51,460 nucleotides of DNA, taken from assembly GCA_964491435.1 (NCBI GenBank), contig CAZBGE010000004.1:1-51460 (forward strand). Direction: 5' to 3'. The notes under the pieces are model-generated. The model saw only the letters and a list, made by a program, of their open reading frames with translations, had not been told where the DNA came from and ran no database searches. Each line of letters opens with the position of its first letter. Positions within the stretch are counted from its first letter, which is position 1. This stretch comes from an uncultured Smithella sp. GTDB taxonomy: Bacteria > Desulfobacterota > Syntrophia > Syntrophales > Smithellaceae. This document shows, piece after piece, positions 1 through 51,460 of the stretch. The translations under genes were made by a program, and so were the position numbers.

Positions 1-6
1 GAAACG

Positions 7-1071
7 TTATTTTTCGGCGGATTGTTTCCGCAATTGGTCTCCTAAAATTTGCTGGATGCCGGAAAAAGACTTGAAGTTAGAAGCGCCTTCGACAGTTTTC
101 ACGGCAATGTCCTGCACTTTCTGATAAGCGGCCTCCAGTTGTTGCGAAAGGATGGTTATTCTTTCATTCTGTTCTTTGACGGTTTTTTCGAGAGATTCGG
201 AACGGGCTTTAAAGACATTATGTTCGCCTTCAAATTGTTTTTTGAGCAGGTCTTCTTTGTTTTTTGCTTCCAGCAGGATTCTTTCCGCCGAGTCTTTAAC
301 AGCTTTATTAACGGCAACTTCCAGTTCTTTCGGGAATGCCGCGGCTCTTTTGCGTAGCTCAATCAATTCATCTTCTTTTTCAGCAATTGACTGTTCCCTT
401 GATTTTAGCTCTTTTTCCACCACTTCTTTCTTCGATTTTATTTCCATATCCAGTTTGTTGTTTTCATATGCAGCTTTATCTTTAAGCTGTTGCTGTTCCT
501 TTTTGAAAGCATAATCGAATTCTTCCTTCTCTCTGATCTGCCTTTTCTTCTCGACGGCATCTCTTTCTTTTGTTGCGGCTTCGTGTTCATCTTTCTCTTT
601 TTCCCATGCCTCATGCGTAGCTTCCATTTCCTGACTTAATGCCTCTTTTTTTCGTTCCATTTCGGCCAGAAAATCGTCCCGCTTCATATTTTGCGCCTCA
701 ATTAATGCAGCGAGCGACATGGCAGATTTTTCAATTTCGTATAATTCCTGCAGCTCTTTTTCTTTGGCGGATATTGCATTTTGCAGAGCGTTCAGTCTGA
801 TCACCTGAGCTTCCAGCGTATCGGAAATCTGTGTCAGTGTCTTACCTATATCAATTTTGACGCTACCCAATTCACGGACGACTCCTTCCGCCGTAAGCGA
901 TTCGGCAATTTTTACCGTTTCGGCAATCTTTTTTTCCTCCAGCTTCTTTTCCGGCTTCATGGCGCTTTCCTGTCTTTCCTGCATTACTTTCAGAAGCTCG
1001 TTATACGCACTAAGCATTTCTTCTTTAGTGTTTTTCGTCGAAAGCTTCTTTGTTTCTTTTTTTATTTCCAT
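7..1071 (-). CDS. Long coiled-coil hypothetical protein (354 aa, E/K-rich)
   Basis: Long ORF with heptad-like E/K/A/L composition throughout; no catalytic motif recognised. Confidence 0.8.
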   Translation of the reverse strand: MEIKKETKKLSTKNTKEEMLSAYNELLKVMQERQESAMKPEKKLEEKKIAETVKIAESLTAEGVVRELGSVKIDIGKTLTQISDTLEAQVIRLNALQNAISAKEKELQELYEIEKSAMSLAALIEAQNMKRDDFLAEMERKKEALSQEMEATHEAWEKEKDEHEAATKERDAVEKKRQIREKEEFDYAFKKEQQQLKDKAAYENNKLDMEIKSKKEVVEKELKSREQSIAEKEDELIELRKRAAAFPKELEVAVNKAVKDSAERILLEAKNKEDLLKKQFEGEHNVFKARSESLEKTVKEQNERITILSQQLEAAYQKVQDIAVKTVEGASNFKSFSGIQQILGDQLRKQSAEK

Positions 1072-1204
1072 GGTTTATTCCTTTCTTGATTCGATAATAA
1101 CTTCCGCGCCTGAACGTAACGAAATATCATGAATAAATCAACCAGACTTTTTTTAGAACCAGCAAGGCAAATGGAGATGAATGGGCGCAACAGGTATTTC
1201 CCGC

Positions 1205-1233
1205 TTGACTTGTAATCAATTATTGATTACATT
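1205..1233 (+). promoter_or_regulatory. sigma70-like promoter with palindromic operator for the TA operon
   Basis: TTGACT (1205-1210), 17 bp, TACATT (1228-1233); perfect inverted repeat TGTAATCAAT-T-ATTGATTACA (1211-1231) spans the spacer. Confidence 0.6.
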
Positions 1234-1239
1234 AAAATC

Positions 1240-1503
1240 ATGTTTAGAGTGTCGATTAAAAACAGAATTCTTAAAGATGTTGGCAAGATGCCTATGGCCA
1301 TACAAGAAAACTTGACGGCATTGGTGGAAGATTTAAGAGACAAAGGGCCGGTTCAACCGGATTGGCCTAATTACAGCAAGATCGGTAAAAACAAGTATCA
1401 TTGCCATTTGGCGCATAAATGGGTCGCGTGTTGGCGTTCTGAACATAAATCGTTGATTATAGAGGTGTATTATGCAGGCAGTCGTGAAAACGCCCCGTAT
1501 TGA
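1240..1503 (+). CDS. Type II TA toxin, RelE/HigB-like (87 aa)
   Basis: Size and pattern (YHCHL...VACW...IEVYYAGSRE) resemble RelE-superfamily toxins; overlaps a downstream HTH gene. Confidence 0.75.
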   Translation: MFRVSIKNRILKDVGKMPMAIQENLTALVEDLRDKGPVQPDWPNYSKIGKNKYHCHLAHKWVACWRSEHKSLIIEVYYAGSRENAPY

Positions 1504-1867
1504 GATCAGCATCAGGGGTGCGGCGATTCCGCCGAAGTTGATCGATGTTTTAAGGGAAGAATATGGAAACAAACTAAGTCTTGTTGAGGACCAAGACGAA
1601 AAGTTTATCGATGTTTTTGAAACAAAGTGGTTCAAGAGCATGAAAAGCAAAATGACGCCCGGCGTCTATATCCGTATTTGCCGCAAAAAAAAGGGACTGA
1701 CGCAACGTCAATTAGGTGAGGCGCTTGGTGGCATTCCAGCGCAAAATATTTCCGGGATGGAACGCGGAACCAGAGCGATCAGCCTGGCAATGGCCCAAAA
1801 ATTATCAGCATTCTTCCAGACCGGTGTTGAGAAATTTATTGCCGGAACTACAGAGGGGGCGGCATGA
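1472..1867 (+). CDS. XRE-family HTH antitoxin (HigA-like, 131 aa)
   Basis: C-terminal HTH (GLTQRQLGEALGGIPAQNISGMERG); GAGGTG RBS; toxin-first arrangement. Confidence 0.8.
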   Translation: MQAVVKTPRIEISIRGAAIPPKLIDVLREEYGNKLSLVEDQDEKFIDVFETKWFKSMKSKMTPGVYIRICRKKKGLTQRQLGEALGGIPAQNISGMERGTRAISLAMAQKLSAFFQTGVEKFIAGTTEGAA

Positions 1868-2043
1868 TCGGGAAAGGCGACAAAGACATTATTGCACCGT
1901 TTGACATGGCCGGAAAATCACAGGTGGTGACTGGCACGGCATCATTGTCTATGCTTTGCTGTTTGCGTGGAGACTGGTGTTCGCTATAATAAGTCAAAGG
2001 CAGAGTGAATCCATTATCCTTAATGGGTTTAGAATGATAGAAA

Positions 2044-2129
2044 GTCAGCTTAATTGAATGGCTGAATTCATGAAATACGTAAAGAAAACAATCATATTTA
2101 ATGGGAAGTTAATAAGTTTACAGCGTCCC
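2044..2129 (+). mobile_element. Relic right end of a RAYT-like element related to 2692-3847
   Basis: Ungapped 70/86 match (hand count) to 3761-3846; its last 24 nt are an exact reverse complement of 2693-2716. Confidence 0.75.
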
Positions 2130-2142
2130 TCTGTTTTTCCGG

Positions 2143-2465
2143 ATGAGAACAATAAAAACACTTCGCGACCTGTATAATTTCCCTGGATTCCGTGCACGTG
2201 CCATGCTCAAGCCTCACCCGGAAGATAAAGAAGGATATATTGCTACCCTCGAACGCCGCCAAAAAAAACTGTCTGTTCCGGCTGCGGCAAAGTATTGTCA
2301 AGTTATCGTGACCGGCGAACTCATATTGTGCGAGACTTGGATGCCGGGGCAACCCATATCTATCTTGAATTTGAGTATCGCCGGGTTGCCTGCCCTCATT
2401 GTAACGCCGTGAAGCGTGAAACTCTTTCATTGCTGGCCAAGTCAGCCCGATTCACGCAACGGTTT
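2143..2465 (+). pseudogene. ISL3-family transposase 5' fragment with a frameshift at an A8 run
   Basis: LYNFPGFR...RRQKK, then in the -1 frame TVCSGCG...RDRRTHIVRDL...EFEYRRVACPHC (zf-ISL3-like); truncated at 2465. Confidence 0.8.
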
Positions 2466-2690
2466 GGAATTCAGGGGACATAACACTTAATTATCGATCA
2501 TTTTTTTTGGTCCCGGCTTTTGTTTTTGTAACGCACGTCCGGTAAGCTTTTCAATCTTCTTTACAAAATCATGGTTTCCTGCCGGTCGTCCTGTGCGGGA
2601 TGAGCGTTTCACTTTGAATATATCGTCGCTGTCCCCGGTTGTTTCAAGTAAGTATTTCCGCCAGTCCTTAATCAAACCATAGACACCGCT
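2466..2690 (-). pseudogene. 3' fragment and end of a second RAYT-like (Y1 HUH) transposase
   Basis: ORF 2487-2675 has a RAYT-like tail (RTGRPAGNHDFVKKIEKLTGRALQKQKPGPKK); stop followed by TATGTCCCCTGAATTCC; 5' part cut off at the neighbouring element. Confidence 0.65.
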
Positions 2691-2691
2691 G

Positions 2692-3847
2692 GGGGACGCT
2701 GTAAACTTATTAACTTTCTCATTGACAACGAAGTAAAATCAATCTATTGGGAACGTCATGCCAAGAGGAGCGCGTATAGATGCAGTCAATGCCGTCCATC
2801 ATATCATGGTGCGAGGCATTGAACGCAGGAAGATATTCGATTCTGATGCCGATCGGGATCATTTCCTTCATCGGATGGGCGAGATTCTTCTGGATACCGG
2901 AACAACCTGTTTTGCCTGGTCATTGATGCCCAATCATTTTCATCTGCTTTGCCGCACGGGAAACATACCGATTTCAACCGTGATGAGGCGACTGTTGACC
3001 GGATATGCCAACTGGTTTAACCGGAGCCGACGTCGGCACGGCCATCTTTTTCAGAATCGATTCAAATCCATTTTGTGCCAGGAGGATGCCTATCTTCTGG
3101 AACTGGTTCGCTACATTCATCTTAATCCGCTGCGTGCCGGTTTGGTTCAGGGATTGGACGGTTTGGACAGCTATCCGTATTCCGGCCACGGCGCCCTGAT
3201 GGAAAGAGATCATCATCCCTGGCAGGAAACGGAAGGGATTCTGGGGCTTTTTGGAAAGAGCCGGGATTTGGCGCGTCAGTCCTATCGACTGTTTGTGAAG
3301 CAGGGACTCGAACAGGGCAGACGGCATGATCTGGCAGGCGGGGGCTTAATCCGTAGCGCAGGCGGCTGGGAGGGGCTGAAGCAGAAAAGGGAGGAAGGGA
3401 CTTACCAGCGAAGTGATGAAAGAATACTGGGTGACAGCGATTTTGTCAGTCAGGTGTTGTCAAAGGCGGAAGAAGCAATCAAGAAAAGTCATTTGCTACG
3501 ATCCAGCGGCATGGACTTAGAGCAGGTTGCATTGCGCGTTTCGGAATTAATGGGGGTCAAACCCGAAGATGTCCGTGCAGCCGGGAAGCAGCAACACATC
3601 GTGAACGCCCGAAGCCTGTTTTGCTATTGGGCTGTTCGGGAGCTTGGAGAGACGATGGCCAGTTTGTCCCGCAATTTTGGCTTATCCATTCCGGCTATCA
3701 GTAAATCGGTTGTCCGGGGCCGGCAGATTGCCGAGGCCAACGGGTTCAAACTGATTGATAGTTAGCTTATTTGAATGCCAGAGTTAATGAAATACCTATA
3801 TAAAACAAGTACATTGAATGGTAAGTTAATAAGTAAACAGCGTCCCC
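2692..3847 (+). mobile_element. Putative intact element: RAYT-like transposase bounded by 25-bp inverted repeats
   Basis: 2692-2716 GGGGACGCTGTAAACTTATTAACTT and 3823-3847 AAGTTAATAAGTAAACAGCGTCCCC are 23/25 inverted; TTGACA at 2722-2727; no obvious target duplication. Confidence 0.7.
2758..3765 (+). CDS. REP-associated tyrosine transposase-like (Y1_Tnp) with C-terminal DnaA-C-like HTH
   Basis: HHIMVRG, HUH motif PNHFHLL, RYIHLNP catalytic Tyr; C-terminal ARSLFCYWAVRELGETMASLSRNFG. Confidence 0.88.
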   Translation: MPRGARIDAVNAVHHIMVRGIERRKIFDSDADRDHFLHRMGEILLDTGTTCFAWSLMPNHFHLLCRTGNIPISTVMRRLLTGYANWFNRSRRRHGHLFQNRFKSILCQEDAYLLELVRYIHLNPLRAGLVQGLDGLDSYPYSGHGALMERDHHPWQETEGILGLFGKSRDLARQSYRLFVKQGLEQGRRHDLAGGGLIRSAGGWEGLKQKREEGTYQRSDERILGDSDFVSQVLSKAEEAIKKSHLLRSSGMDLEQVALRVSELMGVKPEDVRAAGKQQHIVNARSLFCYWAVRELGETMASLSRNFGLSIPAISKSVVRGRQIAEANGFKLIDS

Positions 3848-5233
3848 TTAGGTTCTGATTTTTAAGTTTACTTGCAGATATTTTTTGAATGCTTCAAAAT
3901 CCTTGGACATTTTGATGGCGCCGCCTTCCCGGCGGGCCAGATCTTTCATGCTCTCCGGCGGCTCTGGGTCAATTCCCAGAAGATTCTTGATTTCATCCGG
4001 GAATTTGGCCGGGTGGGCGGTTTCCAGGCAAATAGCCAGCTTATCGTCGCCGGTTTTCTGAAAATACGCTTCCAGTCCCTTCCATCCCACAGCGCCGTGC
4101 TGTTCCAGTATGACACGGTAACGCTCGTAAACGCTCTTAATGGTTTGGCGGGTTTGTTCGTCGGTGACGCTGATGGAGAAAATGCGGCGGCGCATTTCCT
4201 CAAGATCGGGATAGCGATAGACATGGCCCGCGCGATCCACGGAACCGCCGTATAATTCAAAGAAACGCGCCAGATTGCTGGGATGTCCGACATTCATGGC
4301 GTTGGAAATGCAGGCCCGCGAGGGCGACACCTTCCGGTATTGGCCTGTCTCCAGAAAGACCGGAAATTCGTCATTTTCGTTGGTGGGCATGATCAGTTTG
4401 GACACCGGCAATCCCATCCGGCGGGCGTATTCGCAGCCCAGGGCGTCGCCGAAATTTCCGGAGGGGACGGAAACCACCACTTCCTCGCCGGCTCCCGCCA
4501 GTTGGGCATAGGCGTAAATATAATAAACAATCTGAGGCAAAATGCGGCCGAAATTAATGGAATTGGCCGAAGACAAATTAAAATGGGCCAAATCGGCGTC
4601 GGCGAAGGCTTCTTTGACCAGGTTCTGGCAGTCGTCGAATTTGCCATCCACGCACATGGCCTGAACGTTGCCACCAATGGTGTCGAGTTGCTTCTTCTGC
4701 ATCAGGCTCACTTCACCCGCAGGATACAAAATGGTCACATCAATGCCCGCAACGCCTTTATAAGCTTCTCCCACAGCGCTTCCTGTGTCGCCGGATGTCG
4801 CCACCAGGATATTGAGCCTTTCTCCCTCAGGCCGGCAGTAGCTCATGAGCCTCGCCATCATCCGGGCGGCAAAATCCTTAAAGGACGCGGTTGGCCCCTG
4901 ATCCAGGCGTAAAATAAACGCATGCGGGTAAACAGCCTCCAGCGGCACAGGGTAGTTATAAGCGTCCCTGACAATGGCTTCGAGAATATCTACTGGAAAT
5001 TCTCCGGAAAGAAAGGATTTGGCGACAAGCAGCGCGGCCTGCCAGTAGGGTTTGTCCCGAAGCGCCATCATATCATTCATGGAAAGCTGCGGAATGATAT
5101 CGGGAACAAACAAACCTTCGTCCGGCGCCTGTCCTTTAAGGAGCGCTTCCTTAAAAGACACGTTTCCGGTAAAAGGTGTAATTCCCGCAATATTATTTAC
5201 ATGACGATTCGTACTGTAATATCTGATGGCCAT
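3848..5233 (-). CDS. thrC: Threonine synthase
   Basis: GPTASFKDF PLP-Lys motif, ATSGDTG, PSGNFG, ETAHPAKF; start moved to MAIRYYST at 5233. Confidence 0.93.
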   Translation of the reverse strand: MAIRYYSTNRHVNNIAGITPFTGNVSFKEALLKGQAPDEGLFVPDIIPQLSMNDMMALRDKPYWQAALLVAKSFLSGEFPVDILEAIVRDAYNYPVPLEAVYPHAFILRLDQGPTASFKDFAARMMARLMSYCRPEGERLNILVATSGDTGSAVGEAYKGVAGIDVTILYPAGEVSLMQKKQLDTIGGNVQAMCVDGKFDDCQNLVKEAFADADLAHFNLSSANSINFGRILPQIVYYIYAYAQLAGAGEEVVVSVPSGNFGDALGCEYARRMGLPVSKLIMPTNENDEFPVFLETGQYRKVSPSRACISNAMNVGHPSNLARFFELYGGSVDRAGHVYRYPDLEEMRRRIFSISVTDEQTRQTIKSVYERYRVILEQHGAVGWKGLEAYFQKTGDDKLAICLETAHPAKFPDEIKNLLGIDPEPPESMKDLARREGGAIKMSKDFEAFKKYLQVNLKIRT

Positions 5234-5429
5234 CCTGTGCATCCCTTTTCAATGTGCTTTCCTATAAGCTGATTGGCGCAAATAAATCAATCAAAAAACG
5301 ACAATCGGAAATACGGGGAACAATCACTCCCGTTGCCGAATACCTGTTGGAAAATACCGGTTTCTATGTTAAAAATCGCAAATGTTCCAGTGAGAAAAAC
5401 TGATATTTATTTCAAGGTTGAGGGAAAAA

Positions 5430-6482
5430 ATGGCAGAAAAAAAACCCATCCGTTTGACGGAAACAGTCCAGAGCGCGGGTTGAGCCTGTAAGATCGGTCC
5501 GGGGGACCTGTCTGACATTCTCTGTGATTTGCCGCTCATTTCCGATCCTCATTTACTGACCGGATATGAACATGCGGAAGACGCGGGCGTGTATAAAATT
5601 TCCGACGACCTCGCGCTGGTGCAGACGGTGGACTTCTTCACTCCGACTGTGGATGATCCCTATACTTTCGGCCAGATTGCCGCAACCAATGCGCTCAATG
5701 ATGTTTATGCCATGGGCGGTAAGCCCATCACCGCCATGAATATTGTTTGCTTTCCGATCAAGACGATGGATAAATCCGTTCTGCGGGACGTGCTGCGCGG
5801 GGGTCTGGATAAAATGCGTGAAGCGGGCGTTCTGTTAATGGGCGGGCACAGCGTGGAAGACAATGAAATCAAATACGGCCTGTCTGTGACCGGCACGATT
5901 CATCCGGATCGTATCCTGTTTAATCGCGGCGCGCAACCGGGCGATTGTCTGGTTTTAACCAAGCCGCTGGGCACGGGCATTGTCAGCACGGCGCTCAAGG
6001 CCAATGCCGTTTCTGACGCGCTTCTGCGGAAGGCCATCGCCTGCATGACCCGGCTCAACAAGCAGGCTTCCGAACTGATGCTTGCCGCGGGAGATATTCA
6101 TTCCTGCACGGATATTACCGGCTTCGGTTTTCTGGGGCATGCCTGCGAAACCATTGAAGGCAGCGACGTTGGTCTGCGGATTTTTTCAAAGGCGATACCA
6201 ATCCTGGAAGGTGTCCGCGATCTGGCCGAAACGGGGCTGATGCCCGGCGGCCTTTACCGCAACCGCAATTTCCGCATCGCGCAGGTCGAAAAGGCTCCGG
6301 CCTGTCCGGACTGGATTTTTGATGTTTGTTTCGATCCGCAGACGGCGGGCGGCTTGTTTTTCAGCCTGCCGGCGGCAAAAGCGCAGGCGCTTGTGGAAAC
6401 GATGCGGCAGGCAGGCATGGCGGATGCGGCCATTGTGGGAGATGTGTCAAGCGAACATCCGGGTAAAATTTTCATGGAGTAA
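5430..6482 (+). CDS. selD: Selenide, water dikinase; selenoprotein with Sec at codon 18 (TGA 5481-5483)
   Basis: In-frame extension of the tracked ORF: MAEKKPIRLTETVQSAG-U-ACKIGPGDL; DFFTP, DVYAMGG, GGHS, TDITGFG, DPQTAGGL motifs. Confidence 0.95.
5491..5513 (+). promoter_or_regulatory. Putative bacterial SECIS hairpin
   Basis: AGA-TC-GGTCC-GGG-GGACC-TG-TCT stem-loop with a G-rich loop, starting 7 nt after the UGA. Confidence 0.6.
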
Positions 6483-6488
6483 TGATAT

Positions 6489-7553
6489 TTGGACCGGTTG
6501 CCCTATAAAAACGAAACCCAGCGGAATTTGAAAAAACTGCTGGAACTTACGCAGCCTGACGATACGCTGCTTCTTTTGATGCACGGCAGCCCGGACCCGG
6601 ATGCCATTGCCTCGGCCATGGCGCTGCGGGAAATTCTTCGCCGGGGAAAGGGTCTTTCTCACTGCACATTTGCGTCAACAGAACCTTTCCGGCGTCAGCA
6701 AAACAGAGAACTGGCCCGGGCAATGCGTCTCAATATCCGGCAGTTGAATCAGGTGAACGTAAGCTCTTTCCGGCTGGTCGCGCTGGTGGACGCGCAGCCT
6801 TCCTTCTTCCGCGATCCCTCCGTGGCGATCACGGCTAACCTTGTCTTTGATCATCATCCCCGTTGCGGCGACTGGACGTCCGACCTGGAAGACATCCGTC
6901 CCCAGTATGGCGCGCTTTCCACGGTCCTGACGGAATATCTGCTTTGCGCCCGCACGCGCATTCCCCGCAATCTGCATACGGCGCTGCTTTACGGCATCAA
7001 GACGGACACGGACAATTTCGACCGCGACACGATCACGGAAGACATCCGGGCCTATACGTATCACTCCCGACGCGCCAATATGCGGCTGATCCGGCGCATG
7101 GAACTCAACCAGACGCCCATCAGTTATCTAAAATCCTTTGATCATGCCTTTCATGCCATGAAACACTACCGCGGCCGGCGCGTCGGTTTTCTGGGGCATG
7201 TGGAAAGTCCGGACGTTTGCGTGCAGGTCGCGGATTTCTACCTGCATCTGATCGGCACGTCTTACGTGGTCGTCGCGGGAATCGTCAACGATAAGCTGAT
7301 TATCATTTTCCGGGGTGACGGCTACCGTCAGGACTGCGGCAAGCTGGCACAAAGCGTCTGCGGCCTGTTCGGCCAGGGCGGCGGTCATCGCAGCGCCGCC
7401 CGGATGGAAATCCCTCTGGACGTTTTAAAAACAGCATTAAAAGGTGATTTATCCCAGCAAAGAGTTGATCATTTTCTGAATGAATGCCTGAAGAAAAACC
7501 ATCCGGCCAAACAGGGCCAGGCCGTGACGAAAACGGAGAACAATGCCATATGA
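6489..7553 (+). CDS. DHH-family phosphoesterase (NrnA-like)
   Basis: HGSPDPDAIAS, VDAQ, FDHH, GIKTDT, GGGHRSAA motifs; TTG start. Confidence 0.85.
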   Translation: MDRLPYKNETQRNLKKLLELTQPDDTLLLLMHGSPDPDAIASAMALREILRRGKGLSHCTFASTEPFRRQQNRELARAMRLNIRQLNQVNVSSFRLVALVDAQPSFFRDPSVAITANLVFDHHPRCGDWTSDLEDIRPQYGALSTVLTEYLLCARTRIPRNLHTALLYGIKTDTDNFDRDTITEDIRAYTYHSRRANMRLIRRMELNQTPISYLKSFDHAFHAMKHYRGRRVGFLGHVESPDVCVQVADFYLHLIGTSYVVVAGIVNDKLIIIFRGDGYRQDCGKLAQSVCGLFGQGGGHRSAARMEIPLDVLKTALKGDLSQQRVDHFLNECLKKNHPAKQGQAVTKTENNAI

Positions 7554-8590
7554 GAGAGATCGGATTTCAAAAAGAGACGGCCACCGGACGCTACCTCAAC
7601 CCCTTTGATGGTTTTGCGCCGAAAGACATGCCCATCGAAGAACGTTACGACGAAACCACCGGCGTGGCCAGCCGTATCCTGCCTTACCGGGTGCGGCCCG
7701 CGCAAAAACCAGACACAAACGCCTATCTTGAGAAATCGCCGGAATCCATCTGTCCGTTTTGCCCAGAGCTTTTTGACAAGCTGACGCCGAAATTTACGCC
7801 GGAGATTATTGAGGAAGGCAAATTCAAAAAGGGTAAAGCCTGTCTGTTTCCCAACGCCTTTCCCTATGACGCCACCAACACGGTGGCCATTTTTTCATCA
7901 CGACACTTCATTCCACTGGATCAGTTGACGCCGGATGAAATGCGCGACGGCTTTGCCGTCTGCCGCGATTATTTTTACCGGATCGCGGAACTGCACAAGG
8001 AATATCAATTCTGTTCGATCAACTGGAACTACATGCCGCCCGCGGGAGGCGGCCTGATTCATCCTCACCTGCAGACGATCGTCAGCGCAAAACCGACCAA
8101 TTTTATGCGGAGACTGCTGGCCAGCGCGCAAAACTACATGGCGGCCTCGGACGGCGGCAATTTATGGAGGAATCTCCTGCTCATGGAGAAGGAAACCGGC
8201 GAGCGCTTTATCGCCTCCACCGGCGTTATTTCCTGGCTGGCCGCCTTTTCGCCCAAAGGCATGGCTGGAGAAGTTGATTTTTACTTCAAGGAAAAAACTT
8301 CTTTCTTCGATTTGACCGAAACCAACTTTGAGGAAATGCTGCGGGGCCTGTCCCGCGTCTTCCTTCACCTGCATGTCAACAATTTCATGAGTTTTAATCT
8401 GTCACTCTACGCAACCATGACACCGGAGAAGAATTTCTGGGTGCAGGGAAAAATCGTGCCGCGCTTTGAAGTCAATCCCCTGGGCACCAGCGATTTGAAC
8501 TACTTTGAAAAACTGCACGATGAAATCATCTGCCCCATCGCTCCGGAACAGTTGTGCCGGGAATTGCAGGAATATTTTAAAACAACATAA
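7550..8590 (+). CDS. Galactose-1-phosphate uridylyltransferase-like HIT protein
   Basis: CPFC, FPNAFPY, NWNY, HPHLQ (HxHxQ); start moved to ATG 7550, which overlaps the upstream stop (ATGA). Confidence 0.75.
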   Translation: MREIGFQKETATGRYLNPFDGFAPKDMPIEERYDETTGVASRILPYRVRPAQKPDTNAYLEKSPESICPFCPELFDKLTPKFTPEIIEEGKFKKGKACLFPNAFPYDATNTVAIFSSRHFIPLDQLTPDEMRDGFAVCRDYFYRIAELHKEYQFCSINWNYMPPAGGGLIHPHLQTIVSAKPTNFMRRLLASAQNYMAASDGGNLWRNLLLMEKETGERFIASTGVISWLAAFSPKGMAGEVDFYFKEKTSFFDLTETNFEEMLRGLSRVFLHLHVNNFMSFNLSLYATMTPEKNFWVQGKIVPRFEVNPLGTSDLNYFEKLHDEIICPIAPEQLCRELQEYFKTT

Positions 8591-8721
8591 TTCTTGATAC
8601 GAAGCTGAAAGTGTAAGATCTTGGAATTACCACTTTAATAAAGAGCAATTCGCGGATAGGTCTTGTCTTGTGCCTTGCACACAAAAGGCTGGGAACACTC
8701 ATGCCACCTCAACCAAAGAGA

Positions 8722-11460
8722 TTACCGGGCGTTGAAAACATCATGGATTACCTGGGCCAGTTTCTCCATGGTATAGGGTTTTTGAATGAAAGCATTGACA
8801 CCCTGCTCCATGGCAAAAACCACTCTTTCATCCTGTTTGAAACCAGACGCCATGATCACCTTGACCCGGCTGTCGATCTTCTTCATTTCCAGATAAACCT
8901 GTTCTCCCGATTTTTTAGGCATGACCAGATCCAGCAGGACCCCCTTGATTTCCGCATGCCGCTGTTCGAAGATCCGCAAAGCCTGCTCGCCGTCGGAGGC
9001 GGTGATAATCTCGTAACCGCATTTTTTCAAAATAGCATCAGCCGTATGCCTCATGACTTCTTCATCATCCACGACAAGGATCATTCCCTTGCCTTGAGGA
9101 ATTTCAAAATACTTCTCCTTTGCTTCCACCGGCGCCTGGCCATGAAAAACGGGAATATACACATCAAAAGTCGACCCCTGGCCGGCTTCGGAGTAAATGT
9201 TGATGAATCCGTCGTGCTGATGGACAATGTTATAAACCATCGAGAGACCGAGGCCCGTTCCTTTTCCCTTTTCCTTGGTGGTAAAAAACGGAACGAATAC
9301 TTTGGATACAGTCTGTGCATTCATGCCAACCCCCGTATCCTGAACGCAGATCCGCCAGTAGTCGATTGGTTTCGCTTCGGGACGGATGCCGCAGAATGCT
9401 GCGTCGGCCTCGATTTTTTCCAGGCTGACAGTCAAAACGCCTCCTTTCAACTCTCCTTCGGCGCGCATGATTGTCATGGCGTGGCTGGCATTGACGCAGA
9501 GATTCAGGAGCACCTGTTCCATCTGTGTCGCATCGGCATAAGCCAGGGCGGCTTCCCCGGGAACGGAAATCCGGATATCGATGGATTTGTCAAACGTACT
9601 TTCACAGATCTTCCTGACATTCGAAACCGTCATTTTCAAATCGATGGGCGCAAACTGTGTTTCTCTTCTGCGGGACAGGGTCAGAAGCTGCTGCACCATC
9701 TCCACGGCCCGTTGCCCTGATTTGTCCATGATATTCAGGCATTTTTTCAGCTTTTCCGGATCGATCCGCTGTTCTTTCCGCATCTCGAATTGCAGGAGGG
9801 ACAAGGTGCTGACAATTCCTCCCAAAACATTGTTAAAATCGTGGGCCAACCCTCCCGCCAGCGTGCCAATCGTTTCCATTTTTTGGGCCTGAAGGAGCTG
9901 CTCTTCCATTCTCAGTTTATCGGTGACATCGCGGATACTGCCTCGCAAAACGGTCAGGCCGCCTTCATCATAAATGGCGATGCAGTTGTCCTCACCGAAG
10001 ATATGGTATCCGTCCCGGCGGGGAATTTTATGGACGGTCAGGAATTTCACCTGTTTTTGCTCAATATTCCTGGAAATCTCCGCGAAACCGGCTTCGCCAA
10101 TCAGATCCTTCATGGTCAGTCCCCGCTTCAGATCATCCGGAGAATGGCCCGTCAGCCTGTATCCCGCCTGGTTTAAATAGGTCACCTTCAATCCGGCATC
10201 CGCTTCATAAATAATATCAGGCGTATTGTCAGCCAGCGCCCGGTACCTTTCCTCGCTCTCCCTCAGCGCCTTTTCCGCCCGCTTGTGTTCCAGAATCTCC
10301 GAATGCAGCGAGTTGCTGTACTGCTGCAGTTTTTCCATAAAGAAGTTGAAATATTTGGTCAACCGTCCCACTTCATCATCGGCTGAAGACGGCATGCGCA
10401 CGGAGAAATCATCCATGTCGCCCGTTGCAAAATATCCCATGATCTTTCTGATCGGCCTTGTAATGGCGGAACTGATCCAAAGCGTGACAATGAAAACGAT
10501 TGTGAGGGCCAGCAGGGAAACAAAGATAATCATGTTTCGCAAATGTTTGAGCGGCTCATAAAACTCGTCCGTATAGCCCGAGGAAGCGATAATCCAGTCA
10601 AGTTCCGGAATATAGTTTAACATGACGATTTTCTCACGAGGCTTGTCTTCGTTGGCATTTTGCCAGTTATAAACCAGCTTGCCGACCTTCTGCTTGATAA
10701 TCCGCTCGGCGGATTCCCGCAAATCGGGATCCGCCAGGTCATGGATATTGCCGCGCCGGAAGGGATGGACAATGAGGTTGCCGCGCGAGTCAATGATGTA
10801 CGAATAGCCAGTTTTACCGAAACGCATGGACAGAACACTGCTCCGTATGTCATTGACGCTGATCAGATGAATAAATTCCGCACGGTAGGAAGACACGGAG
10901 ATAATCCAGTCCCACGGCTGGAAGTGGGTCATGTAGAGGGCCTTCGGTTTAAACTCGGTTTCGCCGGGATTCTTCCATTCATAAGTCAGATAGCCCTCTT
11001 TGCGCTTCATCTGCTCCCGCACAAACTCATGATCGATGAAGCTCTTGCCTTCAACGCCGGGGACGGGATGAACAATGGCGACGCCATCCTTGTTTGTGCA
11101 GTAGATATAGCCTGTTTTACCAATGACCTGGCTGAACAGGACATTGCGCGACCGGCTCTTCGCCTCCTCTTCGGTAATCAAACCCTTTTTGTATTGCCGG
11201 TAAAAGTTTGCCACAATCATTTCGTTGGTCTCGGCCAATGCCCGCAAGTAATTTTTGATGGAAACATCCGCCGAGGTTTTCACCATGTTCAGCAGCATAT
11301 CCGTCGAGGAGGTCAGACGGGCCTCGATGTCGGCTTCGAGCATCTTTTGCGTAAAATGATAGATGGAGAAACTGGTTAACGCGATGACGGCGACCAGTGT
11401 CACACAGGTGCTCAGCAACAGTTTATATCGCACAGGCAAATCGGCAAAAAAGCGCTTCAT
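8722..11460 (-). CDS. Hybrid sensor histidine kinase (TM, Cache, HAMP, PAS, HisKA, HATPase, receiver)
   Basis: AHDFNN H-box, NLCVNA, DTGVGM, FFTTK, GTGLGL; receiver VVDDE...LLD...P...KP. Confidence 0.92.
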   Translation of the reverse strand: MKRFFADLPVRYKLLLSTCVTLVAVIALTSFSIYHFTQKMLEADIEARLTSSTDMLLNMVKTSADVSIKNYLRALAETNEMIVANFYRQYKKGLITEEEAKSRSRNVLFSQVIGKTGYIYCTNKDGVAIVHPVPGVEGKSFIDHEFVREQMKRKEGYLTYEWKNPGETEFKPKALYMTHFQPWDWIISVSSYRAEFIHLISVNDIRSSVLSMRFGKTGYSYIIDSRGNLIVHPFRRGNIHDLADPDLRESAERIIKQKVGKLVYNWQNANEDKPREKIVMLNYIPELDWIIASSGYTDEFYEPLKHLRNMIIFVSLLALTIVFIVTLWISSAITRPIRKIMGYFATGDMDDFSVRMPSSADDEVGRLTKYFNFFMEKLQQYSNSLHSEILEHKRAEKALRESEERYRALADNTPDIIYEADAGLKVTYLNQAGYRLTGHSPDDLKRGLTMKDLIGEAGFAEISRNIEQKQVKFLTVHKIPRRDGYHIFGEDNCIAIYDEGGLTVLRGSIRDVTDKLRMEEQLLQAQKMETIGTLAGGLAHDFNNVLGGIVSTLSLLQFEMRKEQRIDPEKLKKCLNIMDKSGQRAVEMVQQLLTLSRRRETQFAPIDLKMTVSNVRKICESTFDKSIDIRISVPGEAALAYADATQMEQVLLNLCVNASHAMTIMRAEGELKGGVLTVSLEKIEADAAFCGIRPEAKPIDYWRICVQDTGVGMNAQTVSKVFVPFFTTKEKGKGTGLGLSMVYNIVHQHDGFINIYSEAGQGSTFDVYIPVFHGQAPVEAKEKYFEIPQGKGMILVVDDEEVMRHTADAILKKCGYEIITASDGEQALRIFEQRHAEIKGVLLDLVMPKKSGEQVYLEMKKIDSRVKVIMASGFKQDERVVFAMEQGVNAFIQKPYTMEKLAQVIHDVFNAR

Positions 11461-11563
11461 AGCTTTATTTCCCCTACAAATAATGAAAGTTACTTAAGGC
11501 ATTAAGTGATTTCTGTCAAGCAAGGCAACAGGCGGCCATGATCCATCGCCGGCCTGCAAATGA

Positions 11564-13711
11564 TCAGAGAATTTGCAGGGATATTATTCCGATACCGCGC
11601 TTGCGCCTATCCCCGCCGACGCCCAGCTCCCGGGGACTGACGGGCTTCGGGATATGGATCAACAGGGATTCCGCATCTTTGACGCCGGAGAATTCCAGAC
11701 TGACGGTGCTTTTTTGCCCGGAAAGAAAAATAACCCGCTCGGCGTCGCCAATTCTTATCTTTATCGGTTGGCCGATATTGGGACCGAAGGCGAAACCTTC
11801 CAAAACAAGCTTAAATCTTTCAGGAAAAAGCCCCTTTAATTTGACAACGGCGGTATCGCTCTTCGTCCAGCGTCCCCAGTCTTCCCGGACAGACAAGCCT
11901 CTGGTAATGAATGTCACGGGAAATTCCTTCCTGAAATCCAGAAATACCGGCGGTGGAAAGGGACTTTCCCCTGCGGCGGCGGCAAATGACTTGTCCAGTT
12001 CTATTAACTGCTCATTTTCACTAATCGATAAAATCCGGCCCATCCCGTTGTTCCGCACCTCTTTGAGGATGGCATTTCTCCTGTCCAGCGGCAGACGTTT
12101 ATCCAGCGCCACATAATCGGCATTCAAATCTTTCAGGATCTTAATGGAAAAACCGGAAGGAAAAGTATTCAGAATCGTCATCCTTTCCCCAAAAGTGTCC
12201 GGCAGCTCTCCACTGAAGCCATTGACGATTTTTGCCCAATGCAGCGTTGAGCCAACCATGTAAGTCGCTTCCTCAACAGGGTAATCGTCTTGAAAATAGA
12301 AAATGGGCAGATAAAGAATTGTCAGGGAACGTTTAAAATTGGACTGAATTTTTAAGATTTCAGCATCAAGCTTTGAATAGGCAAAGGTTTTGTCCGGCTT
12401 GACCGGCAAATGATAAGGATACACCTCGACAATATAGAGGGCGCAGAAGATGGCGACAAGGGCATGCAGGATCTTGGTTGATTTGACCTTTGCCGCCAAC
12501 AGATACACCCCCAGGCTGGAAAGAAGCATCACGCCGAAGTAAATCATTAAAGAAAACCTTTGAGTAGCCCTCATGCCGGCAAGGAAGGGAACTATATCGG
12601 CAAGATAGGATAAAGGCAGGCGGAGATTCCATCCGCTGGCGATGAATCCTTTCGCCATAACGTAACCGCCGAGGCACAACATCGCTCCCATCCAGAAAAT
12701 TCTGGAGGAAGTTAAGCCCGTATCCGGAAATATCATCTTGCGACTCCCGGAAAGGAAAAAAACAACGGCAAGGAGACTCAACAAGAGAGGGATATAGCCA
12801 ATATAGAGAGTATTTTCCTGCCATATCCAGTAACGGTTTTGTGGAATCAATTCACCAAGCAAGGTCCCTTGCGGGGGATGGAGGTAATCCATCAGGCGGA
12901 CATTGCCTCCGGAAGCCGCGACAAACTCCATGCGATCGGAAAGGGTGGACGCTTCCTGCATGTCTATGTATGGAATCACAAAAGGAATCAGCGCAACGCC
13001 GACGGACAGCAGGATGAAGATATGGCTTTTCCATCTCGGTTTCGCCCAAAACCTCCTGTCCACAACCCAGGCAAAAACAAAGATTGAAATAAATGTGCAA
13101 ATGACCGCCAGATACCAGCTGACAAGGGCCTGCAAAGTAAAAAAACAGATCAGTCCCAGCGCAGACCTGTTATCTCCGGTTCTTATATAACGCAGGAGAT
13201 AATAAACAGCGTAGGGAATCCATTGAAAAGACAGAATCTGAAGATGGCTGATATGATGAACACGGAAGAACAGGAATCCCCAGAAGATACCGGACCAGCA
13301 TCCCGCAAGCCGGGAGCCGGTGATATGGAAAATGAGTTTATAAGCGCCGAGAGACGACAGCAAATAAGCCAGAAAAATGAGCATATTGTATCCAAACCAC
13401 GGACTTTCCGAGAAGGGACGAAAAATTGTATTAATCAGGCCGAGGGAAAACATGTGTTCGGAAAGAGCAATGCTGTTTGGCGCCGGATAAAACGCATTGC
13501 CATTAAAGATATTCAGCGGATCGGCCGTTATTGATTTTGACACCCACTGAAGCGCCCATGCGTTTAAAGCCGGGTCCCCCGTCTGAATGGAATGGCTTTC
13601 CAGACCTGTCCAGGAAAAGAAATTTGAACAAAAAAGAGCGGCCAGCAAAGTATAAGCAAGAATGACCTGCCAGCAGCTTTTATTCCAGTCTGATAATGGT
13701 TTACTTTTCAC
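11564..13711 (-). CDS. Polytopic membrane protein, GT-C/YfhO-like putative glycosyltransferase
   Basis: Many TM segments; GDPALNAW, FYPAPNSIALSEH, RATQRF, VNGFSG; C-terminal soluble domain with WGRW. Confidence 0.6.
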   Translation of the reverse strand: MKSKPLSDWNKSCWQVILAYTLLAALFCSNFFSWTGLESHSIQTGDPALNAWALQWVSKSITADPLNIFNGNAFYPAPNSIALSEHMFSLGLINTIFRPFSESPWFGYNMLIFLAYLLSSLGAYKLIFHITGSRLAGCWSGIFWGFLFFRVHHISHLQILSFQWIPYAVYYLLRYIRTGDNRSALGLICFFTLQALVSWYLAVICTFISIFVFAWVVDRRFWAKPRWKSHIFILLSVGVALIPFVIPYIDMQEASTLSDRMEFVAASGGNVRLMDYLHPPQGTLLGELIPQNRYWIWQENTLYIGYIPLLLSLLAVVFFLSGSRKMIFPDTGLTSSRIFWMGAMLCLGGYVMAKGFIASGWNLRLPLSYLADIVPFLAGMRATQRFSLMIYFGVMLLSSLGVYLLAAKVKSTKILHALVAIFCALYIVEVYPYHLPVKPDKTFAYSKLDAEILKIQSNFKRSLTILYLPIFYFQDDYPVEEATYMVGSTLHWAKIVNGFSGELPDTFGERMTILNTFPSGFSIKILKDLNADYVALDKRLPLDRRNAILKEVRNNGMGRILSISENEQLIELDKSFAAAAGESPFPPPVFLDFRKEFPVTFITRGLSVREDWGRWTKSDTAVVKLKGLFPERFKLVLEGFAFGPNIGQPIKIRIGDAERVIFLSGQKSTVSLEFSGVKDAESLLIHIPKPVSPRELGVGGDRRKRGIGIISLQIL

Positions 13712-13753
13712 TGCCGCATTGACCTTCTGATCTCCGTATTCCGTCTTTTTCAG

Positions 13754-14632
13754 TCAGGGGCGATGATCGCCGCCATTCAGAAAAGACGCTGAGGCATGAT
13801 AGGAACTGCGCACGAGCGGACCGGATTCCACGTGCCGGAATCCCTTTTGATACGCGGCAGCCTTGAACCCGGCAAATTCATCCGGATGGTAATATCTGGC
13901 CACCGGCCAGTGCCCCCGCGTCGGCTGCTGGTATTGCCCAATGGTCAGGCGCGCGCAGGAAACGGACGCCAGATCATCCATCAGGCGCAGGATATCCTCT
14001 TTTTCTTCGCCGAAACCCACCATGAAACCGCTCTTGGAAACAACCGGGCCTGACGCCACGCGGGATAACAGTTCAAGCGAGCGCCGGTAATCGCCCTGCG
14101 GCCGCAGACGGGAAAACAGGGGTTCCACCACTTCCATGTTGTGGTTGATCACGTCGGGGCCCGCGTCGATCACCCTGGCCAGCGCATCGGCATTCCCCCG
14201 GAAATCGGGAATCAGCACTTCGATTCTGCAATCCGGCCCGGCCCGGCGCAGCCCGGCAATACAATCGGCAAAGACTTGCGCCCCTCCGTCGGGCAGATCG
14301 TCGCGCGTCACGGATGTAATGACCGTGTAATGCAGATTCATTTGCCGGACGGCGGCAATCAAATGGTCAACTTCGTTTTTATCAACCTGATTGGGATCGC
14401 CGTGCGCAACATTGCAATACAGGCAGTTGCGTGTGCAGATATTGCCGAGAATCAGAAAAGTGGCCGTACCGCTCTGGAAGCACTCCGCCATATTGGGGCA
14501 TGCTGCTTCCTGGCAGACGGTATGCAATTGGAGACCGGAAAGCGTTTTGCGGATTTGACGGCAGCCGTCAGAATGCGCCGGACGAACTTTCAGCCAATCA
14601 GGCTTGCGCGGAATCCGGGATTTCGCATCCAT
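13754..14632 (-). CDS. lipA: Lipoyl synthase
   Basis: CQEAACPNMAEC and CTRNCLYC motifs; RSSY C-terminal motif. Confidence 0.95.
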   Translation of the reverse strand: MDAKSRIPRKPDWLKVRPAHSDGCRQIRKTLSGLQLHTVCQEAACPNMAECFQSGTATFLILGNICTRNCLYCNVAHGDPNQVDKNEVDHLIAAVRQMNLHYTVITSVTRDDLPDGGAQVFADCIAGLRRAGPDCRIEVLIPDFRGNADALARVIDAGPDVINHNMEVVEPLFSRLRPQGDYRRSLELLSRVASGPVVSKSGFMVGFGEEKEDILRLMDDLASVSCARLTIGQYQQPTRGHWPVARYYHPDEFAGFKAAAYQKGFRHVESGPLVRSSYHASASFLNGGDHRP

Positions 14633-14633
14633 G

Positions 14634-16076
14634 CTACGATCTTTTCCAGCAGACGTCCGGTTTGCGGGCTGCCAGAACCTCGTCGAGGCGGCTCACCGGC
14701 GTGGACAGCGGCGCATTTTTCACGCCCTGCGGATTATCTTTGGCCTCCCGGGCGATGGCAATCATCGCATCGCAAAAGGTGTCAAGCGTTTCTCTGCTTT
14801 CCGTTTCGGTCGGTTCAATCATGATGGCTTCATGGACGATGAGCGGAAAATAAATGGTCGGCGGATGATAGCCGAAATCGATCAGCCGCTTGGCGATATC
14901 GCTGGTATGCACGCCGTTTTCCGCCACCTGGCGGTTTCCGGAGAAAACGCATTCATGCATGCAGGTGCGGTCGAACGGCAGCTCAAAATAAGGCTTTAAT
15001 TTTTCTTTAATGTAGTTGGCGTTGAGAACGGCCATTTCCGTGGCGCGTGTCAAACCCGCTGCGCCCAGCGAACGGATGTACGTGTAGGCTTTGACGATGA
15101 CGTTAAAGTTTCCGTAAAAGGCGCGCACACGGCCGATCGAATCGGGAAAATTCTCCGACCAAACATACGCCGAATCTTTTTTGACGATGCGGGGTACGGG
15201 CAGATAATCCACCAGTCCGGCGCTCACCCCCACCGGGCCGCTTCCGGGACCGCCGCCGCCGTGCGGCGTGGAAAAGGTTTTATGCAAATTAAGCTGAATC
15301 ACGTCAAATCCCAGATCGCCGGGCCTCGTCTTGCCCAGAAAGGCGTTGGCATTTGCGCCGTCGCCATACAGCAGGCCGCCCTTCCCGTGGACAATGGCCG
15401 CCACTTTTTCGATGTTTCGTTCAAACAGACCCAGCGTGTTGGGATTGGTCAGCATCAGGGCGGCCACATCTTCCGTCATCAGGGATTCCAGGTGCGCAAG
15501 ATCGACGCCTCCTTCCGCGTTGGAGCGCAGCGTGACGGTTTCAAAGCCGCACAGCGCGCCGGAGGCGGGATTAGTGCCGTGGGCGGCGTCGGGAATCAAA
15601 ATCAGGTGACGCTTTTGCCCCTTCTTTTCAAAATACTTCTTGATCATCATGACGCCGGTCAGTTCGCCGTGCGCGCCCGCCGCCGGTTGCAGCGTGAACT
15701 CCGCCATGCCGAAAATGCCGCACAAAAGCCTCTGCATGTCGAACAGCAGTTCCAGGCTGCCCTGGGCGAAGTCATCCGGAACGTCCGGATGCAGCCCTGT
15801 AAATCCCGGCAGAACCGCCGCGTTTTCGTTGAGCTTGGGGTTGTATTTCATGGTGCAGGAACCCAGCGGATAGAAACCCAGATCCACGCCGAAGTTTCGT
15901 CGCGACAAATTGGTATAGTGGCGCACCAGATCGATTTCCGCAACTTCCGGCAGGTCCAGATCGTCGCGCAAATACTTCTTTCCGATGACGTCATCGATAT
16001 TAACCGCCGGCACATCGCTTGCGGAAACATCCGCTGCGCTCCGTCCGGATTTGCTGATTTCAAAAATCAATTCCAT
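14634..16076 (-). CDS. gcvPB: Glycine dehydrogenase (decarboxylating) subunit 2
   Basis: [40 protein letters not shown]. Confidence 0.95.
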
Positions 16077-16147
16077 GAATGAACTCCCTCAAAATATCTT
16101 GCGTGGTCTCAGTCTCGCTTCTCAGATAATCGAAATGTTCACCATAT

Positions 16148-16234
16148 GTAGTGCGTAGCTTCAGCTGCGCTTGAAACGGGCGTGAAGCCCCGAACCATAT
16201 TCTATTATTTTGCGGACCTGAAGGTCCGAACTAC
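16148..16234. repeat. GTAG-type REP/REPIN-like cluster (3 units) between gcvPA and gcvPB
   Basis: GTAGTGCGTAGCTTCAGCTGCGC (16148-16170), degenerate inverted unit 16177-16198, inverted GCGGACCTGAAGGTCCGAACTAC (16212-16234). Confidence 0.75.
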
Positions 16235-16270
16235 ATAAACACCACTGACACCGTTCATCATCATGGACCA

Positions 16271-17602
16271 TCAGGAAGCTTTCAGAATCTCCGCCACGCG
16301 ATCCAGATCGTTTTTGGAAAGCATTTCCGTCGCGCAGAAAAGCAGCGTGTTCCCGAGTTCCGGATAATCTTTCTGCAAATCGTATGCGCCGGTCATGCCC
16401 GCGTTTTGCAGCTTTTCGTTCACCTTCCCGGCATCGGGACAGCGCAGGGCAAACTCGTTGTACACCGGCGCGGCAAACACATCCTGCCAGCCCGCAAGTT
16501 GCAAAAGTTTGTTTTTCAGATACTGCGCCTTGTAAACATTTAACGCCGCCAGTTTGCGCAGATTCTTTCCCAGCGCGGCCAGATAAATCCCCGCAGCCAG
16601 CGCGCAGAGCGCTTCATTGGAGCAGATATTGGACGTCGCCTTTTCGCGGCGGATATGCTGTTCGCGGGTTTGCAGCGTCAGGACAAAGCCGCGCTTGCCG
16701 TTTTTATCCACCGTCGCACCCGCCAGCCTGCCCGGAATGCGGCGGAGATATTTTTCACGCGCGGCGAAAATCCCGAGGTAGGGTCCGCCGTAGTTGAGCG
16801 AATTGCCGAAGCTCTGCCCTTCGCCTGCGACAAAATCCGCGCCGCAGGCGCCGGCGGGCTTCAGAATGCCCAGAGACGTGCCGTCGGTAAACCCGGCAAT
16901 CAGCAGCGCACCGCTTTGATGAACCGCATCCCCAACCGGCGCGATATCTTCGATGCAGCCGAAGAAATTGGGGCTCTGCACAACAACCGCCGCCACATCG
17001 GCGTCCAGCGCGGATGTCAGCGCGGCCAGATCCACCTGGCCTGTGAGGACGCAGGGAACTTCCGTTACCGTATAGCCGTTGGCCCACGAATACGTCCGCA
17101 GAACCTGCCGGTACTGGGGATGAACCGACCGGGCGACAACAATTCTGGTACGGTTGGACATCTTGGCGCACAGCACCGCCGCCTCTGCCACGGCCGAAGC
17201 CCCGTCATACATGGAGGCGTTGGCCGCCTCCATTCCGGTCAGGCGGGCAATCATGGTCTGGTATTCGTAGATCGCCTGCAAAATGCCCTGGCTGATTTCC
17301 GCCTGGTAGGGAGTATATGCGGTGTAGAATTCGGCGCGGGAGGCCAGATGACCGACAACCGCCGGAATGTAGTGAGCATAAGCGCCCGCGCCGGTCAGCG
17401 TCACGCGCGGCGTCCGGTTTTTCGCGCCAAGCGCCTGCATCAGTCCGAGCGCTTCCTGCTCGGACAAAGCCTCCGGCATGTCGGGCATTTGCTTTAAACG
17501 GAATTTTTGCGGAATGTCGGCAAACAGTTCTTCAATGCTGTTCACGCCAACCGCCGCCTGCATCTGGCTGATATCTTCCGGTGTGTGCGGACAGTAATCC
17601 AT
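16271..17602 (-). CDS. gcvPA: Glycine dehydrogenase (decarboxylating) subunit 1
   Basis: TAYTPYQAEISQG, NASMYDGA, TREQHIRREKATSNICSN. Confidence 0.95.
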   Translation of the reverse strand: MDYCPHTPEDISQMQAAVGVNSIEELFADIPQKFRLKQMPDMPEALSEQEALGLMQALGAKNRTPRVTLTGAGAYAHYIPAVVGHLASRAEFYTAYTPYQAEISQGILQAIYEYQTMIARLTGMEAANASMYDGASAVAEAAVLCAKMSNRTRIVVARSVHPQYRQVLRTYSWANGYTVTEVPCVLTGQVDLAALTSALDADVAAVVVQSPNFFGCIEDIAPVGDAVHQSGALLIAGFTDGTSLGILKPAGACGADFVAGEGQSFGNSLNYGGPYLGIFAAREKYLRRIPGRLAGATVDKNGKRGFVLTLQTREQHIRREKATSNICSNEALCALAAGIYLAALGKNLRKLAALNVYKAQYLKNKLLQLAGWQDVFAAPVYNEFALRCPDAGKVNEKLQNAGMTGAYDLQKDYPELGNTLLFCATEMLSKNDLDRVAEILKAS

Positions 17603-17608
17603 TTTTGT

Positions 17609-18007
17609 CTAATGTTTTTCCTCCTGAATCAGTGCATCATAAGCTTCGGCAGAAAGCAGGGTTTTCAGTTCGTCTGCCTGGCCGATTTTCAGCTTGGCGA
17701 TCCAGCCCTCGCCGAAAGCATCGCGGTTCAGCAGCTCCGGCGTATCCTCCAGGGCTTTGTTGACGTCCATGACTTCGCCGCCGACCGGCGCGTAAACGTC
17801 GGACACGGATTTGACGGATTCAACCACCGCCACCGGTTCACCCTGCGCAACTTTCTTGCCTATGGCCGGCAATTCCACAAACACAATGTCCGTCAGCATT
17901 TCCTGGGCGTAATCAGTGATGCCGACCAGGGCCGTGCCGTCGCCGTTGTCTTTGACCCATTCATGGTCTTTGGAATACAGTCTATCCGTTGGATTTGGTT
18001 TGGACAT
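17609..18007 (-). CDS. gcvH: Glycine cleavage H protein
   Basis: HEWV, VGITDYAQ, VESVKSVSDVYAP lipoyl-Lys motif; start moved to MSKPNP at 18007. Confidence 0.95.
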   Translation of the reverse strand: MSKPNPTDRLYSKDHEWVKDNGDGTALVGITDYAQEMLTDIVFVELPAIGKKVAQGEPVAVVESVKSVSDVYAPVGGEVMDVNKALEDTPELLNRDAFGEGWIAKLKIGQADELKTLLSAEAYDALIQEEKH

Positions 18008-18026
18008 AATCAATCTCCTCGGTAAT

Positions 18027-19118
18027 TTATTTTTGTCTTTTGTAAAAAGGGAGTTTAACAATCTTTGCCGGACTGACGGTATCGCGGATGACAATATTGA
18101 TTTCCGTATCCGGCAAGGCAAACTCGATATCGACAAACGCCAGACCGACGGCTTTGTTTAATGTCGGAGAAAATGTGCCGGATGTGACCGTGCCGATTGT
18201 CTTGCCGTTTTTCATAACCGGATATTCATGGCGCGCAATGCCGCGCCCGGTCATTTCAAAACCGACCAGCTTCTTTTTGAGACCGGCATCCTTCATGGCC
18301 GCAAGCGCCGCCTTGCCGGCGAAATCCTTGTTCCAGTCCACCAGCCAGCTGTAGGGTACTTCCAGCGGGCAGACCTCCCCGGTAATATCCTGGCCGTTAA
18401 GCATCATGCCGGATTCCAGGCGCAGTGTGTCGCGCGCGCCCAGCCCCGCCGGTTTCATGCCCAGCGGAGCGCCCGCCTCCATCAGCGCGTCCCAGATCAA
18501 ACCGATTTTTTCCGCGGCGGCGTATACTTCAAAACCGTCTTCCCCCGTGTAGCCGCTGCGCGAAATAATGGCGTCCATACCGGCCACCTGCGCTTCGGCA
18601 AAATGGTAGAAACGGATTCCTTTTAAATCGGCGGGGGTCAGTTTCTGAAGAATTTCCTCGGAACGCGGCCCCTGCAAATCCAGTTTGCCGGTTTTGTCGC
18701 TCACATCCGTGATGCGGCAGTCGAATTTATTCTGAGCGAGAATGTCCTGAACCCGCAGAAAATCCGGTTCGCGCGTGGAAGCGTTGGTCACCAGCAGATA
18801 GAAATCTTCCGCCATTTTATAGACGGTCAGATCGTCGATGATACAGCCGCGGTCGTTGAGCAGCGCGGAAAGTTTGACCTGGCCCGTCTTCTGCCCGGAG
18901 AGCTCCCGGGTCAGGGCCAGTTGCAGCAGATCCAGCGCCTGCGGTCCCCTGACTTCGATTTCGCCCATGTGGCAGATGTCAAAAAGCGTCGCTTTATCCC
19001 GGGTCGTCTTATGCTCATCGATGACGTTGGTATATTGCACCGGCATGGCCCAGCCGCCGAAATCAATGATTTTCGCTTTCAGGGCAACATGTTTTTCGTA
19101 CAAGGGTGTTTTTTTCAT
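18027..19118 (-). CDS. gcvT: Aminomethyltransferase, glycine cleavage T protein
   Basis: KTPLY, FGGWAMP, FDICHMGE, SGYTGEDGFE, GLGARDTLRLE. Confidence 0.95.
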   Translation of the reverse strand: MKKTPLYEKHVALKAKIIDFGGWAMPVQYTNVIDEHKTTRDKATLFDICHMGEIEVRGPQALDLLQLALTRELSGQKTGQVKLSALLNDRGCIIDDLTVYKMAEDFYLLVTNASTREPDFLRVQDILAQNKFDCRITDVSDKTGKLDLQGPRSEEILQKLTPADLKGIRFYHFAEAQVAGMDAIISRSGYTGEDGFEVYAAAEKIGLIWDALMEAGAPLGMKPAGLGARDTLRLESGMMLNGQDITGEVCPLEVPYSWLVDWNKDFAGKAALAAMKDAGLKKKLVGFEMTGRGIARHEYPVMKNGKTIGTVTSGTFSPTLNKAVGLAFVDIEFALPDTEINIVIRDTVSPAKIVKLPFYKRQK

Positions 19119-19145
19119 GAATGACCCATACTCCTCGATAACTGT

Positions 19146-19712
19146 TTATTTAAAAAGTTTATTAATCAAAGATTGTTTGTCTTTCGGATAATAGAGATTG
19201 CCTTCATAATCCACAATGAGTTTGCCGTCAAGATGATCGATTTCATGCTGGACAACCCGGGCGGTCCAATCCAGGTAACGCTTGCTGATTTTTTCACCTT
19301 TTTCATTCAGGGCGCGGACCTTGATTTCCGGGAAGCGGCTGACTTCGATTTGAATATCCGGACAGGACAGGCACCCTTCCGCCGCCGTTACTTTATCACC
19401 GCGCGACTGCGTGATGCGCGGATTAATCAGCACGTCGTAATCATCCGGCGTCATTTTTTTCTTCCGGTCATCGCCGGTCTTATTACGGAAAATAATCATC
19501 CTTTTGTTGATGCCGATCTGCGGACCGGCCAGCCCCGAGGCGTCATCGCGGCAGACAAAGGAATCAATCAGCGCTTTAACTTCCGCTTTTTCCTCTTTGT
19601 CCAGCGGTGTTTTTAACTCCACCGATTTTTTCCGCAGAACGGACGTGTCCTCTTTATTAATTCCATCATCATTCCAAAGACTTAATACTCTTCTGGGGGC
19701 CATATCATTCAC
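19146..19712 (-). CDS. def: Peptide deformylase
   Basis: GLAGPQIG, EGCLS, QHEIDHL motifs. Confidence 0.88.
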   Translation of the reverse strand: MNDMAPRRVLSLWNDDGINKEDTSVLRKKSVELKTPLDKEEKAEVKALIDSFVCRDDASGLAGPQIGINKRMIIFRNKTGDDRKKKMTPDDYDVLINPRITQSRGDKVTAAEGCLSCPDIQIEVSRFPEIKVRALNEKGEKISKRYLDWTARVVQHEIDHLDGKLIVDYEGNLYYPKDKQSLINKLFK

Positions 19713-19968
19713 CGGAGCAAAAAAATTTTCTGGCCTATAACATCTATCAGTGGTTATTTCAAGAAACGAAAACCACCCCTGATATTTGACGGAAGACCGC
19801 CGCCGCCAGCTGAATCATTTCTTCGGAGTTTTTTTAAGGTTCATCCAATTGATGCGTGCTTTTTATCTCAATTACCTTGTGTTCTAAAAATTATCAATTG
19901 GTATAAGATACCTTGGGACACCGGGGTAAAATGAGAGGAATGAATGCATTTGTTGTGTGCTGTGAACT

Positions 19969-20847
19969 TTATTTATCTGAATATTCTTCCCATTTAAAGT
20001 CTAGATTATTTTCATCTCCCGAACGATAGATATTCATCAGGGCAATCAGCGAACCATCAGCGCAATCGTCATTAAAGTCCTTTCCAATCTTCCTCAATAA
20101 AAATATAACTTCGGGATATGAGGCAAACCGAACAGGAATGTTTTTTGGAGGAACAACAGAATCAGGTGTAAATCCATCAGGCAGTTGAGTCCATTCACTT
20201 TTGGAAGAATTTAACGCTATCCATTTGCCGCGGATCTTTACGATTACGAATTGATGGCCGTTTATTGTTATTTCTTTGCCCCGTTTAGCCAGCGCCTGAT
20301 TGTAGTTATCTGACTTGCTGCTGATCGCATAACGGATGTCTTCGGGATCAGCCACCAGATGAAGCGCTTTTATCACCGCGATGAATGACCTGGCGTAATG
20401 TGAACAACCAAAAGCCGCTTTTGTTTTGATAATGTCATCCGCAGAAGGCGCGAAAAAGACGTCTGCCGGGCTCGACCGCATAAATTTGGAATGCCAAGCT
20501 TTAAGAATTAGTTTTTGCTCAGATGAAAGATTGAATGTGCAGAGAAATCCGAGTTTCAGAGCTTCCAGTTTATCGAAGATAATATACTTACCTGGTTCGA
20601 TAGCGTTTGTTTGGACACCAAGTTTCGGATCTGTCATGATTTCTGACACTTTTATTAATTGGGATAGTCTATCCTTGTTGCCATATGAATCAAGAATGGG
20701 CCTTACGACATTGAACGCATACTCATTGACTGTTGGAGTTACTTCAATAAGAGAACCAACACCTCCAGAATAAACGGGTGAGGAAATCAAACAGAAGATG
20801 GAAATCATGATTAAGGTCGTAAATTGATTTATAAAGCTTTTAAACAT
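19969..20847 (-). CDS. Exported hypothetical protein, putative transglutaminase-like Cys protease fold; cassette-borne
   Basis: N-terminal signal-like segment; GCSHYA...GHQFVIV...WIALN spacing resembles a C-H-D/N triad; AT-richer than flanks. Confidence 0.55.
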   Translation of the reverse strand: MFKSFINQFTTLIMISIFCLISSPVYSGGVGSLIEVTPTVNEYAFNVVRPILDSYGNKDRLSQLIKVSEIMTDPKLGVQTNAIEPGKYIIFDKLEALKLGFLCTFNLSSEQKLILKAWHSKFMRSSPADVFFAPSADDIIKTKAAFGCSHYARSFIAVIKALHLVADPEDIRYAISSKSDNYNQALAKRGKEITINGHQFVIVKIRGKWIALNSSKSEWTQLPDGFTPDSVVPPKNIPVRFASYPEVIFLLRKIGKDFNDDCADGSLIALMNIYRSGDENNLDFKWEEYSDK

Positions 20848-20888
20848 GCTTATTTACCCTATCCATGAATATTATGAAATATTTTGTC

Positions 20889-20932
20889 ACCCAACAGCGA
20901 AGCTGAGGGCAAGCGCAGCTCCGCTGTTGGGA
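20889..20932 (-). other. Short (44-bp) attC-like site
   Basis: Minus strand TCCCAAC-AGCGG-AGCTGCGC-TTGCC-CTCAGCT-TCGCT-GTTGGGT; GTTRRRY core ends about 40 bp before the next ATG. Confidence 0.5.
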
Positions 20933-20967
20933 CGGAAACGGCTATCAATTTCGTCCTTTCGTCTCCG

Positions 20968-21033
20968 CCCCATCGACGAATTCACCGGGAGTGGCCCGGC
21001 AGGGGCACGATCCAGTGCAATGTCTGGTTGGGC
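20968..21033 (-). other. attC site (66 bp) with degenerate R' box
   Basis: Minus strand GCCCAAC-CAGAC-ATTGCACTGG...CCGGTGAAT-TCGTC-GATGGGG; extra base in L''; core GTT mutated to GAT. Confidence 0.7.
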
Positions 21034-21137
21034 AATGCTCTTCATTCATATCTATCTGTCCTCTGTCAAGCGCTGACCCCTTTGTTTCTTCCTGCTCCAG
21101 AAGCCGCAGTTTCTGAGGAGTTCGCTATGGCACTGCT

Positions 21138-21722
21138 TCATTTCCAGTAGGCCCTGTGAGGCGCGAGCAGTTCGTCTTCAAGTTCCGGAACGGGGCCTAC
21201 TACCCTGATGGGCTTCTGCCCTGCCGTGAAGACTTTGCGACACGGCAGGTTCATCGTGGGGTTTCTCTTGTCGGCGCCGGTCAGTTCCTTAGCTGTAATT
21301 TCCTCAACGCCATAGACCACGTTTCCGATGTTGGCCCAATAGATGTTTCCGGCACACATGGCACATGGTTCGACATTCGTCACAAGGGTACACTTCCACA
21401 AATAGTCGGTGTCGTATTTAACAAATGCCTGCCGTGCGATCACTGTTTCGGCATGGTCCATCAAACTCACGTTTCCCTGTTTCATCAGCACCGTCTCGCC
21501 ATCCGGCGCCACAAGCACTGCGCCAAAGGGCGGGTGATCAGATTTCACTGCTTCCTTGGCGGCTTCATTGGCAGTCCTCAGATGTTTGAGGACCTGCTGG
21601 TGATTGAGGGGAAACCCCTCCAGATCCGAAGAGGGTTTCCGGTTCCAGGAGCCGTTACCAACGCAGGCGCCCAGGGTCAAAAGCAGGAATGCAAGCGAAA
21701 CTATCATTTTGATATTCTTCAT
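21138..21722 (-). CDS. Zn-dependent nucleoside deaminase (CDA/guanine deaminase-like) with lipoprotein signal
   Basis: HPPFGAVLV, HAE, EPCAMC motifs; lipobox LGAC at Cys20. Confidence 0.8.
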   Translation of the reverse strand: MKNIKMIVSLAFLLLTLGACVGNGSWNRKPSSDLEGFPLNHQQVLKHLRTANEAAKEAVKSDHPPFGAVLVAPDGETVLMKQGNVSLMDHAETVIARQAFVKYDTDYLWKCTLVTNVEPCAMCAGNIYWANIGNVVYGVEEITAKELTGADKRNPTMNLPCRKVFTAGQKPIRVVGPVPELEDELLAPHRAYWK

Positions 21723-21814
21723 TTCAATTCTCTCCTTTCGGTTCTTATTTCAAGGCGGCGCGTGGATCTAACCGCCTACACCAATTGACATTTGTCATCT
21801 TCTCCTATGATGCG

Positions 21815-21873
21815 GCCCAACCGCGAAATCACCGGCGAGAGGAAAGAGCGTCCGGTGGATTGATTGGTTCGGC
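21815..21873 (-). other. attC site (59 bp)
   Basis: Minus strand GCCGAAC-CAATC-AATCCACCGG...CCGGTGATT-TCGCG-GTTGGGC; extrahelical C in L''; perfect GTTRRRY core. Confidence 0.85.
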
Positions 21874-22089
21874 AATTCGTTCTCTTGGATCCTTTATAGC
21901 CCGAAGAATATCTTTAGTGGTAGCTTTGGTTTTTATACCGGGTATTGTAAAGGGCGACCGGGATACTTTTTTGAAGGCAATTGTAAATACTTCACCTCCG
22001 CGCCTTGGGATAATCACATCTTCCTCACGGGCGATATTAAGAATCTCGGCAAAACGCTGTCTTGCTTCCGAATAGGTATATACTTTCAT
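21829..22089 (-). CDS. Phd/YefM-family antitoxin
   Basis: MKVYTYSEARQRFAEILNIA N-terminus; start moved to 22089; 3' end runs into the attC. Confidence 0.8.
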   Translation of the reverse strand: MKVYTYSEARQRFAEILNIAREEDVIIPRRGGEVFTIAFKKVSRSPFTIPGIKTKATTKDILRAIKDPRERIAEPINPPDALSSRR

Positions 22090-22093
22090 AATC

Positions 22094-22483
22094 TCACTCC
22101 ATAATTTTAATGCCGATTCTTCTGGCAATCTCTCTCATCTGCCCATCAAGAGCTAATAAGGGGCTACGCTGATTAAGAGCGCATTCTAAAAAACAGGCAT
22201 CGTACGCATAAATATTTTACTCTAGGGCTATCTTCAATGCCGCGGCAATATGAATGCGTCGAAAATCAACGGGAATATGCGCAATCGAATCCCATGTTAA
22301 AATAGCCTCATCGGCCAGTAACGTTCTTCTTTTTACCATTGCCGTCAATGCATTGCCAATTTCAAAGGGCAAAACTTCCGGTGCAACCAGATCATGTCCT
22401 TCCGTCAGACTGATTATTAATTTCTTTTCAGGCTCATTGAGAGTTACCGCAATAAAAGTATTTGTATCAGCAATAATTTTCAG
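22094..22483 (-). pseudogene. PIN-domain (VapC-like) toxin with internal stop and non-ATG start
   Basis: KIIADTNTF...FEIGNAL...ALE*NIYAYDACFLECA...LLALD; in-frame TAA at 22217-22219; expected start codon is CTG. Confidence 0.8.
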
Positions 22484-23220
22484 GAGTACAACTGTACGCC
22501 AACAATTCGATTTTGTAAAGCCGAACGGTTGAACACCGCAGATGCTCTGTACGGTTTCGCCGCACAAGATTTGCATCGCGCGGCAAATTTAAGTCCGCGT
22601 AATCTTCTTAACTGTGACTGACTTCGGGGCGAACTGGAATGTGCAAGCGCCGAAAGGAGGCTTAACGCCCACTTGCATGGGGCGCCAGACGACAAACTCG
22701 AAGACACCATCTTTCCTGATGACCACGTCGAGTATGGCCTCTGCCTTCTTTGGAACACCTTGAGCAATTTCGGCCTTTTATCGAATCGCCACGCATTCCG
22801 CGACCTCCCTGCCATCGGCATTGTTAACGCCGTTTGCGTGCGCTATGCCGCTTTCCTCCAACTTCACCTGGTATTTTGTGGCGCCGGAATGGGTTTTTTG
22901 CAGGCCATGACGCGCCTGCACACCAGCGGCATCTCATAGGGTCTTCTTGTAATTACCTTTTTCAAACACAAAAAAGCAGTGCGGAATACACCAAATTATG
23001 CTATCAGTACCCGCTGTATTACACTGTATTATCTTCCTATTATTTGCTTTCAAAGAATCATCAGGCGGCAAGAAAAGGTTCGGGCGGTCGTAATACGAAC
23101 AAGGGGTTCCGTGCGCCCCTTTGGATATCCCGGTTATCAGGCTATGCGCCGAGAAAGCAGGCAATGCCGCCGCCAAAATCAGCAGCCGAATGTGAACCGG
23201 AATTAACGATAGGAGAGAAA

Positions 23221-24357
23221 ATGAAGCTATTCATAAGAATCACTGTTTGTGTTGCATGCATATTGTCTTTCGTTGCCGCGGTTCAGGCCGGAGAAATCAA
23301 AATCGGCGTGGCCGAGGCCTTGACCGGTCCTGTCGCAAAATATGGCGTACCTATCAAAAACGGATTCATCCTCGCAGCCGAAGAAATCAACGCCGCCGGC
23401 GGCATTCATGGAAACAAAATCAAACTCATTGTGGAAGATGAACAGGCAAAAAAAGAAGAAGCGATCAATGTCTTCAAGAAATTTATTTTCCAGGATAAAG
23501 TCATCGCCATCTTTGGCCCAACCCTTTCCAATTCGGCTTTTGCCTCCGACCCGTTCGCCAATGCCCGGAAAACCGTCGTCTTCGGCACATCCAATACGGC
23601 GGAAGGCATTACCGCCATCGGCCCTTACGTTTTCCGTAATTCCATTGCGGAAGCGGACATTCTGCCGATCGTGATCAAAACGGCGGCAAAAAAACTCAAA
23701 CTGAAGAAAGTCGCCATGATTTACGGCAATGATGATTCCATGACCAAATCCAGCCATGAAATATTTTTAAGAGCCGTTCATGCGGAAAAATTACAGGTGC
23801 TGACCATACAGACTTTCAGCAAGGGAGATATTGATTTTTCCGCTCAGCTCACCAAAATTAAAAGTCTTCATCCCGACGCCATTATCTGTGCGGCCCTGGT
23901 GGAAGAAGCATCGAATATCATTCTGCAGGCCAGGAAACTGGGCTTGCCGGTTAAAGTCAAATTTATCGGAGGCAACGGATTTAACACGCCCAAACTGATT
24001 GAAATTGCAGGTCCGGCGGCGGAAGGATCGCTCAGCGGCAGTCCATGGTTCCTGGATGACACCGGCAAGAAAAATCAGGCGTTTGTCAAAAGCTATGCCA
24101 GAAAGTACGGCATCGCTCCGGATCAATTCGCCGCTCAGGCCTACGATGCGCTTTACATAATGGCGGAAGGGATCAAGGCCATCAAGATAACCGGCAATTT
24201 GGCGCAGGACAGAACTGCCTTGCGCAACGCCCTCGCTCAAGTAAAAAGCTTTCAAGGAGTAGGCGGCCCTTTCTCATTCAACCTAAATCGTGACGCAGAA
24301 CAAAAGGGGCGCGTCTTAACCATTAAAAAAGGCAAATTCGCAATTTTTGCCGAATAG
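23221..24357 (+). CDS. livK: Branched-chain amino acid ABC transporter substrate-binding protein
   Basis: Signal peptide MKLFIRIT; ALTGPVAKYG, AAQAYDA; GGAGA RBS; start moved from 22834. Confidence 0.85.
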   Translation: MKLFIRITVCVACILSFVAAVQAGEIKIGVAEALTGPVAKYGVPIKNGFILAAEEINAAGGIHGNKIKLIVEDEQAKKEEAINVFKKFIFQDKVIAIFGPTLSNSAFASDPFANARKTVVFGTSNTAEGITAIGPYVFRNSIAEADILPIVIKTAAKKLKLKKVAMIYGNDDSMTKSSHEIFLRAVHAEKLQVLTIQTFSKGDIDFSAQLTKIKSLHPDAIICAALVEEASNIILQARKLGLPVKVKFIGGNGFNTPKLIEIAGPAAEGSLSGSPWFLDDTGKKNQAFVKSYARKYGIAPDQFAAQAYDALYIMAEGIKAIKITGNLAQDRTALRNALAQVKSFQGVGGPFSFNLNRDAEQKGRVLTIKKGKFAIFAE

Positions 24358-24381
24358 TTTGATTGAGGTGAAAGAGAAAAG

Positions 24382-25263
24382 TTGTTTTTACAACAATTTG
24401 CCAACGCCGTGGTCCTGGGATCGGTTTACGCGCTTTTCGCCCTCGGTTTTACCCTGATTTTTGGTGTTCTGGAAGTCATCAGTCTGGCGCATGGCGCCGT
24501 GTTTATGATTGGCGCCTTTGCCGGTCTGACGGTTGTTGCAAAACTTAATGTCAGTCCCGTCACCGCGATTCTGACCGGAATGATGGCCTCAGGTCTGATT
24601 GGCTGGTTTATCGACCTGACGGCCATTCGTCCGTTAAGAAGAAGAAAATTTCACCATCTTGCGCCAATGATCGCCACGATTGGGTGCGCTACGATTATCA
24701 CCAGTATCTTCCAGGGAATTTTCGGCGCCGAGATCTATCGATTCCCCTTCGATTTCATGCCCGCCACATCCTTCAACTTCTGGACGATACAACTGACCTT
24801 GCTGCAGATCATTATCGTCAGCGTGGCTCTGATCTTGATGATGATTATCATCTTCCTGCTCAATAGAACAAAGTGGGGCAAGGCCGTGCGCTCTGTTGCG
24901 GAAAGCCCCCGCACGGCAGCCCTGCTCGGCATTCCGGTGGAACGCGTTTTTCAGCTTACTGCCTTTTCGGCTGCGGCTTTGGGCGGAGCCGCCGGCGTGC
25001 TGACGGGAATCAATTTCAACGCCGTTCACGCTTTTATGGGCGGACCGATCATGCACCGGGGAATCGCCGTGATCATTCTGGGCGGCATGGGAGATATCAG
25101 AGGCGCAGTGCTGGGCGGTTTGATTCTGGGGTTTGCCGAGATTATGAGCGTCGCCTATCTGTCTTCCGATTTTCGGGACGCCATCTCCTTCGGCCTGTTG
25201 TTTATCATCCTGCTGATCAGACCGGCCGGCATATTCGGCGGCGCTACCGAGCGGAAAGGATGA
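24382..25263 (+). CDS. livH: Branched-chain amino acid ABC transporter permease
   Basis: GSVYALFALGFTLIFG, LAHGAVFM, IILGGMG. Confidence 0.9.
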   Translation: MFLQQFANAVVLGSVYALFALGFTLIFGVLEVISLAHGAVFMIGAFAGLTVVAKLNVSPVTAILTGMMASGLIGWFIDLTAIRPLRRRKFHHLAPMIATIGCATIITSIFQGIFGAEIYRFPFDFMPATSFNFWTIQLTLLQIIIVSVALILMMIIIFLLNRTKWGKAVRSVAESPRTAALLGIPVERVFQLTAFSAAALGGAAGVLTGINFNAVHAFMGGPIMHRGIAVIILGGMGDIRGAVLGGLILGFAEIMSVAYLSSDFRDAISFGLLFIILLIRPAGIFGGATERKG

Positions 25264-25270
25264 AGGCGGC

Positions 25271-26104
25271 ATGAACGAATTATTGATGTCCCTCTGGCAA
25301 ACCTATAACACGCTTTTTTATACTGTGATTGTGCACGGCATGCTGGCGCTTTCGATCTATATCACTCTCGCCTGCGGGCAACTGTCGCTGGGTAACGCCG
25401 CTTTTATGGGAATCGGCGCCTACACAGCCGCTCTGTTCACCATGAAGCTGAACGCCCCTTTCGGCCTTTCCCTGCTGGCGGGCGGCATGCTGCCGGCCTT
25501 CATAGCCTTGATCATCGGGGCGCCTACGTTACGGCTATCAGGCGTTTATCTGGCCATGGCCACGCTTGGTTTCGGTGAAGTTGTGCGGGTAGCTTTCTTA
25601 AATATGAGCATCACCGGCGGTTCATTGGGCCTGAACGGCGTGCCGTCCAAAACAGAGCTCTGGCATCTCATTGCGGTCATGGCGGTATTGATTTATTTTT
25701 TCCAGAAACTGAAGAATTCCCGCTTCGGCCGGGCATTGGAGGCCATCCGGGAAGATGAAGTGGCCGCGGCAGTCATGGGTATCCGGACCACCTGGTTCAA
25801 AGTATGGGCCTTTGTTATCGGAGCTTTTATCGCCGGCGTGGCCGGCGGCCTGAATGCTCATTTTACATTTTTTCTTTCGCCGCGCGAATATGGTTTCGAC
25901 TTTGCAGTGGATATTTTAACTTTCGCTATTCTCGGAGGAACCGGAACCTACTGGGGACCGTTGGCCGGCAGCACAATCCTGACCATTCTGCCGGAAATGC
26001 TGAGATTTTTGGGACCTTACCGGTTGGCGCTCAACGGCCTGATCCTGGTTCTGGTCGTGATTTACCTGCCCAACGGAATCATCACGGTAAAAAAGAAGGA
26101 CTGA
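25271..26104 (+). CDS. livM: Branched-chain amino acid ABC transporter permease
   Basis: GQLSLGNAAF, YLAMATLGFGE, AIREDEVAA. Confidence 0.9.
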   Translation: MNELLMSLWQTYNTLFYTVIVHGMLALSIYITLACGQLSLGNAAFMGIGAYTAALFTMKLNAPFGLSLLAGGMLPAFIALIIGAPTLRLSGVYLAMATLGFGEVVRVAFLNMSITGGSLGLNGVPSKTELWHLIAVMAVLIYFFQKLKNSRFGRALEAIREDEVAAAVMGIRTTWFKVWAFVIGAFIAGVAGGLNAHFTFFLSPREYGFDFAVDILTFAILGGTGTYWGPLAGSTILTILPEMLRFLGPYRLALNGLILVLVVIYLPNGIITVKKKD

Positions 26105-26116
26105 CGGAAAGGCGTA

Positions 26117-26878
26117 ATGTTAAAACTGGAAAATATCATCAAGGATTACGGTGGGATGCGCGTACTGGACTCGCTGTCCCTGCAAATTGGCGAAGGACTG
26201 ATTTTTGGTCTGATCGGCCCGAATGGGGCCGGCAAAACGACCCTGTTCAATATCATCAGCGGCCTTGCCCGTCCCACGTCAGGCCGGGTTATCTTTAACG
26301 GAACAGACATCACGCATTTTTCCTCCCAAGCCATCGCCGCCGCGGGAATGGGCCGGACATTTCAAAATATCAGAATTTTTAAAGAACTCTCCCTTCTGGA
26401 AAACGTCCTGACCGGCATGCATCGCCTTTATACCTATTCTCCGGCGGCTATGCTGCTGAATCTTCCGGTGCAGCGGAAGGAAGAAAAGATTATGCGTGAA
26501 AAAGCCATGGAGCTCCTGGATCTCTTTCACCTGGCAGATCAGGCGAAGCGCCAGGCGGAAAGCCTTTCCTATGGAAAGCAAAGAAAACTGGAACTGGCCC
26601 GCGCCCTGGCCACCTCACCGAAGTTGCTTCTGGTGGATGAACCGGCGGCAGGCATGAATCCCGCGGAAACGGAAGAGTTAATGAGCGAGATCGTACAGAT
26701 CAACAACCGGGGATATACGATCTGCATGATTGAACACGACATGAAATTCGTGATGGGTTTGTGCCGGCGGATAGCGGTGCTGAATTTCGGAAAATTGATC
26801 GCCCTGGGCGCCCCCCAGCAAGTCAAGTGCGATCCTCAGGTCATTGAAGCTTACCTTGGAAAGGACGCCTGTTCATAA
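26117..26878 (+). CDS. livG: ABC transporter ATP-binding protein
   Basis: GPNGAGKT, RTFQNIR, LLVDEP, IEHDM. Confidence 0.9.
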   Translation: MLKLENIIKDYGGMRVLDSLSLQIGEGLIFGLIGPNGAGKTTLFNIISGLARPTSGRVIFNGTDITHFSSQAIAAAGMGRTFQNIRIFKELSLLENVLTGMHRLYTYSPAAMLLNLPVQRKEEKIMREKAMELLDLFHLADQAKRQAESLSYGKQRKLELARALATSPKLLLVDEPAAGMNPAETEELMSEIVQINNRGYTICMIEHDMKFVMGLCRRIAVLNFGKLIALGAPQQVKCDPQVIEAYLGKDACS

Positions 26879-26880
26879 CG

Positions 26881-27585
26881 ATGATTCTGGAACTCAAAGA
26901 TATTTTCGTAAACTATAATCACATCCAGGCATTGCAAGGAATATCCCTTCATATCGAAGAAGGAGAGATCGTGGCGCTCATCGGCGCCAACGGCGCGGGC
27001 AAAAGCACCGCTTTAAATGCTATTTCCGGTATGCTGAAAATTATCAGCGGAGAAATTATCTATGCTGGACGTCATATCACCGGGCATTCCCCTCATACGA
27101 TCGTCCGGCGCGGCGTCATCCAGATCCCGGAAGGGCGGGCTATTCTTACTACATTAAAGGTAAGGGAAAATCTTGAAATGGGAGCATTCGCCCAAAAAAG
27201 CAGCGGAATGAAAGAAGATCTGGACGCAGTGTTCACCCGCTTTCCCATTCTCCGGACAAAAGCGGAACTCCCGGCGGGAACTCTTTCCGGAGGGGAACAA
27301 CAAATGCTGGCCATCGGAAGAGCGCTGATGGCCAAACCCAGGCTGCTGCTGATGGATGAGCCATCCATGGGTCTTTCTCCCATCCTGGTCCGTGAGATTT
27401 TTCACATTATTGCGGATATCAACAAGCAGGGCGCCAGTATTCTTCTGGTGGAACAAAACGCTCAAATGGCTCTCGAAATCAGCCAGCGGGGATACGTGCT
27501 CGAAGCGGGACGCATTGTGCTAGAAGACAGTTCCGCCAATCTGCTGCATAACGAAAAGGTCATCCATGCTTATCTTGGCGGATGA
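26881..27585 (+). CDS. livF: ABC transporter ATP-binding protein
   Basis: GANGAGKS, LSGGEQQ, LMDEPSMGL, EQNA. Confidence 0.9.
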   Translation: MILELKDIFVNYNHIQALQGISLHIEEGEIVALIGANGAGKSTALNAISGMLKIISGEIIYAGRHITGHSPHTIVRRGVIQIPEGRAILTTLKVRENLEMGAFAQKSSGMKEDLDAVFTRFPILRTKAELPAGTLSGGEQQMLAIGRALMAKPRLLLMDEPSMGLSPILVREIFHIIADINKQGASILLVEQNAQMALEISQRGYVLEAGRIVLEDSSANLLHNEKVIHAYLGG

Positions 27586-27772
27586 AGGAAATCAAGGACA
27601 TGGAAATTTACGGGCAACTGCCTGCAACGATTCACCTCCCAGACGCGCGGCTTAATACTTGTGTAATCATCACCATCAAGGCCCGACTTAAAACGGCGCT
27701 TGCAAATTTGTTCCATCTTTAGTTAAACAGGCAAGACAAATTGTTCAAGAAATGAAAGATTGGAAATAAGCT

Positions 27773-29032
27773 GTGATTAATCAGATAGTTACCCGCACAG
27801 TGCGAAAACAGTTCGCCTTTGCGCTAAATTTTGAAGACGGCTTGACGCCGGAAATGATGGACTGCGCTGATGAAAAACAGCGCCTCCTGTATCTTCATGT
27901 TCCTTTCTGCGAGGAACTCTGCCCCTACTGCTCTTTTCACCGCATCCGCCTTGATGAAGCGCTGGCGCGGAAATATCATGCGGCGCTGCGGCTGGAAATG
28001 GCGCTTTACCGGCAGAAAGGCTACCGGTTCTCCGGCATTTACGTCGGCGGCGGCACGCCGACCGTGTTGATCGACGAACTGGCCGAAACCCTGCGTCTGG
28101 CCCGTGAGCTGTTTCCCGTCACCTCCCTTTCGGTTGAAACGAATCCGAATCACCTGACGGACGCCAACATCGCCATTCTGAAGCAGGCAGGCGTCAACCG
28201 GCTTTCCGTTGGGGTGCAAACTTTCCATGATGATCTTCTGAAAAAAATAGCGAGGTATGACAAGTACGGATCCGGCGAAGAAATTGCGGCGCGCTTGAGG
28301 GAAACCCGGGGAAAGTTTGACACGCTCAACGCCGACATGATTTTCAACTTTCCCGAACAGACGGCCGAAATGCTGGAAGCCGATCTGGCGGTTCTGCTGA
28401 AACTTCAAATGCCTCAGATCACTTTTTATCCTTTGATGGTTTCAACGCTCACGCAGCATCAAATGAAGGAAAAGCTGGGCGAGGTGAATTTTCATCGGGA
28501 AAAGTCCTTTTTTCATCTTATCTTACGGCGGCTGGCGGCGGATTATACATCATCATCCGCCTGGTGCTTTTCGCGCCCAAAAACCGGTCAATCGCTGATT
28601 GATGAATATGTCGTGGATTTTGACGAATACGCCGGGCTGGGCAGCGGCGCCATCGGCTATTTGAATGGCGTGTGCTATGCCAATACCTTCGACATCGAAC
28701 GCTACATCGTCGAGCTGATGAAAGGCAAACTCCCGCTTCAGGCCGCGCGCCGATTCAATGCACCCGACCAGATGCGCTACGACTTTTTAATGAAGCTGTT
28801 CAGCACCCGGATGAATGTGGACAATCTGGAAAAAAAATATGCGGGTAAATATTTAAAGACTTTGTGGAAGGAAATGGCCGCTTTTACGGTAGCGGGATCC
28901 TTTCGCTATTTTCCCCCCAACCTCTATTTGACGCCGCGCGGACGCTATCTGTGGGTCATCATGATGCGGGAATTTTTTATCGCGGTCAATAATTTCCGCG
29001 ATTTTTGCCGGAAACAAGCCGGCTTGTTCTGA
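27773..29032 (+). CDS. HemN-like class C radical SAM enzyme, probably a MenK/MqnK menaquinone methyltransferase
   Basis: LYLHVPFCEELCPYCSFH, VGGGTP, LSVGVQ, QITFYPLM, DEYV; GTG start. Confidence 0.7.
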   Translation: MINQIVTRTVRKQFAFALNFEDGLTPEMMDCADEKQRLLYLHVPFCEELCPYCSFHRIRLDEALARKYHAALRLEMALYRQKGYRFSGIYVGGGTPTVLIDELAETLRLARELFPVTSLSVETNPNHLTDANIAILKQAGVNRLSVGVQTFHDDLLKKIARYDKYGSGEEIAARLRETRGKFDTLNADMIFNFPEQTAEMLEADLAVLLKLQMPQITFYPLMVSTLTQHQMKEKLGEVNFHREKSFFHLILRRLAADYTSSSAWCFSRPKTGQSLIDEYVVDFDEYAGLGSGAIGYLNGVCYANTFDIERYIVELMKGKLPLQAARRFNAPDQMRYDFLMKLFSTRMNVDNLEKKYAGKYLKTLWKEMAAFTVAGSFRYFPPNLYLTPRGRYLWVIMMREFFIAVNNFRDFCRKQAGLF

Positions 29033-29058
29033 AGGATCGGATAACGGAGAAGAGAATC

Positions 29059-30468
29059 ATGGATGAGAAAAGAAAAACCCTGCTGAAAAATCTGCCAAAA
29101 ATTGACGAAGTCATCTTCCTCTTGGAAAAACAGGGCATCTATCAGAAAGCGTCGAGGGAAATCGTTCTCGAAATCTGCCGGGAAACTGTCCAGAAGATGC
29201 GGGACCGGATACTCACCGCTCCAGATAAACAACTGTCTTTATTTGCAAATAGTGAAGCGGCCGTTGCCGGAACTGTTGAAGCAGCCATCGAAGCTCTGAG
29301 ACGTTACAAATTGCGCCGCGTGGTCAACGCGACGGGCGTGATCCTGCACACCAATCTGGGACGCGCGCCTCTCTGTCCCGAAGCCGTAGAACGCATCGCG
29401 GACGTGGGACGCGGCTACTCCAACCTGGAATTTGATCTGGACCGGGGAGCGCGCGGCCTGCGTTACGACCACGTCAGCCGCCTGATCTGCGCGCTGACCG
29501 GCGCGGAGGATGCCCTGATCGTCAACAACAACGCGGCTGCCGTATTGCTGGTACTCAACACGCTGGCCGAAAACAGAGAGGCCATTGTTTCACGCGGCGA
29601 ATTGATTGAAATCGGCGGCGAATTCCGCATCCCGGATGTCATGACCAAAAGCAATTCCATTCTGCGCGAAGTGGGCACCACCAACCGCACGCGGCTTGCC
29701 GATTACGAAAAGGCCATCGGCCCGCATACCGGCGTGATCCTGAAAGTGCATACCAGCAACTACCGGATTGTCGGATTTACCGAAGAAGCGGAACTGCTAC
29801 CCCTGGTATCCCTGGGCAAACAGCACAACATTCCCGTTTTCGACGATCTGGGCAGCGGCTGCCTGATGGATCTTGACAAATATGGGCTACAGCACGAACC
29901 AACCGTGCGCGAAGTGCTGGCCTCTGATGTTGACGTCGCAACCTTCAGCGGCGACAAACTTCTAGGCGGCCCGCAGGCGGGCATTATCGTCGGGAAAAGG
30001 GACATTCTGGCCAAAATCAAGAAAAACCCGCTGAACCGCGCGCTCCGGATTGACAAGTTTACACTGGCCGCCCTGGAGGCGACGTTGATGCACTACCTGA
30101 CGCCGGAAAACGCCCCCCGGACATTGCGCCCTCTAAAAGCACTGACCGAACCATTAACCGCTGTCAAAAAACGGGCGCGCCGGCTGATTCAAAAGCTGAA
30201 ACGCGCCAATCTTCCCGGCTTGACCTGTGAGTTAAAAGAAGCAAAGGCCGCCGCCGGCGGCGGCTCGCTGCCGATGCAGGAAATTCCCACGGCGGTCGTC
30301 GCCGTAAAGTCGGCAACATTATCAGCCAGCCGGATGGAAGCCAAACTCCGCCAGGCAGCGACGCCAATCATCGTCCGTGTGGATGAAGACGGAATCCTTC
30401 TGGATATGCGCACCGTGGACGAAGATGAGTTCGGTTTCGTGGTGGACGGACTGCGGCAGCTGGAGTAA
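29059..30468 (+). CDS. selA: L-seryl-tRNA(Sec) selenium transferase
   Basis: VVNATGVILHTNLGRA, VNNNAAAV, FSGDKLLGGPQAG, RALRIDK; start moved to 29059. Confidence 0.95.
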   Translation: MDEKRKTLLKNLPKIDEVIFLLEKQGIYQKASREIVLEICRETVQKMRDRILTAPDKQLSLFANSEAAVAGTVEAAIEALRRYKLRRVVNATGVILHTNLGRAPLCPEAVERIADVGRGYSNLEFDLDRGARGLRYDHVSRLICALTGAEDALIVNNNAAAVLLVLNTLAENREAIVSRGELIEIGGEFRIPDVMTKSNSILREVGTTNRTRLADYEKAIGPHTGVILKVHTSNYRIVGFTEEAELLPLVSLGKQHNIPVFDDLGSGCLMDLDKYGLQHEPTVREVLASDVDVATFSGDKLLGGPQAGIIVGKRDILAKIKKNPLNRALRIDKFTLAALEATLMHYLTPENAPRTLRPLKALTEPLTAVKKRARRLIQKLKRANLPGLTCELKEAKAAAGGGSLPMQEIPTAVVAVKSATLSASRMEAKLRQAATPIIVRVDEDGILLDMRTVDEDEFGFVVDGLRQLE

Positions 30469-30472
30469 CATT

Positions 30473-31498
30473 TTGCCCATTGAAAACGAATCATCCCAAG
30501 ACCTGACCTTCACGGTGAATCCCGGCCAGGCGGGTTTGCGTCTGGATGTGTTTCTGGCGCAGGCGGATGAATCGTTTTCCCGCTCTCAGATTAAAAATGC
30601 CATTGAAGAAGGAGACGTGCTGGTCAACGGCAAAGAGCCGAAAGTCAGTCAGCATTTAAAAGAGGGCGACGTGGTCGAACTTCACCTGGAGCCGGCGGTT
30701 GATGCCGTCGCCGTACCGCAGGACATTCCGTTAAACATTGTTTATGAAGACTCCTCCCTCATCGTGGTGAATAAACCGGCAGGCATGGTGGTCCATCCCG
30801 CGCCAGGCAACCCGGACAACACCCTCGTCAATGCGCTGCTTTTTCACTGCCAGGACCTTTCCGGCATCGGCGGCGTGCTGAGACCGGGAATTGTCCATCG
30901 TCTGGACAAGGAGACCTCCGGGTTGATCGTTGCCGCCAAGTCCGACGAGGCGCACCGCAAGCTCTCCGCGCAATTCGAAAAGCACGATGTTCATAAAAGA
31001 TATGTCGCCCTGGTCTGGGGAGACGTCCGGGGCGCCAGCGGAGAAATTGTCTTACCCGTGGGACGCCACCCCGTGGACCGCAAAAAGATGTCCACGAAAA
31101 GCAGGCATGGCAAGGACGCCCTCACCTTCTGGAAAGTCCGCGAACGCTTCGGCATGGCAACGCTAATGGATATTGAAATCAAAACGGGGCGCACGCATCA
31201 GATCCGCGTCCATCTGTCCGAGCGGGGCTGGCCGGTCATCGGAGATACGGTTTACGGCAGCGCGTCCAGGTTGCAGACCGTCCGGAACGCGGCGCTGAAG
31301 ACCGGGATCAAAGCGCTTTCCCGACAGGCGCTCCATGCCGCGCAGCTTTCCTTCCTGCATCCACTCAATGGAGAAAGGATGGTCTTTACCGCGCCGCTGC
31401 CGGAAGACATGGAAAATCTGCTGGCCCTGTTTCGTGCGGCCGCGCCTGCGCCCCCGGAAAATCCCGCTTTACGAAACTGGAAGGATCAATTAAGGTAA
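30473..31498 (+). CDS. rluD: RluA-family pseudouridine synthase (RluD-like, with S4 domain)
   Basis: RLDVFL, NKPAGMVVHP, HRLDKETSG, TGRTHQIRVH, QALHA; probable TTG start at 30473. Confidence 0.88.
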   Translation: MPIENESSQDLTFTVNPGQAGLRLDVFLAQADESFSRSQIKNAIEEGDVLVNGKEPKVSQHLKEGDVVELHLEPAVDAVAVPQDIPLNIVYEDSSLIVVNKPAGMVVHPAPGNPDNTLVNALLFHCQDLSGIGGVLRPGIVHRLDKETSGLIVAAKSDEAHRKLSAQFEKHDVHKRYVALVWGDVRGASGEIVLPVGRHPVDRKKMSTKSRHGKDALTFWKVRERFGMATLMDIEIKTGRTHQIRVHLSERGWPVIGDTVYGSASRLQTVRNAALKTGIKALSRQALHAAQLSFLHPLNGERMVFTAPLPEDMENLLALFRAAAPAPPENPALRNWKDQLR

Positions 31499-31503
31499 CC
31501 TCC

Positions 31504-32358
31504 ATGTTTTCACAATCGAACAACAACGGCGTCGAATACCTGCAATCGCCCCTGCTTCAGGAAAGCGATTTTCTGGTTCACGCTTTTTGCACGAGACACG
31601 GCGGGGTGTCACAGGGAGATTACCATAGTCTAAATATGAGTTTTCGCGAAGGGGACGAGGAATTTCATGTTCTGCAAAACTGGAACAATCTCTCCGCGGT
31701 TTTTCAGATTCCGGTGGAAAAATTTCTGGTCCTCAACCAGATTCACGGCGACGATATTTTCGTCATCGGACCGCATGGCGATTATTTCAGTTCGAGGGAG
31801 GCGCTGGATTACGACGCCATCGTGACCAATCGTACGAATCTGGCCATTTGCATTAAGACAGCAGACTGTGCGCCGGTTTTCCTGGTGGACCGCGCAAAAA
31901 AAATTATTGCCGCCGTGCACGCGGGCTGGCGCGGGTCGGCTCTCGGCATCACGGCCAAAACCGTCCGCCTGATGAGGAGTCAATATGGATCGCAGCCGTC
32001 CGATCTCGCGGCGGCCATCGGCCCGTCCATCGGCCCCTGCTGCTACGAAGTCGATGCCGCCACGGTGGACCAATTTCGCGGCCACGCCGATTGTGAATCT
32101 TTCCGGAAGCCCGGAAAAAGAAAAGACCGCTGGATGCTGAATCTGGTCGAAGTCAACCGCGCGCAGCTCCGGGAAGCGGGCCTTTCCGAGCAGGCCATCG
32201 ACAGCGCCGATCTCTGCACCTCGTGCCGGCAGGACCGTTTCTTTTCGCATCGCGGCTCCGGCGGCGTCACCGGCCGCCAGATTAATTTTTTGATGCTCAA
32301 GGAAGATCCGCCGTGCCGCGTTTTCATGATGGATGATCCCGTCAGACAAATCCATTAA
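31504..32358 (+). CDS. pgeF: PgeF/YfiH-family protein
   Basis: TRHGGVS, QIHG, TADCAPV, HAGWRG, GPSIGPCCYEV; follows rluD as is common. Confidence 0.88.
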   Translation: MFSQSNNNGVEYLQSPLLQESDFLVHAFCTRHGGVSQGDYHSLNMSFREGDEEFHVLQNWNNLSAVFQIPVEKFLVLNQIHGDDIFVIGPHGDYFSSREALDYDAIVTNRTNLAICIKTADCAPVFLVDRAKKIIAAVHAGWRGSALGITAKTVRLMRSQYGSQPSDLAAAIGPSIGPCCYEVDAATVDQFRGHADCESFRKPGKRKDRWMLNLVEVNRAQLREAGLSEQAIDSADLCTSCRQDRFFSHRGSGGVTGRQINFLMLKEDPPCRVFMMDDPVRQIH

Positions 32359-32383
32359 CCATATTTGCTGCGATCCGGCCAGG

Positions 32384-32980
32384 TCAAGACACATCAGAGA
32401 CGTTTGCCAGCCGGGATTGGATTTCCGAAGAAAATATTTCTTTGACCCGCTGCCAGGGCATTGGCTCGATGCGGATATTTGCCGGAAGAGAGAAATTCTT
32501 ATACCACGGCCCGTAGGAAGGAAGCAGAACCTGCTCCCGCTCGGCTGACAAAACGGCCAGATCGGCCATTTTGACTTCTTCAGGCTCCGGAAAGGCTAGG
32601 CCGAAGACATCCGCCACAACTCTGGAAATTCCCGCTTCCACCTTTTTGTATTCAGACATGATTTTTTTCAGAGGGCTGACCATATCCCCAACATAAGCTT
32701 CCGCCGCATCATGTAAAAGTCCGTGCAGCTTCAAGGGAGAAGGCAAAAGCCGCGCCACATAAAGAGAATGCTGCGCCACGCTGTATGGAAAAATCGCCGC
32801 GCCGTTGAAGCGATTGATGAGGGCAAGTGAATGGACAATGTCCTCGATGCGAATCATTTCCGGCTGGGGGTTAAGCAAATCAAAAGCAATGCCGGAAAAA
32901 GTGTGAATGCAAACCGGCTCCCGCCTTGTGCTGAAATTGCCTTGTGGCGCATTGACAAAGTGTGTTTCTTTCATTTGCAT
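32384..32980 (-). CDS. HD-domain phosphohydrolase (YfdR/YfbR-like 5'-deoxynucleotidase)
   Basis: EDIVHSL..INRF, YSVAQHS, LLHDAAEAYVGD. Confidence 0.8.
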   Translation of the reverse strand: MQMKETHFVNAPQGNFSTRREPVCIHTFSGIAFDLLNPQPEMIRIEDIVHSLALINRFNGAAIFPYSVAQHSLYVARLLPSPLKLHGLLHDAAEAYVGDMVSPLKKIMSEYKKVEAGISRVVADVFGLAFPEPEEVKMADLAVLSAEREQVLLPSYGPWYKNFSLPANIRIEPMPWQRVKEIFSSEIQSRLANVSDVS

Positions 32981-33082
32981 CCCTCAACCGGAGACCGGTG
33001 GATGAGCTGCCGCGCAACCATCCCTCACCGGCCTTTCTATGGCTGAATCATTGTTTTCCGGCGCTTTTGACCGCGCCTGACC

Positions 33083-36000
33083 TCAAAATGATTCGCCGGA
33101 CAACTTCTTTCCTGTAAACCACTTCTCTTCGATTCCTTTTGCTCCGGAAGCGAAAACGCTGACGGCAAATCCCGCTTTTTCCATAAAATCAACAACTTCA
33201 TTTTCACTCCGGAATCTGTTGGGCGCGCGGGTGATTTTTAATCTGGCGATTTCCGCCCAACGCTTCCAGGGGGTTCTTTTACCAGACGGAATGGTCGCTC
33301 TGATGACCAATGTTCCTGCCGGGGAAAGTTTTTCGTATATCCGTTGAAAAACGATTTGCACTTCCTGATCGGAAATTAAATGCAGCATATCCAGCATGAG
33401 CACATGATCAACAACTCCGTCAACCTCTGGCAGTTCGGGAGCTCGTCCAACTTCTATCCGACCGCGATTGCCGATGACACGCGAGGCGATCAAAACTCGC
33501 TCCTCATCCGGTTCTATGCCGTAAACTTCAGCCCGCGGATAAATTTCCAGAAGCCATGTGGCGGGAACGCCATAGCCGCAGCCGATATCCATGATTCTGC
33601 GGGGATTCCGCACATACCTGTCCAACTCTTTAAACATCGGGTCCGTCATCATTTTCATGCGGGCAAAGACGCGCGGATAGGCCGGCAGATGGCGGTAGCG
33701 CAAAACCGTCCGGCGCAGATGCTCTTTTGAACCAATCGTAAATTCACCCGCGGGAAATGAAACCGGAGCAAATATCTTTTTCATTAAAACCGGAAGGATA
33801 AAGAACACACCGAGCAAAGAATAACTGATGCCTAAAAATGAAACCACTCCGATGCTGCGCAACAGCGCGTGCTTGGCGAAAGCCAGTACGCCGAAACCGA
33901 TCAACGTGGTAAAGGCCGCCAGAAAGATCGCCAATTTGATGGTATGCATGGCCGGAAGTCTTTCGTCAAAGTTACGCTGGTAATGGCAAATATAATAAAC
34001 CGCATAATCATCCCCCATGCCCATAATGACCACCCACAGCATAATGCCGGGGATATCCAACGGCTGGCCGATTATTTTCAGCGTGCCCAGGGTGGCGATA
34101 AGCGCAAAGACAATCGGCGCCAGCACCGCCAGCGTCAACCGCCAGTCCAGAAAGTATAAAAAAGTGACCAGCGCAAGCCCGATGCTGATGATAACGGCGA
34201 TTTCCAGAAAAAGATTTTTGAGAACGTCGCTCAATCTCCTGTTGAATAAATCGCCGTCGAATATTCTGGCCAAACCGCTTTGGGAAACCCGGTCATGTAA
34301 AGTCTCCGCATGATAATTTTTTCCGGCGGCAAACAGGCTCAGTTGCGTAAAACCCTTGGGGCCTCTGGCGATGCCCAGCATTTCAAAATACTTTTCCGGT
34401 ATCTCGAATGTCCCCGGGGCATCCTGATGAATGATTCTCCAGAAAGGTTCAAATGCCGTGGGCGCAAAGCCATTTTCGCTGGCCGCCGCGCTCAGGTCGC
34501 GCTTCAGCGCCGCCTGGCGCTCTTTACTCCAGAAAGCGCGCCAGGCGGCAAAATTGCTGCGCGCCGTATCCTGAGACGGAAATAAAACGGAAGGAAGAAA
34601 TACCGGGGCGAGCTTTTCCTGCCGCACATCATTTTCCAGCAGGTTCATCAATTGTTCATTTCTTTTCTGCAATTGAGAAATATCCGGGGCTTCCAGAAGA
34701 GCGTAGCATTTGCCGGAAAAATTGCCCCAGACGCTTTGCATTTTCTTATCGGCGTTGATTGTTTCTTTGCTCATGGAATTCATGGCGTTCATATCCACGT
34801 TAAAGACCGGTTTGGCGAAAAAAAGCATGATCAGGGCAAAGACAACAGCGGCAATCAATTTCCAATTCGCGGCGGCGGCGATTTTTTTAACCGCGTTGAA
34901 AAGCAACGGATTGCTATGTTTGGCCGCCGGCGGCATGGCCGGAAATATTTTCGGAAACACCGAATGAACAAAAAGGAGAGCAAAGGTAACGCCCAGCGCG
35001 GCAAAAACGCCGATTTCCGCAAGAATTCTGAAATTACTGACCAGCAACAGCAGAAACGAACCAACGGTTGTTAAAACCGCCAGAAATTCCGCCGTCCAGA
35101 CCTCCCGCGCCACACGTTCGCCATAGGTGGTATGGGGCTGATCCAGAAAAAGCAGGTACGCGATTCCCAGATCAACCGTAAAGGCCATAATGGCGCCGCC
35201 GAAACCTACAGCCAGCATGGACATGGATTTGAACAAAAAAGAACAGACAAACAGCGCAGCCATCGCTCCCACGGCGGATGGCAAAAGCGCCAGCAAACCG
35301 ATGAGCGGACGGGGAAAGACAAACATCAGCAGAAGCGCTATGCCCAATGTGGTGAAGGTGACGGCCATCTGCACGTCGCGCCTGGCGATGGTTTCGTTAT
35401 CCAGAGCCGCGCGATAAGCGCCCGCGGACGACAGGATATACGGATGGCCGTCACCGGTCGTTCCCGCCAGTTCCCTGCGGCAATCGTCAAGAAGATTTTC
35501 GATTTTGGCGGCTGTGGACGTATCGGTTCCCGAACCTTTGATTCCGGCAATAATCAAAGCGTGCCTGCCGTCTTCGGAAATCAGTTGTCCCCGGTAAAAT
35601 TGGACTTTACCGGCGGGAAGCAGGGCAGACATCCGCCGTAAAATAACGCCGGAGAAACCCAGCGGATCTTTGGCGATTATTGCACTGCGGCCGATTCCTT
35701 CGAGTTGTTCCATATCCCGCCGGTTTTGGGCCATCGCCTCCCTGATTTTGTCCGGTGTTAAAAGTGGCTGGATTTTTTGTTCCAGTTCAGAAGCGCTCAA
35801 GAGCGCAGGCAGGTTATTGTTGACATGCGCCATGAGTTCGGGAAAATTGTTTGCGTCATCGCCGATGCCCACCTTGGTGAAAAGGCCGCTTTTGCTGAGT
35901 TTATCCGAAAGCTTGGCCGCCTTGTTCACCAGTTCGTCCCGATCAGGATTTGTCTGTTCAAGGTCGATGAATACTTTGTCCTGAATGGGCAGATGTTTAA

Positions 36001-36181
36001 TAACCTGACGCGCACCGGCCAGCACCGGATCGTTTTGCGGCACGGACTCTAAAATATCCGTTTCGATCTTTAAATATTTGGATTCCCAGAAAAAAAGCGC
36101 CGCCACAATCACGGCAACGACAAAAACAATGGACCATCTAATCTGATATTGACCTGCTGACATGAAAGCCTTTAGATTCAT
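33083..36181 (-). CDS. MMPL/RND-like exporter fused to a C-terminal class I SAM methyltransferase
   Basis: Two TM bundles (VDLGIAY; GMGDDYAVY) and C-terminal MDIGCGYG...IEPD...MLDMLH. Confidence 0.8.
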   Translation of the reverse strand: MNLKAFMSAGQYQIRWSIVFVVAVIVAALFFWESKYLKIETDILESVPQNDPVLAGARQVIKHLPIQDKVFIDLEQTNPDRDELVNKAAKLSDKLSKSGLFTKVGIGDDANNFPELMAHVNNNLPALLSASELEQKIQPLLTPDKIREAMAQNRRDMEQLEGIGRSAIIAKDPLGFSGVILRRMSALLPAGKVQFYRGQLISEDGRHALIIAGIKGSGTDTSTAAKIENLLDDCRRELAGTTGDGHPYILSSAGAYRAALDNETIARRDVQMAVTFTTLGIALLLMFVFPRPLIGLLALLPSAVGAMAALFVCSFLFKSMSMLAVGFGGAIMAFTVDLGIAYLLFLDQPHTTYGERVAREVWTAEFLAVLTTVGSFLLLLVSNFRILAEIGVFAALGVTFALLFVHSVFPKIFPAMPPAAKHSNPLLFNAVKKIAAAANWKLIAAVVFALIMLFFAKPVFNVDMNAMNSMSKETINADKKMQSVWGNFSGKCYALLEAPDISQLQKRNEQLMNLLENDVRQEKLAPVFLPSVLFPSQDTARSNFAAWRAFWSKERQAALKRDLSAAASENGFAPTAFEPFWRIIHQDAPGTFEIPEKYFEMLGIARGPKGFTQLSLFAAGKNYHAETLHDRVSQSGLARIFDGDLFNRRLSDVLKNLFLEIAVIISIGLALVTFLYFLDWRLTLAVLAPIVFALIATLGTLKIIGQPLDIPGIMLWVVIMGMGDDYAVYYICHYQRNFDERLPAMHTIKLAIFLAAFTTLIGFGVLAFAKHALLRSIGVVSFLGISYSLLGVFFILPVLMKKIFAPVSFPAGEFTIGSKEHLRRTVLRYRHLPAYPRVFARMKMMTDPMFKELDRYVRNPRRIMDIGCGYGVPATWLLEIYPRAEVYGIEPDEERVLIASRVIGNRGRIEVGRAPELPEVDGVVDHVLMLDMLHLISDQEVQIVFQRIYEKLSPAGTLVIRATIPSGKRTPWKRWAEIARLKITRAPNRFRSENEVVDFMEKAGFAVSVFASGAKGIEEKWFTGKKLSGESF

Positions 36182-36477
36182 TCATTTATTAATGCATGAC
36201 GCTTGTTTTTTAAACCATATTTTACCGGCAGTGGCAAGACAAAAACCAAGTAAGGGAAAATCCCGCCCCTCTTCCGTAATTCAAAACATTCAGAACATTG
36301 ATGATCCCGGATGGCTGCATTCTTGATGAGTTGATTTCCCTCGCCATCTCGCGTTTTTCAAATTACTCTCTTTTCTGTCTTTATTCCCCGCGCGACACAT
36401 CTCCATATCATCCAGGTTACTAAAAATGTTGCATGAGATAATTTTCACAGACCTATCATTCCTCATGAAAAATTGTC

Positions 36478-36507
36478 TTGACAATAGAACATTTGTTCTA
36501 TTATAAT
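36478..36507 (+). promoter_or_regulatory. Consensus sigma70 promoter with a GAAC-N4-GTTC palindromic operator
   Basis: TTGACA 36478-36483, 18 bp, TATAAT 36502-36507; AATAGAACA-TT-TGTTCTATT at 36483-36502. Confidence 0.8.
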
Positions 36508-36514
36508 GTAATCC

Positions 36515-37102
36515 ATGGAAACAAAACGCACCGTAAAATCAGTAACGCAGAAGATCGCGGATTTCAGCCGAAACCGGCATCGCATGCCAACTTATGAAGA
36601 AATGGTTGATTTACTTGCCGTACGCTCCAAGAGCGTTGTCCATTTCTGGATGAACAAGTTGCTCAAGGAAGGAATTTTGGAAAAGGACAAATCAGGACAC
36701 CTGACTTTTATAAACCCGGTTGCCGGAGTCCCTCTGGCCGGCGAGGTATCCGCCGGTTTTCCATCCCCGGCGGAAGAAGAACTACGTGATATCATCTCCT
36801 TTGACCGCTACCTGATCACAAACCAGAGCAATTCATTCCTGTTGAAGGTTGACGGAGACTCCATGATCGGAGCCGGAATCATGCCTGATGATCTGGTGCT
36901 TGTCGAGCATGGCCGGGAACCGAAAAATGGCGATATTGTCATTGCCGAGGTGGATGGAGCTTGGACCATGAAGTATTTCCACAAGAAGAGCAAAGAGGTT
37001 TACTTGGAAGCAGCCAATCCCAAATACCCAAGAATTACGCCCATGGAGGAATTGCGCCTTGGCGGCGTGGTCACGGCTGTTGTTCGAAAATATCACTCGT
37101 AA
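36515..37102 (+). CDS. lexA: LexA-family repressor (winged HTH plus S24 peptidase)
   Basis: MPTYEEM HTH, Ala-Gly cleavage site in SAGFPSPA, catalytic GDSM and MK. Confidence 0.8.
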   Translation: METKRTVKSVTQKIADFSRNRHRMPTYEEMVDLLAVRSKSVVHFWMNKLLKEGILEKDKSGHLTFINPVAGVPLAGEVSAGFPSPAEEELRDIISFDRYLITNQSNSFLLKVDGDSMIGAGIMPDDLVLVEHGREPKNGDIVIAEVDGAWTMKYFHKKSKEVYLEAANPKYPRITPMEELRLGGVVTAVVRKYHS

Positions 37103-37123
37103 CTTGATGAGAGGGCCACAAAA

Positions 37124-37357
37124 ATGCAAGCTGAAGCAACTTTTTCCGAAAATAGCATAACAACAAGCGCGGCAAAAAACTTAAAGATCGTCCAAGCTGT
37201 TAACCTTATAGAAAAATTTAAGAAATTCATAGAGGAAAGCAACTGGGATGAACAACTTTTGGGATACGAAAAGCACTTGAACCGGTTTTTCTGGTGGATT
37301 ATTGCCGCATCTATTGTTTTCTTCGCGCCCGTCTGCGTAAATATTTTCACCCGTTAA
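37124..37357 (+). CDS. Small protein with C-terminal TM helix (77 aa)
   Basis: GAGAGGG RBS; 21 bp after lexA; hydrophobic FFWWIIAASIVFFAPVCVNIF. Confidence 0.65.
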   Translation: MQAEATFSENSITTSAAKNLKIVQAVNLIEKFKKFIEESNWDEQLLGYEKHLNRFFWWIIAASIVFFAPVCVNIFTR

Positions 37358-37383
37358 TCAATTGTCGGAATAAAGCGGTTATT

Positions 37384-37416
37384 AAAAAAAAGGGATGGGG
37401 TTTTACCCATCCCTTT
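37384..37416 (-). terminator. Rho-independent terminator, possibly bidirectional
   Basis: AAAGGGATGGG/CCCATCCCTTT stem with a T-run on the minus strand, between convergent genes. Confidence 0.8.
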
Positions 37417-37442
37417 CGCACATGTTGTAAGCTGTTATAAAC

Positions 37443-37742
37443 TTATTTCGCCGCCGGAGCTGCTTCTTCAGCCTTCTTTGCCGCATCTTCAGCTTCTTTT
37501 GCGGCTTTCTTTGCTTTCTTTGCTTTCTTTGCCGCCTTCTTTTTTGCTCTCGTTTCTTTCGCTGCTTTCTGTTTTTCTTTCAATATGGCTTCATCTTCAC
37601 TCGACATTGTGGCGCCGCCGGATTTTGCCGCCTCAACCGTTGTGACCGCTTTTTCGGTTTTCGCCGCCGGCTTGTCAGCCGCGATCGCCATGGTGCTTAA
37701 TGCAAAAACCGCCACTACTGCAAACAATGCTAAACGCTTCAT
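37443..37742 (-). CDS. Secreted low-complexity Lys/Ala-rich protein (99 aa)
   Basis: Signal peptide MKRLALFAVVAVFALSTMAIA; AGGAGG RBS; KKAAKKAKKAKKAA tail. Confidence 0.75.
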   Translation of the reverse strand: MKRLALFAVVAVFALSTMAIAADKPAAKTEKAVTTVEAAKSGGATMSSEDEAILKEKQKAAKETRAKKKAAKKAKKAKKAAKEAEDAAKKAEEAAPAAK

Positions 37743-38238
37743 TAAAAAAATCCTCCTTGTTAATAGTGTCCTGATTACCCCTTAAATATTTTCAAGGGAC
37801 TCCGCCTATAGAAAAGCGCCATGCAAATTACTTCGCAACGGTCGCCAGTATCTCTTTTATTACTTGCTTTGGTCGATTTTTTATTAAAACTTTTTGCGAT
37901 TCCCTGCTCGGCCGCTCCGGACACAGCTAAATCTCAATCTTGGAAAATATAATCTATTTTGATGGAATCGTCCACTGCTATGTTGATGCTTCTTTCAATC
38001 TTGACCGCCCCAAGGGAGGCTTCTACATTTTTTCCCCTGGCTTTCTGAATAGCGATTTTCCAATCATTGTTTCGCTCTAAAGCAACGGACGTGCCAATTT
38101 CAAGTCCATGTAGCCAAGGCCTACTTGTTTGTATTAATTTATGAAAATTTTTGCGGCGGCCTGCTCACTTTTTATCAATGGCATAAAAGGGGAATAATTC
38201 CCTATTATTGAGGAAAAATGTTTCAATCACTCGGACAG

Positions 38239-38694
38239 TCAAGGTTTTTTTGCTCTGATCACGTTGGGAACACCTTTTTCGCCAAGATAAAACACCAGGA
38301 GCTTGACGGGAATTTTTCCTTTGTTTATACCGTTGTGGCGAAGATTGACAACCTCAATAATCACTTCCCCTTCCCTAAATTCGGCTGTTTTTCCGCCTTC
38401 TATTTCCACTCTCATCTGACCGGACAATACATACGCATAAACATTGATGGAATGGCTGTGCCAACCTGTTTCAGAGCCAGGTGCGATCTCCACAGTCATG
38501 ACGGTTACTACGGGATGGTCCGCATCCCGATAGTCAATAAGTTCGCCATTGCTCATTGTTTCCGTCTGCAGAAGGATATTTCCCTTTACACCTGCGTCAT
38601 ACTCGCCTGCCCCGCCCGGAAAAGGCGTCAACAACAGGAAACCCAGCAACATCCAAACACGGCTCTTCATTAATATCATACATAACCCCTTCAT
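38239..38694 (-). CDS. Cupin-domain protein with signal peptide
   Basis: TGWHSHSINVYAYVLSG and EVVNLRHNG cupin motifs. Confidence 0.8.
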   Translation of the reverse strand: MKGLCMILMKSRVWMLLGFLLLTPFPGGAGEYDAGVKGNILLQTETMSNGELIDYRDADHPVVTVMTVEIAPGSETGWHSHSINVYAYVLSGQMRVEIEGGKTAEFREGEVIIEVVNLRHNGINKGKIPVKLLVFYLGEKGVPNVIRAKKP

Positions 38695-38906
38695 GATTCA
38701 GATGTCTTTCTTCTCTCAGCATAAAGTATCGCTTAGCGCGCCTTTGACAATAAAAATGTTTCTCTCTCAAAAGACATCCTGTGTCAATCATGAGATTGCA
38801 AGAAAGATAATTGAGCCAATAAAAAATTGGCCTTCCCGCCATTTGGACTGCATCTGGAAAGCTATATTTTATTGACAGATGAAACTATTCTCAATATATT
38901 TGGCCT

Positions 38907-41591
38907 GTGAAAAATAAAAACCTTGTCAGCATACCGGTCGTTCCCGCGGATGATCTACAGCAGGCGTTGCGCATCCGCCGTTTTTTAATGGCGTTTTCAG
39001 CTTACGTTATTTGCGGTATTTTATGTTATTTCGCCTTTCTTGCCGGCTTCGTCACCTCGGAAGCCTTTTTTGGATGGCTGACCGCCGCCATCTGTATAAA
39101 CGTAGTCCTGTACGGATTTTTCCGCTCGGGATTGAATCTGAAAATGGCCGATCCAAGTCTGACGGTAATACAGATGTGCACCGCCATCATCATGGTCATG
39201 TATGTCATGTCGTATGCCAATGAGTTACGCGGCGTCCTGTTGCTGATTTACGTCATTATTCTCCTCTTCGGCATCTTCCGCCTCAATACAAGGGGCTTTT
39301 TATATGTCAGTATCTTCACCCTGGTGACTTATGGAGGGGTCATCGCTCAACTTCATTTCTTCCGGCCCCGGGGCGTCAATTTTCATATGGAATTTCTGCA
39401 ATGGGTTGTACTGGCGGGCGTCCTGGCCCTTTTTTCCATCATCGGCGGACATATTTCCGGCCTCAGGGTCATGATTTCCAGAGACCGTTCCACCATCAAA
39501 CGCCTGACCGATAATATTCATGATGTCATTTTCGTCATGGATATGAATATGAAATATACTTACGTGAGTCCCTCTGTGAAATCTCTGAGGGGATACGAGC
39601 CGGAAGAGGTGATAATTCAGGATCCCCTTGATGCGCTGACTCCTTCCTCCCGGGAACTGGCCATGAAAAATTTAGCCGAAGTTCTGGAACTGGAAAAAAC
39701 AGAACATCAGGAAGACATATCCCGGACACTTCAATTGGAAATCAAACGAAACGACGGGACCACCGTGTGGACGGAAACGAAGTTTACCTTTATCCGGGAT
39801 AAAAATAATCAGCCGGTGAATATTCTTGGCGCAATGCGTGATATTACCGAACGTAAACAGGCGGAATCACAAAAAGAGGCCGCGCTCGAAGTCATACGCC
39901 AGGGTGAGGAAAAATACCGCAACATCCTCGAAAGCATTCAGGAAGGCTATTTTGAAGTTGACCTTGCCGGCAACTTCACCTTTGTCAATGATTCCATGTC
40001 CCGGCTCACCGGATGCTCCAAAGAGGAATTAATCGGCATGAATCATAAACAGTTTACAAGCCCGGAAACCGCAAAAGAAGTTTTTCATGCCTTTAATAAC
40101 GTTTACAAAACAGGGGTGCCTTCCAAAGCGTTCGATTGGCGGATTATCAGAAAAGACGGCGCTGAAGGATTCATTGAAACATCCATCATGCTACAGAGAA
40201 ATTCATCAGGCAAGCCGACAGGATTCAAGGGAATGATCCGCGACATTACCGAACGCAAGCGGATCGAGCAGCAACTGAACTATATGGCGACACACGACGC
40301 CTTAACCGGACTGCCCAACCGCCTGATGTTCAACCAGTTGTTAAATCAGGCCATACGGTCCGCGCTGCGTCACAAACGTCAGTTAGCCGTTTTCTTTATT
40401 GATCTGGATCGTTTCAAGATTATCAACGATACACTGGGGCACGAAGCGGGAGATCGGTTGTTGAAGGAGATCGCCAGACGGTTTAGAAGCGCATTGCGCT
40501 CGGTTGATGTTGTCGGGCGTCTGGGCGGAGACGAATTCGTTGTCCTGATCGAGGAAGTGGATGATTTGAATCAAGTGGCCATTGTCGCCCATAAGATACT
40601 TTCCAACGCCATAAAACCGATGGTTCTCATGGGTGAAGAATGCCGTGTAACCGCCAGCATCGGCATCAGCATATATCCCAAGGATGGGCAGGACGAACAA
40701 TCCTTGATGAAGAATGCGGATATCGCCATGTATTTTGCGAAAGAAGAGGGCAAGAACAACTTCCAGTTCTACTCCAAGGATATTCAGTCGCAATCCACCG
40801 AACGCCTGGGGATAGAAACAAATCTGCGCCTTGCATTGGAGCGCAAGGAATTTTCCCTGCACTACCAAGCCAGGGTTGATTTCAGAACCGGCATGATTAC
40901 AGGCGTGGAGGCCCTTCTACGCTGGCAAAGTCCGTCTCTTGGTTCAGTCACCCCCACGCAATTCATCCCGATCGCCGAAACAACAGGGTTGATCGTGCCT
41001 ATCGGCCGGTGGGTGATGAAAACAGCGTGCGCCCAGAATATGGACTGGCAAAGCCAGGGACTTCCTCCCGTCTGTATATCGGTCAATTTATCGCTTCGCC
41101 AACTCATGGACGACAGGTTCCTGGAAGACATCAAATCCGCACTGGAGGATTCCGGAATGGCGCCGCATCTTCTGGAATTGGAAATCACGGAAAGTATGGT
41201 CATGCATAATCCCGCGCATCTGATTGCGGTGCTGCACAGCATCAAGAAACTGGGCGTGCGGCTTGCCATCGATGATTTCGGCACAGGATACTCTTCTCTC
41301 GCCCAGCTAAAAAACTTTCCGGTGGACACCCTCAAGGTGGACAGATCCTTTATCCGCAATCTGCCTCAAGACTCCGAGGACAAAGCGATTACCGAGGCGA
41401 TCATCGCCATGGGCAGAATCCTTAGCCTCACAGTTGTCGCTGAAGGGGTGGAAACACAGGCGCAGGAGGATTTTTTACGTAATCACATCTGTGATGAAAT
41501 GCAGGGTTTTTATTTCAGTAAGCCCATCGAACCGGATCAATTTGGCGAACTCCTGCGCAAGCATAACCTCCTTTCCCAACAATCCGCCTGA
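38907..41591 (+). CDS. Membrane-anchored PAS-PAS-GGDEF-EAL protein
   Basis: N-terminal TM bundle, two PAS/PAC (RDITERK), intact GGDEF, EALLR, DDFGTGYSS. Confidence 0.92.
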   Translation: MKNKNLVSIPVVPADDLQQALRIRRFLMAFSAYVICGILCYFAFLAGFVTSEAFFGWLTAAICINVVLYGFFRSGLNLKMADPSLTVIQMCTAIIMVMYVMSYANELRGVLLLIYVIILLFGIFRLNTRGFLYVSIFTLVTYGGVIAQLHFFRPRGVNFHMEFLQWVVLAGVLALFSIIGGHISGLRVMISRDRSTIKRLTDNIHDVIFVMDMNMKYTYVSPSVKSLRGYEPEEVIIQDPLDALTPSSRELAMKNLAEVLELEKTEHQEDISRTLQLEIKRNDGTTVWTETKFTFIRDKNNQPVNILGAMRDITERKQAESQKEAALEVIRQGEEKYRNILESIQEGYFEVDLAGNFTFVNDSMSRLTGCSKEELIGMNHKQFTSPETAKEVFHAFNNVYKTGVPSKAFDWRIIRKDGAEGFIETSIMLQRNSSGKPTGFKGMIRDITERKRIEQQLNYMATHDALTGLPNRLMFNQLLNQAIRSALRHKRQLAVFFIDLDRFKIINDTLGHEAGDRLLKEIARRFRSALRSVDVVGRLGGDEFVVLIEEVDDLNQVAIVAHKILSNAIKPMVLMGEECRVTASIGISIYPKDGQDEQSLMKNADIAMYFAKEEGKNNFQFYSKDIQSQSTERLGIETNLRLALERKEFSLHYQARVDFRTGMITGVEALLRWQSPSLGSVTPTQFIPIAETTGLIVPIGRWVMKTACAQNMDWQSQGLPPVCISVNLSLRQLMDDRFLEDIKSALEDSGMAPHLLELEITESMVMHNPAHLIAVLHSIKKLGVRLAIDDFGTGYSSLAQLKNFPVDTLKVDRSFIRNLPQDSEDKAITEAIIAMGRILSLTVVAEGVETQAQEDFLRNHICDEMQGFYFSKPIEPDQFGELLRKHNLLSQQSA

Positions 41592-41680
41592 TTGTCATTG
41601 TTCACCAAGGAAATTTTTGACAATCCCTGTTGCCAGTCCGGTATCACCGGTGTTGCCACCCGCCATCGGATGGGTCATAA

Positions 41681-43540
41681 TCACGCTGTTGTATGGAAAG
41701 GGATGGTAATTCTATATACGCCTCCGGATAAAACCGTCTGCACCGGGTAGAGCGATTTTTCGTAAACTTTCAACATGGCCCGGTTGTTTTCCAGAACATC
41801 GGCCTTCAATCCGGCAATGCCTTCTTCCCGGGCGGACCGGATCAAGAGGTTGAAAAGATAGGTTGAAATGCCCCTGCCCTGATACTGCTCATCCACAATG
41901 AATGCTGTGTCGGCGAAGGAATCGCCGCGGGATTTGACATAGCGGGCCTCGCCGATAATTTTCTCCACGCCGGATTCTTCAATGATCGCCACAATGGACA
42001 TGGTGTAGCGGTAATCCACGTTGACATATTCCTGCATTTTTTTATGGGGCATGGTTTTGATCGGGCTGAAGTAGCGATAATAGACCGCCTGATCGGAAAA
42101 CCGGTAAAACAAACGGCGCATTTCTTCTTCATCGGACGGCTTGATGGCCCGGAAACGGACCGTCAGATTTTCCTTAAATTTATGCGAGCAGGCGATTTTC
42201 TCCGGATAGAGATGACCGGAGCCGGCAAAATAAATCTGGTCGGCGTAAATCATCTTTTCTTCCTTGGCCTGCCGGACCAGATCGGCGCGGTCATCGGGAT
42301 GCGCAATTTCAATGAGCGCCTGCGCCCGTTCCCGGAGCGTCCTGCCCATCAGATAGGCCACGCCGTATTCCGTCACGACAACGTCCATGGATTCACGATT
42401 GGTAAACTGGAAAGGATACTTATCCAGAGAGAGCAGAATATTGGATTCTCCCCTGCGGTTGCGGCTGGGCAGGGCAAAAACGTTGCGGCCGTTTCTGGAA
42501 AGCGTCGCCCCCCAGAAAAGCTCCTGCACATTGCCGGGACCGGCGGTAACATTTCCCTTTCCGGAGTGCAGGGCGATGTTGCCGGTCAAATCCACTTTCC
42601 GCGCCGGGAAAATGGCTACCATATTGTCGTTGAGTCCGATGGTGCGGGGATCCATCACGATATCCTGGGGCTGGAATTCCACAAGCGCATTTAAATCCAG
42701 CCAGTTCATCAACTCTTTGGTTCCGATAATATAGGAGGCGCAGGTCTTGCCGCGAAAAACGCCTTTATAGCGGTTGGTCACAGCCCCGCTTTTGATGAGA
42801 TCCATCAAAGCATCGGTAAAGAAAGGGGAATGCACGCCCAGATTTTTTTTTGTGGACAGGACTTTGGCCAACGCCTCATAAAGCGGCCCGATGCCATAGG
42901 AAATACAACTGCCGTCCGGAATGACCGACGCCACGTTCGCGGCAATTTTCAGATAAAGCTCCTGCAGCGGCCAACGGCCCACATAATAAGGCGGCTCGGT
43001 CGCCTCGACCAGATAGTTAAAATCATCCATGTTCACCATGGTGTCGCCCATAGTCCGGGGGATCTGGGCGCTGATTTCGCCGACAACGATTTTAGCCATT
43101 TCCATGGCTTGCCGCTCCACGGAAGCACCCACCAGATAAGCATAACCGTTTTCATCGGGAGGGGTCACCTGAATGAAGGCCACATCAATATTTATGGCGC
43201 CGGTTTTAAAAAGCCAGGCCACGCGCGAGAAGCGGCTGGGAATCAAATCCACTCTCCCCTGACTGATGGCATCGGAGGCCAGCCATCCGGAAAAAAATGT
43301 CTTTAAACGGAATTTTCGGGCATACCGCTCATCAATGGCCACTGCATCGCCAAGGCTGACCAGTTGGATCAACTCCAGATCCTGCAGGTTGAACTGAGTG
43401 GATTCCATCAGGTGCTTGACCAGCGTCCGGGGCTCGGCCATACCCGTCCCCAGAAAAATACTCATGCCCGGATCAATTTTCGACAAGGCTTCCTCGGGCG
43501 CTACGATTTTTTGCTTCCACATATCGGCGCTCTCATTCAA
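41681..43540 (-). CDS. Acetyl-CoA hydrolase/transferase-fold protein fused to a C-terminal GNAT
   Basis: Family I CoA-transferase-like body (VVTEYGVAYL.G.TLRERAQALIEIAHPDDR); GNAT with YYRYFS and QYQGRGIS. Confidence 0.85.
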   Translation of the reverse strand: MNESADMWKQKIVAPEEALSKIDPGMSIFLGTGMAEPRTLVKHLMESTQFNLQDLELIQLVSLGDAVAIDERYARKFRLKTFFSGWLASDAISQGRVDLIPSRFSRVAWLFKTGAINIDVAFIQVTPPDENGYAYLVGASVERQAMEMAKIVVGEISAQIPRTMGDTMVNMDDFNYLVEATEPPYYVGRWPLQELYLKIAANVASVIPDGSCISYGIGPLYEALAKVLSTKKNLGVHSPFFTDALMDLIKSGAVTNRYKGVFRGKTCASYIIGTKELMNWLDLNALVEFQPQDIVMDPRTIGLNDNMVAIFPARKVDLTGNIALHSGKGNVTAGPGNVQELFWGATLSRNGRNVFALPSRNRRGESNILLSLDKYPFQFTNRESMDVVVTEYGVAYLMGRTLRERAQALIEIAHPDDRADLVRQAKEEKMIYADQIYFAGSGHLYPEKIACSHKFKENLTVRFRAIKPSDEEEMRRLFYRFSDQAVYYRYFSPIKTMPHKKMQEYVNVDYRYTMSIVAIIEESGVEKIIGEARYVKSRGDSFADTAFIVDEQYQGRGISTYLFNLLIRSAREEGIAGLKADVLENNRAMLKVYEKSLYPVQTVLSGGVYRITIPFHTTA

Positions 43541-44726
43541 ACATTTCTTTATCCCGCCGGTACCAGTAATCGGGGATAATGCGATACATCAATCGGGAGA
43601 AAGGTCCGATGTATTCATTTTTTCTTTTATCAAACTGGCAGGCGTGAATAATCATGTCCTTAATCGCGTCTTTATGGCCGCCCTTGTTAAAGATATTATA
43701 GGCGCAGGAAAAAAGCGGGCTGTACATATTTTTCTTTTCCAGATACTTATAGACATTGCGAATCGTGTTGGGCCCTTCCGGAGTGCCGTCGATTCTTCCC
43801 AGCACCTTCAGATTGGTTTCAATCGGATTGCCGGTATAGAGATCATAGAAATACTTTCCGTAGCGGTAATTCTTGCTGGCCAGGGAAGAAACGGTTACAT
43901 ACATGTCGCCAACGCCGGCCTGCGAGTGAAAAGCCTGAAAACCGCCTCCCAGCAGACGGGTGAGCGACCGGATTTCCACGCCGGAACGGGCAAAGATGGT
44001 GCCGGGGATCGAATCACCCAGATCCAGCGAATCCGTCAATCCCTTGATATTGGCCACAATATTTTTCAGCGCGCCGCAGGCTTCCACCCCGATTTTGTCA
44101 AAATTATAATAAGCATTGAGCTCTTTGCGGTTGAATATCAGCAAATGATCACGAATAATATTGGCCGTGCGCCGGTTCCCGGCGACAGTTACGCAAACCG
44201 GTTTACCCAGAGCAATATCTATATCAAAAAAGGGCCCGCCGATACAGGCGACCTGACACTTCTGCTCCAGATTATACAAATGGTTATGAATAAGTTGTGA
44301 AGGAGTAATCAACTCGCTGGTTTTTTCGTCGGCGATCAACCCCTTGATGGGCGAAATCAGGCAGGTATCCCCCGCTTTTTTATCAATGATCGGTTTGAGA
44401 TAATTGAGCAATTCCGGCAGACGATTCATGGTGACGGCCAGAATAATAAAGTCATTGTTCTCGACAATATGTTCAAGATCATTGGTCGCATAAACCTTCG
44501 GCGATAAACGAGGAACCAGATCCATGCCGCCCAGACATTTGGCCAGATCCTCCGTCAAATGAATGGGATTCAGATGGTCACGGTTAATGGCCTTGCAGAC
44601 ATCCGAGTTGTGGTAATAAATAGCAATGCGCTTGTTATCGCGTCCCAGCTTGTAGGCAAACGACGTGCCCAGACGCCCCGGTCCGATAATGGCGACTCTT
44701 GTCGTATCTAAATTGGAAACAATCAT
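43533..44726 (-). CDS. Divergent NAD(P)H-dependent glycerol-3-phosphate dehydrogenase-like protein
   Basis: IIGPGRLG Rossmann motif, PIKG, GALKN catalytic Lys, GVGDMYVT. Confidence 0.7.
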   Translation of the reverse strand: MIVSNLDTTRVAIIGPGRLGTSFAYKLGRDNKRIAIYYHNSDVCKAINRDHLNPIHLTEDLAKCLGGMDLVPRLSPKVYATNDLEHIVENNDFIILAVTMNRLPELLNYLKPIIDKKAGDTCLISPIKGLIADEKTSELITPSQLIHNHLYNLEQKCQVACIGGPFFDIDIALGKPVCVTVAGNRRTANIIRDHLLIFNRKELNAYYNFDKIGVEACGALKNIVANIKGLTDSLDLGDSIPGTIFARSGVEIRSLTRLLGGGFQAFHSQAGVGDMYVTVSSLASKNYRYGKYFYDLYTGNPIETNLKVLGRIDGTPEGPNTIRNVYKYLEKKNMYSPLFSCAYNIFNKGGHKDAIKDMIIHACQFDKRKNEYIGPFSRLMYRIIPDYWYRRDKEMFE

Positions 44727-44837
44727 TCCCGCCTGCTCTTCCGCAAATATTGAACTGATGATACTGCCAGATCCTAATAGCCTTTTCTAAAAAAGTAAAA
44801 CAAAATTTGCCGGGATACGGCTGTTTTTAGTTGCATT

Positions 44838-45557
44838 ATGGCAGAGGATTGTTTAGAAACCAGAAGAAAACAATACTTCATGGAAAAGAGCAAATATCTT
44901 ATGCCCCGGGAAAAAGTTCTTCATTATCCAAACGGCGCCGTCAAGGAAAAGAAATATGTGCTGGAAGGAAAAATGGAGCGTGAATATACAACTTTCTTCT
45001 CCAACGGCCAGATCATGGCTCAGGTTCATTTTACCCGCGGCGCAAAAAACGGTCCCGCCGTCAGCTATTACGCCAACGGACAGATTCGGGAAAAAGCCCA
45101 TTTCATCAATGATAAAATGAACGGTCTCTACGTTTCCTATTTCGAAAACGGACACGTGCGGGAAGAGGAAAACTATCAAGATGGAAAACTGCACGGTTCC
45201 TACCGCCGCTACTATAAAACAGGCGAGCTGCGGGAAGAAGAAAATTTTCAAAACGGAAAGTTCGAAGGAGAATATGTCTGCTATTATAAAAGCGGACAGA
45301 TCAAGGAAAAGGGATTCTTTAAAAACGATAAACGCGAAGGCGACTATATTGCTTATTTCAAAAACGGACAGCTCAAAGAAAAGGCGGTTTACAAAAAAGG
45401 AAATCTTTGCGGCAAATTTCTGGCCTTTAATGAAAACGGCGACCCGATTGACCCAGGCGCCGTAAGCGAAGACGATTCGTCGCGCACCTGGGATGAAAAA
45501 GATGTGGCCAATTTACTGCATGATCTGACTCATTTTGAAACAAAAAAGAAAGAATAA
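44838..45557 (+). CDS. MORN-variant repeat protein (YwqK-like)
   Basis: About seven ~24-aa repeats of the form G.Y..YY.NGQ..E...Y.DG; start may be 44880. Confidence 0.8.
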   Translation: MAEDCLETRRKQYFMEKSKYLMPREKVLHYPNGAVKEKKYVLEGKMEREYTTFFSNGQIMAQVHFTRGAKNGPAVSYYANGQIREKAHFINDKMNGLYVSYFENGHVREEENYQDGKLHGSYRRYYKTGELREEENFQNGKFEGEYVCYYKSGQIKEKGFFKNDKREGDYIAYFKNGQLKEKAVYKKGNLCGKFLAFNENGDPIDPGAVSEDDSSRTWDEKDVANLLHDLTHFETKKKE

Positions 45558-45581
45558 CCAAGTAAGCTTCGGAAAGCCATT

Positions 45582-46457
45582 ATGATTAACACCATCCTCA
45601 TGCCGGTTGACGGATCGGCCAACAGTTTCACCGCAGTTGATTACGGCGCCTATCTTGCGCCAAAACTTGAGGCCTCCCTGACAGGATTGCACGTCATTGA
45701 CGTCAATCTCCTTCAAGGGCCGATGATGACGGATATGTCCGCCACCGCCGAAATGCCATCCTGTGACGTTTTTTTCGAAGAGATTGAAACATCTCTGCAG
45801 GAAAAAGCTGATGACATATTGAAAAATTTTAGAGATCGATGCAAAACGGCAGGCGTTTCCTGTCTTGCCAAAAAAAATATCGGCGCCATCAAATCCGCCA
45901 TCATTGAAGAAGCCGAAACGTCTGATTTAGTTGTCATGGCAAAAAATGGGAAGCGCTTTCATCTCAAAGAAGGCGGCATGATCGGCTCAGTCACCGAAGT
46001 TGTGATTCGCCGTTCAGGAAAGCCAGTTATGGTTATTCCCGAATCCTTTCAAAAAATTAAAAGCATAGGAATGGCTTACGACGGCAGCGCTTCCGCCAGA
46101 GAAGCGTTACAACTGACGCTGAATGTTTCCAAGCAGACCAAATGGCCGGTGACCGTCGTGATCATCAGCGCGGATACAGCCAAAGCGGCGGATTTATCGG
46201 CACAGGTCAAGTCCATCGCCCAAGAAGGCCTGGCGGGCTGCGAAGTTATCATTTCATCAGGCAAGGAAGCAGATGAAATCCTCAAATTCATCAGGGCGGG
46301 TTCGATAGAACTGATGGCCATGGGGGCATACGGCCACAACCGTCTGCGTGAACTGATCCTGGGCAGCACAACCTCCCAAATCATCCAGAAAAGCCCCATT
46401 CCCATATTACTGGTCCGTGACCCTTTTAAAATCCGGAAACGCAGCGTCAAACGGTGA
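45582..46457 (+). CDS. Universal stress protein (two USP domains)
   Basis: ILMPVDGS; MGAYGHNRLRELILGSTT. Confidence 0.9.
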   Translation: MINTILMPVDGSANSFTAVDYGAYLAPKLEASLTGLHVIDVNLLQGPMMTDMSATAEMPSCDVFFEEIETSLQEKADDILKNFRDRCKTAGVSCLAKKNIGAIKSAIIEEAETSDLVVMAKNGKRFHLKEGGMIGSVTEVVIRRSGKPVMVIPESFQKIKSIGMAYDGSASAREALQLTLNVSKQTKWPVTVVIISADTAKAADLSAQVKSIAQEGLAGCEVIISSGKEADEILKFIRAGSIELMAMGAYGHNRLRELILGSTTSQIIQKSPIPILLVRDPFKIRKRSVKR

Positions 46458-46573
46458 TTGCTGAATTTCTGCGCGCATCCCGGACAAAAGGCTATGGTTA
46501 ACGCAAGGTGTTTGCCAACGTGTTGCGATGAAAAATGGAAATAAGTCCGCCTGAGCAAAAGGAGAAAATCATC

Positions 46574-47410
46574 ATGTTCAAAAACATTCTTGTTCCAGTT
46601 GACGGATCGGCCAACAGCGCCACCGCAGTCAATTACGGCATTTATATCGCGCCAAAATTCGAGGCATCCCTGACGGGGCTCCACGTCATCGACATATTTC
46701 TCATTCAGGGACCGGTAACGACGGACATTTCCGCCGCCGGAATGCCGCCCTGTGACGGTTTTTTTGAAGTCGTCGAAGCATCTTTGGAAGAAAAAGCCGA
46801 TTTAATATTAAAAAACTTTCAGGAACGCTGCCAAACAGCCGGCGTTGCCTGCTCTGCCCAAAAAAGCATCGGTAAAATCAGCGACAACATCATTGAAGAA
46901 GCAGGAAACGCTGATTTGATTTTAATGGCGAAAAAAGGAGAGCATTTTCACTTAAAGGAAGGGGGGCTGCTCGGGTCGGTGGCTGAAGCCGTGATTCGCC
47001 ATTCAGGAAAACCAGTGATGGTCGTTCCGGAATCCTATTGCGAAATCGAAAGCATGGGACTGGCCTATGACGGCAGCGCCTCTGCAAAAAAAGCATTGGC
47101 TTTGTCTTTGAGCATCTCCGAACAGGCCAAATGGCCGATTACCGTTGTGATTGTCAGCGCGGATACGGCAAAAGCGGCGGCTTTATCGGAACAGGTCGAG
47201 GACATGGCCCAAAAAGGCTTGGCCGATTGCGAAATCATCATTTCGTCAGGCAAAGAAGCGGATGAAATCCTGAAGTTCATTCGTGAAGGTTCCGTAGAGT
47301 TGATGGTTATGGGCGCATACGGCCATAACCGTCTGCGCGAATTGATCCTGGGCAGCACAACCTCCCACATCATTCAGAAAAGCCCGGTTCCGGTGCTTCT
47401 GATCCGTTGA
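46574..47410 (+). CDS. Universal stress protein (two USP domains), tandem paralog
   Basis: MFKNILVPVDGS; MGAYGHNRLRELILGSTT; start moved to 46574 (GGAG RBS). Confidence 0.9.
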   Translation: MFKNILVPVDGSANSATAVNYGIYIAPKFEASLTGLHVIDIFLIQGPVTTDISAAGMPPCDGFFEVVEASLEEKADLILKNFQERCQTAGVACSAQKSIGKISDNIIEEAGNADLILMAKKGEHFHLKEGGLLGSVAEAVIRHSGKPVMVVPESYCEIESMGLAYDGSASAKKALALSLSISEQAKWPITVVIVSADTAKAAALSEQVEDMAQKGLADCEIIISSGKEADEILKFIREGSVELMVMGAYGHNRLRELILGSTTSHIIQKSPVPVLLIR

Positions 47411-47507
47411 CGCTTTCTGCATGTCCGCATTGCTCTTGAATTTGAGACACAGAGGCAGGAAAGCGGAAAGATCTTCAGTCTTTCTCCCGGGAAGGCTCTC
47501 ACCAAGC

Positions 47508-48860
47508 CTACCCTTTTTTCTCCGTAGCCTTTTTCTGCCGCCGCCAGCCCTCCACTCTCTCTTTGATCGTTTTTTCAAAGCCGGCATCCGCCGGGTGGTA
47601 CAGGGTTTTTCCCTGAAGTTTTTCCGGCAGGTATTCCTGCGCCACAAAGGCATCCGCAAAATCGTGCGCGTATTTGTAGTCCTTACCGTAAGCCAGTTCC
47701 TTCATCAGTTTGGTCGGAGCGTTGCGGATATGCAGGGGAACAGGCAGATAGCCGGTTTTATTGATTAATTCTTTGGTTTGGCCATAGCCGGCATACAGGG
47801 AATTGCTCTTCGGCGCCGTGGCCAGATAAACGGCCGCCTGGGCGATGGCCAGCTCTCCCTCCGGCAGTCCGAGAAAATGAAAAGCCTGCTGCGCGGCCAT
47901 GGTCAGCGTCAGGGCATGGGGATCGGCATTGCCGACATCTTCGGAGGCAAAACGGATCATCCGGCGTAAGATATATAGCGGGTCTTCCCCGGCAATCAGC
48001 ATGCGTCCCAGCCAGTAAAGAGTTGCGTCGGGGTCGCTGCCGCGCATGCTTTTATGAAACGCCGAAATCAGATTGTAATGTTCTTCGCCGTCCTTGTCAT
48101 ACAGGAGAGCCTTTTTCAGCAGGGCTTCCTCGGCCGATTTTGCGGTGATGACTCTTTCTTCCGCGGGCAGTGACTGAACCATAGAGACAACTGCCTCCAG
48201 GTTGTTCAGAGCCGTCCGCGCATCGCCGCCGGAAAGGAGGACAACATAACGGAGTGCTTCATCATCAACTTTAACGGCCAGCTTTCCCAACCCCAGATGT
48301 TGATCGGTCAGAGCGCGCTTCAGGATGGTTATCAAATCTTCTTCGGTAAATTGCTTGAGCAGCAACACACGGGTGCGTGACAGCAGCGGAGCGATAACTT
48401 CAAAAGAAGGGTTTTCCGTCGTCGCGCCAATCAAAGTGATGAGACCGCTTTCCACATGCGGCAGAAATGCATCCTGCTGGGCCTTGTTGAAGCGATGGAT
48501 TTCATCGACAAAAAGAATGGTTTTCTGCTTTTTGGCTTCCCAGAGGTCTTTCGCGTCGTCAATGACCGAGCGGATTTCCTTCACGCCGGAAAGGACGGCG
48601 GAAAAACTGACAAAGGTCGTTTTGGTTTCGTTGGCCAGAATGCGGGCGAGCGTTGTTTTGCCTGAGCCGGGCGGCCCCCAGAAAATCATCGAGAAAATCC
48701 TGTCTTCCGCAATGGCGCGCCGCAGCAACGTTCCTTCGCCAACCAGGTGCGGCTGGCCGATGTAATCGGCAAGTTTTCGCGGCCTCATTCTTTCAGCCAG
48801 CGGGGCGGCATCCAGAGCATCTTCCGCTGTTCCCACGCTGAATAAATCCAGGTTCTTCAT
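47508..48860 (-). CDS. rarA: Replication-associated recombination protein A
   Basis: PLAERMRP, WGPPGSGKT, DEIHRFNKAQQD, ISAFHKSMRGSDPDA. Confidence 0.93.
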   Translation of the reverse strand: MKNLDLFSVGTAEDALDAAPLAERMRPRKLADYIGQPHLVGEGTLLRRAIAEDRIFSMIFWGPPGSGKTTLARILANETKTTFVSFSAVLSGVKEIRSVIDDAKDLWEAKKQKTILFVDEIHRFNKAQQDAFLPHVESGLITLIGATTENPSFEVIAPLLSRTRVLLLKQFTEEDLITILKRALTDQHLGLGKLAVKVDDEALRYVVLLSGGDARTALNNLEAVVSMVQSLPAEERVITAKSAEEALLKKALLYDKDGEEHYNLISAFHKSMRGSDPDATLYWLGRMLIAGEDPLYILRRMIRFASEDVGNADPHALTLTMAAQQAFHFLGLPEGELAIAQAAVYLATAPKSNSLYAGYGQTKELINKTGYLPVPLHIRNAPTKLMKELAYGKDYKYAHDFADAFVAQEYLPEKLQGKTLYHPADAGFEKTIKERVEGWRRQKKATEKKG

Positions 48861-49114
48861 CTTTGCCTCTTCGCCCTTTCAATGATTTCCATTAAACTGG
48901 TCACCTTATCTTTCGGTTGCACGCCAGCGAAACATGCCCATTGGTCAGGTGTCATTTGCTCCCTCAGCACGGCCGCAACATCAAAAGCCGCCTGCCAGCA
49001 GGCCATAATGCGCGCGCAGGGCAGGTCACCCGCCTCACGCAGACAGTAGGCAAAGGTCATTTCATCGCCCAGTTTCGGGCAGCGGGTTAATTTGGAGTCG
49101 TGTTCCGTTTTCAT
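48857..49114 (-). CDS. Small Cys-containing hypothetical protein (85 aa)
   Basis: RCPKLG...YC...PC...CW; stop overlaps the rarA start. Confidence 0.65.
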   Translation of the reverse strand: MKTEHDSKLTRCPKLGDEMTFAYCLREAGDLPCARIMACWQAAFDVAAVLREQMTPDQWACFAGVQPKDKVTSLMEIIERAKRQR

Positions 49115-49197
49115 TGCGCCTCAGCTTGTCGAAAAAAAGAAAAGCCGTCAAGAAATTTGTTTTCCCGGCGGCTTTCCATGTTACCAAAATAAATCAC

Positions 49198-50559
49198 TTA
49201 AGGTTTGGGGAAATCCTTAATGGCGTTGAGCGCCCGGTCAATTTCATGATCCGGCAATTCGTAAGCTTCCAGCTTGCCCGCGAAGTAAGCGTCATAGGCG
49301 GCCAGATCCACCAGACCGTGTCCGCTCCAGTTAAAGAGGATAATCTTTTCCTTGCCTTCTTCCCTGGCGCGCATTGCTTCATCCACCACGGCGGCCAGCA
49401 CATGATTGGTCTCCGGCGCGGGAATAAAGCCTTCGGAACGCGCCCATTTGACGCCTGCATCAAAGGTCTTCAGCTGATCGTAGGCGCGCGGTTCGATGAA
49501 CTTTTCCCGGACCAGATGGCTGACAATGGGGGCCATGCCGTGGTAGCGCAGCCCGCCTGCATGAATCGGCGCAGGAATATAGTCATGTCCCAGCGTGTAC
49601 ATGGGGAGCAGAGGGGTGCTTTTCGCCAGATCGCCGAAGTCGTAGGCAAACGGTCCTTTGGTCATGCTGGGGCAGGACGTGGGTTCCGCGCCGACGACTT
49701 TTACCTCTTTGCCGTGGATTTTGTCGCAGACAAACGGCGTGGCGATGCCGGCGAAATTGCTGCCGCCGCCGCAGCAGCCCATCACGACATCGGGATAGAG
49801 ACCGAGCTTTTGCATCTGTTTTTGCGCTTCCAGACCAATGATGGATTGATAAAGGATGACATGATTCAACACACTGCCCAGTGAGTATTTTGTATCCTTG
49901 CTGGTGACGGCATCTTCGATGGCTTCGCTGATGGCGATGCCCAGGGAACCGGGCGAGTCGGGATGCTCGGCCAGAACGTTGCGGCCGGCCTGGGTCAGGT
50001 TGCTGGGGCTGGGAATGCATTCAGCGCCCCAGGTGTTCATCATCATGCGGCGGTAGGGTTTTTGTTCATAACTGACCTTGACCATATAAACACGGCACAC
50101 CAGATCAAACATCTTGCAGGCCATGGACAGAGCCGATCCCCATTGCCCCGCTCCGGTTTCCGTGGTGATGCGTTTGGTTCCGGCGACTTTGTTATAATAG
50201 GCCATGGGAACGGCGGCATTGGGCTTGTGCGAACCGGCGGGGCTGACGCCTTCGTTTTTGTAATATATCTGCACCGGGCAGCCGAGCAGTTTCTCAAAAT
50301 TGCGTGCGCGGTAAAGAGGAGAAGGACGCCACAGCAGATACTTCTGGAGCACTTCATCCGGGATGTCAATCCAGCGTTGAGTGGAAACTTCCTGTTCGAT
50401 GATATTCATCGGGAAAATGGCGGCCAGATCGTTGGCCGTAACCGGCTGGCCGGTGCCGGGATGCAGCGGCGGTTTCAGCGGGGTGGGCAAATCCGCCATA
50501 ATGTTGTACCATTGCCTTGGTATTTCGTGATCTTCCAATAATGTTTTCACCTGTTCCAT
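49198..50559 (-). CDS. trpB2: TrpB2-type tryptophan synthase beta-like PLP enzyme
   Basis: [42 protein letters not shown]. Confidence 0.92.
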
Positions 50560-50627
50560 ATACGCTCTCCTTTAATCAAAAATTGCATTGCCATCAGATG
50601 ACAGAACCTTGCTTGCAAATTTCCGGC

Positions 50628-50666
50628 AAAAAAAATGCCATGGGGTTTTCCTTCCCATGGCATTTT
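50628..50666 (-). terminator. Attenuator terminator upstream of trpB2
   Basis: Minus strand AAAATGCCATGGG...CCCATGGCATTTTTTTT. Confidence 0.85.
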
Positions 50667-50726
50667 GAAACATTTGCGAGTCATGGGAAGAATCTTCCCT
50701 GCCCATGCTCAAGAACTTATACGAGC

Positions 50727-50786
50727 TTAAGGGCAGACATTTTTCGTCTGCCACCGCCAGTTTTTTTGTGAAATGCTGAATCGCAT
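50727..50786 (-). CDS. trpL: Trp leader peptide MRFSISQKNWRWQTKNVCP
   Basis: 19-codon ORF with TGG-CGG-TGG; GGAAAGG before the ATG; TTGACA upstream (plus 50844-50849); overlapping alternative hairpins. Confidence 0.8.
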   Translation of the reverse strand: MRFSISQKNWRWQTKNVCP

Positions 50787-50958
50787 GCCTTTCCAACCGC
50801 TTTCATCAAACTGGCAGTCGAACTAACATGACCGGGAAAGCCTTGTCAAGACGATTTTCAGAAAAGGACAAGGTAAATTTTTTCTTTCTTCAGTTCCATC
50901 ATCCGCACCCTACCCGATTGAGGCGCAGCGCGTGGTAATTGAGGAAACAGTAATCTTC

Positions 50959-51090
50959 GTAGCACGTAGCTTTAGCTGCGCCGAAATGCGGCGGAACTGA
51001 AGGTCCGGACTACATCAGCGGGGCTGAACACCCTTCGAGTCACTCAAGCCTCTCACTACATTTTTACGTAGTGCGTGCCTTCAGGCGCGC
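50959..51090. repeat. GTAG-type REP cluster (4 units), same family as 16148-16234
   Basis: 50959-50981 forward, 50991-51013 inverted, 51018-51059 inverted and interrupted, 51068-51090 forward. Confidence 0.75.
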
Positions 51091-51405
51091 AAACGATCCA
51101 TAAGCTTGTACGCATAATAGCTAATTAATTTATAGCCTTATCAACATTTCGAGCGCCCGGCGCCTTCTCTCTGCATACTGCTGATGTTCGGCCGAGTCCA
51201 AAAAACTCGACCGAACTGGGGAAAAACGAACGGAATAAAACGACAAAGAATATGAAAAAAAAGTATTGATGATTCTTTGCGGAAAGAATACGTGACTCAC
51301 CAACCCACCATCTTCAAACCGCCGAATAAAACGCATTTCCAAGTCGCCGCTGACAGTTCATTGTTAGGCCATAGAAAATTAACGAAAATAATGATAAGAT
51401 AATTT

Positions 51406-51460
51406 ATGAATTTTGAATGGGACCCTAAAAAATCGGATACCAATATCAAAAAGCATGGCA
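51406..51460 (+). CDS. BrnT-family toxin, 5' part (runs off the window)
   Basis: MNFEWDPKKSDTNIKKHG matches the typical BrnT N-terminus. Confidence 0.75.
   Translation, partial: MNFEWDPKKSDTNIKKHG

Follow-up and report, generated by a model that had tools for sequence, protein, structure and literature searches.

The segment at positions 2692-3847 is probably an IS-like element of the TIRYT/TIRtron kind, in which a RAYT-related Y1 HUH gene, whose product includes a DnaA-domain-IV-like HTH, lies between inverted copies of the repeat GGGACGCTGTTAACTTATTAACTT. The earlier note, made from the letters alone, had suggested that this locus may represent an undescribed class of mobile HUH element, a reading that has to be given up: TIRYT/TIRtron was introduced in 2013 as a name for TIR-flanked RAYT-like genes (Di Nocera, De Gregorio, Rocco 2013, BMC Genomics 14:522; PMC3733652), and subclass 2.1 with its subgroup 2.1.2 was mapped in 2018 (Quentin, Siguier, Chandler, Fichant 2018, BMC Genomics 19:475; PMC6006769). 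The element is a member of the class named in 2013, and the family member itself is new.

TIRYTs account for much of the Y1 HUH superfamily, and their function and mechanism have been shown by nobody; in the literature, transposition, nicking or DNA binding has been demonstrated for no TIRYT, and the mechanism was never worked out. Subclass 2.1, in which they were placed, is the second-largest Y1 HUH subclass and occurs in 14.9% of surveyed strains (PMC6006769). The C-terminal module of the protein studied here comprises approximately 3,300 clusters at 50% identity. In genome annotation, TIRYT genes are now labelled only "transposase" or "RayT", with the ends left unmarked.

Boundaries and surroundings of the element

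The window designates here the whole stretch of DNA that was analysed (51,460 nucleotides). It contains a 25-nt inverted repeat, 92% complementary (23/25), reading GGGGACGCTGTAAACTTATTAACTT at 2692-2716 and AAGTTAATAAGTAAACAGCGTCCCC at 3823-3847, which bounds an element of approximately 1.16 kb with a single 335-aa gene between both repeats (Table 1). When up to 3 mismatches were allowed, exactly three repeat sites were found in the 51-kb window (2106-2130, 2692-2716 and 3823-3847) and none in 100 shuffles of it, which bears out the 25-bp repeats around one Y1 HUH gene reported in the earlier note; the contact with thrC reported there was also confirmed, the right repeat ending at 3847 and the stop codon occupying 3848-3850. 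The conserved 24-nt core of the repeat is GGGACGCTGTTAACTTATTAACTT, and the repeat at each end of the element is one base off the family consensus GTTAAC core. With an open frame, the HUH and Tyr residues present and both repeats this close to the consensus, the window copy looks intact.

Table 1. Coordinates of the element, its parts and its neighbors in the window.
Feature	Positions	Strand	Remarks
Left terminal inverted repeat, 25-mer	2692..2716	+	24-nt core at 2693-2716; terminus GGGAC
TTGACA box	2723..2728	+	Just interior to the left repeat; possible -35 of the gene's own promoter (inferred)
TIRYT gene, 335 aa	2758..3765	+	HUH H60-F61-H62 (nt 2935-2943); Tyr119 in RYIHLNP (nt 3112-3114)
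DnaA-domain-IV-like HTH	3499-3741		Approximately residues 248-328; within the TIRYT gene
Spacer, 57 nt	3766..3822	+	Stop codon to right repeat; subfamily-specific
Right terminal inverted repeat	3823..3847	-	Final base adjoins the thrC stop codon
Right-end remnant of a second copy	2022..2130	-	Repeat 2106-2130, subfamily spacer and last gene codons
ISL3-family transposase, frameshifted N-terminal fragment	2143..2483	+	Debris between the two TIRYT ends, outside the element
C-terminal remnant of another TIRYT-type gene, distinct from that of the element	2487..2675	-	Tail ...TGRPxG...KPGPK; truncated at the left repeat
thrC (threonine synthase)	3848..5242	-	Pfam Thr_synth_N, PALP, THR4_C; its stop codon is the right flank of the element

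Every full homologous locus has the core approximately 40 nt 5' of the ATG. The distance from stop codon to right repeat is approximately 6 nt in most relatives versus the 57 nt of the window element, and the element measures 1154-1156 bp in the window and in loci L001, L102 and L110, and 1076-1130 bp in others. By eye, the motif "(c)cTTGAC" recurs at the position of the TTGACA box in most A- and W-type left ends; the box was not significant in a promoter scan, its column conservation is below 90%, and it has no good -10 partner.

The element sits in an accessory island of approximately 4 kb between thrC and an AmiA-like gene. Positions 2022-2129 (108 nt) repeat positions 3739-3846 in direct orientation with 80% identity, and are thus considered the leftover of a second copy; they include the subfamily spacer, and the repeat at 2106-2130 has one mismatch. 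This is the sister end previously placed some 560 bp upstream: it is of the right type, and 561-563 nt separate it from the left repeat. The remnant at 2487-2675 gave no Pfam match, and shows 42% identity to the C-terminal end of gsu2396, a named TIRYT (BLASTP, E 4e-14), while the fragment at 2143-2483 matches Zn_ribbon_ISL3 (4.7e-6) and NCBIfam transpos_ISL3 (1.6e-9, over profile positions 22-76 of 370 only). Beside the copy that looks intact, the island contains remains of another copy, of a further TIRYT type and of an ISL3 element. A 13-nt inverted repeat (1946-1958 / 2673-2685) common to the window and to locus L146 can be linked to neither TIRYT. No Rfam family was found in positions 1-6000, and no tRNA genes in the window.

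The encoded protein

The 335-aa protein matches Pfam Y1_Tnp (2.6e-12), and H60, H62 and Y119 are invariant across an 18-sequence alignment; by codon position, conservation is 0.65 at the third versus 0.84 at the first and 0.90 at the second. The match to Bac_DnaA_C (5e-5, 23.6 bits) falls under the 31.5-bit Pfam cut-off, and PF08299 is precomputed for several close homologues. A PDB search with the single sequence returned no match; profile and fold searches worked. The profile search retrieved DnaA domain IV (2z4r, E 0.014), and Foldseek of an AF2 model (pLDDT 78) gave RAYT 4er8 as the best match (E 7.7e-7), followed by IS200/IS605 TnpAs and then by DnaA-DBD, with the DnaA-DBD/DNA complexes 3pvp and 1j1v at TM 0.62-0.68. 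A resemblance of the predicted C-terminal fold to DnaA domain IV is supported by the PDB profile match and by the Foldseek result, in agreement with the proposal of a Y1 HUH transposase with a DnaA-C-like HTH.

Conservation and structure of the repeats

The same 24-nt core flanks the homologues at every full-length related locus, even at 62% protein identity, and outside the core the DNA is unrelated between loci. Conservation reaches 98.5% in the columns of the left repeat; it is 57% in the spacer next to it and 65% at the third codon position. The repeats are conserved around homologues picked by protein alone, which form the unbiased set, and in 120 metagenome loci; the latter were picked by exact repeat match, which inflates repeat conservation among them. 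The comparison shows that the repeats are real and under a constraint much stronger than that on the coding sequence. In IMG/VR viral contigs the exact repeat was not found.

The outer GGGG(A/T)C is common to TIRYT relatives that are only 25-32% identical, and the inner part is family-specific, being made up in the window family of two tandem 8-mers, RTTAACTT. The repeats of distant homologues read GGGGACGGAGCTGCAG (L019), GGGGTCAGGCC (Sporomusa) and GGGTCAGGCC (Legionella). In the window, the outer end GGGGACGC matches GGGGWSAS at 7 of the 8 positions, G replacing the A of position 7, and the first G of the repeat varies among relatives; plasmid-borne distant homologues show a closer fit, which is exact in Sporomusa (GGGGTCAG), Legionella having (A)GGGTCAG. 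A likeness to the DnaA box was considered and set aside, as TTATTAACT fits TTWTNCACA at 7/9 positions by eye, too weak to count.

The ends had been described as terminal inverted repeats and not as hairpins or REPs, and folding agrees: for each strand of the two ends, whether of the window copy or of L007, no hairpin was found beyond those of shuffled sequences (z-scores -0.5 to +1.9, thus all >= -0.5), so that subterminal hairpins and REP-like palindromes were discarded. The repeat is not palindromic, has only a weak 5-bp AT stem at the ends, and lacks GTAG. A terminal hairpin formed with the flank (AACAG/loop GGGACG/CTGTT) was likewise rejected: it fits some ends, but C at -4 and G at -2 are found in only approximately 30% of ends, and it is absent from the intact copy of the window.

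Probable mobility of the unit and alternative readings

That the gene and its repeats behave as one unit of mobile DNA is supported by their occurrence in many contexts, by near-identical copies, by strain polymorphism, by MITE-like derivatives and by the lack of target duplication. Chromosome OY821638.1 carries three full copies plus remnants, two of which (L007 and L008, located at 2.27 and at 2.89 Mb) share 99.1% identity along 1104 bp, and near-identical element ends carry unrelated flanks. In a look-up with ytfJ, L152 was found with the element, and L153 and L154 with an intact vapBC, the flank being 100% identical over 319 nt; vapC does not continue on the far side of the element in L152, which implies that a deletion or rearrangement was involved. 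Near-identical copies and strain polymorphisms suggest recent activity.

Empty thrC alleles were sought, as advised in the earlier note. Orthologues of thrC that are 89-91% identical lack the element downstream, and in L146, which is among the loci without it, synteny with the window ends at the thrC stop plus 1 nt, followed by 354 nt of unrelated DNA; a clean empty site was obtained neither from the thrC look-ups (which led back to the same strain, element included, or to relatives carrying other DNA at the site) nor from ytfJ. No circle junction, i.e., abutting ends, was detected in 672 kb of loci. The genome search advised there, in turn, gave repeat pairs enclosing homologous transposases with a constant core; it also gave MITE-like gene-less doublets of 93-259 bp that keep both repeats, to which a 319-bp candidate in L070, with 6 mismatches in the partner repeat, may be added. 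Solo ends, without gene or partner within 1.6 kb, make up approximately 70 of the 165 unique metagenome ends. Solo ends thus exist, and so do deletion derivatives.

The same derivatives can be taken to represent a domesticated RAYT-like "REPtron with TIRs", in which the gene is immobile, its product keeps and spreads a short repeat as RAYTs do REPs/REPINs, and the flanking repeats are the copies nearest to the gene. The numerous solo ends apparently give the repeat a life apart from the gene, and to that extent the repeat does resemble the independent MITE/REP family that the earlier note had named as contrary evidence; the doublets look like REPINs, toxin-antitoxin cassettes in L075 are separated by arrays of same-orientation solo repeats, the closest fold is that of the E. 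coli RAYT 4er8, and repeat families exist in some genomes (PMC3733652). We nevertheless judge this reading unlikely, given that the gene and both repeats are multi-copy together, as in the chromosome with three full copies, that the unit is polymorphic among near-identical strains, and that copies cease to be homologous at the repeats or close to them. Furthermore, the three repeats of the 51-kb window are all tied to gene copies, several solo ends retain 8-100 nt of the element interior and therefore look like decayed elements, the repeat is not palindromic, and the protein scores 66.3 bits on the NCBIfam RAYT equivalog REP_Tyr_transpos, under the cut-off of 80.

Far less probable is that the repeats are regulatory sites of the HTH protein, controlling its own gene or neighbors, and were spread by ordinary recombination or horizontal transfer and not by HUH catalysis. 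The left repeat does lie directly 5' of the recurring TTGAC box and near the ATG, and by analogy a DnaA-like HTH would bind duplex DNA; however, an equally conserved inverted repeat lies 3' of the stop codon, where it has no obvious operator role, the HUH and Tyr residues are invariant, in dozens of contexts the flanks lose all relatedness right at the repeats or close by, and deletion derivatives retain both repeats. Scarcely any credence is given to a separate cut-and-paste transposon or MITE family mobilized in trans, with the Y1 gene as a passenger, since, although DDE insertion sequences typically have terminal inverted repeats of this length (24-25 bp) and ISL3 transposase debris lies 210 nt away, the Y1 HUH gene is the only gene of the element, with no DDE gene inside, the repeat is always paired with the Y1 gene family at fixed distances, the repeats of distant homologues share the GGGG(A/T)C start, and the lack of target duplication stated in the earlier note for the window element extends to all full-length pairs elsewhere (0/28).

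Flanks and junctions

In the flanks, A occupies position -3 in 71% and R position -1 in 91% of ends, a bias seen at both ends, and B-type ends have TAAAYR in 10/10 flanks, the bias being subfamily-specific. Purine/A-rich flanks, with A at -3 and R at -1, thus seem to be preferred for insertion. On the right of the window element, the thrC stop TAA plus G is such a flank; its left flank, GCTGG, is outside the preference. Target duplications and palindromic targets were rejected as candidates, as no direct repeats occur and the inverted repeat reaches into the flank only in L135.

Junctions and duplications recur in a zone of approximately 10 nt outside the core. Comparison of L152 with L153 supports these outer nucleotides as a fixed part of the element, whereas at thrC the host coding sequence common to L146 reaches GGGAC, which contradicts it. 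Joining appears to take place at the core boundary or approximately 10 nt outside the core.

Possible mechanism and implications

The repeat may be bipartite, with the outer GGGG(A/T)C as substrate of the HUH/Tyr active site, which would nick and rejoin one strand and leave the target unduplicated, and with the inner RTTAACTT 8-mers read as duplex DNA by the DnaA-like HTH; this matching of repeat halves to protein domains draws on four families only. Binding by the HTH, joined to the HUH domain by a helical linker, would place the catalytic domain at each end, and duplex reading would replace the hairpin recognition of IS200/IS605 TnpA and RAYTs. That the extra HTH reads the inverted repeats is a reasonable prediction, whose sole support, an indirect one, is the contrast between an outer GGGG(A/T)C common to distant families and a family-specific inner part. 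The broader proposal, that TIRYTs of the window family are active transposons whose HTH reads duplex repeats in place of hairpins, with cleavage and joining either at the core boundary or approximately 10 nt outside it, and with solo ends, junction duplications and repeat-bounded cassettes (toxin-antitoxin pairs, for instance) as by-products, would be a mechanism new for HUH enzymes, and we put it forward as a rather doubtful one; if true, it would amount to an HUH-driven system reshuffling accessory genes.

If the HTH reads the duplex repeat and nicking by the HUH domain falls on GGGAC or close to it, a single-strand enzyme would have been re-targeted from hairpins to inverted repeats. The family offers a compact experimental handle: its protein has 335 aa, its 24-bp repeat is invariant and shows two obvious half-sites, near-identical copies and polymorphic strains are at hand, and mini-elements of 93-259 bp occur naturally.

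Comparison with known systems

The window element is distinct from DDE-type IS and MITEs in having neither a target duplication nor a DDE transposase. Elements of the IS200/IS605 group have subterminal imperfect hairpins that are recognized on one strand, and a fixed short target sequence. With the TnpAs of IS608 and ISDra2 the window element shares the Y1 HUH fold and the lack of target duplication, and its flank preference, which is only partial, recalls their fixed target tetra- or pentanucleotide. Unlike them, it lacks both tnpB and subterminal hairpins, the flank bias is found at both ends and not at the left only, and, the ends being inverted repeats, the two ends differ on any one strand.

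Classical RAYTs act in a setting where REPs are imperfect palindromes with a GTAG-like tag present in high copy, and where the gene is typically single and vertically inherited. Structurally, the catalytic domain is closest to the RAYT/TnpA-REP of E. coli (YafM, 4er8), and further likenesses are the tyrosine motif of the YxxxNP(V/L)RAGLV type, the bracketing of the gene by inverted copies of a short repeat, and the existence of gene-less doublets and singlets; identity to the E. coli RAYT is 22% (E 0.015). In contrast, the repeats of the window are not palindromic hairpins, lack GTAG and number three in 51 kb, the gene of the window family is multi-copy and moves with its repeats, and the protein has an extra HTH and twice the length.

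The closest resemblance is to the TIRYTs. Residues 1 to approximately 130-190 of the protein are 31-36% identical to the five nearest named TIRYTs, sml4509, dau2153, gbm2474, sml1152 and pca3049 (E 1e-21 to 1e-28), and identity is 30% to aba2776 and 28% to gsu2396 (E ~2e-18). A RAYT-like Y1 HUH gene, TIRs instead of REPs, roughly fixed distances between repeats and gene, and repeats away from the gene in some genomes are shared features; the outer end, GGGGACGC, differs at one position from the published GGGGWSAS, which is found at the outer end of the repeat in the majority of TIRYTs, not in all (PMC3733652). The C-terminal half, on the other hand, is a DnaA-domain-IV-like HTH, whereas most examples of 2013 have a "...GRPxG...RGRPKK" tail, a tail type that the window shows nowhere but in the remnant (2487-2675). 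The inner part of the repeat has a new sequence in the window family, and the family is clearly multi-copy, with near-identical copies.

Subclass 2.1 is identified with the TIRYTs by Quentin et al.; within it, some members of subgroup 2.1.2 have a Bac_DnaA_C-like C-terminus, the extension types being Bac_DnaA_C, HTH_23 and HTH_28 (PMC6006769). A putative assignment of the window element to 2.1.2 rests on architecture and on similarity to TIRYTs placed in 2.1; a long RAYT-related protein, a Bac_DnaA_C-like extension and the lack of REPs nearby are common to both. Quentin et al. analysed no repeats of 2.1.2 members and thought it doubtful that these are recognized by the DnaA-like domain, GGGGWSAS bearing no likeness to a DnaA box (PMC6006769). 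In the window family, by contrast, the candidate site for the HTH is the family-specific inner half of the repeat and not its GGGG part.

Organization of the element and its surroundings

As the earlier note had proposed, the Y1 gene of the window is enclosed by inverted repeats, which are complementary at 23 of 25 positions and have only one ORF between them; the repeat motif, with up to 3 mismatches allowed, was found at 3 sites in 51 kb and in none of 100 shuffles. The right repeat directly adjoins the thrC stop codon, also as described, and the sister end noticed upstream corresponds to the third repeat copy, a right-type end that closes a 108-nt stretch. It is the remnant of a second element, because the part of the intact copy that it matches (80% identity to positions 3739-3846) comprises the end of the coding sequence, the spacer and the right repeat. 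The remnant and the intact copy are separated by 561 nt containing an ISL3 fragment and the tail of a second protein of the TIRYT type (TIRYT or TIRtron being the names given to RAYT-like genes flanked by terminal inverted repeats). The tail displays 42% identity to Geobacter gsu2396 (E 4e-14), and its ORF is cut off precisely at the intact element's left repeat, placing one TIRYT element against the wreck of another. Elsewhere in the window, a tandem paralogous pair of double-domain universal stress proteins was observed.

Features identified in the window
Feature	Position	Strand	Remarks
Coiled-coil protein	7-1071		Accessory DNA between thrC and AmiA-like gene
87-aa ORF overlapping HTH_3 gene	1240-1867		Toxin-antitoxin-like; same accessory DNA
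13-nt inverted repeat, TGKCTATGSTTTG / complement	1946-1958 and 2673-2685		714 nt between arms
Remnant of second element	2022-2129		108 nt
Third repeat copy	2106-2130		Right-type end
ISL3-family transposase N-terminus	2143-2483	+	Frameshifted, zinc-ribbon region only; between remnant end and second TIRYT fragment
C-terminal tail of different TIRYT-type protein	2487-2675	-	62-aa ORF (…TGRPAG…KPGPKK)
Left inverted repeat	2692-2716		25 nt
ORF between repeats	2758-3765		335 aa
Right inverted repeat	3823-3847		25 nt
thrC stop codon	3848-3850	-	
Universal stress protein pair	45582-47410		291 aa each; DNA 76% identical

All same-strain contigs covering thrC carry the element. As to the empty thrC alleles that the earlier note suggested looking for, two loci from relatives, L146 and L148 (ThrC 91% and 89% identical, respectively), are devoid of the element. 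L146, syntenic with the window through the stop codon plus one base, carries 354 nt of other DNA at the site and is then collinear again from position 2004 of the window. In L148, an AmiA-like gene follows thrC directly, with 44 nt between the two. In the genome of the window (region 1-3847, viewed together with L142, L146 and L148), these genes are separated by about 4 kb of accessory DNA, which also houses mobile-element debris. The variable segment downstream of thrC is bracketed by the arms of a 13-nt inverted repeat, which in L146 lie at 6424-6436 and 6787-6799, with 350 nt between them.

The encoded protein

The 335-aa protein matches Pfam Y1_Tnp (residues 13-121, 2.6e-12), and H60, F61, H62 and the tyrosine of RYIHLNP (Y119) are invariant in an alignment of 18 homologues (63-89% identity). 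Its match to Bac_DnaA_C is weak and under the cut-off (residues 255-308, 5e-5), and a profile built from the same alignment matches DnaA domain IV (2z4r, residues 248-323, E 0.014). In an AlphaFold2 model (mean pLDDT 78), the top structural match was the E. coli RAYT-REP complex 4er8 (E 7.7e-7, TM 0.71), followed by IS200/IS605 TnpAs, and the C-terminal domain resembles the DNA-binding domain of DnaA on a DnaA box (3pvp and 1j1v, TM 0.62-0.68). On these matches, both domains assigned in the earlier note, a Y1 HUH domain and a DnaA-C-like HTH, stand. Database relatives number more than 8,000, mainly from Smithellaceae and Syntrophales, and are labelled "transposase" or "RayT"; the C-terminal half as sole query retrieved 3,297 clusters at 50% identity, this module corresponding to residues 153-334 in full-length members.

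Conservation of the repeats among relatives

A protein-based scan of species-representative genomes yielded 19 loci, and every genome locus with a whole gene displayed the 24-nt core GGGACGCTGTTAACTTATTAACTT at both ends, inverted, about 40 nt before the ATG and, in most cases, about 6 nt beyond the stop codon, with unrelated DNA outside the core. Scanning metagenomes for exact copies of the 24-mer added at least 120 loci, a set biased by its selection on the repeat, the unbiased genome set showing the same pattern. The combined loci comprise at least 186 ends (at least 165 unique) and at least 30 plus/minus repeat pairs 1076-1156 bp apart. The core is identical although the enclosed proteins fall to 62% identity; across 28 aligned elements, conservation reaches 98.5% in the left core, 57% in the spacer between core and ATG and 65% at third codon positions.

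Two further loci deserve mention. In L089 (3112-4219), inverted repeats 1108 bp apart surround a 278-aa ORF, pfkB-type sugar kinase-like by eye, with no TIRYT gene; either the two repeats are independent solo ends or a host gene has been captured between them. A fragment about 92% DNA-identical to the Smithellaceae element is present in L018 (JAQUQK010000207.1), a contig of 2.9 kb that had been binned as a Thermoplasmatota archaeon; a binning error is the most likely explanation, rather than transfer to an archaeon.

Evidence of mobility

Three full copies reside in the 5.2-Mb chromosome OY821638.1, two of which (L007 and L008), 620 kb apart, share 99.1% identity over 1104 bp. Flanks are unrelated where ends are at least 95% identical inside, and the lack of a visible target duplication, previously noted for the window, was extended to 28 distinct full-length pairs, none of which has one. 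Gene-less doublets of 93, 218, 249 and 259 bp keep both repeats, and three keep gene pieces; in a 319-bp candidate (L070), the partner repeat carries 6 mismatches. The 93-bp mini-element (L090, 2977-3069), the smallest MITE-like derivative seen, consists of two repeats, within a 29-bp inverted repeat that includes ATTGC/GCAAT, and 45 nt devoid of coding capacity between the two.

Among strains with 100% identical YtfJ, L152 (the L007 locus) carries the element and L153 and L154 an intact vapBC pair. Their sequences are 100% identical over 319 nt and diverge 10 nt before the repeat core, and the DNA on the far side of the element does not continue vapC. This case documents a recent difference in the presence of the element but does not amount to a clean empty site.

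Structure of the ends and target preference

Folding of both strands at both ends was no better than that of shuffled sequence, so that IS608-type hairpins and REP palindromes are absent. The core is bipartite. The start of its outer part, GGGACGCTG, recurs in distant relatives, namely at the end around a 30%-identical Fibrobacterota homologue (GGGGACGGAGCTGCAG) and at ends on plasmids of Sporomusa (GGGGTCAGGCC) and Legionella (GGGTCAGGCC), and agrees with the published TIRYT motif GGGGWSAS; the inner part is family-specific, here two tandem 8-mers, GTTAACTT-ATTAACTT. Because the outer start is common to the families and the inner part differs, comparison of four families suggests that the catalytic domain would handle the outer part and the HTH would read the inner one.

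Over the at least 165 unique ends, the flank (counted outward from the core) displays a purine at -1 in 91%, A at -3 in 71% and A at -5 in 60%, and is G-rich from -7 to -10. By subfamily, TAAAYR is found in 10 of 10 L020-like ends, and a less strict GGAAYARR in L007-like ends. At the right end of the window element, the flank CTAAG consists of the thrC stop codon and one further base, and the element-free L146 has it unchanged; there at least, the flank is target DNA, and the bias reflects target preference.

A junction zone outside the core

Junctions recur about 10-13 nt outward from the core. Homology between L152 (4381-4390) and L153 (4381 onward) ends at -10, and the 10 nt GAGCAACTAG in L152 arrived with the element; at that place the sister copy, L008, carries GACCAACAAG, with 8 of 10 bases in common. 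The thrC junction of the window is without such extra bases. Exactly 11 nt beyond the core are common to two unrelated pairs, the window remnant with L004 and L051 with L069. L051 (1-130) is a nested or rearranged junction, in which about 70 first codons of another TIRYT gene copy precede 9-11 nt common to L069 and then the full element. Internal duplications with 12-13 nt of flank occur in L011 and L114. At the right end of L135 and the left end of L139, a unit that joins 10 flanking nt to the first 9 nt of the core (GGGACGCTG) is duplicated in tandem, and tandem duplications of such 19-20-nt units are also present in L009 and L104. L147, the thrC junction of the window itself in a strain whose ThrC is 99% identical, has a tandem duplication with 11 nt of flank (1721-1759) at a contig end, which may be an assembly artefact. 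Agreement between closely related ends is 41-62% from -1 to -11 and at background level from -12 outward. On one reading of these sequences, cleavage or joining may take place at either of two positions, the core boundary and a point one helical turn further out.

Solo ends

Solo ends, lacking any TIRYT coding sequence within 400 nt and any partner within 1.6 kb, account for about 70 of the at least 165 unique ends. Several of them, like the window remnant, retain 8-100 nt from inside the element. Among 103 ORFs beside them, toxin-antitoxin families include AbiEii (3) and HEPN, PIN, ParE and NTP_transf_5 (2 each), none of which ranks among the top families in a control set of 103 ORFs at distances above 2.5 kb. 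In L075 (188-2244), three repeats in the same orientation alternate with HEPN/MNT (nucleotidyltransferase) and VapB/VapC cassettes. An association of solo repeats with toxin-antitoxin genes is suggestive only. Solo repeats between toxin-antitoxin cassettes were also observed in L044.

Comparison with known systems

The interpretation given in the earlier note finds partial support, the proposal of an undescribed class being rejected. RAYT-like genes with flanking inverted repeats were named TIRYT and TIRtron in 2013, when the motif GGGGWSAS and occasional repeat families were recorded for them (Di Nocera et al., 2013; PMC3733652). Subsequently, 20 of 26 TIRYTs were assigned to TnpA-Y1 subclass 2.1, with Bac_DnaA_C-like C-termini in subgroup 2.1.2, the authors being doubtful that the DnaA-like domain reads the repeats and leaving this to be confirmed (Quentin et al., 2018; PMC6006769); no later use of either term was found in the literature searched. 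The catalytic domain shares 31-36% identity with the five closest named TIRYTs (E 1e-21 to 1e-28), and the protein 22% with the E. coli RAYT (E 0.015). The element lacks the hairpins of IS200/IS605 and is not a member of that family; nor is it a classical RAYT, as it is multi-copy, lacks REPs and scores 66 bits against the NCBIfam RAYT equivalog (cut-off 80). Since the class is published and the protein is nearest to its named members, the window element is a well-resolved new TIRYT, of a class already known and mechanistically unstudied, for whose mechanism this family offers a clean model, with the odd 10-nt junction zone adding to its value.

Follow-up and report, generated by a model that had tools for sequence, protein, structure and literature searches.

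Integron gene cassettes also occur in arrays with no integron integrase nearby, known as CALINs (we take the definition from PMC4889954). Published CALINs (PMC4889954; Neron et al. 2022, PMC9024848) are mostly small clusters in which attC sites on one strand separate co-oriented, unrelated genes, mostly of unknown function, with neither intI nor an intI pseudogene nearby, and the locus that we describe here is like them in each of these respects. We analyzed a stretch of 51,460 nucleotides (the window); its host is a Smithella or other Smithellaceae bacterium, and its source habitat is wastewater and digester metagenomes. Positions 19941-22864 very probably represent a CALIN, a fragment of an integron gene-cassette array in the chromosome of this bacterium, with the integron integrase absent nearby. 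A sequence-only reading had proposed an integrase-less cassette array in decay; everything that it described is present in the sequence, and covariance models, cassette boundaries at G/TT (the slash marks the crossover point), pseudogenes and damaged attC sites bear the proposal out. On the minus strand, the array runs from a pseudogene with a replaced 5' end (geneX), fused to a PIN-Phd cassette, through attC site 1, a lipoprotein deaminase, attC site 2, a 44-nt hairpin remnant and ORF292 to an attC that ends after its L'' box. Sites 1 and 2 both lie on the minus strand, 782 bp apart, and form a cluster as defined for CALINs.

Site 1 (21815-21873, minus strand), the 59-nt attC of the PIN-Phd cassette, has the canonical R''-L''-L'-R' organization and reads GCCGAAC-CAATC-AATC[C]ACCGG-A-...-CCGGTGATT-TCGCG-GTTGGGC on the minus strand. 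Its 5-nt spacers, CAATC and TCGCG, are unpaired, L'' (AATC[C]ACCGG) carries one base more than L' (CCGGTGATT), and R'' (GCCGAAC) pairs with R' (GTTGGGC) at 6 of 7 positions, as the outer boxes of an attC do. Extrahelical bases on the attC bottom strand set strand choice, and the folded plus strand of site 1, which is its bottom strand, has two such bulges, G at 21857/8 and T at 21851, completing the L boxes, spacers and extrahelical bases of an attC. The R' box, G/TTGGGC, is the junction with the deaminase cassette. A structural scanner run over both strands of the whole window matched site 1 alone; first-order Markov simulations gave 0.19 loose matches per window and, in 150 runs, none as good as site 1, and related genomes gave 6 weaker matches in 1.26 Mb. 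Scanner and two covariance models agree on 21815-21873 as the canonical 59-bp attC that had been read there.

Of these models, R1 derives from 17 metagenomic attC sites and R2 from 14 different ones in the same arrays, all of which adjoin integron-integrase genes. A covariance-model search of 21815-21873 had been named as the check that could refute the array, and both models matched this site (R1, 51.8 bits, E 1e-12; R2, 33.6 bits, E 3e-6). Across the 51-kb window the two models matched only this site and 20968-21033. Applied to the class 1 cassettes of three plasmids, R2 recovered 12 of 12 attC sites (22.9-54 bits) with one weak extra match in 39 kb, whereas 1.26 Mb of Syntrophales loci gave it no match at E<=1. 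The models are not fully independent of the query, because the R1 sequences were picked with a pattern from sites 1 and 2 and R1 in turn located the training sites of R2; independence does hold for the class 1 control and for the evidence from cassette boundaries. Folding energies were no better than those of shuffled sequence (site 1, z = -1.06; site 2, z = -0.26) and did not separate the two sites from it, so this criterion is unhelpful here. An Rfam scan of the whole window returned nothing and no tRNA genes were found; promoter and terminator scans stayed at chance level, with no terminator at the attC sites or the hairpin.

Site 2 (20968-21033, minus strand; 66 nt) is the attC of the deaminase cassette. 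It was the only other significant match of both models, with 31.7 bits from R1 and a marginal 23.6 bits from R2 (E ~1e-3 on a rough calibration), in line with its earlier reading as an attC. Its layout is that of site 1 with one mismatch, and the two sites belong to the same sequence family: they have long stretches in common, and the pattern that they share had no chance matches. The R'' box, GCCCAAC, is perfect and is the complement of the 5' end of the deaminase cassette, TTGGGC. The R' box reads GATGGGG instead of GTTRRRY and does not pair with R'' as in an attC; through this decay the crossover GTT triplet has been lost.

A third attC had been proposed at 20889-20932 (minus strand), a perfect 44-nt hairpin, TCCCAAC...GTTGGGT, with a 16-bp stem and a folding z of -5.07. 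This claim held in part: the hairpin has neither the bulges nor the spacers of an attC and was matched by neither R1 nor R2, but the ORF292 cassette does have its 5' boundary at the right arm, G/TTGGGT. The hairpin is probably what is left of an attC that collapsed or of an empty cassette; that a bulge-free hairpin of 44 nt serves as a functional minimal attC is improbable. A reading of 20889-21033 as one 145-nt attC was rejected, as its L boxes do not pair.

The sequence-only reading had also listed four isolated half-sites. A lone half-site is weak evidence, because perfect RYYYAAC/GTTRRRY 7-mers number 9 in 19952-22666 against 3.06 expected from their density in the window. Comparison with other loci confirmed two of the four listed, 22520-22526 and 19952-19958, as cassette features. 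The other two are boundaries in no context seen: 21766-21772 falls within the conserved 5' leader of the deaminase cassette and 22660-22666 within coding region. The half-site at 19952-19958 (GTTGTGT on the plus strand) is the R'' box, ACACAAC, of a truncated attC of the ORF292 cassette (19941-19958, minus strand), followed by the spacer AAATG and the start of L'', CATTCA. Its L' and R' boxes are missing, the blastn similarity block over it stops at 19941-19943, and neither covariance model matched it.

The genes between these sites are, as comparison with other loci shows at the sequence level, mobile cassettes bounded at G/TT. The PIN-Phd, deaminase and ORF292 cassettes recur elsewhere at 81-94% identity beside different neighbours, and the similarity starts exactly at the G/TT crossover site (22526, 21821 and 20895, respectively). 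Each cassette would once have been circular, inserted or excised by the tyrosine recombinase IntI, which would recombine the folded attC bottom strand at G/TT of the R' box, and for this reason each cassette would start with TTxxxx complementary to its own R''. Complementarity between R'' and the cassette's own 5' end, as in the attC of a circular form, is found for all three cassettes; for ORF292, R'' (ACACAAC) pairs with the 5' end G/TTGTGT seen in other arrays, which reads G/TTGGGT here. In other wastewater and landfill runs, contigs with the same cassettes have a depth above that of the host flanks, and it is at these boundaries that they diverge.

The deaminase (21138..21722, minus strand; 194 aa; PF00383) carries a lipoprotein signal peptide (LTLGAC) and has a cytidine-deaminase fold (PDB 1wkq/8wlw, E ~1e-10), with a predicted function as a guanine-deaminase-like nucleobase deaminase. 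Its cassette block spans 21092-21821, and copies in other arrays are 90-94% identical; in L115 and L117-L120 the similarity runs from G/TTGGGC (21821), behind different genes. The cassettes of L115 form another small cluster, wedged between the housekeeping genes glnA and pheS. ORF292 (19969..20847, minus strand), a secreted protein of 292 aa with homologous copies in other arrays, has an invariant Cys148 and His198 and a cassette block of 19941-20896. Its copies elsewhere share similarity from G/TTGKGT (20895), and the R'' of their attC, ACACAAC, is present at 19952-19958. A transglutaminase/papain-like fold is no more than a possibility for the modelled protein: a PDB sequence search returned nothing and Foldseek gave no significant match (best E 0.14). 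The top Foldseek rows, as a hint, are transglutaminases, Cys proteases and NAT. The array genes had been described as AT-richer, which holds for the low-GC ORF292 and PIN-Phd cassettes and fails for the deaminase cassette.

The 5' boundary of the PIN-Phd cassette, G/TTCGGC (22520..22526, minus strand), was set by alignment with L095 and by a blastn block covering 21818-22526. It is the exact complement of R'' (GCCGAAC) of the cassette's own attC, and contigs from other runs diverge immediately after GCCGAAC. From this boundary (22526) to the R' box of site 1 (21818) L095 and the window are 90% identical, and their flanks are unrelated. The first gene of the cassette is a pseudogene of a VapC-like PIN-domain toxin (22094..22483, minus strand; PF01850 on read-through), with CTG in place of the ATG start (22483-22481) and TAA in place of a His codon (22219-22217); intact 129-aa copies of the toxin are present in L095 and L131. 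The Phd/YefM-family antitoxin (21829..22089, minus strand; 86 aa; PF02604, 30 bits; TIGR01552) is intact and 92% identical to the L095 copy. It begins 4 nt past the PIN stop codon, and its last ~45 nt overlap site 1. This is not a type II toxin-antitoxin operon with both genes intact, and the proposed role of the pair as a stabilizer of the array does not apply now, since the toxin gene is dead and the pair cannot stabilize anything.

No recognizable attC lies upstream of 22520-22526, where the covariance model gave only 8.2 bits, so that geneX and the PIN-Phd cassette are fused. GeneX (22589..22921, minus strand), identified by comparison with an intact homologue, is a pseudogene of a conserved hypothetical protein of 110 aa, with an in-frame TAA at 22778-22780 at the position of Tyr48 in the homologue. 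Beyond 22864 the similarity to the homologous array is lost, and the first ~19 codons of geneX have therefore been replaced together with the attC that preceded them.

We searched the 51 kb for intI or an intI remnant by tblastn with IntI1 (a query 100% identical to annotated IntI1) and an IntI fragment from L101; the best E was 0.76, and the Pfam record for 9969-31722 holds no Phage_integrase match, which upholds the earlier statement that the window has no intI. The intI, attI and Pc promoter that stand upstream of the first cassette in a complete integron are absent, and the position expected for intI is occupied by a divergent liv operon. Relatives of the sites and of the cassettes do adjoin integron-integrase genes or their remnants. 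A 24-base pattern common to sites 1 and 2 retrieved 20 metagenome contigs, in which RYYYAAC and GTTRRRY boxes, absent from the pattern itself, stand on either side of the matches. Four of the 20 carry IntI-like sequence (L101, L111, L100 and L109): L101 matches TIGR02249, 'integron integrase', with 141.6 bits, and in L111 an intI N-terminus points away from 7 attC sites. Among the cassette copies elsewhere, two adjoin intI remnants; in L116 intI fragments lie 400 nt upstream of its deaminase copy.

The array sits within a lineage-specific insertion of 7.9 kb (19769-27690) that also carries a livKHMGF-like ABC transporter operon of five genes (~23.0-27.6 kb, plus strand) with no attC. The def-side junction (19764..19768) reads AAACG and is repeated at the radical-SAM-side junction (27691..27695). 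In nine related genomes def stands directly beside the radical SAM gene, and a relative, L081, has a different insert of ~190 nt at the same point. A search of both insertion ends for terminal inverted repeats found none. A candidate inverted repeat across the def-side junction (19745-19759/19770-19784, 80% complementary) was discarded as no better than many chance pairs. That the array fragment and the liv operon travelled jointly as a 7.9-kb block, to a place between def and the radical SAM gene that is used repeatedly, is a speculative idea that we hold to be quite improbable; the block itself encodes no recombinase, and, if true, this would be an unrecognized IntI-free way of spreading or relocating cassette clusters.

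Both cut ends of the cassette fragment fall away from recombination sites, and the fragment lies inside the 7.9-kb insertion; its arrival or rearrangement was therefore most likely independent of IntI. The fragment would since have been decaying by point mutation and deletion. We infer that the array is now essentially fixed, because no attC stands 5' of PIN-Phd, site 2 has no GTT, the last attC has no L' or R', and intI, attI and Pc are absent; at most, site 1 would still be recognizable by an integrase from another source. This strain is represented by 14 contigs, all with the same structure, and no rearrangement of this copy was observed; contigs with exactly the same proteins are the same strain, with no structural variation, and so are uninformative on mobility. 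Metatranscriptome contigs cover no more than scraps of the locus, at a depth of 2-4.

We considered whether the palindromes might resemble attC by coincidence and be terminators, REP-like repeats or other ordinary intergenic hairpins. Sites 1 and 2 do not stand out in folding z-score, RYYYAAC/GTTRRRY 7-mers arise by chance about once per kb, and the 44-nt hairpin resembles a plain stem-loop. Yet the window and 1.26 Mb of related genomes hold no other copies, the sites have close sequence relatives in arrays beside intI, similarity blocks to other loci stop exactly at the G/TT of the sites, and no T-tract follows the sites, where the terminator scan is empty. Ordinary hairpins are thus extremely unlikely, being already contradicted by the model, comparison and terminator tests.

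Two further explanations accept the sites as attC and differ in what the array is. It could be the live satellite of a complete integron elsewhere in the genome, with a distant IntI excising or copying cassettes via site 1, which looks entirely canonical in having its two extrahelical bases and an undamaged GTT; about half of CALINs reside in replicons that encode IntI, according to published surveys (PMC4889954), and the same cassettes circulate in the same type of habitat. Excision, however, needs two functional flanking sites, which no cassette here has; pseudogenes already make up two of the five genes, the 14 same-strain contigs show no structural variants, and cassette boundaries showed no skipping joints. 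We consider a live satellite unlikely. Alternatively, the cassettes could have been inserted directly by an integrase at a secondary genomic attG site (5'-GWT-3'), giving a small CALIN that is not the remnant of an integron, a route that has been demonstrated by experiment and put forward for small CALINs (bioRxiv 10.1101/2022.09.11.507474). A GTT does occur at each junction of the 7.9-kb insertion, within CGTTT, and the small cluster between glnA and pheS in L115 offers a parallel, but the junctions are off the cassette boundaries (170 nt from the truncated-attC end and ~4.8 kb from the geneX end), the five-gene liv operon without attC is inside the insertion as well, and the def-side end of the insertion has no attC-like structure. 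These observations make insertion at attG a poor candidate, and a decaying fragment of an integron array remains our preferred reading.

The locus is a well-documented but ordinary case, as CALINs are common, and it adds nothing that changes knowledge of integrons. It does illustrate cleanly the decay of an integron array after separation from its integrase: the antitoxin outlasts the toxin, loss of an attC fuses cassettes, a crossover triplet mutates, and half of an attC is deleted. In wastewater-type habitats, the same cassettes circulate at 80-94% identity between MAGs that bear the labels of different phyla, and the recurring deaminase, Cys/His protein and PIN-Phd cassettes are useful for annotation and cassette surveys.

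Against the published CALINs with which we began, the locus differs in being a demonstrable fragment, with both ends cut off recombination sites and two pseudogenes, one attC without its crossover triplet, another half deleted, and a metabolic operon in the same insertion. Sedentary chromosomal integron arrays of environmental bacteria, such as those on the metagenome contigs L111 and L101, have attC sites of the same sequence family (AACCAnnCAnTnCACnGG...CCGGTGAnTTCG), the same cassette organization and toxin-antitoxin cassettes, but they carry intI or its remnant divergently upstream, where the window has the liv operon and no attI. As in type II toxin-antitoxin cassettes of integrons, a PIN and a Phd-family gene share one cassette here, with 4 nt between them; the window differs in its toxin-first order and in a toxin without a start and with a premature stop, with only the antitoxin left. 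Class 1 mobile integrons (aadA, aacA4, blaVIM-2) share the attC architecture, and sites 1 and 2 score in the same range with R2 (33.6 and 23.6 bits, against 22.9-54 bits for class 1 attC sites). Unlike them, the window has no resistance genes, Tn402/Tn21 context, intI1 or 3' conserved segment; its cassettes hold a toxin-antitoxin pair, a secreted deaminase and a secreted protein of unknown function.

Five genes lie in the region, all co-oriented on the minus strand: geneX, a 110-aa hypothetical gene with an in-frame TAA (22921 to 22589); a PIN-domain toxin gene in which CTG replaces ATG and which also carries an in-frame TAA (22483 to 22094); a Phd/YefM antitoxin gene (22089 to 21829); a gene for a 194-aa enzyme of the cytidine-deaminase fold that carries a lipoprotein signal peptide (21722 to 21138); and ORF292, encoding a 292-aa secreted protein without a family match (20847 to 19969). 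In the PIN-Phd pair (22483-21829) the toxin comes first and the Phd-family antitoxin second, 4 nt apart, whereas the usual VapBC order is the reverse; the toxin-first order is kept in comparison contigs L095 and L131. The deaminase is nearest to guanine deaminase and CMP/dCMP-deaminase-fold nucleobase deaminases (PDB 1wkq and 8wlw, E ~1e-10), and its signal peptide suggests that it acts outside the cytoplasm. ORF292 has an invariant Cys148 within an FGCSHYA motif and an invariant His198. Its AlphaFold model (pLDDT 73) gave no significant structural match; the top matches, all non-significant, were a transglutaminase, a putative cysteine protease and arylamine N-acetyltransferases, and we hypothesize that ORF292 may be a papain/transglutaminase-like enzyme.

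Three palindromes that the sequence-only reading had named as attC sites, at 21815-21873 (site 1), 20968-21033 (site 2) and 20889-20932 (site 3), are present at these positions. On the minus strand site 1 reads GCCGAAC-CAATC-AATC[C]ACCGG-A-(loop)-CCGGTGATT-TCGCG-GTTGGGC, the textbook arrangement R''-spacer-L''...L'-spacer-R', and its folded plus strand has a bulged G and a bulged T. Two extrahelical bases are the mark of the recombined bottom strand of attC. Site 2 shares this layout and much of the sequence and ends in GATGGGG rather than GTTRRRY; site 3 forms a perfect stem of 16 bp that ends in CCCAAC/GTTGGG and has neither bulges nor spacers. Site 1 was the only match on both strands of the 51 kb for a structural scanner, written post hoc with site 1 already seen. 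The scanner found 0.19 loose matches in each first-order Markov simulation of the window and none as good as site 1 in 150 trials, and six matches, weaker and longer than site 1, in 1.26 Mb of related Syntrophales DNA. Folding energy did not separate site 1 (z = -1.06) or site 2 (z = -0.26) from shuffled sequences; only site 3 stood out among the three (z = -5). Perfect RYYYAAC/GTTRRRY 7-mers number 9 in the interval of the sequence-only reading against 3.06 expected, so a lone half-site means little without other evidence, and those proposed at 21766-21772 and 22660-22666 found no support.

The pattern common to sites 1 and 2, AACCANNCANTNCACNGG-N(8-38)-CCGGTGANTTCG, had no chance matches within the window and matched 20 JGI metagenome contigs, where RYYY stands in front and, in most, GTTRRRY 2-6 nt behind, flanks that were not included in the search pattern. 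tblastn with IntI1 (a query 100% identical to annotated IntI1) gave matches on 4 of these 20 contigs. Contig L101 carries, divergent from two attC-bearing cassettes, an N-terminal integrase fragment whose best family is TIGR02249 'integron integrase' (141.6 bits versus 28 bits for XerD), and on L111 an intI N-terminus is followed by seven attC matches within 5.6 kb.

A first attC covariance model, R1, was trained on 17 sites chosen by the pattern. Under it site 1 reached 51.8 bits (E 1e-12), site 2 reached 31.7 bits (E 9e-7), and no score exceeded 10.6 bits in the rest of the window. Because R1 is biased towards the query, we trained a second model, R2, on 14 further attCs from these arrays, none of which fits the pattern; with R2, site 1 reached 33.6 bits (E 3e-6), site 2 reached 23.6 bits (E 1e-3), and the window had no other match. 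The covariance-model match at 21815-21873 on which the sequence-only reading had staked its case was thus returned by both models. As a control, R2 recovered 12 of the 12 attCs expected behind cassette genes of three class 1 integrons (22.9-54 bits; the cassettes include aac(6')-Il, blaVIM-2, aac(3)-Ia, aac(6')-Ib4, estX, HAD hydrolase, aadA2, cmlA1, aadA1, qacL and arr-3), with one weak extra match in 39 kb. In 1.26 Mb of related genomes it found nothing at E<=1.

The strongest evidence, independent of the covariance models, is the comparison of boundaries across three cassettes and geneX. In the metagenome contig L095, an intact PIN gene, a Phd gene and an attC align with the window at 90% identity; the match opens precisely at G|TTCGGC (22526; the bar marks the crossover point in the R' box) and stops in R' of site 1 (21818), with unrelated sequence on either side. 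GTTCGGC at 22526 complements the R'' box of site 1 exactly, as expected if the cassette was once a circle. Directly behind this attC in L095 (135-687) lies an inverted CopG/RHH antitoxin and MazF/PemK toxin pair (MazEF-like). A single intact relative of geneX, P0241, sits in a four-attC array (L131/L132), again with the PIN gene behind it. Similarity to P0241 starts only at codon ~19 (22864); therefore the 5' end of the window array was cut inside geneX. No recognisable attC lies between geneX and PIN-Phd in the window.

The deaminase gene recurs in L115 and L117-L120 at 90-92% DNA identity, with similarity starting at G|TTRGGC (window 21821) behind different genes and different attCs. A further copy, in L116 (SCQF01000040.1, a MAG labelled Verrucomicrobia; 4266-4590 and 4950-5000), has divergent IntI fragments 400 nt upstream. 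The L116 cassette aligns with the other copies only from ~45 nt deeper inside, at a different G|TT (CACG|TTGGGG), suggesting that the leader contains a secondary crossover site. The half-site at 21766-21772 falls within this conserved leader, yet is not the breakpoint. L115 (4400-6300; ENA scaffold MUNK22-1...scaffold_690) holds a small integrase-less cassette cluster of a different genome, in which BrnT/BrnA, the same deaminase and a glyoxalase are wedged between glnA and pheST. Copies 85-94% identical to the deaminase (window 21138-21722; P0121-P0153) occur in MAGs labelled Verrucomicrobia and Desulfarculus and on many unlabelled metagenome contigs, and in some wastewater and landfill runs the cassette is 10-fold deeper than the Smithella flanks. 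The deaminase is a widely travelling cassette. Wastewater and landfill runs from other samples hold variants of the deaminase and PIN-Phd cassettes at depths far above the host flanks, on contigs that diverge directly past GCCGAAC (22526) and around 21811-21827.

ORF292 is found in arrays L121-L128 at 81-84% identity, with an integrase N-terminal fragment near the copy in L123 and L125. The aligned stretch opens at G|TTGKGT, which in the window is the right arm of site 3 (20895), and ends at a common R''-spacer-L'' start, ACACAAC-AAATG-CATTCA; past CATTCA the window diverges, without L' or R'. Neither R1 nor R2 matched site 3 or this cassette end; site 3 cannot be recognised as an attC, though its right arm is a cassette boundary. 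The proposed half-site at 19952-19958 was borne out: on the other strand it is ACACAAC, complementing the cassette 5' end GTTGTGT. In Desulfosarcina cetonica (L129/L130, 4001-5733) an ORF292 homologue of 80% identity is followed directly by a gene with a weak OTT_1508 deaminase-family match; ORF292 in the window also adjoins a deaminase, of another family, an adjacency that could be accidental or functional.

The host, a Smithella/Smithellaceae bacterium that occurs in metagenomes from wastewater, bioreactors and landfills, has a GcvT with 90% identity to the one in an uncultured Smithella MAG. From def to the divergent radical SAM gene the distance is ~130 bp in nine related Smithellaceae genomes and 8 kb in the window, the extra 7.9 kb (19769-27690) comprising the array fragment and a five-gene livKHMGF-like ABC transporter operon. 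AAACG stands at both junctions (19764-19768, 27691-27695) and once in relatives; neither terminal inverted repeats nor a recombinase was found in the insertion. Insertion of cassettes straight into a genomic attG site (bioRxiv 10.1101/2022.09.11.507474) is a possible origin here, though not a favoured one: the junctions of the 7.9 kb lie far from the cassette boundaries, and the insertion includes an operon without attC. A small native hairpin (ATAAC...GTTAT) lies directly beside the insertion point in all relatives, and a different ~190-nt insert occupies the same point in a Smithellaceae chromosome (OY821638.1; L081, ~9200-9400), which may make this spot a recurrent insertion site. The 46-aa ORF predicted at 27582-27722 overlaps the radical-SAM-side junction of the insertion and is probably a spurious call. 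All 14 contigs of the strain share at least 99.9% identity and show no structural variation; in two independent assemblies contigs end at 19921 (L003/L013) and 19681 (L006), just beyond the truncated array end, which could reflect strain variation or low coverage.

Together our results support, with corrections, the reading of this region as a CALIN, as Cury et al. 2016 use the term (PMC4889954): its two attC sites share a strand within <4 kb of each other, and no integrase is found in the window. Its description as decaying is upheld: neither cut end of the array falls at a recombination site, site 2 lacks the crossover triplet, half of the last attC is deleted, one pair of cassettes has fused and two genes have become pseudogenes. 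The proposal that the toxin-antitoxin pair stabilises the array had to be dropped: the toxin is dead and the antitoxin intact, so the pair no longer does so. CALINs are common, and this array is another case of that already known kind.

Follow-up and report, generated by a model that had tools for sequence, protein, structure and literature searches.

A Pat-type GNAT domain fused to a predicted CoA-transferase pseudoenzyme in an uncultured Smithella sp.

Introduction

What does a CoA-transferase fold do when it is joined to a protein acetyltransferase domain and has lost the residue on which its own chemistry depends? The question is raised by a gene in a 51,460-nucleotide stretch of DNA (the window; contig CAZBGE010000004.1) from an uncultured Smithella sp., in which a sequence-only reading had noted a CoA-transferase-like half, apparently lacking the catalytic glutamate, followed by a GNAT domain resembling that of Pat enzymes. 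Five types of bacterial lysine acetyltransferase are distinguished according to the regulatory domain, and the regulatory domains of types I and II are catalytically inactive homologues of NDP-forming acyl-CoA synthetases that bind acetyl-CoA (PMC8556138; PMC12184503). These synthetase-like domains provide allosteric regulation and shape the pocket for Acs (PMC12184503; PMC8556138), and in PatZ the regulatory domain is also structural, with roles in tetramer and substrate-pocket formation (PMC12184503). The precedent on which the sequence-only reading relied, a dead synthetase-like domain acting as a regulator, is therefore documented (PMC8556138; PMC12184503), and we asked whether a dead CoA-transferase fold could play a parallel part as an acyl-CoA sensor.

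Results

A CoA-transferase-like domain precedes a Pat-type GNAT domain

The open reading frame at 41681..43540 (minus strand, as are all features described here) is intact and encodes 619 amino acids from a TTG start codon. Every homologue begins with MWKQK, which points to the ATG at 43522 as the most likely true start codon; the predicted coding sequence is then 41681-43522, with a product of 613 amino acids. Pfam matches above cut-off are AcetylCoA_hydro (PF02550; residues 7-182, E 1.3e-18) and AcetylCoA_hyd_C (PF13336; residues 273-425, E 7.4e-46), and a GNAT domain is found at residues 514-595. From Pfam, PDB sequence searches, Foldseek, and dN/dS, we delimit a 4-hydroxybutyrate-CoA-transferase-like domain, a predicted pseudoenzyme, at residues 7-430 (42251..43522); a linker with a short helix in the AF2 model at residues 431-454 (42179..42250); and, from Pfam, NCBIfam, PDB alignment, and Foldseek, a Pat-type GNAT acyltransferase domain at residues 455-612 (41705..42178). 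The AF2 model is of high confidence (pLDDT 92.5, pTM 0.91), and in Foldseek searches its two halves match the PDB folds of 4-hydroxybutyrate CoA-transferases and of the Streptomyces lividans PatA GNAT domain, respectively, with no PDB chain carrying both.

The N-terminal domain has phmmer matches to the 4-hydroxybutyrate CoA-transferases 9vag, 3eh7, 3d3u, and 2oas (E 1e-77 to 2e-63) and Foldseek TMt values of 0.85-0.93 to 2oas, 3gk7, and 3d3u; with both the N- and C-terminal acetyl-CoA hydrolase/transferase domains and the two-lobed alpha/beta fold, it has the architecture of family I (Cat1/4-HB). Homology to AbfT (3GK7/3QDQ), 2OAS, 3EH7, 9VAG, and RipA extends over the whole domain, at 29-34% identity (Foldseek) and with many fold-defining residues in common. 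Those proteins, however, have the Glu nucleophile, GGQ, the Q of QxGhG, and Asn157, all of which the fusion protein lacks, and none of them has the additional GNAT domain.

The likeness of the C-terminal half to Pat was upheld by both sequence and structure. Against PDB sequences, the matches include PatZ (9it0, E 7.6e-17), S. lividans PatA (4nxy, E 1.2e-15), and MtPat (E 9e-10); the TMt value is 0.93 to 4u5y, the S. lividans PatA GNAT domain in complex with the Acs C-terminal domain; and NCBIfam NF058543 (acetyltransferase Pat) gives a partial match at E 5e-21. The Pat-specific N-terminal extension, YYRYFSP, is also present, as expected of a Pat-type fold. Motif A of GNATs, Q/R-x-x-G-x-G/A, forms the acetyl-CoA pyrophosphate loop (PMC8556138), and QGRGIS (residues 554-559; 41864..41881), the predicted acyl-CoA pyrophosphate-binding loop, fits it save for Ser at the last position, where the fusion family shows G, A, or S. 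Asp544 (codon at 41909..41911) lies in the column of the Pat general base, which is Glu in Pat enzymes (E809 in PatZ, counted along the alignment); among fusion representatives with a residue there, this position is acidic in 96 of 101 (E in 69, D in 27). Judged from these alignments, the GNAT domain retains the loop for acyl-CoA and has an acidic residue at the general-base position.

The CoA-transferase-like domain has lost its catalytic residues

Family I CoA-transferases use a Glu nucleophile that forms a glutamyl-CoA thioester. In the fusion protein, LGVHSPFFTD (residues 234-243; 42812..42841) aligns by phmmer with LGVHTEMISD and LGIHTEMFSD of 4-hydroxybutyrate CoA-transferases, which places Pro239 (CCT, 42824-42826, confirmed by a codon check) opposite their catalytic Glu, so that the family I nucleophile is absent and the proposed Glu-to-Pro change stands. 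The catalytic Glu is E238 in the Clostridium aminobutyricum enzyme AbfT (3GK7; PMC11659651) and Glu249 in RipA (PMC3180442). Neither chance nor sequencing error accounts for the loss, since converting GAA or GAG to CCT takes at least two base changes, HSP occupies the site in all 121 close homologues, and the residue is nonacidic (P, Y, F, L, or I) in each of the 22 orthologues, which span the order. The surrounding HS-x-FFTD is invariant in the orthologues.

Other parts of the active site have changed as well. The GxGGQxDF loop (residues 325-341, HSGKGNVTAGPGNVQEL; 42518..42568) is degenerate and carries a clade-specific insertion; SGxGGQxDF has become AGPGNVQEL (GxGGQ to GPGNV), and the CoA-hydrogen-bonding Gln is gone. 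In the C. aminobutyricum enzyme this residue, Gln337 of GGQ, is one of two named CoA contacts (PMC11659651). The loop is also the sole low-confidence stretch of the AF2 model, with mean pLDDT values of 70 and 64 for the blocks spanning residues 321-340 and values below 50 at residues 330-333, and is predicted to be disordered. The QxGhG gating loop reads SYGIG, with G-I-G present but Q replaced by Ser, and its glycines are also lost in other clade members; Asn157, which is 95% conserved, is Ser. Together, the active-site substitutions are E239P, GGQ to GNV, Q214S, N157S, and Y278M, and CoA binding by the domain may be weakened or changed. A search of sequence columns for a compensating acidic residue conserved solely in the Glu-less orthogroup yielded none that is convincing; E222, E383, and D386 lie in or beside columns that active enzymes fill with Asp, Asn, or His. 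Deprived of its nucleophilic Glu, of the CoA/oxyanion loop GGQ, and of the gating-loop Q, the domain as predicted from its sequence cannot follow a ping-pong glutamyl-CoA mechanism.

We note that ThnP, an intramolecular CoA-transferase of anaerobic naphthalene degradation belonging to family I/Cat1, also lacks the canonical Glu and is active (PMC11659651). Compared by description, ThnP resembles the fusion protein in the absence of the canonical active-site Glu, but it stands alone, has demonstrated activity, and retains the QxGhG loop, where the fusion protein has Ser for Q. By analogy with ThnP, a missing Glu alone is not proof that all CoA-transfer chemistry is lost.

The CoA-transferase-like domain is maintained by selection

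Given that the catalytic motifs are gone, the CoA-transferase-like half could simply be decaying and have no separate function. This is very improbable, and the selection analysis contradicts it: in the orthologue set, dN/dS is 0.050 for the transferase-like domain and 0.053 for the GNAT domain, and amino acid identity is equal in the two domains, from 91% down to 60% across the order. None of the relatives has a broken open reading frame, the model gives the fold high confidence, and about 58 positions, many of them Arg or Lys, show clade-specific conservation, including R38, R103, R106, R189, R257, R314, K315, K328, and R360. Because it is as constrained as the GNAT domain, the transferase-like domain is, on sequence grounds, a maintained, predicted pseudoenzyme rather than a product of decay.

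Glutamate has been lost repeatedly within a large fusion family

The CoA-transferase/GNAT fusion family is large, with thousands of database clusters in bacteria and archaea. Judged by the source names of profile-search matches, it is spread over Desulfobacterota-type syntrophs, Planctomycetota, Lentisphaerae, Bradymonadales, and Halobacteriota archaea, and its members are all labeled merely "GNAT family N-acetyltransferase" in the databases. Most sampled members keep the Glu: among those closest to the consensus in the profile search, Glu and GxGG(Q) are kept in 113 of 120, and the non-Glu members of that set are seven archaeal variants with Asp. Among representatives ranked by similarity to the query, 40 of 82 are Glu-less, a share that is biased upward because the query itself is Glu-less. 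The Glu has been lost at least about 12 to 19 times, and the query falls in an 11-member clade, all non-Glu, with 98% SH-type support; we infer that it descended from Glu-keeping fusions. The expectation that the Glu-to-Pro change would be conserved among fusions thus holds for the close homologues and, as a nonacidic site, for the orthologues, but not for the family, most sampled members of which keep Glu. Likewise, purifying selection fits a retained noncatalytic role for the dead fold, but the fusion design is not defined by a dead domain, as Glu-keepers are common.

The source genome encodes four fusion paralogues, one with Glu (contig C9, 16651-18480) and three without (the query among the latter), together with six stand-alone, Glu-keeping CoA-transferase paralogues, one classical Pat of 886 amino acids elsewhere in the genome, 22 AMP-forming ligase (AMP-binding) genes, and one SIR2 sirtuin gene.

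Gene neighborhoods in the Syntrophales and in other phyla

Upstream of the fusion gene is a gene for a 397-amino-acid GpsA-like dehydrogenase (43533..44726; Pfam and NCBIfam matches, all under curated cut-offs). The stop codon of this probable operon partner is 10 nt ahead of the fusion gene's ATG (43522). The pairing is genus specific, being present at 11 of 11 same-genus loci and at none of the 10 examined in other Syntrophales families. No conserved partner gene was found at the 10 orthologous loci of other Syntrophales families or at the three paralogue loci, the Syntrophales neighbors point to no acylation target, and in the neighborhoods examined the fusion gene is not colocalized with stand-alone transferase genes.

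Glu-keeping fusions of other phyla lie directly behind a gene for an ADP-forming acetate-CoA ligase of about 700 amino acids in six of seven diverse loci, and at one of these six a Hist_deacetyl gene follows 11 nt downstream. Acs genes are nearby in three of the seven, including an archaeal locus with no ligase gene upstream. Two of three neighboring ADP-forming synthetases match NCBIfam TIGR02717 at cut-off, and a quick motif search for the phosphohistidine motif G[HNQSA]AG[AS] in these synthetases gave no match. The clustering of writer (GNAT), eraser (Hist_deacetyl), and acetyl-CoA synthetase at one fusion-family locus (L059) is reminiscent of Bacillus subtilis AcuABC, although AcuA is a single-domain GNAT with its regulator in trans, whereas the fusion carries its own N-terminal domain.

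Discussion

The fusion does not fall readily within the acetyltransferase types described to date. A CoA-transferase fold is absent as an acetyltransferase type from the reviews of 2021 to 2025 that we consulted and from a 2025 PatZ structural survey, and we found no described CoA-transferase/GNAT fusion in the literature searched. The type I enzymes Pat and PatZ (YfiQ) of Salmonella enterica and Escherichia coli (9it0/9isq) share with it a C-terminal Pat-type GNAT domain, preceded by a large N-terminal domain that descends from a CoA-thioester enzyme but is no longer catalytic. The PatZ domain, however, is an NDP-forming acyl-CoA synthetase fold of about 700 amino acids, as against a family I CoA-transferase fold of about 425 amino acids in the fusion, and the PatZ general base is Glu rather than Asp. 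S. lividans PatA (type II; 4nxy, 4u5y) matches the GNAT half most closely in structure, but its domain order is the reverse, with the GNAT domain N-terminal and the synthetase-like domain C-terminal. Pfam finds no CoA_binding, Succ_CoA_lig, or ATP-grasp match in the fusion protein, so it lacks the regulatory domain of types I and II. The type III enzymes, which include MtPat and MsPat (cAMP domain), the actinobacterial ACT-GNAT proteins, and the Myxococcus xanthus NADP-binding ActC, similarly have an N-terminal ligand-binding regulatory domain of 300 to 400 amino acids followed by a C-terminal GNAT domain, but that regulatory domain is of a cNMP-, ACT-, or NADP-binding fold absent from the fusion, with another presumed ligand.

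We favor, at slightly better than an even chance, the interpretation that the protein is a Pat-type lysine acyl(acetyl)transferase in which the usual synthetase-like regulatory module has been replaced by a CoA-transferase-like domain acting as a regulator. In the manner of the PatZ or MtPat regulatory domains, the pseudo-transferase domain would gate the GNAT domain, either binding a CoA thioester, CoA, or a carboxylate, or building an oligomer and a substrate-docking surface, or both; the sensing of acyl-CoA is what we infer for it. Likely targets would be acyl-CoA-forming enzymes, perhaps including products of the 22 AMP-forming ligase genes, with the single sirtuin also at hand, and the four paralogues may answer different signals. 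In this syntrophic bacterium, the fusion probably ties the acylation of proteins to the metabolism of acyl-CoAs.

Other roles for the N-terminal domain are also plausible to varying degrees. 4-Hydroxybutyrate CoA-transferases form dimers and tetramers, and the domain retains the fold of this dimer-forming family while its CoA-contact motifs are degraded; it could therefore serve only for scaffolding or targeting, oligomerizing or pairing with active CoA-transferase paralogues, of which the genome has six that stand alone, or with other partners to deliver the GNAT domain, and the PatZ regulatory domain too has a structural role. We consider this unlikely, because the many clade-specific conserved Arg/Lys and pocket-lining positions surrounding the former active site, with the invariant HS-x-FFTD, suggest a maintained binding site and not a mere interface, and because stand-alone transferase genes are not colocalized with the fusion gene. 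A domain that is still an enzyme, independent of Glu and either hydrolyzing acyl-CoA or transferring CoA within a dicarboxylyl-CoA as ThnP would, could supply or remove the acyl donor of the GNAT domain, and the activity of ThnP without its canonical Glu (PMC11659651), the strong purifying selection, and the abundance of dicarboxylyl-CoA intermediates in syntrophic metabolism (PMC8942843) are all in keeping with this. It is nonetheless quite improbable: ThnP keeps QxGhG, whereas the fusion has Ser for Q, has lost GGQ, and has a low-pLDDT loop insertion; the nucleophile site is free to vary in orthologues, as expected without a catalytic role; and the sequence columns show no convincing new conserved acidic residue as a replacement.

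The GNAT domain, in turn, need not modify proteins. GNATs are functionally diverse, and weak NCBIfam matches to ArsN1 and RimI are seen (far under cut-offs), so the substrate might be a small molecule (an amine, an amino acid, or an antibiotic-like compound) bound by the transferase-like domain and N-acylated by its partner. This has a similarly low probability, as only Pat-type protein acetyltransferases are found among the top matches in sequence and in fold, including the YYRYFSP extension, and family genes adjoin acetyl-CoA synthetase genes and a deacetylase gene.

Returning to regulation of a Pat-type acyltransferase, what is new here is a CoA-transferase fold as a candidate regulatory-type partner of a Pat GNAT domain, outside the five listed types as judged by sequence. 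It is a speculative extension, which we regard as rather unlikely, that the fusions make up a further type of lysine acyltransferase, the sixth, widespread among prokaryotes, with Glu-keepers as covalent sensors or suppliers and Glu-less members as noncovalent sensors. If this were true, occupancy of the glutamyl-CoA thioester in Glu-keepers would report the ratio of acyl-CoA to carboxylate (a covalent ratio sensor), or alternatively the transferase domain would be a local supplier of acyl-CoA, and Glu-keepers would gate acylation of the adjoining ADP-forming or AMP-forming acetyl-CoA synthetases. In the Syntrophales there would have been an expansion to four paralogues, three of which, including the one described here, would have turned into noncovalent pseudoenzyme sensors of different acyl-CoA pools. 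Whichever reading holds, the paralogue series with and without Glu offers a natural test of how the fold of a CoA-thioester enzyme becomes a regulator. In syntrophs, reactive acyl-CoAs heavily acylate the proteome, with the writers yet to be named (PMC8942843); the fusion proteins are direct candidates for enzymatic control of this acylation.

The fusion gene and its predicted product

The longest open reading frame of the fusion gene (41681..43540, minus strand) is intact and encodes 619 aa from a TTG codon. Because the N-terminus MWKQK is common to every close homologue, and an ATG at 43522 is preceded by a GAGAG-like element, the true product is most likely a 613-aa protein starting at that ATG; residue numbers here follow the 619-aa frame, and subtracting six gives those of the 613-aa protein. 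Immediately upstream is a gene for a divergent GpsA-like dehydrogenase (397 aa; 43533-44726, minus strand; all NCBIfam GpsA models below cut-off). An apparent 8-bp overlap between the two is an artefact of the longest frame, as with the likely start the GpsA-like gene ends 10 nt short of the fusion ATG.

Pfam places AcetylCoA_hydro at residues 7-182, AcetylCoA_hyd_C at 273-425 and GNAT models at about 460-595. The NCBIfam models for butyryl-CoA:acetate CoA-transferase and for "acetyltransferase Pat" match in part, with scores under their cut-offs. An AlphaFold2 model from a 71-sequence alignment has a mean pLDDT of 92.5 and a pTM of 0.91, which implies that the two halves are arranged in a defined way; confidence is low only over residues 321-340, which comprise the former GGQ loop and its insertion. 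Foldseek matches the N-terminal half to 2oas, 3gk7, 3d3u, and RipA (TMt 0.85-0.93) and the C-terminal half to the GNAT of Streptomyces lividans PatA bound to the C-terminal domain of Acs (4u5y; TMt 0.93), and found no solved chain containing both halves.

Catalytic residues of the two halves

The top PDB matches of the fusion by phmmer are 4-hydroxybutyrate CoA-transferases (9vag, 1.2e-77; 3eh7, 1.6e-76; 3d3u; 2oas; 3gk7). The query's LGVHSPFFTD lies opposite their LG[VI]HTEM[IF]SD, and Pro239 (CCT, 42824-42826) fills the catalytic-Glu column, bearing out the Glu-to-Pro change proposed in the sequence-only reading. In family I enzymes this Glu is the nucleophile that forms a glutamyl-CoA thioester, as with E238 of the C. 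aminobutyricum enzyme (PMC11659651) and E249 of RipA (PMC3180442). Compared with 76 Glu-keeping relatives, the query mostly retains the fold-defining positions, and a cluster of positions otherwise 80-100% conserved is altered: Asn157 is replaced by Ser, Gln214 of the QxGhG gating loop by Ser, Glu239 by Pro, Tyr278 by Met, Gln321 by Asn, and GGQxDF at 336-341 by GNVQEL. Two residues are reported to hydrogen-bond CoA, among them the Gln of GGQ (PMC11659651). The domain lacks the catalytic features that define family I and, as judged from these residues, is unable to run the canonical ping-pong mechanism. HTE and GGx are retained in each of the genome's six stand-alone CoA-transferase paralogues.

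The GNAT half aligns with PatZ (7.6e-17), SlPatA (1.2e-15), mycobacterial Pat proteins (2e-13 and 9e-10), and Sulfolobus Pat, and has the Pat-type N-terminal extension (YYRYFSP); together with the structural match to PatA, this upholds the Pat resemblance claimed previously. Motif A reads QGRGIS, and the general-base Glu column, equated with PatZ E809 by manual count along the alignment, holds Asp544; among 101 fusion representatives with a residue there, 69 have Glu and 27 Asp. Pat-like in sequence and fold, the GNAT half appears competent.

Conservation and history of the loss

The H-S-P motif is present in 121 of 121 close homologues (76-95% identity), all from Smithellaceae/Syntrophaceae metagenome-assembled genomes. 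In 22 orthologues (60-91% identity), drawn from the genus and from further families of the order, the nucleophile site is occupied by P, Y, F, L, or I and never by an acidic residue, within fixed flanks (LG[VI]H[ST]-x-[FM][FIM]TD). Within the genus, pairwise Nei-Gojobori dN/dS is nearly equal in the transferase-like (0.050) and GNAT (0.053) domains, both values being approximate because dS (about 1.2) is near saturation, and amino acid identity drops in parallel in both. About 58 positions are conserved in at least 90% of the orthogroup and rare in active enzymes, and these are often basic (R38, R103, R106, R189, R257, R314, K315, K328, and R360). The sequences show the transferase-like domain to be kept by selection, with the signature of a repurposed pseudoenzyme that is still maintained and not decaying.

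Exhaustive searching of cluster representatives with phmmer yields 970 matches at E<=1e-30, many of them 600- to 640-aa fusions with 29-60% identity. Judged by source names, the family occurs in Smithellaceae/Syntrophaceae, Planctomycetota (Phycisphaerae, Sedimentisphaerales, and Thermoguttaceae), Lentisphaerae, Bradymonadales, and Halobacteriota archaea, always under generic database labels. The nucleophile is Glu in 42 of 82 full-length fusion representatives, Asp in 13, and another residue in 27, in a list biased towards Glu-less forms because it was ordered by closeness to a query without Glu; 34 of 43 stand-alone enzymes have Glu. Conservation of the loss among fusions, a check set by the sequence-only reading, holds for the close homologues and orthologues but not for the wider family. 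A profile built from the fusion alignment recovered 120 consensus-like fusions, with Glu in 113 and Asp plus GGR in seven archaeal members (P0272-P0277 and P0280, Halobacteriota). An E-to-D change reportedly made glutaconate CoA-transferase a hydrolase. In trees of the transferase domain (FastTree; IQ-TREE quick), stand-alone enzymes form one well-supported clade, and 19 to 20 Glu/non-Glu changes, or 12 acidic/non-acidic changes, are needed; the query falls in a clade of 11 members (98% SH-type support), none of which has Glu (P/A/S/H/K). Given the consensus-like Glu fusions and these changes, the fusion most likely arose from a transferase that was still active, its nucleophile then being lost many times.

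Four fusion paralogues are encoded in this genome, all with the GNAT acidic base and motif A. Their nucleophile and GGQ-loop motifs are HSP and GPGN (this gene), CSH and GFEG (contig C19, 5815-7557, minus), HSL and VAGL (C47, 17503-19344, plus), and HTE with GIGGQ kept (C9, 16651-18480, plus). The orthogroups of this gene, C9, and C47 recur across the genus, each with its own nucleophile state, and C19-type relatives (about 49-50% identity) also have His at the site. The C19 fusion adjoins a divergently oriented methylmalonyl-CoA mutase gene, and a BioB-like radical SAM gene and a 4Fe-4S protein gene follow those of C47 and C9, respectively. The genome also encodes a classical Pat of 886 aa, a single SIR2 protein, and 22 AMP-binding ligases.

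Gene neighbourhoods

The GpsA-like gene precedes the fusion in 11 of 11 same-genus loci; it does so at none of 10 orthologous loci from the order's other families, and no other neighbour recurs in more than three loci. Convergent with the fusion, and ending 90 nt from its stop, is a gene for a membrane-anchored PAS-PAS-GGDEF-EAL protein (894 aa; 38907-41591, plus). Also in the window are a MORN-repeat protein gene (44838-45557) followed by tandem paralogous double-Usp (universal stress protein) genes (45582-46457 and 46535-47410, plus; 291 aa each), and a 1,031-aa protein (33083-36181, minus) with an unusual pairing of an MMPL-family transporter region and a C-terminal SAM-methyltransferase domain. 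In a Syntrophales relative (L024), a putative AMP-forming acyl-CoA ligase gene, identified by eye (3197-4903, plus), is convergent with a Glu-less orthologue, and its product has a C-terminal PKSxxGK motif, the usual context of a Pat target lysine.

The wider family was sampled in other phyla at seven loci, a small set of about five independent lineages comprising Glu-keeping members and one archaeal Asp member. In six of the seven, a gene for an ADP-forming acetate-CoA ligase (ACD) of about 700 aa lies immediately 5' of the fusion on the same strand (gap of -4 to +57 nt), and two of three ACD neighbours tested reach the TIGR02717 cut-off. The Glu-keeping loci (L052, L053, and L055-L059, from Planctomycetota, Bradymonadales, and others) have the fusion gene at 5001 or 6001. 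An Acs gene lies upstream in divergent orientation at one locus, an AMP-forming acetyl-CoA synthetase (Acs) gene lies 450 nt downstream at the archaeal locus L054, and at L059 a Hist_deacetyl gene is 11 nt downstream, with an Acs gene nearby. Such neighbours are what one would expect of a module for reversible acetylation of acetate/acetyl-CoA enzymes, and the Glu-keeping loci may unite writer, eraser, and target. The ACD shares its fold with the dead regulatory domain of Pat type I, and the ACD and the fusion together may correspond, as separate proteins, to the paired domains of that enzyme type.

Possible roles of the transferase-like domain

The inactive domain of PatZ binds acetyl-CoA, mediates cooperative activation, and contributes to the pocket for Acs (PMC12184503; PMC8556138). 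By analogy, the pseudo-transferase domain would serve a lysine acyltransferase as its module for regulation, docking, or oligomerisation, its likeliest ligand being a CoA thioester, CoA, or a carboxylate, a proposal to which we give about an even chance. A scaffold or targeting role, in which the domain senses no ligand, is a less probable reading. We think it improbable that the domain catalyses independently of Glu, as does ThnP, an active family I CoA-transferase without the canonical residue; stand-alone homologues with Gly at the nucleophile and GxGGQ intact (P0221, P0223, P0233, P0241, P0242, P0246, and P0252; 420-436 aa) may be enzymes of that kind. That the fusion acylates small molecules is similarly doubtful, and that the domain is a decaying remnant is very improbable, since the selection analysis contradicts it.

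Five acetyltransferase types are recognised in reviews of 2021 and 2024 and in a 2025 structural survey of PatZ, with NDP-forming synthetase-like, cAMP-binding, ACT, and NADP-binding regulatory domains, none of CoA-transferase fold, and a full-text literature search found no published description of a CoA-transferase/GNAT fusion. Since the protein has the features by which a Pat GNAT is recognised from sequence and fold, lacks family I catalysis, and differs in its regulatory domain from type I-III acetyltransferases, it would represent a Pat-like acetyltransferase whose regulatory fold is new.

Follow-up and report, generated by a model that had tools for sequence, protein, structure and literature searches.

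The trpB2 locus

The window (the whole stretch of DNA analysed here, 51,460 nucleotides from a contig of an uncultured Smithella sp.) carries on its minus strand a gene for a TrpB-like, PLP-dependent enzyme, preceded by a leader that contains a promoter-like site, a small open reading frame and a series of complementary segments (Table 1). The product is further matched by TIGR01415 (637.8 bits, cutoff 518.85) and by PF00291, whereas the TrpB1 model TIGR00263, at 147 bits, stays below its cutoff (392). The best solved relatives of the product are the Sulfolobus TrpB2 chains 6hul_B, 4qys_B and 6hte_B (407-431 bits), while TrpB1 chains score no more than about 125 bits, and the gene is referred to here as trpB2.

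Table 1. Coordinates of the trpB2 gene, its leader and the leader's switch segments in the window
Feature	Position	Strand	Sequence	Basis or remark
-35-like box	50844..50849	minus	TTGACA	read directly from sequence
Candidate extended -10	50820..50828	minus	TGTTAGTTC	17-18 nt downstream of TTGACA; from aligned upstream regions
Leader peptide ORF, 19 codons + TAA	50727..50786 (ATG 50786; TAA 50729-50727)	minus	MRFSISQKNWRWQTKNVCP	sequence
Regulatory codons Trp10, Arg11, Trp12	50751..50759 (Trp codons 50759-50757, 50753-50751)	minus	TGG-CGG-TGG	sequence
Segment A	50746..50752	minus	GGCAGAC	begins within last Trp codon; partner is the 5' part of B
Segment B	50723..50738	minus	GTCTGCC..GCTC, GTCTGCCCTTAAGCTC	leader TAA (50729-50727) in its internal loop
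Segment C	50710-50694 (fuller extent 50694..50711)	minus	GAGC..GGGCAGGGAAG (fuller extent TGAGCATGGGCAGGGAAG)	partner is B or D
Segment D	50690-50682 (fuller extent 50677..50690)	minus	CTTCCCATG (fuller extent CTTCCCATGACTCG)	partner is C (anti-antiterminator) or E (antiterminator)
Segment E	50659-50651 (fuller extent 50651..50666)	minus	CATGGGAAG (fuller extent AAAATGCCATGGGAAG)	terminator 5' arm or partner of D
Segment F	50644-50632 (with U8 tract 50628..50644)	minus	CCCATGGCATTTT (with U8 tract CCCATGGCAT)	partner is E
U tract	50635-50628	minus	T8	sequence
trpB2 Shine-Dalgarno	50567..50573	minus	AAAGGAG	7 nt before ATG at 50559
trpB2, TrpB-like PLP-dependent enzyme, 453 aa	49198..50559	minus		NF009057, 724.9 bits (cutoff 366)
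Intrinsic terminator after trpB2	49132..49174	minus	AAAGCCG...CGGCTTT + T-rich tail	sequence

Since trpB2 is followed by an intrinsic terminator of its own, it is monocistronic. No trp gene is found in the last 13 kb of the window, nor in the 3 kb upstream of trpB2 in a relative (L004), a stretch that encodes MeaB and a glyoxalase-family protein, and the description of this gene in the earlier note as stand-alone is therefore correct; it also has a promoter-like site of its own. Downstream of trpB2 lie an 85-aa Cys-rich ORF (48857-49114, minus), without a Pfam or NCBIfam match, and then rarA, the start of which is overlapped by the stop of that ORF; at the corresponding position L004 bears a 110-aa ORF (4372-4704).

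Other features were observed in the window. A 12-bp hairpin, GTTCGGTCGAGT...ACTCGGCCGAAC, with no U tract on either strand, is located at 51186-51216 (minus) in a 600-nt stretch without an ORF longer than 70 aa, and its match to MicF is at chance level. Two tandem paralogous genes at 45582-46457 and 46535-47410 (plus) each encode a protein of 291 aa with two universal-stress-protein (Usp) domains, and an 894-aa PAS-PAS-GGDEF-EAL signalling protein, unrelated to the leader discussed below, is encoded at 38907-41591 (plus).

Anatomy of the leader

On the minus strand between 50849 and 50628, the W-R-W leader peptide and the U8 terminator that the earlier note had placed 5' of trpB2 were both confirmed, as was the presence of each of its proposed pairing segments A to F. 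The window copy of the leader peptide has only two Trp codons, with an Arg codon between them, and the leader element occurs once in the window. Segments E and F form an intrinsic terminator with a 13-bp stem and a 9-nt loop followed by the U8 tract, 68 nt 5' of trpB2; a simple terminator scan did not call it only because its loop exceeds the scan range of 3-8 nt.

The promoter-like site is conserved as well. TTGACA is present at a similar distance, 82-97 nt 5' of the first Trp codon, in 63 of the 66 relatives whose upstream DNA extends far enough, and in the aligned upstream regions the counterpart of TGTTAGTTC is TGTTAGG or TGTTACG at equal spacing. As an extended -10, TGTTAGTTC would be a weak match to TATAAT, and the consensus scan called no promoter at 50820-50849 because of this poor -10. 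Given that poor match, the conserved TGTTAG/TGTTAC motif could alternatively be a site for a regulator.

The minimum free energy (MFE) fold of 50830-50620 consists of A:B, C:D and E:F at -77.2 kcal/mol, with a z-score of -5.2 against 200 dinucleotide shuffles, none of which folds as well. Taken individually, the A:B hairpin is predicted at -11.0 kcal/mol, B:C at -17.2, D:E at -14.3 and E:F at -19.1 kcal/mol. A candidate seventh segment, ACTGCCAGTTT (50809-50819, minus), which could pair with AAACTGGCGGT over the Trp codons (50751-50762, minus), was rejected as specific to the window. This pairing is predicted at -13.1 kcal/mol in the window, compared to -6.2 for shuffles, and pairing of the same type has an advantage of more than 2 kcal/mol over shuffles in just 14 of the 63 scorable sequences; the complementarity of ACTGCCAGTTT and AAACTGGCGGT is probably due to chance, as it is not conserved in relatives.

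Conservation among the Syntrophales

Related trpB2 loci were collected by scanning one genome per species, and 80 loci with 77-96% protein identity were fetched. All belong to Smithella, Smithellaceae or other Syntrophales, and include one metagenome-assembled genome (L077) assigned to Syntrophus aciditrophicus, which carries the leader. A leader homologue is found at 71 of the 78 loci with upstream DNA (nhmmer E 1e-30 to 6e-7). Each of these 71 leaders has an in-frame start (67 ATG, 3 GTG and 1 TTG) and encodes a peptide, 14-23 aa long, with a run of Trp codons, namely WWW in 61, WWWW in 7 and WRW, as in the window, in 3, so that the run is retained throughout and varies in length by whole TGG codons only. 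In 56 of the leaders the stop codon falls within B, 24 nt beyond the last Trp codon (range 9-33 nt). TGG...GGTGG is invariant in the alignment of the 71 leaders and TGGTGGTGG is found in most relatives, while the N-terminus of the peptide is free to vary.

These features bear on the question of whether the ORF is translated or is incidental to an RNA switch that binds a protein or a ligand (TRAP-like, T-box-like or a riboswitch), with the TGG run conserved as RNA only. The 3' half of the ORF (WQxxxVCP) is indeed conserved mainly because it codes for the A and B helices, and about half of the copies show weak Shine-Dalgarno complementarity 5' of the leader ORF, 38 of 71 reaching -4 kcal/mol or better. 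However, the in-frame start and the stop inside B are kept in all 71 leaders despite the freely varying N-terminus, the Trp run changes by entire codons (the seven sequences with four included), and the geometry of the leader fits ribosome footprints. Moreover, the leader matches no Rfam family, T-box (RF00230) included, even at E up to 10, and no spaced array of GAG/UAG triplets of the TRAP type was seen on reading it by eye. An RNA switch of this kind is accordingly considered very unlikely, and the leader ORF is taken in what follows as one that a ribosome would read.

The helices are conserved as well. Across the 71 sequences, a terminated state composed of A:B, short C:D and E:F is 94.5% pairable, and a read-through state composed of B:C and D:E is 94.0% pairable, compared to 37-54% in controls in which the 3' partner was slid by 1-3 columns. 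The A:B helix is 99.4% pairable, with its loop-closing C-G changed to U-A in 9 sequences and to U-G in 12. The B:C helix is 93.8% pairable with two-sided changes at 4 pairs, including U-A to C-G in 7 sequences and C-G to A-U or G-U in 7. Two-sided changes are found at 4 of the 13 pairs of E:F, where U-A to A-U (13 sequences) and A-U to G-C (7 sequences) are frequent. The check for covariation among relatives that the earlier note had proposed thus yields compensatory changes in A:B, B:C and E:F, and neither the Trp codons nor the helices lack the conservation that attenuation would demand. The D:E helix is 94.2% pairable, and C, D and E are nearly invariant, as expected for segments that each fit two partners, so that the case for C:D and D:E comes from conservation and not from covariation.

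The association was also examined in reverse, by searching metagenome contigs for exact occurrences of the C/D core, TGGGCAGGGA-N5-CTTCCCATGA. The core was found at 96 sites, 5 of which are cut by contig ends, and trpB2 starts 103-736 nt after the start of the motif in 91 of the 91 sites with enough downstream DNA (at more than 300 nt in 5 of them). As every testable copy precedes trpB2, the element is dedicated to this gene. That the hairpins and short ORF might be a chance arrangement around an ordinary terminator and promoter region, with no regulatory role, could draw on the consensus scans having flagged neither at the leader, but such an arrangement is refuted by these comparative data. 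Homologous elements found at 71 sites in genomes and 96 in metagenomes, invariably 5' of trpB2, the pairability of both states at about 94% against the slid controls and the fold z-score given above leave a coincidence with practically no credibility.

Seven related Syntrophales trpB2 loci, among the 78 with upstream DNA, have no leader. At six of these (L053, L066-L068, L078 and L079), a glycerol-3-phosphate-dehydrogenase-like gene is located immediately 5' of trpB2, and the window has a member of this gene family at 43533-44726 (minus), 4.5 kb downstream of trpB2. The placement of this gene suggests that a rearrangement replaced or preceded the attenuator. One of these loci, L066, bears just before trpB2 (2927-2952) a fragment resembling the E/F terminator (..CCCATGGCTTTTTT; nhmmer E = 0.014), which suggests that this lineage lost the attenuator and did not lack it from the outset. 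The protein database matches listed all have at least 76% identity, and more distant loci were sampled from a plasmid and chromid collection. No Trp-rich leader was found at six distant stand-alone trpB2 loci, from Thermomicrobium, Nostoc, Parabacteroides, Prevotella, Treponema and Ruminococcus, and the leader looks like a lineage-specific invention.

Alternative folds and the position of the ribosome

The earlier note had described A to F as a chain of mutually exclusive helices. The five successive helices A:B, B:C, C:D, D:E and E:F are each at least 91% pairable over the 71 sequences, and in this respect the chain of alternatives stands; the exclusivity of C:D, by contrast, depends on the register in which it is drawn. 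The short C:D hairpin, GGGAAG/CTTCCC, overlaps B:C by a single base (50699) and coexists with it in predicted folds, so that this hairpin alone would relay nothing. A long register is also available, in which TGAGCATGGG.AGG (50711-50698) pairs with CTTCCCATG.CTCG (50690-50677) at -15.8 kcal/mol. With B masked, the predicted fold adopts the long register, which takes bases required by B:C and buries the whole of D. In these models it is the long register, and not the short hairpin, that is the effective anti-antiterminator, exclusive with both B:C and D:E. A choice between the registers by covariation was attempted and proved impossible, both being 96% pairable with essentially no compensatory change. 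The ability of D to pair with either neighbour follows from a CATGGG shared by C and E, to which its CCCATG is complementary.

The dependence of these folds on translation was modelled by removing the RNA behind the edge of a ribosome and folding each of the 71 leaders. The edge was placed 12 nt past the first base of the last Trp codon for a stalled ribosome (stall mask), and 12 nt past the stop codon for one that had completed the peptide (stop mask). Once E exists, D:E is part of the MFE fold in 69 of 71 leaders under the stall mask, compared to only 5 of 71 under the stop mask. The mean energy gained on adding E is -7.75 kcal/mol at stall versus -1.21 kcal/mol at stop, and the gain is greater at stall in 70 of the 71 sequences. 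Before E is made, 1.97 of the last 3 bases of D are on average unpaired at stall, compared to 0.31 of 3 at stop, and the exposed end of D at stall is, in these folds, a toehold for E.

The folding of the alternatives therefore agrees with what the earlier note had put forward, namely that stalling at Trp masks A and leads to B:C and D:E, while full translation masks B and leads to C:D and E:F, with D switching from C to E as predicted. The D:E helix shares CATGGGAAG with E:F, which makes antiterminator and terminator mutually exclusive, the dependence on ribosome position being a computational result. In the full-length RNA, the terminator is part of the MFE fold in both ribosome states, and the decision must consequently be a kinetic one, as in all such attenuators. 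The window copy is among the 5 of 71 leaders in which D:E is found under the stop mask, being slightly favoured (-3.3 kcal/mol) before F is made. Given this marginal D:E at stop, together with WRW in place of WWW, the window copy may be somewhat leakier or less sensitive.

A model for control of trpB2

The element is very probably a transcription attenuator of the ribosome-mediated, leader-peptide type, by which expression of the monocistronic trpB2 is adjusted to charged tRNA-Trp, as judged from comparative and folding evidence. Transcription would start at the conserved promoter-like site and give a leader of about 190 nt. With Trp plentiful, a ribosome would read the 19-codon leader as far as the stop codon inside B and thus cover B, whereupon the free C and D would join in the long helix and E would be left for F. 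The E:F helix and its U8 tract would then terminate transcription before trpB2 is reached. Were the leader not translated, A would pair with B, and termination would likewise be expected. When Trp-tRNA is scarce, a ribosome stalled at the Trp codons would cover A and permit B:C to form, in which case only the weak C:D hairpin of 5-6 bp could persist, with the 3' end of D exposed. On its synthesis, E would displace this weak hairpin to form the 9-bp D:E antiterminator, F would be deprived of its partner and RNA polymerase would read into trpB2. The TrpB2 so produced would relieve the starvation by forming Trp, with indole and either serine or phosphoserine as the most likely substrates. Translation of the ORF, the kinetics of the decision, the response to Trp and the substrate of the enzyme are the parts of this model that we infer.

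The same attenuation might be accompanied by an action in trans of the terminated leader RNA of about 190 nt, or of the leader peptide. The Sinorhizobium trpL offers a precedent, in that its rnTrpL and peTrpL reportedly act in trans, and C, D and E are conserved in sequence beyond what pairing alone needs. This strong conservation is, on the other hand, already explained by the two partners of each segment. An activity in trans, which would be a function added to attenuation and not an alternative to it, is considered improbable, albeit less so than an RNA switch with an incidental ORF, and attenuation in cis is the reading retained here.

Physiological significance

Ideas on the physiological role of stand-alone TrpB2 enzymes have mostly been drawn from kinetics in vitro and a single complementation experiment. 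A predicted switch that responds to Trp-tRNA and occurs before trpB2 only is an independent, in vivo-style sign of a cellular demand for this enzyme during Trp shortage. The presence of such a switch before trpB2 suggests that TrpB2 is made here under Trp shortage, and that it supplies Trp, as the earlier note held, is a reasonable inference from this regulation.

A broader reading may be offered tentatively. Smithellaceae and other Syntrophales would, on that account, have dedicated Trp-starvation control to a stand-alone, indole-salvaging TrpB2, the conversion of indole from the environment or from cross-feeding into Trp would be routine in these syntrophs, and TrpB2 might even be the principal, or the sole, enzyme by which they form Trp. 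This is a possibility that we consider doubtful at present; if true, the leader would be the first proof from natural regulation of what TrpB2_o, the class to which the enzyme probably belongs, does in the cell. Syntrophus aciditrophicus can be grown in culture; should its cultured strain SB bear the leader, as the metagenome-assembled genome assigned to this species does, the role of TrpB2 could be tested there directly.

Comparison with known systems

The closest parallel to the trpB2 leader is the leader of the his operon of Salmonella and E. coli (hisL; RF00514), with an identical A-F architecture and logic. In Salmonella, the his leader comprises six segments, of which A:B, C:D and E:F terminate transcription and are also the default without translation, while B:C and D:E give read-through upon stalling at the regulatory codons, a logic that has been shown experimentally (PMC4046918). 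The extended relay attenuator inferred in the earlier note has a precedent here, the six-segment logic of the Salmonella his leader being the same (PMC4046918). The mechanism is classical ribosome-mediated attenuation, and its six-segment design repeats that of the his leader and is not new. The two systems differ in that hisL senses His through 7 His codons and controls a whole biosynthetic operon in Gammaproteobacteria, whereas the trpB2 leader has Trp codons and controls one gene; they share no similarity in sequence or by covariance model. The sole match to the His_leader family (23.3 bits, compared to a gathering score of 49) is at 49229-49136, where it aligns only to the terminator hairpin of the model, and represents the terminator after trpB2 rather than the leader.

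The E. coli trpL (RF00513) is likewise ribosome-mediated, with Trp codons in a short leader ORF as its means of sensing Trp-tRNA. Its hairpin 1:2 corresponds to A:B of the trpB2 leader, an intrinsic terminator with a U tract lies at its end, and two Trp codons are enough for it, the same number as in the window. It differs in having four segments instead of six, in controlling trpEDCBA and in acting together with TrpR. No match to RF00513 (Trp_leader) was obtained at E up to 10 in 49000-51460, nor at gathering score anywhere in the window. Outside the Proteobacteria, leader-peptide attenuators with UGG codons have been predicted computationally in Actinobacteria, for the trp operons of Corynebacterium and Streptomyces and for trpS2 (PMC1262725). 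Like the trpB2 leader, these include targets other than trpE (PMC1262725), but they are unrelated in sequence and feature GC-rich triple motifs. The 'trpB2A' of C. diphtheriae denotes a second trpB beside trpA in an operon, and not a stand-alone gene of the TrpB2 family.

Within the part of the literature that is searchable, no Trp-sensing cis element of TrpB2_o genes was found described, and no Trp attenuator was found before a TrpB2-family gene or in the Syntrophales. A delta-proteobacterial regulon paper (PMC545781), considered as a possible prior report of a trpB2 attenuator, was set aside as it makes no mention of tryptophan. As far as this literature shows, what is new is a well-conserved family of cis-regulatory RNA in the Syntrophales, absent from Rfam, together with a new target gene for Trp attenuation.

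The product of the window's trpB2 belongs to the TrpB2 family and probably to its TrpB2_o class, that of enzymes encoded outside the operon in genomes with trpB1 and trpA in an operon as well. The class has members in Thermotoga maritima, Sulfolobus, Geobacter and Bacteroides and is typically encoded away from the trp operon (PMC1854888), as the gene is here. An earlier idea that TrpB2_o has another function was never substantiated (PMC1854888, PMC2700814, PMC11535334). The accepted activity of TrpB2_o is the formation of Trp from indole, for which it has high affinity, and the view of an indole scavenger prevails (PMC2700814, PMC11535334). As indirect evidence drawn from the sequences before these genes, the switch described here fits the view of TrpB2_o as an indole-scavenging Trp synthase and strengthens it.
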